From the NCBI GenBank assembly GCA_003971905.1, contig RSEE01000010.1:620001-684000 (forward strand): a stretch of 64,000 nt of DNA, read 5' to 3'. Of the stretch, positions 1 to 64,000 are shown one piece after another. The translations under genes were made by a program, and so were the position numbers. The notes under the pieces are model-generated. The model saw nothing but the letters and a program-made list of their open reading frames with translations, was not told where the DNA came from and searched no databases. This DNA comes from Moniliella sp. 'wahieum' (lineage: Eukaryota). Within the stretch, counting starts at the first letter, position 1. The number at the start of each line of letters is the position of its first letter.

Positions 1-3000
1 GCCGGTATCGTCGCCAACAATGAGGGCCACAAGGGCGCCATTGCAGAGGATCCAGGCAAAGAGGAGGTTGGTACGAATGTTTTTGTAATTGTCCAGTTGG
101 AGTTGGGTTGGGTCGGGGCGGGGGCAGGCACGGGCGGGTTGAGTTGCAAGTTGTGCACTGCCTCGGCATACAAACTGTCCACATCGCGCTGGGTCGACGG
201 CAAGTCCACCCGTGCGATGGTTTGTCTTTGTTTGTCGTGGCCCGTGTCGTCTTGGCTCGTCGTAGGTCCGTGCCAGGCGCTTTGTTCTCCCCCTTGGTGC
301 CCCACGAAAGGTCGTGCAGGTACAAAAGGCATACACTTGGAGAATATTGACATAGGTACCGGTCATGATCAGGTATTGGGGAAAACTGGTAATGAGGTGA
401 AGCGGATCAAGGGCAATGATGCTGGCAACCACGTACACCCCCCACGTCAGCACCATAGCAGCAAGGGTTTGTCCGTACACGGACGAGGCGGAAATGTCCA
501 AGACGCGCGCACAAAGCAGAAGACGCTGCTACCAACATGTATGTTGTCACTGCCAAAAGACATAAAAGAGGTCAATTGGTTTGGTCCACATGAAGAAAGA
601 GGAAGGTAAATAGAAAACGTACAGACAGCAAAAATGGAAGCTGCCATTGTGTACTTCCATCGTGATGACTGGGGCCGATTCCCCAAAGAACAGACAAAAA
701 CGAGGCCCAAGGTGGCAATGTAAACATATTTGGTGATGGTGTTGAACACGCCAATTCCATGTAACTTGAGCTTGGGTTCCTCCAGTGCCGTGGTGATGAT
801 ACGGAAGAAGAGATAGAAGTTCCCGACTGACAGCCAGGAAACGATGAGGTCCAACACATGATACAAGTCCAGCACCAACAGCCAAAACTTGCGCAGCCAC
901 GAGTGCCCGGAGCGACACATCTGCCCCACATGACTCAGGGCATACATACCCGCAAAGAAGGAACCGTTGAGCCAGCGTCGTCGTTGGGAGATGAACTCGG
1001 CCAACCCGCTCGGTACGTCGGTCCAAGCCCTGGCTGACTTGACGTACTGCAACCTCCAGGCTGCCCTCGCCTTGGCCACCAACTCAAAGCATAAGATCCG
1101 ATCCTCAGCCAAGTACATGTTGGAAGTAAACACGTCCGGATTGTTTCCCAGCGGGTTCTCCCCAAGAAAGTATGAGCCGAGCGGCCCGCGACCATACTCG
1201 TCGTTGAGCAACGCCTGGTATCGGTATGCGGAGAACGCACCGGCAAAACCGACACAAAGCCAAACAGGGACTCGGTCGTCTTGTCGAGAATGTTGGAGAC
1301 TTTGTACTCAAAATTTTGAGATGAAACGAGGGGGTTGAGCAAAGACCAACCTAAGCCCCATTTGCCCTTGGGATCCGCACAAATCTCTCCGCACGCACCG
1401 CCCACCGAGGCGTTCTTGTCGAATGCCCGCCAGAGGTGGTAGATCGACTTGGGTTCGGGCCGCGTACCAGCATCGACCAAGACACACACATTGGGGTTGA
1501 GCGTCGGACAAAACGCCTCAAAGAACCAGCGATGGGAATTGATCTTTTTCAGATTCCGTTCTTTGAGACAAAACAGAATCTGGATAGGTACCACGCCTTT
1601 CTCTGCTCCCGAAAGCGCAGCTTTGGGTTCAAACTCAACTGGGTCGAATACTCAAACAGATGTGCCTCGACCGGCTGGTCGTCCACGGCACCCTGGGCGA
1701 TCCCATCTTGGTACACGCCCATGGCGCAAGGCAGTCTAGCACACGAGGATGCACATGGGCTCGCCCATCTGCAATAATGGCAACCACAACTTTTTTCCAT
1801 CCGTCGGGACCCCAGATGGGGGAACGCTTGAGGGAGCAAAGGTGCATAATGTTCTTCATCACTCCATGGAGTGTGCGCGTGAAAACTGAGTGCGGGTTAG
1901 TGGGCCAAATAACAAAACCGGGGCACGGAGTAAAAGCAACGTACGGACTTCATTCTCGTTGTACAGAGTGAGACAGATGAACAGTTCGGTTGGTCGGTGC
2001 ATCAGGGCCGAGCGGAGGGTATAGTGCTGCTCGACAAACTGGCGAGGATCGCAGGTCACCGCGTATAACGCATGCGCGTAAACTCGGTCGTGTGGCGCGG
2101 TACCAGCTCGAGCATACGGGAGGGGACAGGACAGTCGATCACCAAGTGGCCCTGGGTAAGACGCACCGACTTGTGGGTGAGCGCACGGCGCAAGCCGAAC
2201 CGTGCCTACATCAGCATACGAGTCGTGGGACTCGGTCTCGGCGTATTCCCCGCCCTCGTCAGTGTAGGCGCGGGTGGCATGCAAGCCGAGATAATCTTTC
2301 TCCTCTTCGCCCAAATAGTTGGTATGGGTGTAGGATGTGGGTGCGTCGTATCCTGAGCTGGAGTAAGCAGAGGGGTTCCAGTGCACCCCACCCTCGGCCT
2401 CGTCAGTAGGCATGTCAATCGCAGTTGAGAAGACGGGGGGCTGGCTCGACCAGCCTTGGCGCCGAGGAAGCGGGGCGGGCGTATGCGTGAAGCACGTTGC
2501 TGGCATCTTGCAAGCGCGAGCGCAGAACATCCAGGTCCACATCCGGCATCTCATCGTCCATGGCCTTGGGCAAATGCGCCAGCAATTCCTTCTCTTCGTC
2601 GATTGGGTCAGAGTGACGGGAAGGAGATTCTTCCGAGTAGGCGGTGAGGGTATACCCTTGGGAGGCCTGGCTGGCAGGCCCGCTTGGTGGCTCGCGGCCA
2701 AAGACCTGGGTATACGCCGAGAGTGGGTTCATCTCGGTGGGTGGCTGGCTGCCTCTCACAGAGGAAGGAACAGTTGGTGCGGATGCTGGTGCAGGAGGGG
2801 GGGCAGGAGGGGATGCAGATACGGGCGTTGCCTCATACACTACAGGCGCAGGCACAGGCTGATACACAGCAGGGGCCGGTGGTGGTTGATATGCCGCTGG
2901 AGCAGGCGATGGCTGGTATGCTGCTGGAGCAGGCGACGGCTGGTAGTGCCCCACTGGGGAACGCGCTGGCTCGTACACGGTAGGTGGCCGGGGCTGCGGT

Positions 3001-3396
3001 TGAGGCGCCAGTGTGGGGAGTGGCGCAGGTTCGTAGACGGCGGGGTATGAGTGTGGGCGCGGGGGGGGAGCGGCGGTGGCGGGGTAGGGCGCGGGATAAG
3101 CGAGGGGCTGGTATCCGGCTGCGGGGGGCGGAAATGGGGCTGGGGATGTGTAGATGGGAGAGTGCAAGGCAGGGGGCACCGGGGGAGCGGCCAAGGGTTC
3201 TGGCTGTGGCTCGTACACTGTGCGCCGAGCAGATGCGATGTTGTGGGACGCCGACGAGGCGGTGGGAGGGGCCAAAACCGAAGCGGAATATGGCGTTGCT
3301 GTCTGGGGCGGCTACCGGGAGGTGGGGGTAGGCGGCGTCCTGGATGCCGGGGGAGAGGTAGGCATGGTAGCCCCCCTGCGGCGGCGGGTTGGCCAT
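1..3396 (-). CDS. Chitin synthase, division 1 (class I/II-like); 3' end runs off the window; frameshifted in the assembly
   Basis: Motifs [47 protein letters not shown] and QRRRWLNG across ORFs 447-1971. Pro-rich N-terminus from the ATG at 3396. Intron near 1885-1945. Confidence 0.95.
2870..2950 (-). repeat. Coding tandem repeat (about 24 bp, [12 protein letters not shown]) in the chitin synthase N-terminus
   Basis: [30 protein letters not shown] in ORF 2415-3275. Confidence 0.7.
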
Positions 3397-4948
3397 GTCG
3401 ATCGGACAGACAGACGGCAGAAGGACGGGCCAAACGACACAATCGCCGATGGGTCCAATGGAAGGAGGTGGCAGGGTCGAGGTGGAGTAAAGAGAGGGCG
3501 CCTTTGGCCGCTGCGGGATTGCCTAACGTTCTTTGCTTGGTGCCTGTCTACTACATAGGCCACCCACTACAGGTTGGGCCGCTGTGGGTTTCACAGCCGA
3601 GGGGAACGCCTTTGGTCTCCCTTCGATGCTATCATATCAGTGAGCGCCTCTGCCCACACCGTCTTGCACTGCCCACTCTGGCAGCTTCCATGGTGGTGAT
3701 CATGATTACTGAGTACGGCGCCAGCAGACCACAGGTAGCACACACCCAGCGCCCCACAGCACACACATCACGCCCACTGATGTTCTACCAAGGTAGTGAG
3801 GCACATGATCGCCATCTGCGCTTCCTACTGCTCCCCAATGCCTCGTCCTAACTGCTGTGCTGCTGCCGTCTTACCGTTCGGAACCTGCGGAGGGCCGGTG
3901 ACCGGTGGCCGGAGACTCGAGCGAAGCTAGCGAGTACTCTGTCTGAGTGCAGTTAGTCTTGGACCGAGTACCGGACTGTTGCTGTGCCCGCCAGGCGGGC
4001 TGGGAGGGCGACTGTGCTTTTGCGGACACTTGTCCCATCTCGGGTCTCACATCTCAACGCCACAGAAGGGCAAGATCCAGAAGGCGAAAGTGCTGCGGGT
4101 GGGCTCGAGTCGAAATGCATGACCATAGAACCTGCGTCAACAGTTCCGCCGCAGCTCAAAGCAAAGCCGGCGCGTATTACGTACCCCTTGCGCAGCGTGT
4201 AATTTCAATTGCCAGCCAGCAGACTCTGGCCCTAACAGACGCTGACCGGTGACCGTTGACCGTTGACCGCTGACCAGCTGATTTGCCTCAAGTGACTCAA
4301 GCAGTAGTCACTCTCGAGTCGGTACTCAGTAGGAAAAGCTGCACTGAAAAAGAAACCCTTCAGAACCCTCTCCTGGCCCCAGGCGTCGGATCATTTCATC
4401 ACAGTCGCATATATAGCAAGCCAACAGCGGACAACCACTTGGTAGCTTGCCCAGCTTATCTTCTTCAGCCGCTTGGGTCTGCCTCCATCCCTCACAGCTG
4501 TGGTCCACTCTAGAATCCATCATGTGTTTCCAAAAACAGATGTATATGAATGATGCGTATGTTCGTTTTGCCGAACGCGCTGTTTTCTTCCCAACAATCA
4601 ACACGTCCTGCGCGCCATACATCATTCTCATGTGTCCTTTCATAACTCCATGTCAGAGAGAAGCGATGTCCCTAACGGTCATGGTAGTCAGGGCAACGGT
4701 GAGAAAAAGGGAGGATACAAAACGAAAAAGAGAGATCAGGAGAAACAACACGCATCTTCGTAGATGAACGCAACGGAAGGGGATGCGAAGTGTGTGAAAA
4801 GTGCGAGCATCAAGGCGAAAACATAAAAACAGAAAACAGTGACTGATGAGGATGAGGCAATCAGGGTAATACATCCTCAACAATAATACCAGCTGTAATA
4901 GCTGTGAGCCACGCGAGCGGAGGATGGGTGAAGGAGAGAAGGTATATA

Positions 4949-5825
4949 TCAAACGACGATCTTGGATGACCGACGAACGTTCTTGCGTTCCCCGGCATCT
5001 TCGTGGCTCTGGAACTCGACCGAAGACCGGTCGGTGCCTAGGCCTAGGGTATTGACCTTGAACTGCTGTCCCACGTCGTAAGTGCGTCGTCCGATGCGGT
5101 CCGCATCCGCTTTGGCAGAGGGGGTGGCGTCCAACGGCGCCCTGGTCCAGACGGAGATACGGTAAAACGTAGGCCGAACAGCCAGGGCCACGCCGGTGAC
5201 CGCACTCGGTTCGTCTAGGCTAACGGCAGGTCGAGAACCCACGGGAAAGGGTAGATCGAGCGTCTCCCCAATCGCTCCCAGCATTGTTTTTAGCCAGAAA
5301 TTGTCAATCATGCTGAGATACTTGTTGTGGGGGAACTGGACCACCCACGACCCCCCTCCTACGTTGGCTGGGTCTTCCCAAGCAGGCTGGACGCCGTCGC
5401 GGAAGAGGTAGTAGGTAGCCCTTTGGGTCTGCTTAGAGGGGGGTGGAATGTCAAAGTACAGACTAATGTATGTCTACTAGGTCAGTGTGATCGAGGGGCC
5501 AAAAAGGAGGAACACACGCATACACATAGAAGGCCTCAACGCTGTCCACGTCGGCCACTTTGTCCATGCTCTGGCCCCAATGGGACGACGTGACCTTGCG
5601 AGTGGCAGCGTGCGGCGTATCGGAATAGAGGGTCCAGGTGGAGGCAAGCGGGTGCTTGGCAGTATAGTGGACAGGGTCGTCAAAAATGGTCAGTGGGTGC
5701 GATGTGCGTTGGGTTGCATCGTGAGGAGAGGTAGAGGCGCCGGATGCGGGGACATGCGGCTGGACATCGTCGTGGGCGTGGGGGGTGGAGATGGAGAGGT
5801 GGGGCTTGGGCGGAAGGGGGACCAT
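4949..5825 (-). CDS. Translation initiation factor eIF4E-family cap-binding protein (divergent)
   Basis: HPLASTW...SHW...SVEAFY, intron 5463-5523 (GTATGC..CTGAC..TAG), then YYLFRDGVQPAWEDPANVGGGSW, NFWLKTMLGAIGE, RISVWT, FQSHED; the spliced frame is continuous. Confidence 0.92.
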
Positions 5826-6156
5826 GGCGGGGGGCAGGCTGGGCAGGTCGAGGGGGATGGTGGGTGGGGGATGGAGGAGAGGCTGGGATGCGGGCGGCCG
5901 AGGCGATGCAGGGGGGGGCGGTGGGGCGCGGATCCCCGGGGGTGGGCAGGGGCGCTAGGCACTAGTCCAGTCCTCGAGCTGCCGCTTCCTATGTTAAAGC
6001 ACGACTGCCTCGCTCGGCTCCACTCGCAAATGAAAGTTGCAATCCCCACCCCGCAGCACCACAGGGCGCAGGCCGATGACCGCTGACCTGTCCAGTCCCT
6101 CCTTCCCGCGGAGGCCGCCCGCCAGTCTACGCTGCGACAGACAACCACCTGCCCCC

Positions 6157-8024
6157 ATGCCCATCGACCCGCAGTTCTTCAACCAGGCCATTAGCATCGC
6201 TGGCGGCCTCTTCAAAGTACGAGCAGCAGCACCAAGGCTCCGGCGCCTCCACCGGCAATGGCTCCGGCCATGGCAACGGCAATGATAATGGCAATGGTCA
6301 GAACGCTGCTCAGGGGCAAGGCGACAACCCGCTCGGGGGCCTGCTCAACTCGTTTCTCGGCGGGCAGCAACAACATGGCAACTCTCAACCTGGCGGGAAT
6401 GGGGGTGCCCTAGATGGGGGGAACCCCCTCGGTGCGTTGGTTGGTGCTTTCCTGGGCGGCCAGAGCCAGGGTCCGAGCCAAGGCGGGGGCGGAGGCCAGA
6501 ACCAGGACCAGTACCAGAGCCAGCACCAGAACCAGGGCCAGTACCAGAACCAGAACCAAACCAGAACCAGGGCCAAAACCAAAACCAGAACCAGGGCCAA
6601 AACCTACCAGAACCACGGCCAACACCAACAGAGCGGGGGGCCTCAGCGGCCCCAATATGGTCACAGTCAGGGACAGGGCCAACAGGACGGTGGCTATTCA
6701 GCTCATCAATCCCGCCCACAAGGATTTCAAGGTCAAGAGAACGAGAGCTACTCGGGCGGGGGCTATGGTCAGAGCCAAAGTGGCTATGGAGGCAACCCAA
6801 ACCACTATGGAAGCAACGCAGGTAACTACGGAGGCAACCCAGGCAACTATGGGGGCAACCAAGGTAACTATGGGGGCAGCCAAGGCAACTATGGGGGCAG
6901 CCAAGGCATATGGGGGCAACCAAGACGAGTTCGCGAGCAATCACAGTTACGAACACGAGAAGGAGCACCACCACAAGAAGCATCACAAAGAGCAAGAGCA
7001 AGAGCAAGAGCAAGAGCAAGAGCAAGAGCAAGAGCAAGAGCAAGAGCAGGAGCAAGGCAACGAAGAGGGTGGGTACAGCTCCGAGGGGAAGAAGCATGGA
7101 AAGGACCACGGGGGTGAGCATTCCAAGAAGCATCACAAGGACGAGGAGCGGTACTCGAACCAAGGGTACCAAGGTGGCCAAAGTGCATACCAGGAATCCG
7201 AGGGTACCTACGGTGCTTACGCTGCACCAGCCTCGGGCCAGTCGCGCCCCGCCAAGCATGGGAAGCACACGGAGGAAGAACCGTCGTCGTTTGGTCAAGC
7301 ACAGAGCACGGGAACAGGGTACGATGCGGCCTCCTACGGCGCTTCGTCCCACGTCGTGTCTGGGGCCGGTGCGCTGGGTTCGGGTTCGGATACGTGGCCC
7401 GACGCACCACCTTCCTGGCACGCCGCGGCGCAGGGCAAGATTGTGGAGCCCAAGGCGGATTATGGAGACAATCAAAAGAACAGTTCTGATCCGCAGTACC
7501 GTTCGTGGCGGGACGAGGCGCGGCGCGAAGGGGACTTGATGGCCCAGGCGTTTGACCAATCCAAAGAGGCGTATTCCTCGGGAGATGGCGCACGGGCCAA
7601 GGACCTGTCCAACCAAGGTCATGCCCACCAGACTCGACGGGACCAACTCAATCAGCAAGCTGCTCGTTGGATTTTCCAGGCCAACAACCAAGATTCCGGG
7701 TCGAACGAGGTGGACCTGCATGGTCTGTTTGTCAAGGAGGCACTGGAAGTGACGCAGCAGGCGATTGCCGAGGCGCGTCGCCGGAAGCTGGATGTGCTGC
7801 GCGTAATTGTAGGTCAGGGGGAGCACTCCCAAGGCCATGTGGCTAAGATCCAACCGGCGGTGGAACAGTTGATGTCGGACGAGCACCTTAGTGCCTCGCT
7901 GGATGAGCATAATCGCGGTGTTGTTCTTGTCCATCTGCAGGGCGAGCAGGGAGAGTACTCCTCGGCCTCGAGCCGCGAGCTGTCGCGCTCGTTGGAGAAC
8001 AACAATGCCTGCATCATCATGTAG
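6157..8024 (+). CDS. Smr/DUF1771 domain protein with a long Q/N/G/Y-rich N-terminus and C-terminal CaaX (CIIM)
   Basis: AFDQSKEAYSSGDGARAKDLSNQG (DUF1771), IFQANN...EVDLHGLFVKEA...LRVIVGQGEHS...NRGVVLVHL (Smr). The N-terminal part is spread over shifted frames from ATG 6157. Confidence 0.88.
6990..7054 (+). repeat. (GAGCAA)n hexamer microsatellite encoding a poly-EQ tract
   Basis: About 10 copies of GAGCAA read directly. Confidence 0.95.
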
Positions 8025-8712
8025 GCTCTTTCGACCCCCTTACCCCTATTGCATCTTTTCACGTCCTCTAGCCTCCGCGATGGCCTTTAGTAGCAGTCCA
8101 TTCCTGAATGCGATCCATCAGGAGCGATTTGCAACCGATCTTGGCGCCTGGGGCTACAAAAAGATCATTGGATATTGATCTGGGTCAGCGGCAAGGTATC
8201 CTCTTCCGGCTCGGGCACGTGAGTGGGGGTACGGGAGGTAAGAACACTGATGAGTACGTTCCAAAACAAAGAGATGAGGTAAATAGACACCACACGGTTG
8301 GGTGGGCGCAACTATCAACTATGAAGTCCATCGTGTTGATTGGACGGGGATCTAGATCGACCACAGGGGTCACGAGTGGGCGATGACGGACCGGGATTAT
8401 TGGCAGCCTTGACTTGGGCGTGGGCTGCCGTAGTAGTAGTGCGTGCCTGCAGCGCCGCCGAGGTCCAACTGTTCATGTCTAAATAAGCCAATCGACGACC
8501 AACAGGTGGGACCAAAGCCCAATGCAACACACTCACAGTATACTGATCTGCCCAACCCAAGTGGGCGCGTGTCTGGGGCTCCTAATGGGAGGTTCCTAAT
8601 GGGAGGTGCTATTACCGCGGTATAAAATGTCTCCCTGCACCCGATACCACGCTATGCTATGCTATGCACCCAGTCCATCAGCCTTTCAATGTGGTACATA
8701 TATAATTCCCCG

Positions 8713-11700
8713 TCAGGCCTCACTTACCGATCCTTCCCCAGCCGGGGTGGCAGCTGGCACAGCGGTTGGCACAGCGACCGGCACTGAGGTCGTGGCTGGG
8801 GGGGGCACGGCGGAAACAGCAACCGTCCCGGCCTCCGCCGTGGCCGGGGCGCCACCGCCTTGGGCGCTGGCTTGACCTCCATTTTCGTCGTGGAGCTGGG
8901 CCGCCTGGGCATGCTGTTCGGCGATCAGCTGATCTTGCCGCGGCGGCACAGGGTGCTCCGGGACGACCAACCGGCCAATCTTCCAGCGCGAGCCACGCAT
9001 TGCACAACGTGCTCAGCCCGTGCGGCCCACGCCGCCACATGGGCGTGTGCAGCGTCCCGCACGCATAACACGATTTGCGTGTCCCGTCGGATTGTGAGTG
9101 GGGACGTGACGCGTTCGTCGTTTCTTGGGCAAATGCTCCCCCGCCGGCGCGGTGCGCGGCACAGCGCGCGTCGGGGATTTGGTCCGCCGCCGCCCTACTG
9201 CCGGAGGCGAATAGGTGACTTTGCGCGGTGCATACCGGTCTCGCTGGTTGTGGAGATGGTGTTCGAGCCCGTCGGGAAGACATAGGTCGGACGCCAAAGG
9301 CAGAGTACCCAATGGATCCAGTTGTGCCCCGGTGGGACCTGCTGAACGAGCCCGCTTAAGCTGAGCAACAAAATTCCGCGATACGCACTCCACCAACGTT
9401 TGGGACAGTGGGGGCTCCCTTTCTTGCCCTGCGGGCAAGCTGTCCACCACCACATCCAGGCAGGACCTCAGGCTCATCGGCTCGGGAGTTGAGAAGCTCC
9501 ACCAGCTTGGGAGAGCGATAGCTGGGTGCAGCAAACGCATCAAAAAACTTCCAGAGCTCCGAGCGGGCCCCTTCACCCCGTCGGCGATCCTTCTCCTTGT
9601 CGCCCACAGCGGGTCTGATTTTCCAACTGACAGGGAAAAGGTCGTGCTGGTTCAGCTTGTCCCCCTCGGGGCGCGGCGAATGGGATGCTGCATCGTGGGA
9701 GGAGTCAACAGAGGATGACGTTGGTTCTTTGGCCACCTGTTCCCCCGCCACACCAAAAAGCGCATCAACCTTGTCCACGACGGGGGCCGAGTCAGAGCCC
9801 ATGGATGGCGCCAAAAGGACAGAGTCAACTCTTCTTGTGGCTTGCCCTCCCCGCGAGCCCGCTCACATACCGCTCGCCACAATGGCAAAACATACCGGAC
9901 TGTGGGGTTTTCGCGAAACTCAAATAGCAGAACTGGGGTACCAGGATCGGGAGAGGGGAGGGCTTGGACGGCGGCGCGTCTGGCGCGGTACCTGCCGGTG
10001 CATCAGGTGCTACCGCCTCAGGGGACATAGCCTGAGTGGGGCCCGCCGAACCGTGAGAAGTAGATCCTTCTACCCTGCTTGTTGTGGTGGATCCCGCAGT
10101 CTGAGTTGACGGCGCAGGCCCGGCGGCCAACGTTGAAGGAGGTAACACCGCTGCACCGGGGGGAGAAACAGGAGCAGGTGAGGGGTGAGCTGGGGGGGGC
10201 AGAGCCGTAGGAGACACTGGTCGAGCAGGGACGGGACATCGTCCAGAGCCGGGCGACTCTAGAAGGTCGAGAAACTCGTCCGACAAGTGACTGCTGTCTT
10301 CCTGCGCAGGCGCATTGGCAGCAACAGTAGCACCGGGTGCAGAAGCCGACGGGATGCTGAGTTCCGTCGGCGTAGACACAGGAGCGGGTGCTGGTATCGG
10401 TTGAGGCGGGAGCGCGGATGTTGCAGCGGGCAGTGGCAGGGAGGCCGGTCCGGGCACTTGAGGAGCCATTACAGGCGGTCGGGGGAGATGGACCGTCTGC
10501 GTGGGAGCTGGCGCGGGAGCTGGCGCAGGAGCTGGCGCAGGAGCTGGCGCAGGAACTGGCGCAGGAGCTGACGCGGGAGCTGGTGCGGGAGCTGGAGGCA
10601 AAGGCACCGAGGGCCCCTGAGCAGAACGGGGGAGGGGAGGACGGGGGAGGGGAGGACGGGGGAGGGCGCCGGGCGGCAGGGCTGGAGTCGGATGAGAGCC
10701 TGGTGGAGCTGGAGTCGGTGCCAGCGACGTGGCAGGCAGACGTTGTTCCTGCTTTAGTTCTTCGGTGATAGACTGGATATGTTGGCCCAGCACTCTGAGT
10801 TCCTGGGCAGAAGCTTTCCCGGCAGCAGCAGCATGCAACAAAGCCTGCAGGCCAGGGTTGGTTGCTGCGCGCAGGTTGATTCTTGTAACCAAGTTGGGGT
10901 CAATATTGGGTGCTGCTACAGCCGGCGCCGAGGAGCGGAGCGAGGCAGTGGCGGAAGGACGCGGCGCTGGTGGGCGGGAAGGATAGGTGGCTCGTGCGGA
11001 TGCGGGGAGGGGAGTGCCCGCACCAAAGCCGAGCCGGGGCGGAGGAGGGGCCTTGGGTTTCTTGGGCTTCGGGACACGTGCCTTGCGCTCCCCTCCGGCC
11101 TCGGCCGGGGTTGATTTGCGCTTGCGTGGTTTTGCCGCGGGCCCCGTCGCGGTAGTGGAGGTGGTCGCAGGCCGGGTAGGTGGGGATCCCGCTCGAGGCG
11201 CGAGGTGCGAGCCGGATTCGCGGACAGGAACACCAAATCCGGGCGCCGGTGGACCGCAGCGCCAAAAGCGTGTATGAACAAAGATATGGGGACCAATCTC
11301 CACGTCCGCCACACCCAGCGAGGTGAGGATCCATCCCGTGTCCATAAGACGCGCAATGTCTACATGTTTTGAGGCGGGGGGCAAGCCCAGCAACGCTGGC
11401 GGAAGGTTGGGGTTGAATACGTTGACAGTGGCCCGGGCGCGTCGAGTCCAGGGGGTGTAAAAGGAGTGGAGATGGGCCAGGCGGGATTGGCGCAGAGCCT
11501 GGAAAACCACCATCCTATACGAAACAATGTGAGTACTCGGACTAGGGGAACTGGGGGAGACAGCGGGGGGGTGGGGGGGACGCGTACCGATCAGCCTCGC
11601 TCAACGACTGGGGTCGGGGTGCTGTGCTCCGCTCCGTGTCCTCCAGACTACTCAAGTCCGAGTCGTCCGATTCGGCAATAGCAGAGGAGAGGCCGGGTGC

Positions 11701-12261
11701 TCCCTCCCCATCGGATGAGGAACCGAGGTCGCCCGAGTCGCTCTCGCTTCCACGGTACACACCCTGCGTGCCCGGCTTGGATGCGGACGACCTGGGGGTA
11801 GCATGGCGGGCAGCCGCCATGGCCGCTGGCCGGTCAGGCACAGACGATTCGGCCATAGGCGCATCGGTCCGAGGCAGACGGGGTGGCGGGAGGCGGTGGG
11901 CGAGGTGGCCGCTCCGCCAGGCGAAAGGGGACGACAAGCTCTGGGTTGGGGGCACGTCGGCCACCGCCGGCAGTAAGCGTGGGCGGAGCTGGCCGGCGAT
12001 GTTGCGGCCACGCGCATGGGACACGATGCGGTCCGACACCCCAATCGTTCCCGACGCAACGGACGAGCGGGAGGGCCAGCGGAGATGGGCGTTGGGGTCG
12101 TCGGGGGCGCCATTCGGGCCGGACGGGCGGCGCTTATTGCTGGCGGTTGCCCTGGGAGCCTTCTTGCCCGCCTCGGAGGGCGCGCTCGGAGCCGGAGCGC
12201 CGTCGGCCACGGGGACGGATACGGCCGCGGCCGGCGCGGGGATGGGCTGGCGGACACTCAT
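8713..12261 (-). CDS. Swc3-like (SWR1 complex subunit-like) protein with a C-terminal GATA zinc finger
   Basis: Intron about 11516-11586 joins SLSEADR to MVVFQALRQSRL. Swc3-like blocks are VEIGPHIF, DPNLVTRINLRAATNPGLQALLHAAAAGKASAQELRVL and EFRENPTVRYVLP. GATA finger [26 protein letters not shown](G) at about 8995-9075. Confidence 0.75.
10501..10595 (-). repeat. 12-bp coding tandem repeat encoding (AP)n
   Basis: GGAGCTGGCGC(A/G) repeated about 7 times on the + strand. Confidence 0.9.
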
Positions 12262-12505
12262 GGCCGGCTCGCACGCTCCAGTGGCTGCGGCGGGTCGCAG
12301 CCCACCAATAAATAAGCGTGCTGCCCGGTGTCGCTCCCGCCCCCTGTTAACATTTCACAGCCCCGCCCCGCCGGGCGGAATCGGCACCTCCCCATTCCGC
12401 GCGCTGCATCTTCTTGCTGGGCCAAGGGCACTCTGCGGGGCTTGGACGCCCACATCAACGACACCGCCGACGACGACCCTGCCGCGGCCGAGGTAGCGTT
12501 GCCCA

Positions 12506-13360
12506 ATGCTGCTGCCAACGACAACACGCGCCGCTGTGCGCGCGGCAACGGTGTACCGTGCGTGCCGTCCGGAGTACGGCATATCAGCATCAAACACATC
12601 CAGGGCGTCCTGCCCCCCAAAGCACGGCCGCCGCATCAGCCCCAAACAAATCAGACGCCGCGCAAGTCGTGGCGGCACGAAAAGGTGCCGCGGCACATGT
12701 CTGAGCCCATCGCATTTGAGGACCTGGTGGCCGAGGAGATTGTGGATGCCCCCGCTGGCACGGGCAAGGCCCAGAGTGCGGCCAATGCGCGGCCGAAAAA
12801 GGAGTTGCCCTATGGCGTCCACCGTTCCCGTCAGTTGGACCTCCACCCTGCTACCCAGCGGTCGCGCGAGCTTCCGGTGTACGTCAAGTACCAGAAGATT
12901 CGGTCGCGTGTTCAGACGGAGATCAAGCACATATGGGGCGATGTCGAGGTACGTTGGGTTCTCTCTGCTGGCCCACTGGGTACCTCCCTCCTAACTTGAA
13001 TTCACTTTGTCTCGTGCGTGTCCTGGCAGGCCATGGAACGTGACCTGAGGGCCACTCTGCCCAGTTTGAAGGAAGAAATTGCCGCAGGTCCAACCCCGGG
13101 TCAACTGTTGCGCGCCAAGCATTTGGCATCCCCGTGCCGCCCCTGACGACGGCTGTGTACGGCTACCTGGGTCTGGGATTGCAAAAACCGCGGCAATGCT
13201 GGCAAAAAAGCATATGGGAGCAAGCCACAGCTGGATGTGCCCAAATGGATTGCGAGCCAAGTGCACCCCGATGTGCTCAAGGAGCGCTCGGGCCGCATCT
13301 TGATTCGGGGCAACCGGGTGGGCGAAGTTAAGCGCTGGCTCCGCAAACGCGGGTTTAGCT
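12506..13360 (+). CDS. IMG2: Mitochondrial ribosomal protein mL49 (Img2)
   Basis: LPYGVHRS...LPVYVKYQ...VQTEIKHIWGDVE, intron 12949-13030, then AMERDL and C-terminal GRILIRGNRVGEVKRWLRKRGF. Arg-rich presequence-like N-terminus. Confidence 0.85.
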
Positions 13361-13610
13361 GTCTCTCTCTACTGCATCCTTCTCCCCCGAGCTTGCTTTC
13401 CCAGTCGGACGCGATATAGTCGTCGGCCATGATTTATATGGACACTGTATGGGTATGCATCGGTGACTTGTGGTCATGAGCGTGAGCGAGGGACATGGGT
13501 GGGTGGGAGCACAGGTTAACAACAATGCGCATGGGCAACAGGATAAACATTAGGACAGCAGAAAGAAACTACGACATTCACATGGAGCACTAGGCCCGCA
13601 AGCAGGCAAT

Positions 13611-15442
13611 TCAAGCCAAAGTAGCAGCGGAGCGAACTCGACCCACCTGCTTACTGTGGGGATTCCTGTCCCGGCAGGACGGGACAGAGGAGATGACGGA
13701 GTGAGGGCTAGACGTGGCCTCCCGGGTGGGAGGACCCGTGGCATGGGCATGCGCCCACGCTCGTTCTTGCGCATCGGACCGGTTGGCTTCGGCCACCCGG
13801 GCACGGATGGCGCGCGCAAGGAAGAACGTTTGCTGTCGCCGTGCCTGCGCACCTTGTTCTGCCCCCCGAGCGAAGCAATGGCGGGGATTGTGTCCCACGC
13901 GTTGGTATACTTCATCTTGCTGGGTATTCCCGAGGATTGCGGAGGCGCAGGTACCGATGGCGCAGTGGGGGCAAGATGGGTTAGTTTCGGTTTCGGTTTC
14001 GGATCCAGGTTCGGCGAAGAAGCGATCTTCCGGGAAAAATCGGGTTGCCTTGGGTGGCTGAGCCATCTCCTACCGACGGTGGGGCACTTGCCCCTTATGC
14101 TGGGGGGGCTCCTTGTCGTCCGGAGGAGGAAGATAGGCCCCCCATTGGTCACCTTGAGTGGCGGCTAGGTGTTCCAGCATGTTCAATTGACGTAGACGGT
14201 GTTGAATTTCCAATTCGGCCCGGTGCCGTGCTTGCGCCTCGGCTGGTCTCGGTCGCGCTTAAGTTATCCCAAGCATTATGGAGCTTGTGCTGGGCCAAGT
14301 CGGGCGGTGCTTGGACCCCGCGAGAAGGTGGGGAGTGGGTCGGAGCATGCCACGCTACTGTGGGGGCTTCAAAAGAAGGTTTGGGTCTCGCCGCCAAGGG
14401 AGGCGCCTCCGGCTGGGTAACGCTTTGGCAAGAGCGTCTTTTGCCCGGGAGAGGAAGAGAAAGGTAATTGTTCAGCACAGCCTTGTCTGTTTGCTCTTCT
14501 ACGCTCCATGGGGCTGGGGCAGAGATGAAGCTTGACCCAAGGCCAATGGATCAGGGTCGGGACGTGCAGCAACGTAAGTCTGCCACCAGGTGTAAGAGCG
14601 TGGAAAAGTCGCTTGCCAGCGGGGCCGAAGTGGGGAGGGACGGCTTGCTTCCCTGTGCGGCCGGATGGGAGGCAGATCAAACCAGGGTTTGTGAGCCGAT
14701 AAAATGAACCGCATATACCTCCTGACTGAATCGATTCCAGGCAGGCGAATACGTATAGCCGGAGGTGGGGGTCACATTGTAAAGGAAACTCAGTCGTTCC
14801 CATTTGCCCTCGGCCTCGAAAAATCGTTGAGCAATCCTTGGTCGGCACCGTCCCACGAAGGGTGGCTGAACGCATACGCCGCGATAGCTGCAAATGTCTT
14901 CTCCGACGGTTGCAATACCATCAGGCCCGAGTTGAACGAATCAGGCCAGCCAGCATCAGGCGCAGGGCAACGGTAGTCGGGGCCAAAGGCAGGGAAAGGA
15001 GATGGTCAGGGAACGAAGCGGTAAGATATCGGCATCAATGTAAACGATTTGCTTGTACATGGTCAAGCGCCAGGCATGGACTTTGGTCATGGGTGCGCCT
15101 GCGTCACCGAGGTCAGGCCGATCAAGGGCGGCGAGGTTGCGCGCCTCTTCGGCTGCCAAGTGCGTTGCACGGCTGGAATGGGTGACGCCAGGGCCGACAG
15201 GGAACGCAAGCTGAGGGGCTCGACGCCTACCACAAGGTCGAATGCCGCTCGGAGCGCGTGCTGAGTTGCGGGCTGCAGCGTTGCAGGTGTGGCGAGGACA
15301 GCAATGTCGAAGCGAGAGTGGCCACGGGAGCGAGGGCGTGGGCGAGGGCAAGAGCGCCGGCAGCATAGGCGTCGGAGGTGACGAGCGTTACAAACGCCAC
15401 GTCGGCTGTGGGGGGCGCAGCCAGCGGCGTGTCTGCGGGCAT
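13611..15442 (-). CDS. Glycogenin (glycosyltransferase family 8)
   Basis: AFVTLVTSDAYAAGALALAHAL, LAALDRPDL..TKVHAWRLTMYKQIVYIDAD, APDAGWPDSFNSG, SWDGADQGLLNDFF and C-terminal YTNAWD; multiple frameshifts. Confidence 0.9.
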
Positions 15443-15745
15443 GGTAGGGAGCGGGGAGGTGGTGGTGGGGCGGGTGGTGGCATGTGGGGGGAGTTGGCCC
15501 ATCGCTCCATCGTTATCACCTGCGTGATGGATGAGCTCGTGAGACAGGACGTGTGATGCCCGCCACAGCCGCCACTGCCCCCTGCGACCCCCCACACGGC
15601 GGGTGTGGGCCACAGGGGGGTCACGTGCGCCGTCACGTGGCTCGTGACGCGTGGGCTGTGTGGATGGGAACGACACAACAGCGCAGCCGAGCGCGCGGGA
15701 CGTCTGCTGCTGCCAACGCCTCGTCCCCTCGGCTGGCATACAAGC

Positions 15746-17335
15746 ATGCCCGCTGTGCGCTCCCCCCGTGTCGCTGCGCCCGCCCAACTCGAGCTCCAGC
15801 CCACGCTCCCCCCTCCCTCAAAAGCCAGCCCACCGCCGCCCCCAGCAGCAACGACGCCGAGGCGCTGGCGCTCGCCACCACCACCGCCCTTCACCCGCCC
15901 TCCCCCCCCCCCCCCCCCTGCCGCCCTCTGCGCCCCACTGGCCGCTCCAAGGGCCGCGCGGCCACCGAATCGCTCGTGGCCGAGACCAAGCGTGTGCTCG
16001 CGTCTCGACCCGCTTGCCTCGCAGCACCACCCGCGCCACCGCCCGCGTCGCTCGTCCTTGGCCGGCTCGGAGAGGTGGCGGATACGCTGCCGGCACCGAG
16101 CCTGGCTGCCTTCAAGGCGCAGCTGCTGGCTCGCTCTGCGCCGCCCCCCGCCGCTCTTCCTCCCTGGCGCGGCGGCGGCCAGTGCAACCGAAGACGATGC
16201 CGCGTCGGCGGCGCATGTCGACTGGCCTATGTACCGCGACTGGCCCGAGGGGCTGCTGCTGGAAGAGGAAGCGATCCACGCCTATTTTCAACGGCTCAAG
16301 TTTATCTTTTTGGAACAGGCCACCAAACTGACCTTTTTGAACGATTGCCATGAAGACCCCGACACGGGCAAAGAAGGCGTCGTGCACAATCCCGCTTCTG
16401 TTCGCGAGCTGGAAGAACGCGCGGCTCAAGCCAAGGAGAGCTCGCCCAGGCCAAGCCCAAGTGCGAAACTTACGCAAGGAGATTGATCAGCAAGTTGCCG
16501 CCCTCGCCCGACCTTGGGCTCAGCTCGAAGCCGAGGCAAGCGAAGCACGCACCCTCGTTGCCGAGTTGGCCGATATGGAGTTGGAGCTGGCCAAGATTCG
16601 CGCCACCTCGGGCCGGGCACGCCGGCGCAGTTCGGCGCCGGTCGGGCCAGTGGCATTTTCCCTCTTTCATCCGACGCATCTCAACCCAAGGAAGAAGAAG
16701 ATCCAGACGAAGAGGATGCCCTTCCTGGTACAGCAGATGTCGACGCGACCGTTCCACCTCCCGTCGGGACCTTGACCGTTGCTGAGCCGAGGCATTCTGC
16801 GAAGCCCAATTGGAGCGGATGCAAGTCCTTTCTTCCGAGACGGAGCGACTCCAGAGCCAGACCAAGGAGGCCGAGACCGCGCTCAAGGCGGCGCTTCGTC
16901 GGGCCGAACGTAAGGCAGCCGAGCGCAAGCAGCATGAAGCCAATCTGGAGGAAATGCGGGCCGGAGCGCGGGACTTGCGGATCGAGGAGCTGTGCACCTC
17001 CCGTACCTCCCTCCTCGCTTTGCTCCGCTCAGCCATGGGCGTGGAGGAGGTGGAGGTACCTGCGCCCAATGAACTCCACGTGACATACTCAATTCCTCAA
17101 GAGACGAGAAAAGTCAAACTTGTCCTCACTATGGACCGGGGGGAGCAGCTCTCGATCATTATTGCGTCGTCGATCCCACGGACGATTCCGATACGCCTCT
17201 CGACCCAGAGCAAGTCGCTTTGCTCGATGCTGCCTCCGAGGCCAATCAGACGGCTGCCTTGGTGCACAACCTCTGGGCGGCTTGCCTCTCGAATTCGGTC
17301 AAGGCCTAGCTAGCACTGCTAAGATTCTGTTGTGA
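15746..17335 (+). CDS. Kinetochore protein Sos7-like (Spc7/KNL1-binding, coiled-coil)
   Basis: EEEAIHAYFQRLKFIFLEQATKLTFL resembles the Sos7 LKFxY(V/L)EQxTKxxFL motif; it is followed by long coiled coils and a compact C-terminal domain. Confidence 0.7.
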
Positions 17336-17482
17336 ATGGTTACGTTCAGTTATGCTATTAAACTAAGATTGAATCCGTTGGCGTCGCTCTTGTTTGCATT
17401 AGAAAGGGACCACACGGGCAAGTGCACATGCTACTATCCAAAGGAGAATGTCAATCCATAGACATGGTTGATGGTGGCAAGA

Positions 17483-18301
17483 TCAAGTGCTCGTTTCAGT
17501 TGTTAGACGTCTCGCATCAACCTCAGCCTGTTCGCGTCGAAGCTCGTTTTGAACCGCCTTGTGTTCCTCCGAGGCCTTGGCCGACTCTTCGATTTCCTCT
17601 TGCACCAATTCGGGGTGGGTGACGGCGTGCTTGTGTTGGATCTTGCGCTCCAGCTCGTAAAAGCTCTTCATGACGGGGTCCATGATCATGTCCACCGGGT
17701 ACATCCGATCGATGGCCTGGTCCAGCTCCTGTTTCTTGCGCTGCGCAGGTGTCAAGCGCGCCGCTTCGGCCTTGGCAGCCGCTTGCTTTGCCTCTTCGTC
17801 CGCAGGGAAAAGCCCCAATCGGTCGGTGTTCCATTCGTCCCGCGTTACCGCCGGCCTCAAGGCGGCAATCTTCTTTTGGCGAGCTGGAGGCGTTCCCGAT
17901 ATCTTCCAGCGCATCCCCATACAGATCATACACACACACGGACATCCCGACATGCAGCAGTCGCCCGGGCCAGGCGGGTTGGGTGGCGTGGGCAACTTGA
18001 TGTTCCGCACCCACACCGGTGGCGCATTCGTTGCCCCCACAGCCGGGTTGTACCCGCCGCTGGAAATCTTTTCCTCCTTGTCGGCTTCGGCGGCAGGCGG
18101 TTTGGCCTCGGCGCGCAAGCGAGGCCACCGGTCAGAAAGATTGAGCCGGCGCAAGCGCAGAGCTATAGAGTTGTGTCACAACAGAACAAAACCACAAAAC
18201 AAAAAACAAAATCACATGCCCGTTAGTCATCTTTATTGCTTAAACGAGGGAGGGGACCAATGCGCACTTTGGTCCTGGGGTAAGGTGTGGAACTTGCGCA
18301 T
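17483..18301 (-). CDS. Oxidoreductase-like domain protein (OXLD1/UPF0651-like), possibly the C-terminal part of a COQ8 fusion
   Basis: IKLPTPPNPPGPGDCCMSGC-VCVYDLY motif and C-terminal MDPVMKSFYELERKI. Intron 18163-18267 (GTGCGC..CTAAC..TAG). Confidence 0.85.
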
Positions 18302-18394
18302 CTGCCCGGAACCGCAAACGTGTGGAGCCCTCGGGTTGCCGCGACCGAACCAGGCCGGGGGGCAGAGAAGCTGCGCGCTGCCTCGCCTTGTGGG

Positions 18395-20143
18395 TTAAAC
18401 TTGTAGCCCTGTCACATCGCGCCAAATGTCACCGCAGGCACTTGGGCTTCGAGCCGCGCGCAGAGCAGGAAGGCACCACTGAGCTTCCGGTTCAGCGAGT
18501 AGGTTTCCGGGGGCGGAGGGGTTTTGCGTTCCCGCAGCATGAGAGGGATGTTGCCACGGACTTTGTCGGTGATATCCTGGCCGGCAAAGTTGTAGGTTGC
18601 GCCGGCAGCGGTGCGGAAGGGGGTGCCGAGCAAGACCATCGAGTCCACGTGTGCTTCCACCATGGCTGGCGACTCTTCACCGGTAAGATAGCCAATCTTG
18701 CGAGACCAATAAGCGCACGCTTCCCGCTCGCCGCTGATGGCAGCCTGGAGCAATCGCAGCCACAAATCAATAAACCGTTGGCTGTACTCGCGCGTCGCAC
18801 CAAAGTCAATCAGGCCGACCCGCTCCTGCACCGGGTCCCAGAGAAAGTTGGCATAGTTTGGGTCCGTCTGCATCGTTCGCCATTCAAAGAGCTCGAGCAA
18901 AGCGAGACGCATAATGGCTGAAGCTAAAAGGTTGCGTTGTTCTTGGTCAAGGGGGCGGAACCTCCTGCGGCAGCAGCACGAGCCAAAGGAAGGCCAGGGA
19001 CAAACTCGGCGGTCAACACATCCTTTGTGCTCAGTCCGGGCACCACACGCGGTACCGAGAAGATTTTCCGGCTCCCTTGGGTCGGATTCGACCAGGTGGC
19101 GCACCCGCTCCCCCATTCGCGCTTCTCGCACATAGTCACACTCATCCACCAATTCTTCGGCCATCACCTTGAGCGACGATTCGAGAAACAGGCCCGGAGG
19201 CAAGAGAGACGAGGCGGTCAGGAGCCATTTGAGGTACCCCAAGTCCGAATCGATGCTTTTCCGAACGCCGGGGAATTGGACTTTGACAGCAACTTTGCGG
19301 CCACGAAGCCGAGCAGCGTCCTGCTCGGTCGCCACACCCAGTTCCTCTTTGGTCGCATGATGACTCAGCACAGCACGATGCACTTGCCCAATGCTGGCCG
19401 CCGCAAAGGGCTGGAGATCAAACTCGGCAAAACGATGTTGCCAGTCATCGCCCAGCTCACGAGTGAGCACGGCGCGAAGCTGAGCTTCAGGCATAGCGTG
19501 TGCGCTGGCCTGCACACGGGCCAGCACCTGTTCGAGCGGCCCGGGCATGTCGGGACGCACTTGGATGGAGAGAAACTGGCCCACCTTGAGCGCCGCACCC
19601 CATCGTTGACAGCCGGTCGACCAAGCGGCGCATGTTGCTTTCGCTCATCCACCGGCCCCGCCCGTGCTTCCAGACACAGCGGCGCCCATGGCGCCCCAGG
19701 CGAGGCCGGCGCCGAGAGAGCCGTAGTGGAGCAGACGGCCAAAGCGGGAGGCAGGCATGCGCGCCGTCTTGAGTGGCGTGGCACCAGCATGATCGGGAAC
19801 AGGCGTGGACGGGGCAGGCGTAGCCGCAGGCGAGGGCGACGCGGCCGCAGAGAAGCTGGTGGACGTCGCTGCTGGTGGGGGGGGTGGCGGTGGGCGGCCA
19901 GCAGCGGGGGCCGAGGGATGGGGCGGGAGCGGTGCAGATGAGGGTGGCAATGGAGCGGGAGGAGACGGAGAGGGAGGAGACGGAGGAGGAGACGGAGCCG
20001 AGGGAGCCGAGGGAGCCGAGGCGGCAGAGGGGCAGAGGGGCAGCCGAAAGAGACGACGGAGGCAGCTGGAAGCGGAGGCTGCGCTGTGCGATCTGAGCCA
20101 GCGCGCCGCCCACCACCACCGCTTCGGCTGTGCTGGGAGGCAT
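18395..20143 (-). CDS. COQ8: COQ8/ABC1 (ADCK3/4-like) atypical mitochondrial kinase
   Basis: PASRFGRLLHYGSL, LKVGQFLSIQ (KxGQ), PFAAASIGQVHRA, VAVKVQFPGV, ECDY, MQTDPNYANFL, LIDFGATREY, PPPPETYSLNRKLSGAFLLCARL. Confidence 0.95.
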
Positions 20144-20247
20144 GGCAGTCGACCAGGCAAGAGAGTGTGGAGTGTTTCCCGGTGGTGGTTTTCCCCGTCC
20201 GTTGTATTCATCAGCACCCCGAAGAAGACACCGCCCCTCCCCAGCCG

Positions 20248-20264
20248 TGACGTCAGCCCACGTG
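20248..20264. promoter_or_regulatory. TGACGTCA (ATF/CRE-like) plus CACGTG (E-box) in the about 220-bp divergent COQ8/VPS45 promoter
   Basis: Sequence gTGACGTCAgccCACGTGa. Similar CACGTG clusters occur at 15621-15640, 33311-33352 and 52089-52100 upstream of other genes. Confidence 0.4.
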
Positions 20265-20364
20265 AGCGGCCGACGCTTACGCAAGCGGGCGCAGCTCCCC
20301 TTGTGGCGCTGCCACCATGGCCGGGGATCGACCCAGCTCCCACCCCCACCCCACCACCACCACC

Positions 20365-22566
20365 ATGGACGTCGGGCGGGCGGTGCATGCCTACATCGAG
20401 CGCGTGCTCGGCGGTGGCCGGGATGAAGGTGCTGCTGCTCGACCAGCACACCACTCCCATCATCACCGTCCTCACCCAGTCCGCCCTGCTCGCCGAGCAG
20501 GTCTACCTCACCGACCGCGTCGACCACACGCGCGCGAACGCATGCCCCACCTCGCCTGCATTGCCCTCCTCCGCCCCACCCCCGCCAGCATCAGTGCGCT
20601 GGTGACCGAGTTGCGCGAGCCCAAGTATGCGTCCTACCACCTCTTCTTCACCAACGTCGTCCCCCGCGCCTCGATCGAGGCCCTGGCTGAGGCCGACATT
20701 CATGCCGTCGTGCATGACGTGCAGGAATACTTTGCCGACTATGTCCCGCTCACCCCCTCCCACTTCACCCTCGATGCCCCCGTACCCCCCCACCGCCTCT
20801 GGGCGCGCGACCCTCTCGCGCCGAGTCCACCGCCAAGCGCGCGGCCGGCCACGATTTTCTCGATGCGTGGGACCCCGACGATTTGCAGCGGCATGTCTCG
20901 GGGCTGGTCGCTGCGCTGCTAGCGTACGACGTCGCCCCGTTATCCGCTACGAGCGCATGAGTGGAATGGCACGCACGCTGGCTGCCGAGCTGCAACGCCA
21001 TGTCGGCGCGCCCACCACCGCCCCGGCCTCGGCGTCTGCCCCACCGGCTCCCGAGACAGCCAGTGCGCGCAGCCTGTTTGACACCCTTCCCATGCCCCAG
21101 GATGGTGGCACACTGCTCCTAATCCTGGACCGAAGAAACGATCCTGTTACGCCTCTTCTTACCCAATGGACGTACCAAGCGATGGTGCATGAACAACTCG
21201 GCATCCAACATGGTCGGGTCACGCTGTCCCGCGACCCAAACGGGGGCCGAGGCAACGAGGCCGCGCCGAAAGAAGTGGTTCTTTCGCCGAAGCTGATCCG
21301 TTCTTTGGGGCGCACATGTACGCTAACTTTGGGGACTTGGGTGCGCTGATCAAGCGATACGTGGAAGAATACCAATCGCGCACAGCCCACAATGCGCGCA
21401 TCGAGACTGTGGCCGATATGAAGAAGTTTATTGAGGATTACCCTCAGTTCCGCAAACTGGGCGGCAACGTTTCCAAACACGTTGCTATTCTTGCTGAGCT
21501 GTCACGGCAAGTAGAGTCGCGCCGACTACTCCAAGTGTCCGAGCTGGAGCAATCCCTCGCGTCCGTTGAGAGTCATGGGGCGGACCTGCAAGCTGTCAAA
21601 GAGATGATTGATTCGACCATCGAGCCTGAAGCCAAGCTACGGCTGGCCATCCTCTATGCTCTCCGCTACCAACGTCATGGTGGGAACCAAATCAAAGCGG
21701 TGGCCCAGCAGCTTAAAGACAATGGGCTCTCTGAGCAACAAGTCTCCGTATGTCTCCTCGCGTCTCCTCGCTGTCCCCTGCCCGTCTGGTCCTGACTGAC
21801 GTTCTCGTTCCCTAGCTGATTTGGGTTACATTGGCTATTGCCGGTGCGTCCCAGCGTCAAGATGATCTTTTCTCCAACGAGGGTCTCTTTTCCCGAGGGA
21901 AGTCGGCGCTGAAAGGGCTGAAAGGGGTGGAGAACGTGTACACCCAGCACACACCCATCTCCTCCGTACCATTGAGAGTCTCGACCGAGCCCGATTGAAG
22001 GAGATGTCCTACCCTCGTGCTGGGACCGACCCCTACACCCCCCTACCAAGGCGCATCTACCCCTAATGCCACTACCCCCGAACTGGGTACCGTTCCACGG
22101 CCTAGGGAACTGATCCTGTTTATTGTCGGCGGCTCCACCTACGAAGAAGCACGCACCGTCGCTTTACTCAATACCCACCTGGCCAGGGCGGCGTTGGCTT
22201 GGGTACCCAGCCCTCGGGATCGGGCACCAACACTCCCACCACCAGCGCCCCGGGGCCCAACCCGGTCGCATCCTCCTCGGAGGCACGTCCGTCCTCAACT
22301 CGACTGCCTTTCTGTCCCTCTTGTCCGACGCGGCCTATAGTCCTGCCCCGGCGTTCCCAGCTAGCATCCTTCGCCCGCCCCTCGGGGGCCTCCTTGGGAC
22401 CTGGGCCCACCAAGGCCCCCTCGGCGCCGCCAATGTCTTGACGGACGATCCACGCGCCCTCATCGCTCCGGACCGTCTCGTGGACGCTGCCGATGGGGCC
22501 AAGAACATTGCCCGAGGGTTGTTTGAAAATCTGCGCAAAGGCGTCGAAGGCTTCTCTCAACTATGA
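20365..22566 (+). CDS. VPS45: Sec1/Munc18-family vacuolar sorting protein Vps45
   Basis: [94 protein letters not shown]. Intron about 21748-21815. Confidence 0.95.
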
Positions 22567-23160
22567 GCATACGTCTCAGTGGGAACGAAGAGCTTCTCAC
22601 CTCTTCCTCCTCCGTCATTGCCTGGCTTGACCCTCCAATCCATCCTCGTGCTCATCGGTCGTTGGATCGCTTCTCCCTGCCTGGATGCGGGCGCTCCGTA
22701 GACGCTGGTATGTAGCGGTGAATGAGGCCTACTGGTAGCGTGCAGCACCACCCAAATTCCCCGCAAGGCGTATCCGCAACGTGAGAGGACACCGATGTTA
22801 CACGTGATAATTGGCAGATGTCGATGACCGCAAGTGGAGGCTACTAGCCCACAGGCCGCCTCGTTGAACTGTTCAAACGCGGAGTGGCAGTATGTCAGCA
22901 TGAGTGCTGAGAGACACCCTCGGCGCTCCGCTCCGCCCGCGCGCCTGCGCCGTCCACACTGCCCCTGGGCGGCCACCCCCCTTTGCCCCACACGACTGCC
23001 CGTGCGCCTGCTGCGCTGCCGCCTTCACGCCGGCGCCACGGACGGGCCCTGTGGCTGCCCGTCTTTCCTCTGCCTCCAACGCCGCCTGCCTCGACTTGCT
23101 CATCTCTCTTACCTCCACCTCTCCATCACTCTTACGACCACACACGCAACGCCCTTCACG

Positions 23161-23875
23161 ATGGCCTCCTTTATCGACAAGCTTCCTCCCCAGGTCCAAG
23201 GACTCAAGAACGTCAACGTCCCTGCTCCCGTCAAGGCGGCGCACACCAAAGTACAGTACCATGTGGACTTGATCGACAAGGAGGTAAGCACATCTTTCCC
23301 TCTCCACCCCTTCCGGATACATGTTCTGTTGCATCCACTAATGGCTCACTGCCTGCATTTCAGCTCGAGAAATACCCTGTGCTTGTCAACCTGAAAAGAC
23401 GGTGAAGGTGAACAAGGCCTGGGGCACTATCGGCCTCTTCTGTCTGGTCACCACGGCCATCTTCTTCAACCTGGCCGCTAGCTTCCTTACCAACATCCTG
23501 GGCTTTGGACTGCCCGCCTACCTCTCCCTTGCTTCCCTTCAGACATTGGATACGAAGGATGACCAGCAGTGGTACGTAATCTCTCCGTACCCTTTGATTG
23601 CGCGTCATGCTATTCGCAGAGATGAATACAAGCTTACCATCCCAACCTCTCATTTTCTCTCGTCACAGGCTGACCTACTGGGTCGTGTTTGGCTGTCTTT
23701 CCCTTATCGAGTCGTTTTCCAACGTCGTTGTCTACTACTTCCCCTTCTACTTCACGTTCAAGGCGATTGTCTTGGTGTGGTTGATGCTGCCCCAGACCAA
23801 GGCGCTAAGCTGGTTTACGTCAAAGTCCTTCGCCCGGTGTTCTTTAAGGAGAAGCCTGCTGCTGCCAAGGAATAA
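23161..23875 (+). CDS. YOP1: YOP1/REEP (TB2/DP1/HVA22) ER-shaping protein
   Basis: FLTNILGFGLPAYLSLASLQT..TKDDQQW|LTYWVVFG.LSLIESF..FPFYFTFK..VWLMLPQT. Introns 23284-23363 and 23573-23668. Confidence 0.93.
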
Positions 23876-24419
23876 ACCCGTTCAACTGGAAACAAAAACC
23901 ATGTTGTTCATCTCCGCTGATCCGGTCCTAACCTTGATACCTTCTCAGCTGTATACGCACAGTGGGCATCACGGTCTCCAGCTATCACTGTGATATGGAT
24001 ACCTACAACCGCGAATGTCCGTGCTGGGTACCCCCACGATGACCAAATTACCGGTCCTCCGCGTATCCCCACATTTTCCTTTGCCTTCTCCTTTCACCAT
24101 CAGCTCACCCCTCTTGAAAAAGGCCGGCGATGTTACGGCCCAATCCTCTCTGTCCACTTCTGATTCCCCCTTGCGCGTTCTTGATTCTTCTGTCCCCTCC
24201 TCCCCCCCCTCTGATCCCTGAATGACGCAGTTTGCCTGCGTGGGTACCTGATGGTATCCCCGTACAGTGCAGATAGCATTTTTCATGCTTTGATATGATG
24301 GGCATCCCCCTTTTCTCTTTCCCCGCGTAACTATAGGGTATTAGCCAGTGACAGCGTGCCATGAGAAGCGGCAAAAGCTCTTCGAGTTCGAATGGAGTCT
24401 ACTGGGCGACGAAGAGGTC

Positions 24420-24990
24420 TGGTTCTCTTTATGCGATCTGGCCAGTCGGATCTCAGTGCTACTCACCTGGTCAGAGGTCTCTATATGCTAGAGACGGACA
24501 TCATGATGGCCCGACATGTATGGGTGGTAGGATATACCATTCATTGGTCCAGGGGTGCAAAAGACAATTATATCGTAGCCTCGTCTGCCATGTGGGCCAA
24601 GCTGGCTATACTGCAATGGAGAAAAGAACGGAGCAAGTGGGTCTTCCTGTGCCGGACGCCCTCTTCCGACAGGGCACCCTTCTTGTTCCCATCTGGAGCA
24701 ACCCAAAGCACTGGGCAGGGTACCATCGATCCAGCAGCCCAAAGAAAAAAAATGTGAGGCGCAGCGGTGAAGCGCGGTGGCGAGGGGGCGAAAGGGCGGC
24801 GGCGCCCAGTGTTGAAAGCGTTGGTGAAATCTAGCACAGCAACATGTTGAACTCGCCTATAGCTCCGAGGCTGCACCATTGCTCCACACCATTATAGGCG
24901 ATGCATCCCCCACTGCATAACAGTTGCCTTTGTAAACCCATTCAGGACTACATCACGGTTGCAGTAACGCCTATGCTCATAGGACCACGT
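24420..24990 (+). pseudogene. Possible degenerate Ulp1/SENP (peptidase C48)-like fragment
   Basis: Across shifted frames it reads YIVASSAMWAKL-GYTAMEKRT..LFRQGTLLVPIWSNPKHW..TID, resembling the C48 pattern F/Y..KL..GY..V.RWT..LF..L.PI...HW..ID. The catalytic Cys region is not clearly intact. Confidence 0.3.
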
Positions 24991-25177
24991 TGAACTGATA
25001 GCCTCTCATATCTGCTGAGCTGCAATGCTCATCTGCTCACGGCTCCTCGCTACTCTCATACGGCGAAGGTGGGATAGGGGAGTGGTAGAAGCCAGCATCC
25101 AGGTCTGTTCGGCGCGAGCAATCTATTTCGCGTAAGTACCCCAAAGAATTTATGAAATTGAAAATTGGTGGGCGAGA

Positions 25178-25223
25178 TAACCCTATCATAAATGCTGCGG
25201 CACATATTTCACTGCAAACCCTA
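25178..25223 (+). promoter_or_regulatory. Two telo-box-like motifs (TAACCCTA, AAACCCTA) upstream of RPL34
   Basis: TAACCCTA 25178-25185 and AAACCCTA 25216-25223, just before the 5'UTR exon and intron of the ribosomal protein gene. Confidence 0.45.
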
Positions 25224-25436
25224 CCTTCGGTTTCCGTCTCGTCGTCGGCAGCTTCCACTCCCAGGTCCGCTCTCTCCAGCAACCAGCTCGCCAAGCACAC
25301 ATCAAGGTGAGTACCAGCGTCCGTCGCTCCGCCCGCTTAAGAGGGTGTGGCGCAGATTGACGGCGTCCCCGGATCCCACCCCTCCCGCGACCACTGTGCG
25401 TCCTGGACAGAGCTAACCAGGCCCTCTGGAAGCAGA

Positions 25437-25774
25437 ATGGTCCAGCGTGTCACTCTCCGCAAGCAGAACCCCTACAACACCAAGTCGAACCGCCGCACGG
25501 TGGTCAAGACCCCTGGTGGCAAGGTGGTGACCAAGCACCTCAAGAAGCTCGCTGCCAGCCCCAAGTGCGGTGACTGCCACGCCCCCCTGTCTGGCATCAA
25601 GTCGCTCCGCCCCCCGAGTTTGCGACCGTGTCCAAGCGCCAGAAGACGGTGTCGCGTGCGTACGGTGGCTCGCGCTGCGGTGCGTGCGTGCGCACCCGCA
25701 TTGTGCGTGCCTTCCTGGTGGAGGAGGCCAAGATTGTCAAGCAGGTGGTCAAGAACGCTGCCAAGGCCAAGTAA
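25437..25774 (+). CDS. RPL34: 60S ribosomal protein eL34
   Basis: [29 protein letters not shown]...PKCGDC...[40 protein letters not shown], with one frameshift at a C-run near 25612. 5'UTR intron 25307-25435. Confidence 0.97.
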
Positions 25775-26699
25775 TGGACGGGTAGCCTGCTTTTTACCTT
25801 TCCATCCTACTTTCCCTTTCGCATCCCGTTATGGAATCGCGCTGGGTGCCAGGCTGCAGCGCAGGGACACATTACTGGGATGATAGGTCGTCCTCTTGCA
25901 CCTTCGCTTGCTCTCCTGGTTGCTTCTGCACATATCTCTATGGCTTATTCCTTCTTCCCCGGACTCTCATGCAGCTCCCCGGTGCGTTTCTGGGGGGGCC
26001 TGGACGAGCTTCCCCTCAAAATGCCATTCCTAGGCGCGCCTCCCACTGCGGATGATGGTTACCATAGGGCCGACAGATTTAACTCCTAACCTTGCCCCGA
26101 GCCGTAGACATGAGTTTTGATGTGGCTAAATACGTGTTGATGGCAATATTGTGAGTCTCGCACCGTCGCTACTAATTGCATCGAGAAACAAGAAACGAGA
26201 TCGTGGTAAGAGGCAAAGAGAAGCCTGGTTATGTCGATAATCGATCATTGGTAAGGCAGGATCAACAACTAGGGAGAGTCGAGACGTTACAAGCAGGCCC
26301 ATCGGGTCCGGGGGAGAACGAAAACCCCAGATATGTGTATTGAAAAATTACAGAGGGCATCGATCAGGGAATCGGAGCAAATGGGGAAATCTGGCGCTCT
26401 TGCCATGTGGGGACAGGGATGGATCACAGCATGTAGGAAACTGGAAACTGGGTTTTCGTTAGAATAAAAAGATACCGAAAGTAGACCATCACAGAAGGGA
26501 AGGGTGTCGGTATTCAAAACGGTACAAGTACAGAAAGACTGTGGCGAGACCAGAAAACGATATGCGCGCGAGTATACGAAGCACCAAAAGGCTGCAAAAG
26601 GTGAATCGTGTAGGTCATATCAGTCTCCCATGACGGACAAAGAAGAGGAAGAAAGCGCCCCAGTTAACAAGACGGGTTGTCATATGCTTAGCATGCCTA

Positions 26700-28960
26700 C
26701 TAAAACATAGCGTAAAAGAGGGTTTGCGGTTGGCCGTTCCAACAACTTCTTGAGCCAAGGAGGAAGAGGGAGACAGACTTACTCTGCCACAACATCAGTG
26801 GAAGCAACCACAGAATCTCATGGCGCATGCTTGATGGTTTCGCCCAACGCAAGCCACATGCGTTGCACAAAGTTTTAGACCGAGGGGTCCTTTGCGCCAC
26901 TCCGGCGAATCGATAGGCCGCAATCAGCACAAACGTGATCCACACGTCTTGCTTGTTTTCTCATTATGCAACTTGGCTTCCGTCGACACCAGAGTCAAAC
27001 CCATGGCGCACGCGTTCTCTCTACCCCAAGCACCAAGGATGGGTTCAAGGGAAAGCCGCCTCTTCTCTCGGTCGTCCATCGGCATGTTTACAGACCTGTG
27101 GTGGCATTATGGGGCTGGGCAGTAGCTTCCGCCTCCGATGCTTGACGCAACACGGCCCGCAACCTCTCATTCTCCATTTTGAGTTGGAGAACGGAATCAA
27201 ACATTTTGCTGTGTGTAGGGCAGATGCGGCACGAGCAGAAGAAGAATTGCCGTTGTTGGTCTCGAACGTGATGGCATTTTCCACAGCGTCTGCATCGTGC
27301 CTATTTTGTCATCTTCCCCCGTCGAAAATGCTGAAAGCCTCGCAGCCAGCACAGCATGAAGGGGATGTTGGGAACTGATGACAGGATGCGTCCAAATCGA
27401 GCTCTGGAACTTGGTGCGCTGTGCCGTTCACTGGCTTTCCTTCATTGGGCACATTCATGTTGGCCCTGGTGATGTTAATCATTGGGTCCGGGTCCTAGAG
27501 CCCTTTGCCATTTTCTCGTCCTCCCCAGACCTCGATCTGTGGGGGTAACGGCAACTGGCATTGCATCCGTCATCAGGAGCAAAGTAAGGGTAGCAAGAAA
27601 ATTGGCAGACGACGTAATGATTGTGCCAGCATGATGATGACCTGGGTTTGCAGTAACGAACACACAAGGCTCCAGCAGCGTCTGGGTGCTGCCGAGATGG
27701 ATGCAACATTTCTTCCACCAACGCTACGTCATCGGGATGGATAAACTGAGACCGAAAGGTTAGATGAAGTACTGCGAGGCAAAACAGAATAAAGGGTGAA
27801 TAAATGAGATCGAGCTTACTTACCTCGACCAGCCTTTTGTTCTGCAACTCGGTCGTTGACCAGCCTGTTAAGGCAAAAATCCCAGGAGATGTGATCAACA
27901 TCCTTCCTCGATGGTTCAGGACATGAACCAGACTCGTGTCCTGGCCCATCCCTCGCCCGCCCTCGGACTTGGATTGGAATATCTTCGCCAATAGTCATCT
28001 GCTGATGGGATCGAGCGTCTGCAGTCATCCTCATAATAGTTCTATCGAGGTGCTGGACCGTGAAGGTTTGTAGGCGCGTCTTCCATCCTCGTTTTTAAGC
28101 TCCACTTCAGCTCGTCGTCGTTCCTATTCATAATATGCGAGATGATGTTTGTAGGCCAGAAGGAAGCATCCTGTTCCAACCTTGTCAAAGGTCATGCGGA
28201 AAGCCTGGGCGACTTACTGGACTCTCCACCGCCAAGGTTGGAGAAAATGGGAGAAAAATCTCCCTAAAAGTTGTCGAGACTGGCTGTTCATGGGAATACC
28301 TGCACCCCAGCATGGTAAGGGACTGCCCTTGCGGGGGGGGCAGGCGCTTCAGGGAGCAACAGTCACAGGAAGTGGATGGTTCGGTGTAGGAGATATGGTT
28401 CTTGTAGCTGTGGGGCGAGAAGTTGAGGTGATGACACAGCAGGTACTACCGGTAAGGCAAAGGGAAAGTAGTCCGGAGCTCGCACGCCGTCCATTGAGGA
28501 AAGTTCGGCAGTGGCTGCAACAACATCTGGTTCATGGAAGGGCTCGCCAAACGGTAGGCGGCGGCATACTGTTTTCCTCCCCCAAACAAGAAAAAGTGTC
28601 GGGAAAGTGGTACTCATCGGCCATAGGACGGGAACGCGGGGGCAGCTGACGTGCCGTGGGCCAATAATGGACTGGTTAAAATGGAGGGGCCGGGGAGACC
28701 GGTAGTAGCCCAATACGGGGCCTCCATTTCGGATCCTCTATTGGGATTCCAGGGGACGAAGAGGGGAGAGGCAGAAGATGGCATGCTGATATTGGGTGGG
28801 AGTAGCTGTAAAGAGATAGATGACATTAAAGGGGGTCCTTCAGTAGCATCCCTTGATTCCAATAGTAAGGAAGATGCACCCGTCTCGTTGGTCCCTGCGT
28901 TGGTCGGAAGAGAGGTAGAGCAGCACAGGGTAGGAGGTATGGTTGATGTTGGTGTTCATG
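26700..28960 (-). CDS. White collar 2 (WC-2)-like PAS + GATA zinc-finger transcription factor
   Basis: PAS: LVHVLNHRGRMLITSP..ALTGWSTTEL..|FIHPDD (intron 27746-27823). GATA: HVCADCG..DSPEWRKGPLG.KTLCNACGLRWAK near 26845-26940. Ends approximate. Confidence 0.8.
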
Positions 28961-30149
28961 ATTATAGTGGCGTCGGGTGCACGATAAGGCTTGTGATGAT
29001 CCGCTCTCGACAGACACAGGGCTCAAAGTGCTGTGGGACAGCGGACATGAACCTTTGGACTTTTAGAGGACCCGCAGTGGTCTCGCCCGAACGAGAAGCA
29101 GGAGGCCACGTGCCGACAAAACCTGCTGTGTTTCTTCCACTTTTCCGTGGAGGGACTGCTGAAAAGATGAGGAGAAGGGCAGGAAGGTCCAGGCAATAGT
29201 TTGTATCTGCGTATCTGCTTGGGGGGGTAGATGGTGGTCTTGTTGGGATTGCGGGCACAGTTGTGGGGGCGGCTATCAGATGTGGCGACCGCGTAAGAGA
29301 GACAATCAGGGAGCGTAGGGTGCGTTTGTTGCGCCTGCCTATATAAGCATTCTGGGGTGCGTTTGTTCGGTGTGAGGAAAACCGCGCTGTGACTCTTGCT
29401 GGCTTGGGAGTACCCAACCAAAAGTGGGCGTACATCTGCTGCCGACACAAAGGGGCATAGAGAGGCTCAGAGCTTGACGTCTAGTCCGTCGCTTAGACAG
29501 CGACGTATTGGGTCAGTATTAGCCGGTCACTACTGACTTTTCAGGCACAGGCAATAGAACGCACTCCCAGGTTGTTAGTTCTTAAAGACTTCGTACTTTT
29601 GTGATAGAGATGCGTCTGTTAATCCTACTAATAGTGCCTTGTGTATTAATGCAGCCTCCTGTGGAGAGTTATTGCAGCCGTGTGCCCGCACATGAGATGT
29701 TGGGTGTGCGGCCTAATACACAATCCCCCTCCAGCACTGCCTCTTTGCCTGCATGGATGTGCTGTATGGTACTGAACAAGCGCTTTCCTGACTGTCTGGG
29801 TGCGCGTCCTCAGACTCAAAGCCCCGCACCTATATAAGCCTTAAGGCCTAAGAGGTCTATATATAACACGCTACTATGCGTCCAAAAGCCGAAGAACCCT
29901 GTATGAGGGGCCTGAGGCCCTGACGCGCTGACGCCTGTACCCGATCATCGATCGATCATCTAGCCCTGCTCGTGACGTTGGCCAGTAATCGTGACCGGTG
30001 CTCTTTCCAGTGCTTTGGCCATCTCTCACAGCTGAATATTACCGCTGAGGTTCAGCGGCCAGGGAACATGACTAGTGGCATAGTATAGATTGACCGTAAT
30101 GGAGAAAAGGGTGATTACAGGTACCTTGGAGTCTATATTGTGTGCATTC

Positions 30150-31195
30150 CATTGACAGAGCTTAAGGCTGGGACAGGGGGAACGCTACGTCTAAACCGAA
30201 CCGTTCATCTTGCGGGGGTTGTTTGGAAGCGCCACTAAGGTCAAGGAGCCAGGGGGATTGCCAGGATATCAGGACCCTCCGGCTCTCGCCATCCGGTCCC
30301 GTACCCTAGGAAGCGCGTGTGGACACGGAGGAACGTGGTTGACATACGAGCGAGGAACCAACCATTTCCACTGAGACTTAGTAGCCAACTCCTTCCAATG
30401 CGCAAACAACTTGCCCGCCGTCTTGGTGCCGTAGTATCCTCGCGTCGTCAAAACCAGGGGAAAAACGGTTCTTGAGTGCGTCCTGGTACTTGGCGTTCTT
30501 GTCGCATTCTGCTTGTTCAAGCAGCCGAAGCAGTTCCTTTCCCGGCGTTCCAAAGGCGACGCAGTGCTCTCATGCACCACCCGCCGGTACGCGCTCTGCG
30601 CCTCCTGCGATCCCGTGTCGCGCAGCGTGTGGTCTACCTCCATTCCGGTTCCTCCCAGTGCTCCGGGCCCCATCACGCGGTAATCGGTGCGCTGTGCCTT
30701 CCGTCCGCGCCTCGTCCCATCCTCTTCCTCCACCATAGGTTCGTTGTGGACGTGGGTGTCGGGGATGGAGCGTAGGAGCTGGAGAATGGGCTCCCGCACT
30801 GCCTCATGCAACGCACCAAACTTGGCCTGGGTGCGGGTGCAGGACATGATGTGTTCCAGCGAGGACATGACGCCGCACTTGCACATGCTGCGCGTGGTGC
30901 GGCACAGCGTGCGGAGCTGGAGACCAACCTGGACCTGCTGGTCAGAGAGCTTGAGGTACGGGACGGATGGAATGGCGGAGAGCCAGTTGTGGCTCAGCGG
31001 GTTGCTGTGCTCGACCACATGGCGACCATCGGCAGCGTCCAGCTTCTGGAGCAGCTCCTGTCGACTTTGCTCCCACATCTCGCGGCAGCGCCGGCGTTGC
31101 TTCGTAAATGCGTTGGCCCTTGCCGTTTGCGGTCCCGAACGGTCAACATAAGTGGTAATAAGATCATACGTACGGAGTCGGAAGAGGTTTCCCAA
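30150..31195 (-). mobile_element. 5'-truncated CRE-like non-LTR retrotransposon (zinc knuckle + restriction-like endonuclease end, plus 3'UTR)
   Basis: NWLSAIP...LSDQQVQVGLQLR...CKCG....LEHIMSC...HEAVR...EP...RTDYRV...MEVD...FPLVLTTRG. Homologous to 47290-47620 and 63075-64000. Confidence 0.8.
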
Positions 31196-31395
31196 CGTAA
31201 CATGCAGTCACTTGTCTGGGAATACACCCCACATGTTGCTCAGTACCACCATAACAACAGCGGCGATGCCATCTATATATCTTCGTGAACAACGTGAAAC
31301 GATGACATGTGGGAACGGACGCAGCTATGACATTTTTGGGTTTTGGGGGTGGGAGGGGTGAAACGAAAGTACAACATTGAGATCGGAAAGCCCAT

Positions 31396-33129
31396 CTACT
31401 CGTCATCCTTGGCAGCAACCGCCGTCGCACGCTTACTAGTACTAGTGCCCTTCTTAGCCTTGAGGGCAGACGTGGTAGCGGTGGAGGTAACCTCGGTCGA
31501 CTTGTGGGCGTCTTGCCCTTAATGGGGGCTGACTTCTTGGATGAGCCGCCCAGCAACGAGCCAACCAGAGCCAACATTGAAAGAAGGCCAAACACGACCG
31601 AAGCCAGAGTGGCAGCGACCATAGGCTCAGTCTTGATCGCCCTACAGGGCTGACCTTGGCAACTTCGACAAAGGCAAACAATTGCGAACGGAAAGTGTCC
31701 AGGAGCCCTCGCCCTTTGCGGGCTCCACCTTGGTCTCCTTCTCCTCCACTTTGACCTCCAGTGGTGCCTTGATGTAGTAAGTTTCTTGGGCAAACTCCTT
31801 GGCATCTCCTCGGATGGGTACCAATGTAAATGTTGTCGAACAGAATGTCCTCGTCCATGGTCCACAGCTCAAAGCCAATTCCACCAATCGAGCTTAGTTT
31901 GGACGGCTCCTTGTCTTCAAAGAAGGCCGGGTTGGCAATCTTACGCGGGGCCCAGACACCCTTGTAAGCAGGGTTGTCGATGTAAGGTGCGGTCCACTTG
32001 CCCTTGTATGCTGGGTTGGCAACCAGAGGTGGCACCCATTCACCGCAGCCGTCGGCCTCCTCACACTTGGGGTTGGGTACCGTGGGTGCTGTCCACTCAC
32101 CATCCTCCTCCTCGTCCCATTCCTCGGGCTTCTCCGCTTCAGGGTCAGGAATGAGCAAGGGTTCGTCCACAAGCCATCCCTCGGGCATGGTCGCCTCTGG
32201 GTCTTGGATCTCCTGAGGAGCGTCCTCATCCCAGTCATCAGGCTTCGAGGCCTTAGGATCAGGGATGCGCGCTTCGTCAACCCAGTCGGCAGGCTTCTTG
32301 TCTTCAGGGTCTTCAATCTCCGCAGGAGGGTTGACAGGGGGGTCAAAGTCCTCAAGCAAGGAGCCAGAGCGCTTGCTTTCGCCGTTGATTTGGAGATCAA
32401 ACGTATTGTCCGGTCGGATGATTAGTGTGTAGAGAGCCGTCGTCTTGCCCAGTTTCGGAGGAGGCGTGTCAGTTAGGTGCTTCTCCTCAATCTCGCCCGT
32501 GACGGGGTTCTTGTGGCGGAAGATGAAATGAACTTTGCTGTTGCTACCGCATTTGTCGGGACCGAACATGATCGTGTACGGTGTCTTGTCGCTAAACTCT
32601 TTGTGTTTAATCCCCTCCGGCCCATCGGTGAGCAGTTTGACGTACGCGCACCACATGTCAAGCCATTCTGCAGCTTCACCTCGTATTGCACCACCAGCGG
32701 CTTACCGTCCTCCATGATCTTGGACACGTTTAGAGGCTCATCAAAATGGGCTGAGATGGCGTGCTGAGCGGCCTTAGACTTGGCCACCAAACCTTCGTCG
32801 CCAGGAATACCAGGGAACACCGTGGGCTCTTCGACTTGCCACTTGCCAATATAAGCAAACGTCTCTCCGTCCGCTTGCTCCTTGGTGGCAGCCGAGGGGG
32901 TCCAGCGAGTGGACCACCCTCGGTGAACTGTTCGACGAACGTGCCCTGGATTTCGGAGGGCTGGATGAGAGTGAGCGGGCAGCGGTCAGTATTCAGTTGC
33001 CCTGTTCTCTCCCGCACAGAGTACAAACCCGGGAACACATACCTTGAACTCAGGCACAGCATCTGCCGCAGCACCCGCGATGGACGCAGCCATGGCAGAG
33101 GCGAGCGCAACCTTGGACACGGTCTTCAT
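31396..33129 (-). CDS. CNE1: Calnexin
   Basis: Signal peptide [14 protein letters not shown], intron about 32962-33042, [34 protein letters not shown]-domain repeats IPDP.A.KP.DWDE and GEW, GFELWTM, TM helix, ends AAKDDE*. Confidence 0.96.
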
Positions 33130-34336
33130 GATGGTGGGGTGAGAGTTGAGACGAGGATGGGGCAATAGTACACGGCAGGGGCGAGGCAGGATGCTTTAAA
33201 AAGGCGGGCCATGGGATGAGCGACCCCCTGCCCCCCGTCGGAAAGTGCCAGAACCAAATATACCCGGCACGGCGCCACTGTGGTTCCCCATGCACCGATG
33301 CAGATCCTGTTCCACGTCAGCGCTCTAGCCGGCATGGGAGCAGTGCCACGTGGTCCGCCCTGCCACAAGGTAACCCCGGAAATCCAACGCCCTCCGTGTT
33401 GCCCGAATGGATCAGCATCAGGTACTACTGGCTACCCCAGGTACCCCTAGTTTGCATGGTATCCCCGGAGATCCAGCGCACATATTATAGCCGCGTTGGA
33501 TCGACGTCCTGGGCGCCCTCTGCTCTGTTGCTTACAGAGATTGCAGACCACACCAGTACAACACCCTCACCGCTTCCACCCTCGCTATTCCGTCGGTAGC
33601 TAAAGAGATGGCCTCCGCGCTCCCTTCGTCCATTCTGCAGGTCTCCTTCTGGGGCATGGCAGTGGCATGGCTCTGCCGCTCCTCTGCTGCAGGTATTGGA
33701 CGGGATATCGTGACAGGAAGCGTGGGGTAACGACTGTGTTCTTCTGGCTTTTTCGGCCTTAGGGTTAGGTAGGTGAAGCTTGAAGCTGAACAGACCAGCG
33801 GTTGAACATTCCAAGTTCCTGGAGGCAGCTGGAGGCTCTCCCTCCTGTGACAGTCACACACGTGACAGTCCACATCATGCAACTAACCCTGAGCGCCTGA
33901 CTCCAGCTGGGGTCGAAGCGCCCGATGGAGATCAACCCTACCGATGAGGCGCTGACGCCATCCACGTGGACGCGGCTGTAAGCTAGACAGAAGCTCTAGT
34001 GACTAGCTAGTGACTCCGATCAAGTCGATTAAGCTAGCTGATCAAGTGACTGCCTTGAAGCTTGAAGCTTTGAAGCTTGATGTGTGATGCGTGATCCATA
34101 ATGATTTTTTTTTTCAATTACAACCCAAACATGTGTCGTTGCAGCAGCCGAGACCTGAGGCCGGAGGCCTGATAACAGGTTGCATCGAGAACATGCTACA
34201 CGGGTAACAGCCGTGGCTGGAGTGCTCAACGCAAGCCGCAGGCTTTCGACGCGCCAACCACCTTCCAGCTGGTCCGACTTCGCCTCGAATCCCGCAGCCT
34301 CCCCACCTCCCCACAGTATCCCTCTGCGTCCCCACC

Positions 34337-35368
34337 ATGCCGATCCCCACCGTTACGTTCAAGTCCAACCCGGACCGACCTGCCCCCGTCCTCGCGTTTG
34401 GCACTGGGAGTGTGCACAAGGCGACTGACTCGGTGGCCTCGACGCTCGAGGCGCTCAAGCATTTTACCTTTCTTGATACGGCCCAAGTGTACCAGACTGA
34501 AATCCATACGGGCAAGGCCATCAAGCAGAGTGGCATCCCTCGTGAGAAACTTTGGATTCTGAGCAAGAGCTTTGAGATCAAAAAGGGGGAGGATGCGTAT
34601 CCGGCGGTGCAGACGACGTTGGATGAACTTGGGATCGATTTCCTGGATGCCTTTTTGATTCATGTCCCGCCCGCGGGCTGAACGGAGGGCTAACCAACAT
34701 GGAGGCATGGAAATTGATGGAGGCCGTCCGTAATAACGGCCATGCTCGGTACGTTGAGTCTCCTGTACCACAAAAGAACCCCATCATGACACCAAAAACT
34801 AATTTTGTCTCTCAGTCTTGGGTGTGAGCAACTTTTTGGCACAGGACTTGCTTGACATTCTGGATGACCCCACCCAGGAACATCCCATTGAAATCAATCA
34901 GATCGAATATGTGAGTGTCCCCTCCTGAACCCCGTTCTCTTTGTTGTTGGGAGTCCTGACAAGAGCTTCCGACGGTAGCATCCGCTCATTTGGAACGATC
35001 CCAAGATGGTCGAGTCGCTCAAGGTGATGAAGCAGCATGGAATCACAGCGCTGGTGTATGGTGCGCTGTCTCCTTTGGTATATAAGGATCAGATCAAGGA
35101 AGACCATCTCTCCCCCGTGGTTGAGGCAGTGGCCAAAGCTCATGGCTGGACCGAGGCCGAGACACTGATCCTCTGGGCCCGACAAAAGACCCAAGGCATC
35201 GTCATCACCACCTCGACGTTTTCCACTCCGGCTCACACGGATCGGATGAACCGGATTGTGGAACTATTCAGCTCGGGTGCATCCTTGTCAGAGCAAGAGC
35301 TTGCTCAGATTGATGAGGCGGGGGCAAAATCGGGTCCGTTGAAGACTCGTTGCCTCAAATGGTGGTAG
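34337..35368 (+). CDS. Aldo-keto reductase
   Basis: PVLAFGTG, FLDTAQVYQTE..G.AIKQSGIPREKLWILSK, LDELGIDFLDAFLIHVP, SLGVSNF, NQIEY|HP. Introns about 34750-34815 and 34911-34978. Confidence 0.92.
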
Positions 35369-35466
35369 ATCACACTGGTGCGGGAGCTTATGTATCTAGT
35401 TCTTGGGCATTGTTGGCTCAGAGAAATGATTGGATTGCACACACAGTGATGATTACTGTCGGACGC

Positions 35467-37101
<1,635 letters not shown>

Positions 37102-37519
37102 TCAAGCTTCAAGTGTACCCAACGTTCAACTCGCAGCCCGTTTGTACCGCACCACTGCCACTAGGGTTGGCTTGCCTGGCGCGCCCGATCATCGATCATC
37201 GATGCTGCATTATGTCGACCACGCATCATGCATCGACCAGCCATCCAGCGATCGATCAAGGATGCCTCGGGGCGTACTAACCAAAAGCACAGCTTTCAGC
37301 TTCAACGCCGCGGGCTCCCCAACTCCATCACATGTCACAAGAACGCATCTCGGGATCGTGGCCAACGATCCCCCGCTCCATGATGGACCGAGGCAACCTA
37401 GTCCACATAACTATGGCACCGCTGCTACGCTTGCCTGCATTTGGGAGATGAATGGAACCCGAATCCAGCGGGAGTCCATTGTTTTGTTCGCCAGTGGCTT
37501 GGTCCAGGTCATTGAAGTC

Positions 37520-37735
37520 TGTTGGGACCCGTGGTCCCGTACTTAGGCCAAGGCGCCTCATCACCCTTCACCCCTGATTTGTCCTCCGAAGCCTCCACGT
37601 GTATACTCAGGCTTGTCTGAACCCCTGTCTCTAGGTGTGGCACAAGGCTTAGACCTGAACCACCACCATCGCGATTGCATTGCTCTACATTTCCAGAGGT
37701 TCTTCACCCAATCCCTTGGGTTCCTCGGTCTTACA
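37520..37735 (+). repeat. 5' LTR (216 bp)
   Basis: TGTTGGGACCCGTGG...GGTCTTACA, direct repeat of 43178-43394. Confidence 0.98.
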
Positions 37736-37810
37736 GAGTTACAATCCTCTTGACGCTCAGCCCTGAGCCTTCCACTCTTACACTCCACTCTTCCAATCTT
37801 CCACCCACCC

Positions 37811-39357
37811 ATGTCTTGGGTCAACACCTACCTCCCCCCTGTGGGCGCAGCAGCGCCCAACGCCGACGCTGCCGCCCAACTGCTGTCGGATTACCAGCAA
37901 GTCTACAACATTACTTCGCAATGCCACTCCCACCCAGAGAGATCCGAATTCCGAATACATGGCCCAGCTCACCGTGTGCAACAACCACATGGACTCCCTC
38001 ACCAAGTTACTACTCCGCTACCGCAACGATGCCTCCGCTGCCGGCCCTATCCACAAGCGCTTGCTCGAACTGCGTAAGCTAATGGCAAGCATCATGAGCT
38101 CTCAGACTCAGGAGTCTTGGTTCAACTCCTCAACCCCTACTTCACCAACTGCCGCCGCAGAAGAGAGCACCACTCCCGTCGGAGTTGACCACGCCTCCCC
38201 GCCGCTGACACCATCGCGTGAATCTACCCCTACACCTCAACCCACCCCCGTGGGCCCCGACAACACCGCGAACGACGTCGCCACCCTCGCCGACCGCATT
38301 CGCAACATGTTCAAATTGTTTCCCGAACACATCACCCTCAAACAGCTACAGGACACTGGTATCAAGCTTGGGTACAGCGAAAAGACGACCACAGAAGCCA
38401 TTGTCATGTTATCATGTGAGAATCCACCCAATGCTAGCAAGAACGAAGGTGCCTATCGTCAACTCCGGCCGTCGACGACAACCCGTGGGCTTTGACTCCC
38501 GACAAGCTCCTCCGTAGTGCCACTCGCACCAACGTGCCGTACCACGAGCGTTTCCACAACAACAGCTCGTTTTGGTTATGGACCCGGATCTTCCTCCCTC
38601 GTATCCAGATTATCCCTGGAGCGCGTGAGCATCTGGAACAGGGCAAGGCCCTGGACGGGTATAACGCAGAACTGGACGCTCACTTGGCCAACATTCTACT
38701 CCCGTGGATAGACTCCGACGTCGTCCAGCAGATCACCGGCGATGGCACGCCGGCTCTAGGGTCTGCATACTATCATGCTCTGCGTGATTTGTACGGCACC
38801 GTTTCAGACACTGAGATCTGTGATATCCTCATAAAGGTTCTCACTCTCAAAATGGGCACCAAGTCGGGCCGCCAATACCTGAATGAGTTCACTGTGGCGG
38901 TAACCCAGTACGAGATGACGTCCAAGTCCAAGCTGGACGAGATTGGTCTAGCACAGATGCTACGGAAAGGCGTTACTGATCAGGGGTGGTTGCACCTCCA
39001 TCGTAACAGCAGCTACGCCGAATTGCGCCGAGCAGTGAGCGAACTCAAAGGCTCCAACTACGGCAGTACCTCCAGTTCAAGCCCAGCTCCCTCCAGTACG
39101 GCCCCTTCGGAACCACGTCGCACAGCCAAACAAGCAGTACGGTGACAGGCCGCGGACGAGGCCGAGGTGGCAGCGGGTACAGAGGAAGTCACCGTGGTGG
39201 CCAACGTGGCGGCCACTTTAGCCGGCCGGCTACGACAGCCCAGACCACCTCATCTGCCCATGCAGTAACCCCTATGGCAGCCACTACACCACCCGAGTCA
39301 GCCACATCGACTGAAACGGAGTCTGTCGTGTCCACAATCCCTCCTCACCCCTACTAG
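37811..39357 (+). CDS. Copia Gag (frameshifted in the assembly), ending at an in-frame TAG
   Basis: Successive ORFs 37811-38077, 37959-38495, 38492-39145 and 39142-39357. Capsid-like YHALRDLYG...LTLKMG..YLNEF and an RGG-rich tail. Confidence 0.75.
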
Positions 39358-42300
39358 GACAGCGCGGGAGGCCCTAAGCCAGCCAACCTCCCTGCGCAAC
39401 ACGATTCAGGTGCGAGACCATCCGTATTCAATGAACGAAGTGCGTTTATCAATCTTCGTCCACACCGCGAGCCCATAGCAGTGGCAAACGGACAGATCGC
39501 ATACACTGAAGGCATTGGCACCATCTCTATGTACATTCAAACCCAGAACGGAGCCCCTATCCGCATCCACCTACCCGGCAGCTTGTACTGCCCCACCTTC
39601 CCGACCAACCTGCTCAGCGCTTACCATCTATCTGTCGCAGGCATTGGCAGCTGGATCCCTCCAGGTGGCCATGGTCTCTATCTCGGACGACACGGCGAAC
39701 CTTTTCGTCTCGCCGCCGACTCAAGCTATTCCCTTACTCTGGCGCCCAATACGACAGCCACAGCCAACAGCGCCACTTCGCTACTCAACCTTGATGCAAC
39801 CCTGGTCAAGGTGAAAAACGCCCACATCCGATGGAATCATGCACCTCTAGATCAACTTTCATCCCTCACGTCGGATGACCCAGCATTCGAACGGGTCAAC
39901 AGTGGCGACATCGCTTTAGTCCGGTCCTCGTGGCACTGTGCACCATGCGCATTAAGCAGAGCCACTGCCCCACCCACGCCACGACTGGACGCCCAATCCG
40001 AACCATTCGCCCTTTCTCTCTCCTCCACCTCGACGTCCTTGACATATCCCGCCAAGGCGGCGGGGGTCATACTTACGCCCTTATCATTGTCGACGACTTT
40101 ACGCGGTATACCTGGACGCTACCCCTGGTGTCCAAGGGTGATGCCACAGCCGAACTTCAAGCCTTCATCCGGCGCGAGCATCGCCAACATCCCGACCGCC
40201 CCCTTCAGACGGTCCGCTCTGACAATGCGCCTGAACTCACCACCGCAATGGACGAGTTTTACTGCGAGCTGGGAGTAGTGAGCGAGCGCACCAATCCTGG
40301 CGAAAGTGCGTCCAATGGGGTCGCCGAACGCGCCATAAGATCGATTACGGATCGCGCTCGACTCATGGTAATCGCCAACAGATTGACTCCCGACGAGTGG
40401 TGGGAACACAGCTTGTTGGCGGCCACATATGCACACAACCAGTCGCCGCCGAAAGCACTGGGTGGGGACAGCCGATTTGTCCGGTACCATGGCTTTAAAC
40501 CCTCCCTTCGCATGCGCGGTTTTGGCACTCTTGCCTACCTGCACCTATTGCCCAACCAACGCGAGGGCGGCAAACTTGGTCCGCGGGCCGTCCCAGCAAT
40601 GTTGGTGGGTTACGGGCACGGCCGCGGTTCGAAGGGGTGGCTCTTTGCCATCCACCAGGACGACGGCCAAGTTGGATTCCGTTGGAAAAAGCCGTCCACC
40701 TGGACACATGTCCCGTACACCACCGAATATCCCACGCACTTTCATCTGGACCCCCTTGTCCCTGCTGGTGGCGGAGAGGTGCGGGGGGGCGGAGAAATGG
40801 GTGCTGGTGGGAAGTCAGACAGCTCCCCACCCCGGCGTGTGCGTTTTGCGATAGATGAACTGACCCGCGATACTAATGGTAAGAAAGACAATGCCCCCCA
40901 TGGAAAAAGAAAATTAAAAGAACGAAAAACAGAGGCACATCGCCCGGCTCAAGCCAACGAAAATGAGAATTCAGAGCCTGGCCCCACTCCCACCAACTCC
41001 AACCCCCCACATGTATCCCCCCAACCTGTTGCATCTGACCCCGCAGGCATGGCACAACGCCAGGCAAAGCAAGCCGAAGAAAATGAAACTATCACAGAAG
41101 ATGCCGTTGACACTGGCCACCAAGTCCTGTTTTCCCCTCCCTCTTCCACTTCCCCTTCCTCTCCCGCCCTATCCCCCTCCCCTCTCTCCCCCACCGACAC
41201 GCTCGCCCCCGTGACCGTGCCCCTGACCGATACAGCCGTCCCCGCACTCGTGCGTCGCAATCCCGTTCGCCAAGCGCGTATCAACGCTCCACCCCTCGAC
41301 CTGTCCATTCCAGCCAACGACAATTTGCGCGATGGCACCTTTTCCCTGCTCGTCAACAAGGCCCCTAGCATCTTTGGCAACCCGGCCGCCCTCTCCGCCC
41401 TAGGAATGCAGGCTTTGGTGAGTATTTTCGGACCAGCGCCGGACACATCCATGCTACCTGCTTCGGAGCCAAGCTCGCCCCCCATCGCACTCGCAATCGA
41501 ATCCGCGGCAAGTGACACCGAGGTCATACTGACCACCGATGGGGTCCCGGTGGCCCCCAAGAACATCAAGAAGTTGGTGGGTCACCCTGCCTTTGATGGC
41601 GTACTCGAGGCAATGCGCCTCGAGCTTCGGCGTTTTGACGAGCGTGACGTGAAGGAAGTTGTACCCATCCCCCCAGGGATCAAACCCCTTCCCGGCATGT
41701 GGGTCATAGGTACTAAGACGGATGCGGATGCTAACTTCCTCAAGTACCGTGCCCGCTACGTTGTGGGAGGGCACCGGCAAGTTCCTGGCACATGGGCGAA
41801 ATCTTTTGCTCCTGCCGTTCGTACTGCTGCCGTCAACACGCTAATTGCGTTGGCCGAAGCTGATGGCCTCCACTTATTTTCTGCCGATGTGGAAGCTGCC
41901 TACCTCTATGCCGATATCAACGAGCTCGTCTATGTTCGACCACCCCCCTTCTTACCAGAAGCGCCCGGTCATTGCTGGAGACTCAAGAAAAGTCTCTATG
42001 GCCTGCACCAGAGCGGGGCCAACTTTGGAGATTGGCTCCGCACTTTCCTTTGCGACCGACTCCACTTCACTAGCCTAAAATCAGAGCCTTGCCTGTTCAT
42101 ACGTCGCACCGAACCTCTTGGCCTGATCCTAATCGCCGTCCACACTGACGATTTTTGGTCGCGTGTCGGTCCCAAGAAGCGTATGATGAATTCTTAGTGG
42201 AATTAAGGCGCAGCATCCAAATTAAGTCCAACGGCCCCCTACGTTTCCATCTCGGCTGCCAATACGACCGTATCGATGGACGACTGTACATCAGCCAACC

Positions 42301-43110
42301 CAAATTCATCGCTGAGACGCTTGCCGCGCATGACATATCACCTCACCGGCCCCGCTACCTTCCAATCGGCCACCAACTTCCGCCTCCCAAGCGACCCGAA
42401 CACGAAAAGCGTGCCACTCGAGACGAGCACCGTGCCTACCGTTCTATTGTCGGATCCAGCTTGTGGGCGGCTCGTATGTCCCGGCCTGATGCCCTCTTTG
42501 CGGCTACCTTTTTAGCGCGGTTTATGGACGACCCGTCCGCCGCCCACCGACGCGCAGCGGAGGACCTATTACGTTTCTTCGCCGGTACGTCTGACTACTC
42601 TTTGTGCCTCACACCCAACCGATCTCGCCCTCTACTCGAGCTGCACACCGATGCCTCCTTTGCATCAGACAAGAGCAACTCTCACTCCGTTTCGGGCCAT
42701 GTTGTTTTTGTTTTCGGTGTGCCTGTATCCTGGGGCTCCAAGTCCCAAAATCAAGGTGTGAGCAACACAGCAGCATCTGAATACCTAGCCATGGGAGATG
42801 GCCTTCGAGATGCTCTATTCATTCGCAACATACTGTTTGAACTTGGTGTCTGCAAGGCTAATCACCCGATTGAGCTCTTTGTTGACAACACCGCTGCCAA
42901 AGCGTTGGCCGAAAAGCTCGGAAGCCTAGGCAAAATACGGGAGATTGACGTCTCGTACCACGAGGTGCGGGAACGCATCCACCGAGGCGAAATTAAAGTC
43001 CACTACACTCCAGGTGCACACCATCTCCCTGACTGGTTCACCAAACCTCTTTCTCTTCCCAAGATCATTTCTGCGCGTAACAATTTCGATTTGGCTTCTC
43101 TTTCTCGCGC
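39358..43110 (+). CDS. Copia Pol: protease, integrase, reverse transcriptase, RNase H
   Basis: PR HDSGA...VANG..EGIGT; IN HIRWNH..CAPC, LHLDV, RSDNAPE, NGVAER, KLGPRA; RT YRARYVVGG, DVEAAYL, LKKSLYGLHQSG, VHTDD; RNaseH HTDASF, ASEY, VDNTAA, PDWFTKPL. Confidence 0.95.
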
Positions 43111-43177
43111 TGATCCCCTTTCTACTTTTCTTTTGTTGATGGCCAACGGGCTTCTTTCGTTCCCTTGGCCCGGGGGG

Positions 43178-43394
43178 TGTTGGGACCCGTGGTCCCGTAC
43201 TTAGGCCAAGGCGCCTCATCACCCTTCACCCCTGATTTGTCCTCCGAAGCCTCCACGTGTATACTCAGGCTTGTCTGAACCCCTGTCTCTAGGTGTGGCA
43301 CAAGGCTTAGACCTGAACCACCACCATCGCGATTGCATTGCTCTACATTTCCAGAGGTTCTTCACCCAATCCCTTGGGTTCCTCTGGTCTTACA
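43178..43394 (+). repeat. 3' LTR (217 bp)
   Basis: Direct repeat of 37520-37735. Confidence 0.98.
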
Positions 43395-43513
43395 AAGTCC
43401 GCTGAAGATAGGGCCAAGGAGCGCCACGATGAGCGGGTTCCTTGCGGGGCAAGACGAAGAAGGGGGCGTGGGAATGATCGCATTCTATCGTACATCAACA
43501 CGGAACCAATTTA

Positions 43514-45639
43514 TTACTCGATCCGCTTGATGGGGTGCAGGAACATGGGCGTCCGGCACACCTCTGCAGCTCCAACGCGGGCTGAATTGCGCCACCCCAT
43601 GTAAATCTCACGAGAGTGGGCGCCATCGTAACTGGGCAAGAGGAGGGGAGGGGGGTCAGTTTGGGGGGTTGAACAAAGGGGCAATGAAAAGGGTCAAGAA
43701 CGCACTAGTGGCTCGTGTCGCGCAACAATCGTTCCTCGGCCTTGTTATAGATGGTCTTCCTGTTGATCTTGGAGGCCAGAACGTGTGGTTCCCAAAAGTG
43801 CCGGAAAAAGATAGGCACAGGCGCAAATACGCCCTTGAAAGGGATGGGCAAGTTGTACGTGTACCCCGAGTTGGGGCCAAAACTGTGCGTGTCGCTGATC
43901 GGCAGCTGCGAGTGCAGCGTGAGAGTGGTGGGCCAAGCCTCACAGTGGGCACTCTTCTTGGCCTCGGCGTTGACCACGTTCATGGCTTCCATCAGCGCGC
44001 GCGACATACGCATATTGGTCCCGATCGAAGCGCGCCGAGGCGTCGCTTCGCCATTGGGGTAATTTTGAATGTCATACTCCCAGAACCAGCCCGAGCCAAT
44101 TGGGTCAAAAATGGGGGCCAGCGTCAAGAGATCCGCCTCTTCGCCACGACCTTCTTGCAGCGATGGGTCGTCCGCCCAATTTTCTTCGCTCTCCGTCACG
44201 TTGCGCACGAACCAGGTCTTGTACTTCTCCATACCTTTGTGGAGCGGCTCGCGTCGGCCAAAGGCCTCGACACCCTCCATAAAGTCAAGGTAGTTACCAA
44301 TGTAACGCACGTCCATTTCCCAGTTCCATACAAAGTCGTACTCTTGGTGGTCGAGCCACAATTTTTGCACGGCCATAAGACAAGACCTGTAGGATGCCTG
44401 GGCAATCATCCTGTTCTTGAACCGACCCGGTAGGCCAGGGTAAAGCGCGCACAATTCGGTCTCCGTCCACAGTTCGACCAACCCCCAAAATTCACGCGGA
44501 ACCGAGCTGCTCAAGACTTGATGGCGGTCCCATTCGGACGTAAACGGAGCCAAGTGCGGGCTTTTGACTTCAACCAAAATGCGTACATCATAAGGAGTGT
44601 TGGGATTGTTGAGCCCTAGTTCCGTAATGATGGCACGCATGTTAGAATGTCGTCTTCTCGCCAAACGTACCCTTCATAGGCACGAAGAACGATGACGGAG
44701 CGCTTGGTTTCCACGGTGGTGCGGTACTTGGATTTGAGGTCGTCGTCGGCCATGCTGCCTGGGACGAAAGGATCGGTCTCGCCCCCCCGCTCCTCTTGAC
44801 GCCGAGCGTGGCACTCGTCCAGCAACGCACGCCAGTCCGGGAAGGAAGCGGGACCCAAAAGGTCAGCCGCCTGATTGGCCTGCCACACATCGCTCCGCAG
44901 CTTGTTCTCCCATTCCCACTCGGGTATGCCTTTTGGCTTGGTGCGACCGAGCAGCGGATCAATGTAGTCCGGGTCCGACGAGTCCAGCTGAGGTGGCAGT
45001 TCCTCCTGTCCTGCACGGCGTCATGGCCGGACCAGTGTTGTCGTCCTTGACGCCAAAGGCAGGCACACCTGTAGCGGTAGGAATCGGGACCGAAGTAGAG
45101 GAGGCACTCGCGCTGGCACGGGCTGCCTGCGCTTTGGCGCGGTCGCGCATGCGCTGCAGCTCGCCGTCGATGATGGCACGGCGATACGTGATGCCAAGGG
45201 CATCGTCCGTGTACATGGCATAGCGAGCGCGATAGGTAAGGCAGTGGGATGAGTCGATGCCAATGGCTTCACCATCGCCAACGATGGCGATTGGGTGGGT
45301 GTCGGGGGTGACATGGAGCGCGAGCGGGGCACGTGGGATGTGGCGGCCATGGGGGCCGGGGCAGGTGGGCCCAGACTTGGAAGGCGGGCGGACGGGGGAT
45401 GAGACGGGGAGGCCATGGGGAGGCGAGGCGGCGTCCGAGTGTGTGCTGAGACGGTGCGGAAGGACGGGGAAGGGGTCGACGCGGTAGTAGGCGATCTCGC
45501 GCCACTCGCTGTAGTGGGCGCCGCGGAGAGCGATGGTGGTGATGGCGACGCAGAAGGTGACGAGGAGCACGGAGCGCCAGCGGCGCACAAAGAGGGTGGC
45601 CGCCCACTGGGCAAGCAGCTGAGCCGCTCCAAGCGCCAT
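43514..45639 (-). CDS. DUF3405-family type II membrane protein
   Basis: N-terminal TM, RSVIVLRAYEGYVW..DDI.NMRAIITEL, YDFVWNWEMDVRYIG, EEADLLTLAPIFDP.GSGW. Intron about 43633-43706; last exon ends MFLHPIKRIE*. Confidence 0.85.
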
Positions 45640-45972
45640 GTTGGGCGGATGGCAGCAGCAGGGGGGGTGGGGAGGAGGTGTGGCGCTGCGGGTGGTTGCG
45701 GGTTGCGGGTTGCGGCGCTGGGCGAAGGCTGTGTGGATTAGGATTGGCGGCCACGCAGGGCCACTGCTGTGCCACGCTGGACGCTCGCCTGCTCGCTCGC
45801 TCGCGCGGTCCAGCGCGGCTTATGTCAGCTGGCGCGGTGCCATTTTTTCTGGGAGTCTGTCTCTGTCTGTCGGTCGCATCCGCTCACGGGGCCCCTGCCT
45901 TGCACCGATCCGAGGCTGGCCGCAGACACCAAGCCCCCCTTGGCCCCACAGCGTCCCTCCTCCACCACGCTC

Positions 45973-47093
45973 ATGCTCCCACCCGAGCTCGCCGACTGGG
46001 GGAGCATCCTCACTCTTGTGTTTGGCGGGTGCATGTCCAATGCCGTCGCCCTCGAGCAGTGCACTGTGCTTCTGCCCCACGCCGGCTCGCTTCTCACCCT
46101 CAGTGCGTTTGTGGGCGTAACCATCTGCTTTCTGCCATCTCAGCTGGTTGTAGGCAAGCATGGCGTGTGGCTCCGGCCTCCGCAGGTTCCCCTCTCCCGC
46201 TGGGCCGTGCTGGTGGCCATGTTTTTTACCACCAACTGGATGAACAATCTCGCTTTTGCCTTTCGCGTACCCATGCCGATCCACATCATTTTTCGCTCGG
46301 GGGGCTTGGTGGTCAATATGCTCATCGGCTGCACGATAGCCGGCAAAACGTACGCCCAGCGCCTCTTTACCGGACTGATGATACTGACCGATCGTCCTTG
46401 TTGGCAGGTACAATATTGTGCAAGTCCTGTCTGTCCTCCTCGTATCGGGCGGCATCACCATTTCCACCCTCTCGGCCGGGCACAAGAGCCAAGGCGGCCC
46501 GTTTCTCCGAGGCAACCACCAAGTATTTGGTAGGCATTGGATTGTTGGCCCTGAGTTTACTGCTGAGTGGGTTTATGGGTCTGTGGCAGGAGCGCACCTT
46601 CCTCACTTATGGGCGTGGGAGATGGAAGGAATCGCTCTTCTATACTCACTTTCTCGCACTGCCCCTCTTTTGTCTCCTCGCTCCCTCGCTGCAGAACGAG
46701 GTGCGCTCGGCGTGGGCTACCCCAGGGTTTCTTCTTCCTCTTTTTGCCAGTGCGGTAACCCAAATCGTCTGTATCGCTGGTGTCAATCGCCTGACGACCA
46801 AGGTCAGTTCCGTCAGCGTGGTCATGATTCTTGCCGTCCGCAAAGCAGCTTCACTCGTTTTGTCGGTTGCCTGGGCCTATGCTCGGGGAGCAGCCGTGCC
46901 TGATCCTTTACGACTCTGGCTGGGTACAGCAATGGTTCTTGTTGGTACCGTTACCTATGCTCGGGCCAGCTCGCCGGCTCGCCCTCACAAGCAGATCAAA
47001 GCCGAGCGTCAAACCGAGCAGCCCGTCCACGCCGGCGGGGCTGTGAGCAGTGGGGTAGCGCCGTTGCTCCAGCATGCTTCCCCAAAGGGGTGA
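45973..47093 (+). CDS. YEA4/SLC35B4-like nucleotide-sugar (UDP-GlcNAc/UDP-xylose) transporter
   Basis: LVFGGCMSN..LE, NNLAFAFRVPMPIHIIFRSGGL, GLWQE.TF..YG..WKESLFYTHFLALPLF, TQIVCIAGVNRL, VRKAASL. Intron about 46350-46408. Confidence 0.92.
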
Positions 47094-47289
47094 GAAGCAG
47101 CACATCATATCAAAACACGGGATACCCAGTCGATTGCATGTATATGTATTTGAAGGACATGAATAGAGTAGGATGAAGTGCACCTCCCAAGGCATGGACG
47201 TATATTGGTCCGTGGACAGACACATTGAGGCAGAGTCAGACAGACTAAGTAATTGGAAAAGATCACCTTAAACAGCTTACGCACGGTGC

Positions 47290-47620
47290 TTAAACACATT
47301 GGTTGTGTTTAATGCCTCCATTTCCTCTCTCGCATACCACCTTCCGGTACGCAAGCCTGAACTTCTTTGTACCGGAGCTCCTCAGGATGAGGTCCACCTC
47401 CATTCTTGATCCTCCAAGGAACGCACAAAGCTTGCGGATCGGCCTCCACACGGCCTCGTGCAACGTCCCAAATTTGGATGTTGTGCGGATGCAGGAGAGA
47501 CCAAGATGTACGCCAGACATCAGTCCACACTTGCACTGGCTGCGAGAGAAAATGGCACGTGGGATCGGGCGCTGAAGACCAATCTGGACCTGCTTGGATT
47601 GCGGTGAGCTCAAGACATTT
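47290..47620 (-). mobile_element. Degenerate CRE-like non-LTR fragment
   Basis: KQVQIGLQR...QCKCG..VHLGLSCIRT.SKFGTLHEAV...GGSRMEVD..R.SG...AYRKVV aligns by eye with 30269-31195, with an internal deletion. Confidence 0.8.
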
Positions 47621-47745
47621 GGAAGCAGGCACAGAGGTGATACGTGCACTTGAAGGTGCAGCTCAATCACATTGCATCCAGCGGCCCTGTTTCGCATGGA
47701 GCCGAGATGAAGGTTCGTTCGTTGGCAAACATTTCCACCTTGGGC

Positions 47746-47751
47746 AAAAAA
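47746..47751 (-). terminator. RNA polymerase III T6 terminator of tRNA-Ala
   Basis: TTTTTT on the minus strand about 14 nt after the tRNA. Confidence 0.7.
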
Positions 47752-47764
47752 GAAAGAAGATGGT

Positions 47765-47836
47765 TGGACGAACAGGGAATTGAACCCCGGACCTCATGCA
47801 TGCTAAGCAAGCGCTCTACCCCTGAGCTATCCGCCC
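47765..47836 (-). tRNA. tRNA-Ala (AGC), intronless
   Basis: GGGCGGATAGCTCAGGGGTAGAGCGCTTGCTTAGCATGCATGAGGTCCGGGGTTCAATTCCCTGTTCGTCCA: cloverleaf, G3:U70 identity pair, A and B boxes. Confidence 0.96.
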
Positions 47837-48788
47837 GTATGGAAGTCATCGGGCATGTCGTGGGACGGGGCATGCCTGGATTTGATGCGGAGCATACGGC
47901 AAACGGCAGACGGGTGACAGCGGTGACGCTGTTGAAAGGACGGGATGGCTTGTCGAGTCATACTCGGTCATGGTGCGCAACGCAGGGGGGCAGCGTTGCG
48001 GAGGCGGGAGGCGGGAGGCGGGAGGACGCCGGCGGGCTGCGGCGGTGTTTAGAGAGAATCGCCGTGAGATGCGGGGATGCCGGAGCAACCAAGGAGCCGC
48101 CAGGGTCTGTCAGATACCAGCAGACTACGCGCTGGTGCGCCCAGATCTCAGATCTCATACCCGCCCATTCCACTCCGCCGCTGGAGGCGTGTCGGGAGGC
48201 GTGGGTGGATGGAAATGCGCCATGCTTACCTCCGAGTCGCCTCGGACCGCAGCCGAACGAAGAAAGCCGGACAATGCGGCCGTGCGTCTTCGGCACCCAT
48301 GTCCGCATCAACCGCCTGCGCCCCAGTGCTGTTGTGCCGTGCCTCTCATTATGGCTGGCAGCACACCGAGACGCGTAGTCTAGCGCTGCAAACGAGATGC
48401 GTTTGCTGAGGCCAAGGCCTGGCGCGGTGGAATATGGGAGTGGACCGGCGCCGTGAGCGGGCATAGCCAAACCCTAGCGCGGCCAAGGCGGGGGAAGGAA
48501 GGGAGCGGGGGCGGACAGACGTATCTAGGTACCACTACGTATATAGGATCCTACGCTAAAGTACTAGGCCAAGTGCCCACAGTCCAAGCCCAAATCTGCT
48601 TTCGTGGAGTCACAGATACTCGCATCCAAGACAGTCCATTCCACTTTCCACGTATCTCCATTTCCATTTCCATCTCCATCTCCATCTCCATCTCCACTCC
48701 ATCCATCTCCATCTTCCTTCATCCTACCACCACCACCACCACCACCATTATCTCCATCGCCATCTCCATTTCCATTCTTTCCTCTGCC

Positions 48789-51692
48789 ATGTCCCCGTCC
48801 CCGCCCCCTCCCACATCCCGACGTCCTGGGGAAGCGGAGCAGGCGCCAGCTCAGCTGTGGACGCATGCCGGGCAAGCAAGCTCAAGTGCGTTGCAACATC
48901 CTGCAGGTCTCCCAACTTTCTGTAGCTTTCGATCCGTCGCTGACTGCTGCTTTCTGCGCAGATGCGACCGGGCCACCCCCATCTGCTCCACCTGTCAAGC
49001 ACATGGCGCAGCCCAAACCAGTGCATGCGCAATGGCGTCCCGGTTGCCTATGCCCCCCAGTCCCTCTCCAGCGTTCGGCCACCCTGGCTGCAGCACACCG
49101 CTTCAGCCAATCCCCGCCTGCCCGCCTCGCCCACTGTACACCAAGTCCAAACCACCCCTAGATCCACCCCTCCCCCATGCTTCATTGCATTCGTCCTCGT
49201 ATATCCCCGGCACCGGTCTCCCAGCACCGATCACCACCTTCCATGGCCGCTCCCTCCTCTTCCCACGGCGATTTGCTTCTGCATCCGCCGCATTGAACTC
49301 ACCCAATCCGCTCGAACTGTGCTCGAGCGTAAGGCGTCATCTTCCATCTCGGAAGATAGGGCATCTTGGCCCAGCCCACCCTGGAGCTCGCCCGCCCTAG
49401 CACGGGTGCCCTCCCAGCCCGCTTGGTACAACGGAGGCTATGCTTGATCTATATTGGACCAAAATTGCGGTTGTTTCGCCCTCGTATGATCCGGGCTTGA
49501 TGATTCAACGGACCCGAGAGATTTACTCGCTTCCTTGGGCGGGCGGGTCGATTCCAATCAGCAGCTTTACCGGCTGACACTTCCGACTGCTTGCCTGGCT
49601 CTGTGCTATCTGTTCGGCTGTCCTGCGCTTGGCCCAGCCCACGCGTCTCCTCATATGGGGCATTGTGGATGATGCCGCCGCGGTAGCGTGCAAAGCCGGT
49701 GCACTAAATAAGATAGCCCGGCAGTGCCTGCACTTGGCTTATGCCCAGGGGGAGAAGGCATTGTGCCCCATGCGTGTTGCCTCGCCGCACTGTTGCGATC
49801 CAAGCAGCAATAGCAATCGCCTCCTCCGCCTCGTGCGGCGCTCCCCCACCTGGCTGCAGCGAGGTATTGGACATGGCGATTCGGTGTGCGCGTCAGGCTG
49901 GTCTGGACCGGATGGAAAAGTGAGCCAGCTACCTCGCAATTTGCACGAGTACGAACGAGCAGCCTGTTGGCTTTCCCTTGTGTGTGCCGACTGGCGTTGG
50001 CGCCCCCTATCTTGGGTGTACACTATCTACCCTGGCACCTTCTCCACCGAAGGGACTTGTCGATGGAAGCGCTCATCGACATACATACCCAACTCGTGTC
50101 CCTTCCGGATGGACAAAGCGCGGATGAGCGGCTGACCAACAAGAAAGGCACGCGCCACGACAAGCCAAGTCGGAGCCAAGCGATGCACTAGGTGGGTCAG
50201 ATATGGACGAGGAAGAGCATGGCGAGGCACCCCTGAAAGGACGCCCCCTGTGGGCTGCGTTGATCATTATGCCGCAATGTGTGGTGTGGGCGTGGCAAAT
50301 CCGGATCGCGGATGAGGCGCGTAAGCTCTGCGATTGGGGGTTCATGATGCTGCGCAACGTGTGAATGTGGGATACGACAAGGTGGAAGGCGGGATCGCTC
50401 GCTGCAAGAACTCTTGCGGCTTCGCCCCCCCGAACTCAGAGTCGATTGCAAAAGGAAACTGTCGACCCCGAGATTCAAGCCAAAATCAAGCGGTTCCCGT
50501 GGCTGTTGATGCAAGCCGTGGCGGTTTCGACCCCACTACGCACGATTCTCTTGTCACTACACAGCCTTATGTACTGAATGGTACCAAGACGCCCTGTCGG
50601 AACCTGGTTTGGGTCATGCTTTGTCCATTCAATCGGCGCTGGAGCAGAGCGTGTGGATTGTGCGAGCGGCACAACGCGCTTCCATGAAGGGCATCATTCT
50701 TCATCGTCAGTGGCCGTTACGACATGGTCTTTTTAACGGGGTTTGTTCTCATCTTCGATCTTCTGTTGCGCAACTCGTCGCTCTTACCCCCGTCTACCCT
50801 GGGGGTGCGTTCGGAAACATTCTCTTGATGAAGAGGTTGCTCTGGCGGATCGAGTGTCTAGATGACTCTTCGTGGCGCCGGGGACGGGGCGACGTGACGG
50901 ATGTGCCATGGGTTCATAATTCGGATTTTCCCTCTCAATCTTGGCTGCCTCCGAATCCGATCGGACCCAATGGGGCAGGTCCCACCAACCAGTATTGGAG
51001 TTCAACACTTTACTGGGGAGAGGCTTGAGAGGCTTCTAGTTCTGGCTCTACAGCGCAACGGACAACAGGGCGATGGCGCCATGGCCGTCGACTCGTACAT
51101 GCAAGCGTATGCGACCGACATGATCGGGCATCGCCGTTCTTTGGGCCGTGCAGCAAGCCAGAAAATAATGGGCAATGACCTCCCTCCATCCTCGTTGGAC
51201 CGCAAGGGGTTGAACACGTTGAACCCTCGTTACCCGATGCAGTACCCACTTCTTTGGCCCTATCCGAGCTATTCACCCCCCGACTGTGCCCTTCGACGTC
51301 GACATCCTACCGAGGCCTCTGTGACGACCCCGCTGCCTCTTGTCCCGCCTACTGCTCAACCCGCATCGGGATCTGAGCTCATGGCCAGTCTCCCTGGCAA
51401 CGCGGATATCCCAAACGCATTTCTGGGCATCGACGGGCTTCCCTCCCACCTGGGGCAGGCCGCCTACATGCCATTCACCCCTTCGGCTCACTCGCTAGGA
51501 TCGTTGCCCTTGTTTGACGCGCAAACTCTTGAGGGCCTCCTCCAACTGGCCGACTCGTCCACCGGACTGCCTGTCGACGCTATCTTGGCGGACCCCTTCT
51601 TGCTCAACACAACCACTGCCCCGTTCCCATCCTCCTTGATTGTCTGGGTACCCTCTCCCCCTTACTTTTTTTTTCTTTCTATTAAAGTATGA
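48789..51692 (+). CDS. Zn(II)2Cys6 fungal transcription factor (heavily frameshifted)
   Basis: KRSRRQLSCGR(C)RASKLK|CDRATPICSTCQAHG..QC, with an intron at about 48888-48961 inside the cluster. Downstream ERAACWLSLVCADW resembles the fungal TF middle homology region. Confidence 0.8.
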
Positions 51693-52256
51693 TCCGTAAC
51701 CCCCTCTGGGTATTGCAGCAGCACACCTTTCCCACGCCCTCGTATAGCAGCCCCCCTGGACTCTCTCCGACGACGAACAACGAAGAGGATAAATCATTTT
51801 ACACAGAAATCAAGGGGGCACTGCATCCTTGAACGCGGGGATAGTGGCCAGCAAGGAAATGTGGGAGTTGCACATCCGCCCTCCCTGTTATATGCATCGC
51901 CTCCACGCGTGCGCCTCTTCGGACGACTTGGTGCCGGCCCAGGTTGACGGCCTAAAGTATAGTGCACGTCGCGCACGTACGACGCGAGCGGGCTTTTAAT
52001 TTCCAAGATTGCAGTCGGTCACCAGGTCACCGGTGATGGTCATCGGTCAGGCCCTCAATTTCGAATGTTCAGCCGCCCCCCCCCCGCTCACGTGACGTCG
52101 CGGCCCGTGTTGCGCCTGGGCGGCAGCGGGCGGGCACGGGGGCAGCGTGGGGAGGGTAGAATTGAATGTGGGCGATCGCGGCTGCCAGCACCGCCCGCAG
52201 GCGGCGGGCGCAGGGCTCATCGCCTGGCAAGCTCGACGATCCCAACGACCATCCCC

Positions 52257-55018
52257 ATGGCGACGACGATGCCCCCCGACACGCCCGATGCGGCGCTCTC
52301 TGACGTCGGCCCCTCCTGGCCGCGTGCGTCGCTGCTCGACCATCGCGCCAGCCAGCCGCTGGACCTCTCCCTTCTCGACGACCCCATTGCCGACACGTCG
52401 ATGCAAGACCCCCCGCCCGCGCTCCTGCCGTCGGACGGATTCGCGGCCGGGTTTGGGTCGCACGCGCCGCCGGACACCTACTCCCCTCTCAGTCGCCGTT
52501 GGATTCCCCCGACCGGTCCTCAGCCCGCACGCCCACGCCTCCACCGCCGGTCATCTCCTCGGCGCTCGACGATGGATCGGACTCTGCCTTTCGCCTGAGC
52601 CGGTTCGAGGGTTCTTCGGCCTGCCCCTGGCCCGCGGCAACGGCTCAAGTTTCCGCATGCAATCCCCTCCACTTGGCACCACCTCTGATCTAGCGCGGGA
52701 CGATCTGGTTACATTGCTCCTGTAGCCCCAGCGTGGCCCGCTCGCGCCAGATGCGCCTTCCCACTCTCGCCTATCCTTCCTCGCCAAGTTTGCATGGAGA
52801 GAAACCAGTGGATCGCCCCCTGCATTATGGCAAGGAACGCTATTCGCATTTCCTCCGGCGCTCCTCGGACGAGCGTATGGCCGCTGCCGGGAGAGCGGGA
52901 GATGCACGATCGTAGGGTGCCCACTGGGTTCACCCATCGTCTCTCGTCTGGGTCCGAGGTAAGTGGCGAAGCTCACCCTCACACCCACCGGCCTCGCCCT
53001 TGCCACACTCTCGATTTGCCTATGAAACGCCGCGACTGGCCAGTGACAAGCGGGTGCTCCGTTCTGCTGCCGCGGCTGCGTCGGTGGCCCGGCCGCCTCG
53101 GCCTACCCCTTGGTCGACTACCAAGACGCCCTTCCGGCACAACGTGTCCCAGTCTATGTCGACCCCGAGGAAGGTGGAGAGAAAGAGGATGACGCCTCGC
53201 TGTCTTTGAGTGACAAGGAAAACAAAGCCCCCCCTCTGGGGAGGCATCCTCATCCACGCCCCCCCCGCTCGCTTCCCACAATTTCCACCCCACCTCTGTC
53301 CCGTCCCTGTCCTCCCAACCCCACCAGATCCAGCACCCTTTCCAAAAGGAACAGCAGGGCGGCTCGGCCATGGTGCAAGGAATCTCCCATCCGGTGATGA
53401 CCTCGACCCGGGTCCCATTGCCCGGGTACGAGCTCGGAGCCGGGGCAGAAGAAGATGAGGCGGACAACGAAGAGCAAGGTCTCCCCTTGGCCCCCCGCCA
53501 ACCAAGTGGTGGGCCGGGACTGTCTACTTTGTTGGATAAAGGTTTGCGCGTCAGTAGCGCCGGAGTTGCGGAGATGGTTTCCAATTCGTCCCAGGTACCC
53601 TGCAGAACGGGGATGGCAGCCCGCGCAGTGTCCCAGCCACCGATGATCCACCAGCCTCTGTTCATAGCTCCTCCCGCTGCCACCTCCTCGAGGCTCGAGT
53701 CTCTCCCGATTGAGGAAGCGACCGCTGTGTTGGCACGAACGCCGGAGCAGGATAAGTTTGGGCTGTATGAGCGCGAAGTACTGGCTGAGGCAGCGCGGCA
53801 GGCGTCATACGAGCCCGAAAGGATTTCCCAATGGTTGGGGAAGAGTGCGGGCAAGGACTGGAAGGATTTCAAGCCGACAACGGTCAATGGCCTGCGCTAT
53901 CGCAAAATCCGCAAGGCGGGCGAAGGTGGCTTTTCCACCGTCTGGGTCGTCCGGGACCGTTTGAACGGGTGGATACCAAGCAAGAGTATCCCGAACGCCA
54001 ACAAGCTTTCTTTGCCATGAAGCAAGTCAACTTGAAGAAGCTCGAGCCTCAAAGCCGGGCAGATGTGCTGAAGGAAGCTGAGCATCTTGAAGCGCTCGCC
54101 TGCCGCCCAGGATACGACAAGTACTGCTTCGTTACTTTGCTCATAAGGCCAACGACAGTCATCTCAGATTGTACGTCTCTCTTTTCCCAGTTTTGCGTTT
54201 GCTGTCTTTTCTGACCGTCCCCCCCCCTCCTCAGCTAATTGAGCTTGGCGATTGTGACTTTTCCGACATTTGCGGCACCAGCAGCTAAGCTGGCAGATCC
54301 CCAAGACCTTTGGGCAAATGTGCGAGGCCGTTCATTTTCTCCATACTGCTGGAATTGTTCACACTGATCTCAAGCCGGCCAACTTTCTCGTGCTGGGACA
54401 GCATCAAGATTATCGACTTGGGCATCGCCCAGAAGATTCCCAAAGGCACCATCCACATCTCACTGAAGCCTTGGTGGGCCACCCCCAACTACATGGCACC
54501 TGAAACCGTCAAGCTTTCCCGTGCTGCGGCGGGGGGCGGCGGCGCGACCGGCCTTGTTCAAGGCTGGGATCGCATCGGACGTATGGGCAATGGGGTGCAT
54601 CCTCTACCAACTGGTCTACGGCCGCCCGCCGTTCGACAGGCTTACGGGGGAGGCCAAGCTGCGAGCGATTGTATCGGAAAAGACGGTGATTGAGTACCCA
54701 ACCAATCGACCCGCGCCCTATCCAGCTCAGCCGGGCGAGGAGGGAGAATTGGTCGATGAAGTGTTGCTGGACGCGATGAAGTCGGCATTGCAGTACCAGG
54801 TGGCGAACCGAGCGACGCTGCCTTCGCTTCTTGCCCACCCCTTCATGGCTCCCTACTCTCGTGCCACGGAGCAGGTGCTTGTGACCAGGGACACAATGTA
54901 CCTCTTCCTGACCCGCGTCCGCGACCTCGAGCGCGCTGGCCGGATTGTCCCAGGCACCGAGGCCAGCATGGTCGAGAACTTTTTCTATAAGATGCTCTCG
55001 GCATCTCAGGAGTCCTAG
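52257..55018 (+). CDS. Mps1/TTK-like Ser/Thr/Tyr protein kinase with a long disordered N-terminus
   Basis: VNGLRYRKIRKAGEGGFSTV, FAMKQV.L, MCEAVHFLH..IVHTDLKPANFL, KIIDLGIA.KIP..TIHI, GTPNYMAPE, SDVWAMGCILYQLVYGRPPF. Intron about 54171-54234. Confidence 0.85.
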
Positions 55019-55898
55019 CAAGGCCATCGGTCATCCTCCTCGTTTCGGGCGCTTGGCTGTACACCCCTCGTCGACGACGCAGCTTGATTTTGGTCGCCAC
55101 CCCCCTTTCACAAGTTTCTCTCTTTCGCTTTCTATAAGAGCATTCTTCTCTTCTCGGCAAGGTACTGGCACGCCGTACTCTCATCACTTCCTTCCCCCTG
55201 CATTGTATTCTTGAGACTTATGCTCTTTCTATATATCCTCCTCCCGCCGAGCCTGCGGGCGGCGCAGAGATGGGAGGTGCACGGGGGATGTGAGATGTAT
55301 GGGTACAGATCACTCTCAAGCAGCCGAGTTCCTCTGATGGAAGCGAGCCTTGGCCAGGGTGAAGTTGCTGCAGTCGGTGCCAGGGCAGCTTTCATATATC
55401 AGGGGGCTCCCATTCCTATTACTCCGCATATTCATACCTCCCTCGGTGTAACGGACAAACCACTATAGTATAGTCATTGTTCCTTTGTATACACGGGCGA
55501 GCGCGTTCCCAACCCAAACCAAGTTTTCAGAGAAGTGTTGGTATTTGGTCGTGTGACACATGTGATGGCTTGACGGTTTGAAACGATGCAAGTGGTTGCT
55601 GGGTAGCCGGAATGCCTGCTCGTATTTTGTAACACACTGGACCCACGCCATCCCTTCTTTTGTGGGGCCAGGCACAAAACCGGAGGAGGGGGGGGGGCGG
55701 CGTCCACAGCAGCGTCAGAGGGCGCTGGATAATTTTATGTCCTCTCCGCCATCTCATACACCCCCTCCATCCCATACCAGCCATACCTTGCCACATCTCG
55801 CAAGCCACTGACTCGCGGCACTCTCGGCGTTCCCGTTCCCGGCGGAGTGGTCCTGGCTCAGCGCTCTGGTCTCAGGCGCTCACACTCAGGACCAGACC

Positions 55899-56105
55899 GA
55901 GCGTTGAGCGCTGAGCGCGTTCAATGTTCAGCGCGCGTTGAATCTTGAGCGTTGAGCGCTGAGCGCGTTCAATGTTCAGCGCGCGTTGAATCTTGAGCGT
56001 TGAGCTTGAGCGCGTTGAACGTTGAGCGTTGAGCAGGCCGTTGAGAGGCACACAGCCTGAGCGCTGAACCATTGAGCCTCAACGTTCAACGTTGAGCGTT
56101 GAGCA
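55899..56105. repeat. TTGAGCG-based array containing a perfect 48-bp tandem duplication
   Basis: GAGCGTTGAGCGCTGAGCGCGTTCAATGTTCAGCGCGCGTTGAATCTT at 55899-55946 and 55947-55994, followed by degenerate TTGAGCG/TTCAAC units. Confidence 0.9.
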
Positions 56106-57168
56106 CATTGGACGCAGAAGACACACACAAGACCACGCGATGAAGCTTTAAGCTTGAAACTAGCTCTTGGAGCTTGAAGTTCAAGCCTGAAGTTCAAGTT
56201 GCTAGAGTGCGACTTGGGAGCACTCGCGATCCTATGGATCAGCTGCAAAGCAGCCTTCAGACAAGGTGTGAAGGCAAAGTGGTGAGCCACAAGTCTTCAA
56301 GCAACGTCTGAAGGGAAGGAGAAAGGAGAGAGAGAAGGGAGATGGAGCGAGCAGGGCGTGCGCGGCCTGCGAGCGGAACGCTTCCGCTCGGCTAGGCGAG
56401 CGTCACCGATCCATTGAGGGCCGCGCAGGAGAACCCTAGCAGTACCCTCTAACACAAGTCTCTTCTTTGAGGTGCATATGCCCGCGCTACCTCCCCTCAA
56501 AGGCAGTACTAGTATCTGGCGTTTCTGTATCTCGCTTTTTATGATACACTCTTTTGATACTCAGTAAGTAATAGTGGCTGGGGTCAGGACTCACAGTGGC
56601 CGACGGTAAGGATACGGCCAAGCAGAGAGTTGGTTCTGTACTCGCTGTTCGAATAGAGGCTTATTTCTTTTGGAGTAGGGCACTTAGCACGCAAGACATG
56701 TACTGTGGGAAAAGGATCAGTGGTGGTCAAATTGTTGTTAACATATAGTCTACCCAGACGAGGTATTCACACGTCACCACGTTTATCCTCCCTTGTTCTG
56801 ATGGTCGTTGATGTGTGGCAGGAATGCTACAGAGACGAGGGAAAAGTAGCAATGCAATGAAGATAAATGTTGAAATGGAGGAGTTAAAATGAGCAGTTGA
56901 AGCTGTAAAGATAAGCGCACGGTGTATAACGCAAAAGGGGAGCAACGGAGAAAAGGTGGGATGAAAGAGAGTGCGTGCTCCGGACCGATTAGCGGGTGTA
57001 AGGAAGAGGCAATGAAACGCAGAAGAAGTACAAGTACAGCAAAAAGTGAGGCGGATAGGGGGCAAACGAGCGAGGAAACAATTTGAGGAGAGAATAGAAA
57101 ACGGTGTGGATAGTGGGAAATGAGGAGGGGAGGAGCCAATGTGTGGGCTTTCCTCCCCAAGGGAGACT

Positions 57169-58056
57169 TATAGAGCCGCAACCCCCAAGCTTGAGGCGAA
57201 GTGGTGTGCTCGAAACCCAGAGAAGCGCGGCGAAGGAGGTTACCAATTGGGATACCCCCACTGGGCGTATGCCCGGCTGGGTCGGCGTCGGTCACGGCTC
57301 CAGCAGCATAGGCCGTATGAGGCGTGAGAACTGGAAGGGCACGGGCCTTAGTGGAGCGGATGCCTAACTTGGAGGAGCCGCGCGGTGGGTAGATACCCTC
57401 CAGGGCACGGATGAGGACCAGGAGGAAGCGCTGGATGGCGCGCGCGCGCTTGTACTCGTGCCACGAGAGTGAGCCGGGGTGGATCCAAGCAGTGGCGATG
57501 GCAGATCCGGAATGCAGGGCGCGGGGGTGGGTACCGTTTCGTCTGGTGGAGACAGGGCTCGCGAGGACATGAGCAATGGAAGGCCGGAAACCGATGCGGA
57601 CGAAGCAGAGGGACTGGACGCGTCGGTTAGGCGAGTGGCATGCAGGCCGGTAGTGGCACTGGGTGAGGCGTAGTGCGTGAGTCCAGATGCGAAGGACTTG
57701 GTGTCACTAGGGCTGGTGCGCAGGCCGTGCGATTGGAACGAGGGGGGGAGAAGGTAGGGATGATTGGTGCTGGCGCTGGTGCCCGTGCTCGCGTAGCTAC
57801 GCGGGCGGGCAGTTGATGGGGCGTGGCCTGCCCTATGACGACGGGAGGGGCGCAGACGGACGAAGTAGCCCAGGTCGGGTGCTGACCGCATGCGGCTGAT
57901 GCCCAACGCTGCCGAGCGCGAACGGAGGGGCCGCGGGGCAACACAGGTGTCGCGCACGCAAGAAAGGCGGGCCTGGTGTTGTGCCGGGAGGGTGGCCAGC
58001 TCACCTGACAGAGCGACATGCGTGCCAAAGCGCAGAGGCATGGGGTTGCGGTCCAT
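57169..58056 (-). CDS. Hypothetical Ser/Pro-rich protein, probably frameshifted
   Basis: GC-rich ORF from MDRNPMPLR (RMRSAPDLG) that plausibly continues by a frameshift near 57365 into TDADPAGHTPSGG..LLRRASLG; no family recognised. Confidence 0.4.
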
Positions 58057-60952
58057 GACGCGGACAGGGAGCGAGGCCGGGGGTGAAGCCGGTGAGGCTG
58101 GTGAGGCTAAAGAAGGTGGTGGAGATGATCGATGAAGCTTGCAGCGCCGAAATCCACAGTTGTGATGGTAAAAAGGAAAGCAAGCCGTGCCCCACACAGG
58201 CGAGATGCGTTGTCATTTTCCACTGTCCCCGTGCGTCCGAGCTGATTTTTGAGTGGCGCCCCCTCATGCATCGATCTATTGCATCATGCATCATGTTCAC
58301 ACATGCTCTTCGTCCCGTCGAGTCTGAGGGAGGCAGAACGACGCCAGTGTTCGGCCCAGTTGCGTCAGTTCACTGGTCACAACTCGCCGAAGTCACTAGT
58401 CATTAGTCACTGATCGCCGGTCACTGGTCACCGGTCACCCCGCTTCAGGCACAGTCTTGTCCACACGGGCAGGTCTGGTGGGGCGCGAGGCTGAGATGAT
58501 CGATCGATGAACGATGACTTCGATGACTAGATGACTCCGTTGACCACCACCAGTACACAGTACTCGGTGTACTCAGTGCAACCCATCGTACTCAGTACAC
58601 TCAGACTCAGTACTAGTCACTGTAGTCATTCATTGGTCGTCGCGCTCAAGCTCAACCCCCATCTGTCTGGCCGCTACCGGTTGCTAAGGCACTGGCCATC
58701 CACTTCTCTCTAACAGTGGCGCTGCGTGTTACTTCTATTCCGAACTGTTGCACGCTTCTGGCACTCAGTAAGGCGTACTGTCACGCACATGTCACCGCGA
58801 TGGGGAGGGAGGCATCGCATTTGGGGCGCATGCCTCGATGTCACATGTCACACAATGTCACAGTGGGTCCGTGTGCTGAGCCAAAGGAGGTGCAGGACTA
58901 TACTTCTCCACTTGCAGAGATGTGTTCTGCTTCAAGCTTCACCCCTCCCCCACAGCCGAACAAAAACAAGCGTAAAATGGCATCCATTCGGGTTTTCTCT
59001 CTTCTCCACAGCATGCCATTTTGGCAACCGCTTTTGACAGTAGCGGATGAGGATGCTGAACCACGACGAGGTGACCCGTATATATATAATTGTGCTTTTG
59101 GCAGAGAGTCTCCCCTCAGTCTTTGGTCCCTCTTCAATTCTTCAACTGCAAATGCCTTGGTTTTGGTTGGATGCACAAGTGCCGATCAGCAGAAGGTAAG
59201 CGTTGAGGCATCTCTTTCTTTCAGTTCAGTTTCGGGCCAATTTGTTTGTGGGCGAACGCGTCCACAGATTGGCACGTCCTTCTGTGTGTTTTCCACCAAT
59301 CAAAGAAAACATATGGCTCTGCATATCATACGATGTGGCGGATTCAGGCGCGGGGACATATAAAACCGGGGGCCCTGTGGAGTAGTCTGTGGAACTACCT
59401 CATGCCCCCCACCCCCCCCCCCCCCCCTACACGCCGAGAAGAGGGTCTTGGTTTTCTGTGTCTGATCCCGATTTGTTGTTGTTGGTCAAAGCTCGGTTCG
59501 CATGTTGGGTGCCGCTGCTGTGCCATCGTTCAATCATTCTCCGGGAAATCCATACCGCAACATCCATCATGTGCAAGGACGGATCCTCTTTAGGACCCCT
59601 ACAAAACGCAGTGAAGAAAAGCTCATGGATCGTCTGATTTCTCTCTGCTTCGGCTGCCCCAATAGTAGCGCTTGACTGTATATAGTGTAGACACCCCATC
59701 CGTCAAGTCGAGTTTCTCGTGAGATCACGCAACTGCAACTATATATGTTTTTCAACGGGGGCAAAAGTGCATTGATATGTATAGTGGGAAATGGCTGGAT
59801 ACCAAAAGGGGGGGGGGGGGCAGCTGAATGATGTCCAATGTAAGTACCGCGACCATCATGTATTCGCACCGTTGCAACATATGTCGGGGGGTGAAAATAA
59901 CAACAATTAAGGACTAGCTTATGCCTGTACGGCGACAAAGAAAATTGACCGCGCACGTGGGGGCACAGAACGCTTAGTAATATATTGAACGTCCGTACGG
60001 AGCCCGCTGTGCATCACGAGACTTAATGGTTCTGTTCGCAGGCCTTACGACTTGGTATATACACAACAGAGATTATTGTTTTGAGCCATTCTGTGTTCTG
60101 AAGGATGGTCTTCCCACTGGGCGTGGACGCAAGGCAAATGGTACCGGTCTGCACCTTGGACCCCATTATTATCATGAGCGTAAGTATAGAAAACGCCAAA
60201 TACAGGAAGACCGCAGGCCAGAACCGCAGGCAAGGAACATTTGCACGGGGAGAGGAGTATCTTTTGACGGCAGTGAGCATGAGACTTTGTTGTCTGCCTA
60301 GTCCTGGAAGAACTCTAAGAAAGCACAGGGGACTGAATGAGGTGCAAATGATGAAATGAAGCCTGAGAGTTAGGTCTGTGAGAGTGCACAGCAGTGTCCA
60401 TGAAGTGTAAATATAAGAGATAGATCCCGCGCAGCGGACGCTCTGTGGAAGAATAACGTGATACTGGGGGCAGTGTCCCGACGCGTAGAAGATATTTGGC
60501 TAAGGCCTGACAAGCGGAAAAAATGACTGACCATGTGGGGTTTCCGGGTGGTGACGCCGGTGACGACGTAGGACCCAGTGGCCAACACCTGCTCTCCGGC
60601 GATGACTTTGTACGGGCCTACTGAGAGAGATTCGAAAGGCGAGAGGTAAAAGGCCCCAGTCAACCAGCAATTAAATTGAAATGTGCAAACGACCCACCGC
60701 CCTGCCTGGTCTACGCCACCGCAGCGCCGGCTCTCGGGCATGTCTCGATCTAAACATACACATCCCACCATCACTAGTCACTGAGTGCCCTGGCCTCTTC
60801 CGAGACGATGAAACAGCAACACACGTCGCTTCAAAGATACCAATTGATTGAGCCAGCGTGAGAAAATGATTGCTAGTACCAGCGGACATATATGAGTGAG
60901 GCGATATTCAAAGGGACACACCCGACGCCAGCAACACCGCCACCTCATTTTC

Positions 60953-61808
60953 TCAGGGTTGCATGGCCATAACACGAGCTTGCGCCCGCACCCGCTTTCT
61001 GCGAAGCAAGAAGGGTAAGTAAACAATGTACAGTAAACAGAGGGAAGACAACCACGTACTCGTACTCGGCCTTGTTCTCGAGGTACACCTCATAGGCTTC
61101 AGCTTGGGCTGGGTCCGAGTTGTTGGGCTCCAGGAGAAGCGTTTGGATGCCCATCACAATCTGAAATGCAAAAATGTCAGCTAAGGAAGGCCAATACTGC
61201 ATGGTCCACAATATCAATGCTGTGGCTGCCAGTACACACCTGCTTAATCGTGATCGAAGGCTTCCACGCCTTGTCCTCATTCAGGATCGAAAGGCAGACA
61301 GTGCCAGAGGGGAAAACGTTGGGGTGGAAGAGCGGAGGGTCAAACTTGACCTTCGGTGGCTTCGCCGGGTATTCATCGGGAAAGTTCTGCCATGCAAAGG
61401 AACACGTTAGAATTACAGATCCATTCAACACCATCACCATCGCAGTATAGGGCTGGGCCCCGCACACGCACCATGACCAGCTTGTACATGCCTCCCGCCC
61501 ATGGAGTACCCTCTTTGCCGGGGATCCCAACCTCCCAATTTTTCATGTCCATCGTGCCATCCGGGAGCTTCTTGGGCCGCGCGTAAAACCCCTGCCAAGA
61601 GAAAAAGTAAGTTTTAGTATGTCCGAAGATGCATGCTAACCGGCAAGCTGATAGCGAGACGGGTCGGCCACGTACGAATGGGTGATCCTTGCGCCACGCC
61701 TTGCGCTCTTGGGTCAATCTGAATATGAACAAGGAGGTGAGGATGCAGTCCAAGTAACCTAGAAAGGGGCGAAGAACTCGAGACGCACCGAGTCAAGCAA
61801 AGGGACAT
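60953..61808 (-). CDS. UBC9: SUMO-conjugating enzyme E2 Ubc9
   Basis: Spliced [27 protein letters not shown]...[94 protein letters not shown]. Confidence 0.97.
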
Positions 61809-63074
61809 TGTACAAGTTGTTGGCTGCGCAGTTGATGGGAGGTGCAAACCACTACAACGGTGTTTGTCTGACGCGGTTTCTGGAGATTGGGCTGTGGCGG
61901 AATGCGACGGCCCATTTCCGCCCAGCGCAACCCTAGTAGGCGCGTTCTAGCAGCTTGCCCGGATTTTCAATTTCAACGTTGACAGCATCCGCTGGAGGCC
62001 GACGGGGCAGCGGCTTGGTGTTGTATTGGAGGTTCATTACATTCATGTCCCTGCTAACCCTCTGTAGGTGGCGTGGACTTATAAAGGCAGCTGTCGAGGA
62101 GGGGGGGGGGGAGTGATGCTCTTGAGCTTGTGCCCGGATAATGCTAACTATAGGGTGCAGCAATATGCAGCATGGCTTAGAGGGAGGACTCTGCCACAAC
62201 GAGGTACACCAAGTATTCGTGTCCATCCAATCCTCCTCGTTTTCCTCATCAAAATATCTTCTTGGTCTAAAACGTTGCCGGGAGTTGATAAGATGTTCTT
62301 CCGCCACTGTGCCCTCGATCTTTCCAAGTCCTCCACAGGCCCCGTCGTAATGTTCGAAAAGAAGACTTGCGTCTGTGGGGTCTTTGGCCGTTTTGACGGC
62401 CGAGGTGGAGGCAATAACAAAGAAATTTCTACTCTGACTAAAGGATGGAAGAGTAACCGAATCTCCCCGACGGTCTCCAAAAGGGGAATTGCTTGAAAGA
62501 GGGGTTGCTTTGGATGCCGAGATGTTCCGCGGTAAACAAAACGCGTGATACACACACACACACACACAAAGGGGTTAGAAAGATGTAGAGAAGTAGGGTC
62601 ATATGCACAGCTGGTGTGAGCATTATGCGTGTGTGGCAGGTCAAACCTTCACGGTGTGTGATCTTTGGGCACCAAATTGGATGGACCGTCTGGCGTATGG
62701 TGTGGCGTAGTACACCAACAAAGGTTTCATCGCAGTCGACGAGGATAATAACGTCACGAGACTTGTTGGCACATGATAAGACCCATATTTGATGCATTCT
62801 GAGCTTCTCTTGGGCGTGTTGCTGACGGCATCCATGAATTGACATGAATGTTGCCCCTTTGCCCTCATGGTCTTTTAGTACGGATGGGAAGCAGAGGAGG
62901 GGGGGTATAATATCATGGTGATATAGGCAGCAGAGGACAACAGAGGACGCCAAGAGCAATGTATAAGAAGATCAGCGTTAAAGAGAGTTACAATCCTTGG
63001 CTTCGTTAACGCAAAACATACCATCCTTTTGGCCTGATCAGGCCAGGTTATGTATCTTCTTTTGTAAACATGTG

Positions 63075-64000
63075 GTTTACAGAGAACGCCGGGACAAAGA
63101 AGCGTGCTAAACCTAAACCGACGTGCTCATCCGATGTGTATTGCTTGTTGGCGACAAACCCATTTAGGAAACGAGACAAACCTACCAGCATATCAAGACT
63201 TCTGCCGTCGGCCATCCGTCCCCATACCCGACTCGTGTGAATAGACGAATGAATCAAGAAGTAGACACCCGAACGGTGAACCATCTCCATTGAGACTCAG
63301 TAGTCAATAATTCTTTCCGTGGCGCCCAAACATCGATTCTTGCTCGCTATATTTTGGTGCCATAGTATCCTCGCGTCGTCAGAACCGAAGGGAAGAAGAA
63401 GGGTTTGGGGGCGTCCCTGATACTTGGTTTTCTTTTGCCATCGCTGCATTCTACGTGTTTTCCTGCATCCGAGCAGCAGCTCTCTTCCCGGCGTTCTAAA
63501 GATGCCGCGATATTCTCGTATAACACTCTGTTGTGGTACGCAGTCTTCATCGCCTCCTGCTTTCCCGAACCCCGCAACGTGTGTGGTACACCTCCATTCC
63601 TGATCCTCCGTATGCTCTACAAGTCCCATCACACTCTGTAGTCAGCACGCTTCGCCTTCTTCCCACGCCTCGTCCCATGCTCTTCCTCCCCAGTCAACTC
63701 GTTGGGATGTAGGTGTTAGGATGAAGCGCACGAGCTGGAGAATGAGCACCCGCACCACCTCGTGCAATGCACCGAATTTGGACCAGGTGCGAGTGCAAGA
63801 CATGTGCCAACCGAGAACATCATACCCCACACTTCTATATACGCTGCGTGGAACGGCACAAGATGCGGAGCTGAACACCAACCTGACCCCGCTTGTCAGT
63901 GAGCCGGAGGCAAGCAGCTGATGGGATGGAGGAGAGCCAAGTGTGGTTGAGTGCGTCGCTGTGTTCGACCACGTCGCCACCCTGGGTATCGTCAAGCTTC
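63075..64000 (-). mobile_element. Degenerate CRE-like non-LTR retrotransposon 3' portion (continues past the window end)
   Basis: HMSCTRTWSKFGALHEVVR..LQL and FPSVLTTRGYYGTK. The 3'UTR is similar to the first copy (GGGACA...GCTA..CTAAACCGA..TCATC at 30168-30210 versus 63088-63132). Confidence 0.82.

Follow-up and report, generated by a model that had tools for sequence, protein, structure and literature searches.

A fused COQ8–OXLD1-like reading frame with a presequence-like linker in Moniliella sp. 'wahieum' and Ustilaginomycotina fungi

The locus and its reading frame

The window analyzed here is a stretch of 64,000 nucleotides from Moniliella sp. 'wahieum' (GenBank assembly GCA_003971905.1, contig RSEE01000010.1, positions 620,001 to 684,000 of the forward strand), and all coordinates refer to it. 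Its minus strand carries the coding part of a COQ8 gene, followed by a linker and an exon coding for an OXLD1-like protein (Table 1). The linker exon is spliced in frame to this second exon via a phase-1 intron, which the initial annotation had not included. Small indels are abundant in the window copy, so that no single frame spans the gene. The COQ8 part matches PF03109 with an E value of 9e-46 and exhibits the kinase-like motifs LKVGQ, AAASIGQV, VAVKVQ, DECDY, QTDPN, and IDFG. It groups with COQ8 orthologs and has the COQ8A fold in common with them: the model of the Ustilago maydis ortholog matches human COQ8A with a TM score of 0.92 by target. The other ABC1 gene in this genome is just 37% identical.

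A Sec1-family gene (PF00995), which we take to be VPS45-like, starts on the plus strand at about 20365, some 220 bp from the COQ8 start codon, and forms a divergent pair with COQ8 in which the common promoter region is very short. On the other side, a convergent gene at approximately 15745-17313 (plus strand) shows a weak match to the kinetochore protein Sos7 (PF20882, 31.7 bits) and is likewise broken by indels. Further fragments at approximately 14500-15500 (minus strand) presumably derive from a glycogenin-type glycosyltransferase, judged by their motifs; two open reading frames (ORFs) from this region gave no match to Pfam. Neighbors common to the window and the three fusion-bearing metagenome loci (L012-L014) were not found.

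Table 1. Coordinates of the features of the COQ8–OXLD1-like gene in the window.
Feature	Position	Strand	Remarks
COQ8 (UbiB/ABC1 atypical kinase), coding part	18397..20143	-	ATG at 20143; ends with the YKF codons (18405-18397); broken by indels
Internal linker	18268..18396	-	about 130 nt; basic, acid-poor, rich in Ser/Thr/Ala; in place most likely corresponding to the former presequence of OXLD1
TAA	18395..18397	-	possible COQ8 stop of the initial annotation
RGLHT	18319..18333	-	candidate MPP (R-2) site; conserved as R-x-[FLIM]-H-[TS] in the motif comparison of relatives
Junction intron, phase 1	18163..18267	-	105 nt; donor GTGCGC, acceptor TAG; between the motif and exon 2
AATAAA	18237-18232	-	intronic, immediately upstream of the branch site; shared by the two local copies
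Branch site GACTAAC	18228-18222	-	in the junction intron
Exon 2, OXLD1-like protein	17483..18162	-	stop TGA at 17485-17483
NLSDRW	18142	-	exon 2 landmark
CCMSGC	17959	-	exon 2 landmark
C-terminal helix DPVMKSFYELERK	17680	-	exon 2 landmark

The same genome holds a second copy of the locus (L002), which is 99% identical to the window copy. In the window, the sequence can be read without a stop from GYKF to RGLHTFA, with 72 nt and hence an intact frame between YKF and RGLHT, and the 32 nt from RGLHT to an ATG at 18301 are one base short; the stop-free gap followed by a single-base shift that the initial annotation had described is thus present. In the second copy, one frame (...AQVPCGDIWRDVTRGYKFNPQ...) runs from the C-terminal helices of COQ8 through GYKF without a stop. 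Its single shift lies at 18357, leaving 71 nt between YKF and RGLHT (one base short), and downstream of this site RPGSVAATRGLHTFAGSGQMRKFHTLPQDQ is read in one frame (33 nt, in frame). Between YKF and the ATG, each copy is thus shifted only once and at a site of its own, and the open frames overlap by 15 codons. Since most indels between the copies are not multiples of three (12 of 13 in the COQ8 coding part, four of five in exon 2), we read the frame shifts in both copies as assembly errors. In the second copy, two extra bases at 18409 put the TAA at 18397-18395 out of frame, so that COQ8 is not terminated there; the closest relative (P0001) likewise reads through at this position. The ATG at 18301 was considered as a separate start and rejected because a methionine occurs in just 11 of 36 linkers, at scattered places.

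These findings confirm that the COQ8 and OXLD1-like parts belong to one fused reading frame that is real and conserved. This conclusion does not depend on the argument of the initial annotation that the gap is too small for a terminator and a promoter. The fusion with a presequence-like linker, as proposed in the initial annotation, is borne out by the second copy, by database proteins carrying both domains, by a stop-free frame in metagenome DNA (L014), and by the conserved linker motif. A search with the broken OXLD1 frame of the window as query had retrieved none of 6536 longer candidate proteins, which the proteins carrying both domains later revealed as a false negative.

The copy number of another gene differs from that of the fusion. 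The NDUFV1 locus occurs four times in this genome (L092, L093, L094, and L096 on contigs C2, C50, C38, and C9), arranged in two pairs with about 94% identity within and 85% between pairs, whereas the COQ8 fusion is represented by two copies that are 99% identical. This pattern suggests a hybrid or a mixed assembly in which one subgenome has been partly lost.

Distribution of the fusion among fungi

The initial annotation had recommended a search for the combined ABC1 and Oxidored-like architecture in related fungi. Among the best 120 of 563 COQ8 relatives, 33 carry PF03109 and PF09791 in one chain, and all 25 of these with an organism name are Ustilaginomycotina, for example U. maydis (UMAG_02464). 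The genera include Ustilago, Sporisorium, Pseudozyma, Kalmanozyma, Melanopsichium, Testicularia, Thecaphora, Violaceomyces, Tilletia, Tilletiaria, Meira, Exobasidium, Parajaminaea, Sympodiomycopsis, and Malassezia. Malassezia and Tilletiaria were placed in this subphylum by taxonomy look-up, and we take the remaining genera to belong to it as well.

The length of the COQ8 tail was measured from the RKLSG anchor, which is present in 116 of these 120 relatives (the four others were left out). The tail ends within 58 residues in 64 of the 116, 61 of which stop no more than 42 residues past the anchor, and extends for at least 60 residues in the other 52. In a quick tree of 61 sequences, all 30 fused or long-tailed representatives, including the window gene, form one clade (SH-aLRT 97); the long branch of the window gene is partly caused by its off-frame stretch.

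Outside this clade, COQ8 and the OXLD1-like protein are separate proteins. The Cys motif was detected in only one of 139 further COQ8 representatives (Ustilago loliicola), and in raw metagenome DNA three of 80 OXLD1-like loci have COQ8 directly upstream, while 77 are without a COQ8 match; at least 1 kb of upstream DNA was available at 51 of the 71 loci with a locatable motif. One of the three fused loci (L014) can be read from COQ8 into the Cys domain as a single frame devoid of stops, and the 956-aa chain of U. maydis recurs on many Logan contigs. The simplest reading of this distribution would be a single origin of the fusion in the ancestor of the group. Several other COQ8 models carry extra parts (P0121, P0035, P0149, P0174, and P0178). 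In U. loliicola, COQ8 is joined to the Cys domain without the linker and without the C-terminal helices, and DSBA, Es2, PAPA-1, or RhoGEF domains were found in one further model each; all of these are probably merged gene models.

A literature search, conducted mostly outside of subscription journals, retrieved no description of a COQ8–OXLD1 fusion. It is absent from the list of composite precursors in section 10 of a paper on the subject (PMC8734313), in which neither COQ8 nor Ustilago is mentioned. A preprint on domain fusions of COQ proteins used COQ3-7 and COQ9 as seeds, and its main text does not mention OXLD1, Ustilago, or Malassezia (10.64898/2026.07.16.738879). The pairing of ABC1 and Oxidored-like domains is, however, already visible in public annotations.

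The linker and the OXLD1-like partner

The linker varies between 18 and 112 aa among relatives, and a motif resembling a cleavage site of the mitochondrial processing peptidase (MPP) is retained despite this variation. Within 55 residues after the end of COQ8, the strict pattern R-x-[FLIM]-[HS]-[TS] is found in 40 of the 52 relatives with long tails; 47 of them fit a looser pattern. Shuffled linkers yielded the strict pattern 1.3 times on average and at most six times, although this control overstates the signal because the relatives are not independent of one another and the patterns were defined once the sequences had been inspected. Elsewhere in the proteins the strict pattern is rare, with 0.8% of 260 windows from the kinase core and none of 103 windows from the OXLD1 part. 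The ten residues from the motif arginine onward are 20% basic and 1% acidic. The five relatives that miss the looser pattern comprise one with an acidic linker (P0005), two with the near matches RGVHT and RYFHN (P0006 and P0016), one with KALFHT (P0051), and a frameshifted copy of the latter type (P0086). The initial annotation had listed three MPP-like motifs, of which only RGLHT occupies the conserved position; neither RSFS nor RKFHT was accepted as a conserved site, as the closest relative has RGLHT alone.

An origin of the linker can be proposed from the OXLD1 proteins that are not fused. In Tulasnella, Mucorales, and metagenome fungi, the stand-alone OXLD1 protein begins with a presequence that is followed by the same NL-x-x-R-[WYF] motif, and the linker of the fusion is therefore most likely the old OXLD1 presequence. 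Taken together, the motif and its position make internal cleavage by MPP at the junction quite probable. Several observations have to be weighed in this estimate. Arg5,6 has two R-2 motifs, one of which is unused, and its internal cleavage required a strong N-terminal presequence (PMC8734313). None of 34 COQ8 N-termini has a motif of the R-x-[FLIM]-[HS]-[TS] type within its first 55 aa. At classical R-2 sites the +1 residue is aromatic; this holds for just 25 of the 47 motif-bearing linkers, where leucine or isoleucine is often found instead, and the window has leucine. The weak-looking COQ8 N-terminus and the exceptions found in Malassezia (see below) would count against certainty.

The identity of the partner is clearest in the second copy, which scores 61.5 bits against PF09791 (cut-off 24), compared to 12.8 bits for the broken window frame. 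A profile search of this genome revealed no separate PF09791 gene above the cut-off, and weak matches elsewhere were dismissed as Pro-rich noise (L006-L009 inspected; L010 and L011 left out). The cysteines of the CCxSGCxxC motif are invariant in the OXLD1-like part. When solved structures were searched with a profile of this part, the one clear match was to chain o of 7ZM7, 7ZMB, and 7ZMG, with an E value of 2.9e-9 over the Cys domain only, and P0043 as a lone query reached 5.2e-5. Chain o is Ct-NDUFV3, an accessory subunit of complex I from Chaetomium thermophilum (PMC9699679, Table S5).

The C-terminal helix motif was identified in 34 of 36 fused proteins, and at a threshold of 10 bits its profile picked up the matching motif in 23 of 71 stand-alone loci (reverse-strand controls: none of 71). 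As a lone query, the 47-aa C-terminal piece matched neither Ct-NDUFV3 nor mammalian NDUFV3. Three metagenome loci of the ascomycete type (L046, L069, and L076) bridge both C-terminal motifs with [VI]PVGIKAFME, a sequence similar to the Chaetomium C-terminus. Fold searches with the OXLD1-like part produced no hit at an E value of 0.001 and otherwise generic helices (Z of 5.7 or below), and an Atlas search returned PF09791 clusters only, with TM scores below 0.3 for the structure entries.

As the only relative of solved structure is Ct-NDUFV3, the partner appears to point to complex I rather than to coenzyme Q synthesis, and binding of the freed OXLD1-like product to complex I is somewhat favored by this homology. 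It would be a guess to assign the contact to the C-terminal helix. The subunit is absent from complex I of Yarrowia lipolytica (PMC9699679), and the NDUFV3 site is partly occupied in Drosophila, where it may be regulatory (PMC10036122). Human OXLD1 is imported and processed in dependence on the membrane potential (PMC8664129). Complex I genes are present in the organism studied here, whose own genome contains NDUFV1 (PF01512) loci, although these copies too are heavily disrupted by indels. Budding yeast retains the OXLD1-like gene YPL107W though it is devoid of complex I, and the family may therefore have a further job beyond this complex.

A candidate processed precursor and its alternatives

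The model we favor starts from an old fusion, probably in the ancestor of the Ustilaginomycotina, that placed a whole OXLD1-like gene with its presequence and first intron in frame behind COQ8. One mRNA would then give rise to one precursor of roughly 600-1100 aa (in the relatives, this is seen at the DNA level), which the N-terminus of COQ8 would direct into the matrix. There, MPP is predicted to cut within the linker at R-x|[FLIM]-H-[TS], in keeping with the conservation of the motif, and to release COQ8 for coenzyme Q synthesis and an OXLD1-like protein that most likely, by homology to its Chaetomium relative, takes the NDUFV3 site at the tip of complex I. As a whole, this explanation is in our judgment reasonably probable. 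The fusion would mean joint import and synthesis in a 1:1 ratio, and it does not imply a common pathway; known MPP-processed tandems often join unrelated proteins, as exemplified by Atp25 (PMC8734313).

Alternatively, the fusion might remain uncut in all or some lineages, and its OXLD1-like end might tether COQ8 through a disordered linker to complex I or to another partner, which would couple coenzyme Q synthesis to the main consumer of its product. The arginine at -2 is absent from Malassezia globosa (KALFHT), Malassezia pachydermatis (SARLYT), and L014 (VARLHT), and the linker of this lineage (P0051, P0017, and L014:3311-3400) is very short at just 18 aa; processing in this lineage may differ from that in the others. 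In the AlphaFold model of the U. maydis chain, the COQ8 fold ends near residue 674 and the motif lies in a weak helix (710-730) between stretches of low confidence (688-710 and 730-825), and the OXLD1-like helices follow a disordered spacer of about 95 residues. PYURF and RTN4IP1 also provide precedents for factors common to complex I and coenzyme Q synthesis (10.64898/2026.07.16.738879). A plain tether, however, has no need of the presequence-type motif that is present in 40 to 47 of the 52 linkers, and COQ8 and OXLD1-like proteins are separate outside the clade. We therefore regard an uncut chain as rather unlikely. Its most specific form, in which the chain stays whole in the Ustilaginomycotina or at least in the Malassezia lineage lacking the arginine and holds the COQ8 ATPase on complex I through its NDUFV3-like end, is improbable on the present sequences. 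If it did apply, coenzyme Q synthesis would be covalently tied to the enzyme by which coenzyme Q is reduced, and OXLD1 proteins in general could be the missing coupling factor between the two.

A second possibility accepts cleavage but assigns the released OXLD1-like product to coenzyme Q synthesis, where it might, for instance, act in the COQ complex as a redox module or as a module with a metal bound by cysteines. A link to coenzyme Q had been hinted at in the initial annotation, where the fusion itself was its support. The retention of the fusion across a subphylum and the invariant cysteines are consistent with such a role. On the other hand, the sampled data contain a single fusion event, the literature search found no paper naming both COQ8 and OXLD1, and the only relative of solved structure sits on complex I. 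Human OXLD1 has been tied to effects on complexes I and V, with coenzyme Q unmentioned in the parts of that study consulted (PMC12413873). The proposed link was thus not upheld, and we consider a role in coenzyme Q synthesis unlikely.

Two main products might also be generated at the RNA level, with intron retention or intronic polyadenylation yielding a short-tailed COQ8 and only the spliced form adding the OXLD1-like part; such a scheme can coexist with MPP cleavage. The junction intron occupies a conserved phase-1 position, with counterparts at the matching site of L012 (65 nt) and L013 (64 nt), and in the window it contains an in-frame stop and the AATAAA sequence, a possible early poly(A) signal that would give COQ8 alone. 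The M. globosa cluster includes 605-aa fused ORFs (five sequences, 15 contigs) as well as 449-aa and 161-aa ORFs that are broken at the intron position, and both types occur on contigs of about 3 kb. Such ORFs would be expected from the spliced and the unspliced form of a single transcript, in which case one spliced mRNA would span both parts. The unspliced forms may nevertheless represent plain genomic contigs or pre-mRNA, and the intron is absent from Ustilago, L014, and the P0002 cluster despite the presence of the fusion in all of them. RNA processing as the main source of two products accordingly receives a low probability.

That two adjacent genes were merged by assembly errors or gene predictors alone is extremely improbable and already largely refuted: the linker is frameshifted in both local copies, M. 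globosa MGL_1006 stands at NCBI as a 120-aa protein of its own, and the COQ8 models of Malassezia cuniculi, M. pachydermatis, and Jaminaea rosea are given there without the OXLD1-like domain, yet the shifts lie at different sites in line with the general error rate, L014 and the recurrent U. maydis chain are continuous, and several short gene models stop just beyond the intron position, where these NCBI models are probably cut.

The processed precursor we favor has consequences for annotation and experiment. Annotated genes of Malassezia, Jaminaea, and other fungi have probably been cut short or divided where the junction intron lies, and a knockout of the whole COQ8 gene in fungi that carry the fusion would eliminate a second protein along with COQ8. 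The number of recorded mitochondrial precursors with internal cleavage is small, and those covered in PMC8734313 stem from ascomycetes and rice. The COQ8–OXLD1 fusion spans a basidiomycete subphylum that includes the genetic model U. maydis and is thereby directly testable. It also provides a handle on the poorly understood OXLD1 family, which it connects with COQ8 at the genetic level and with the NDUFV3 site of complex I.

Compared with known systems, the first part of the chain is a typical COQ8. It has the ABC1 domain and kinase-like motifs of COQ8, Coq8, and COQ8A (ADCK3; PDB 4PED, 7UDQ, and 9TVK), shares the fold of COQ8A with TM scores by target of up to 0.93, and is about 45% identical to the human protein; unlike other COQ8 proteins it has a C-terminal extension of 200-400 residues, which among the relatives examined occurs only in Ustilaginomycotina. 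The second part resembles Ct-NDUFV3 in the order of the PF09791 Cys motif and a following helix and in a similar C-terminal helix motif. Ct-NDUFV3 is, however, a stand-alone protein of 380 aa with its own presequence, and complex I binding of the smut protein is proposed by homology. Human OXLD1 (C17orf90) belongs by name to the same Pfam family and stands alone. The closest parallels for the chain as a whole are the MPP-cleaved tandems Arg5,6 (S. cerevisiae; arg-6 in N. crassa), Atp25, and Rsm22-Cox11 of S. pombe, together with Etp1, SPAC22A12.08c, and RPS14 of rice (PMC8734313). COQ8–OXLD1 differs from these in its partners, in the status of its cleavage as a candidate drawn from sequence, in the frequent leucine or isoleucine in place of an aromatic +1 residue, and in the intron just past the motif in several lineages. 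It agrees with them in joining two matrix proteins in one frame through a presequence-like segment with an R-2 motif, an arrangement that has been kept across a fungal lineage.
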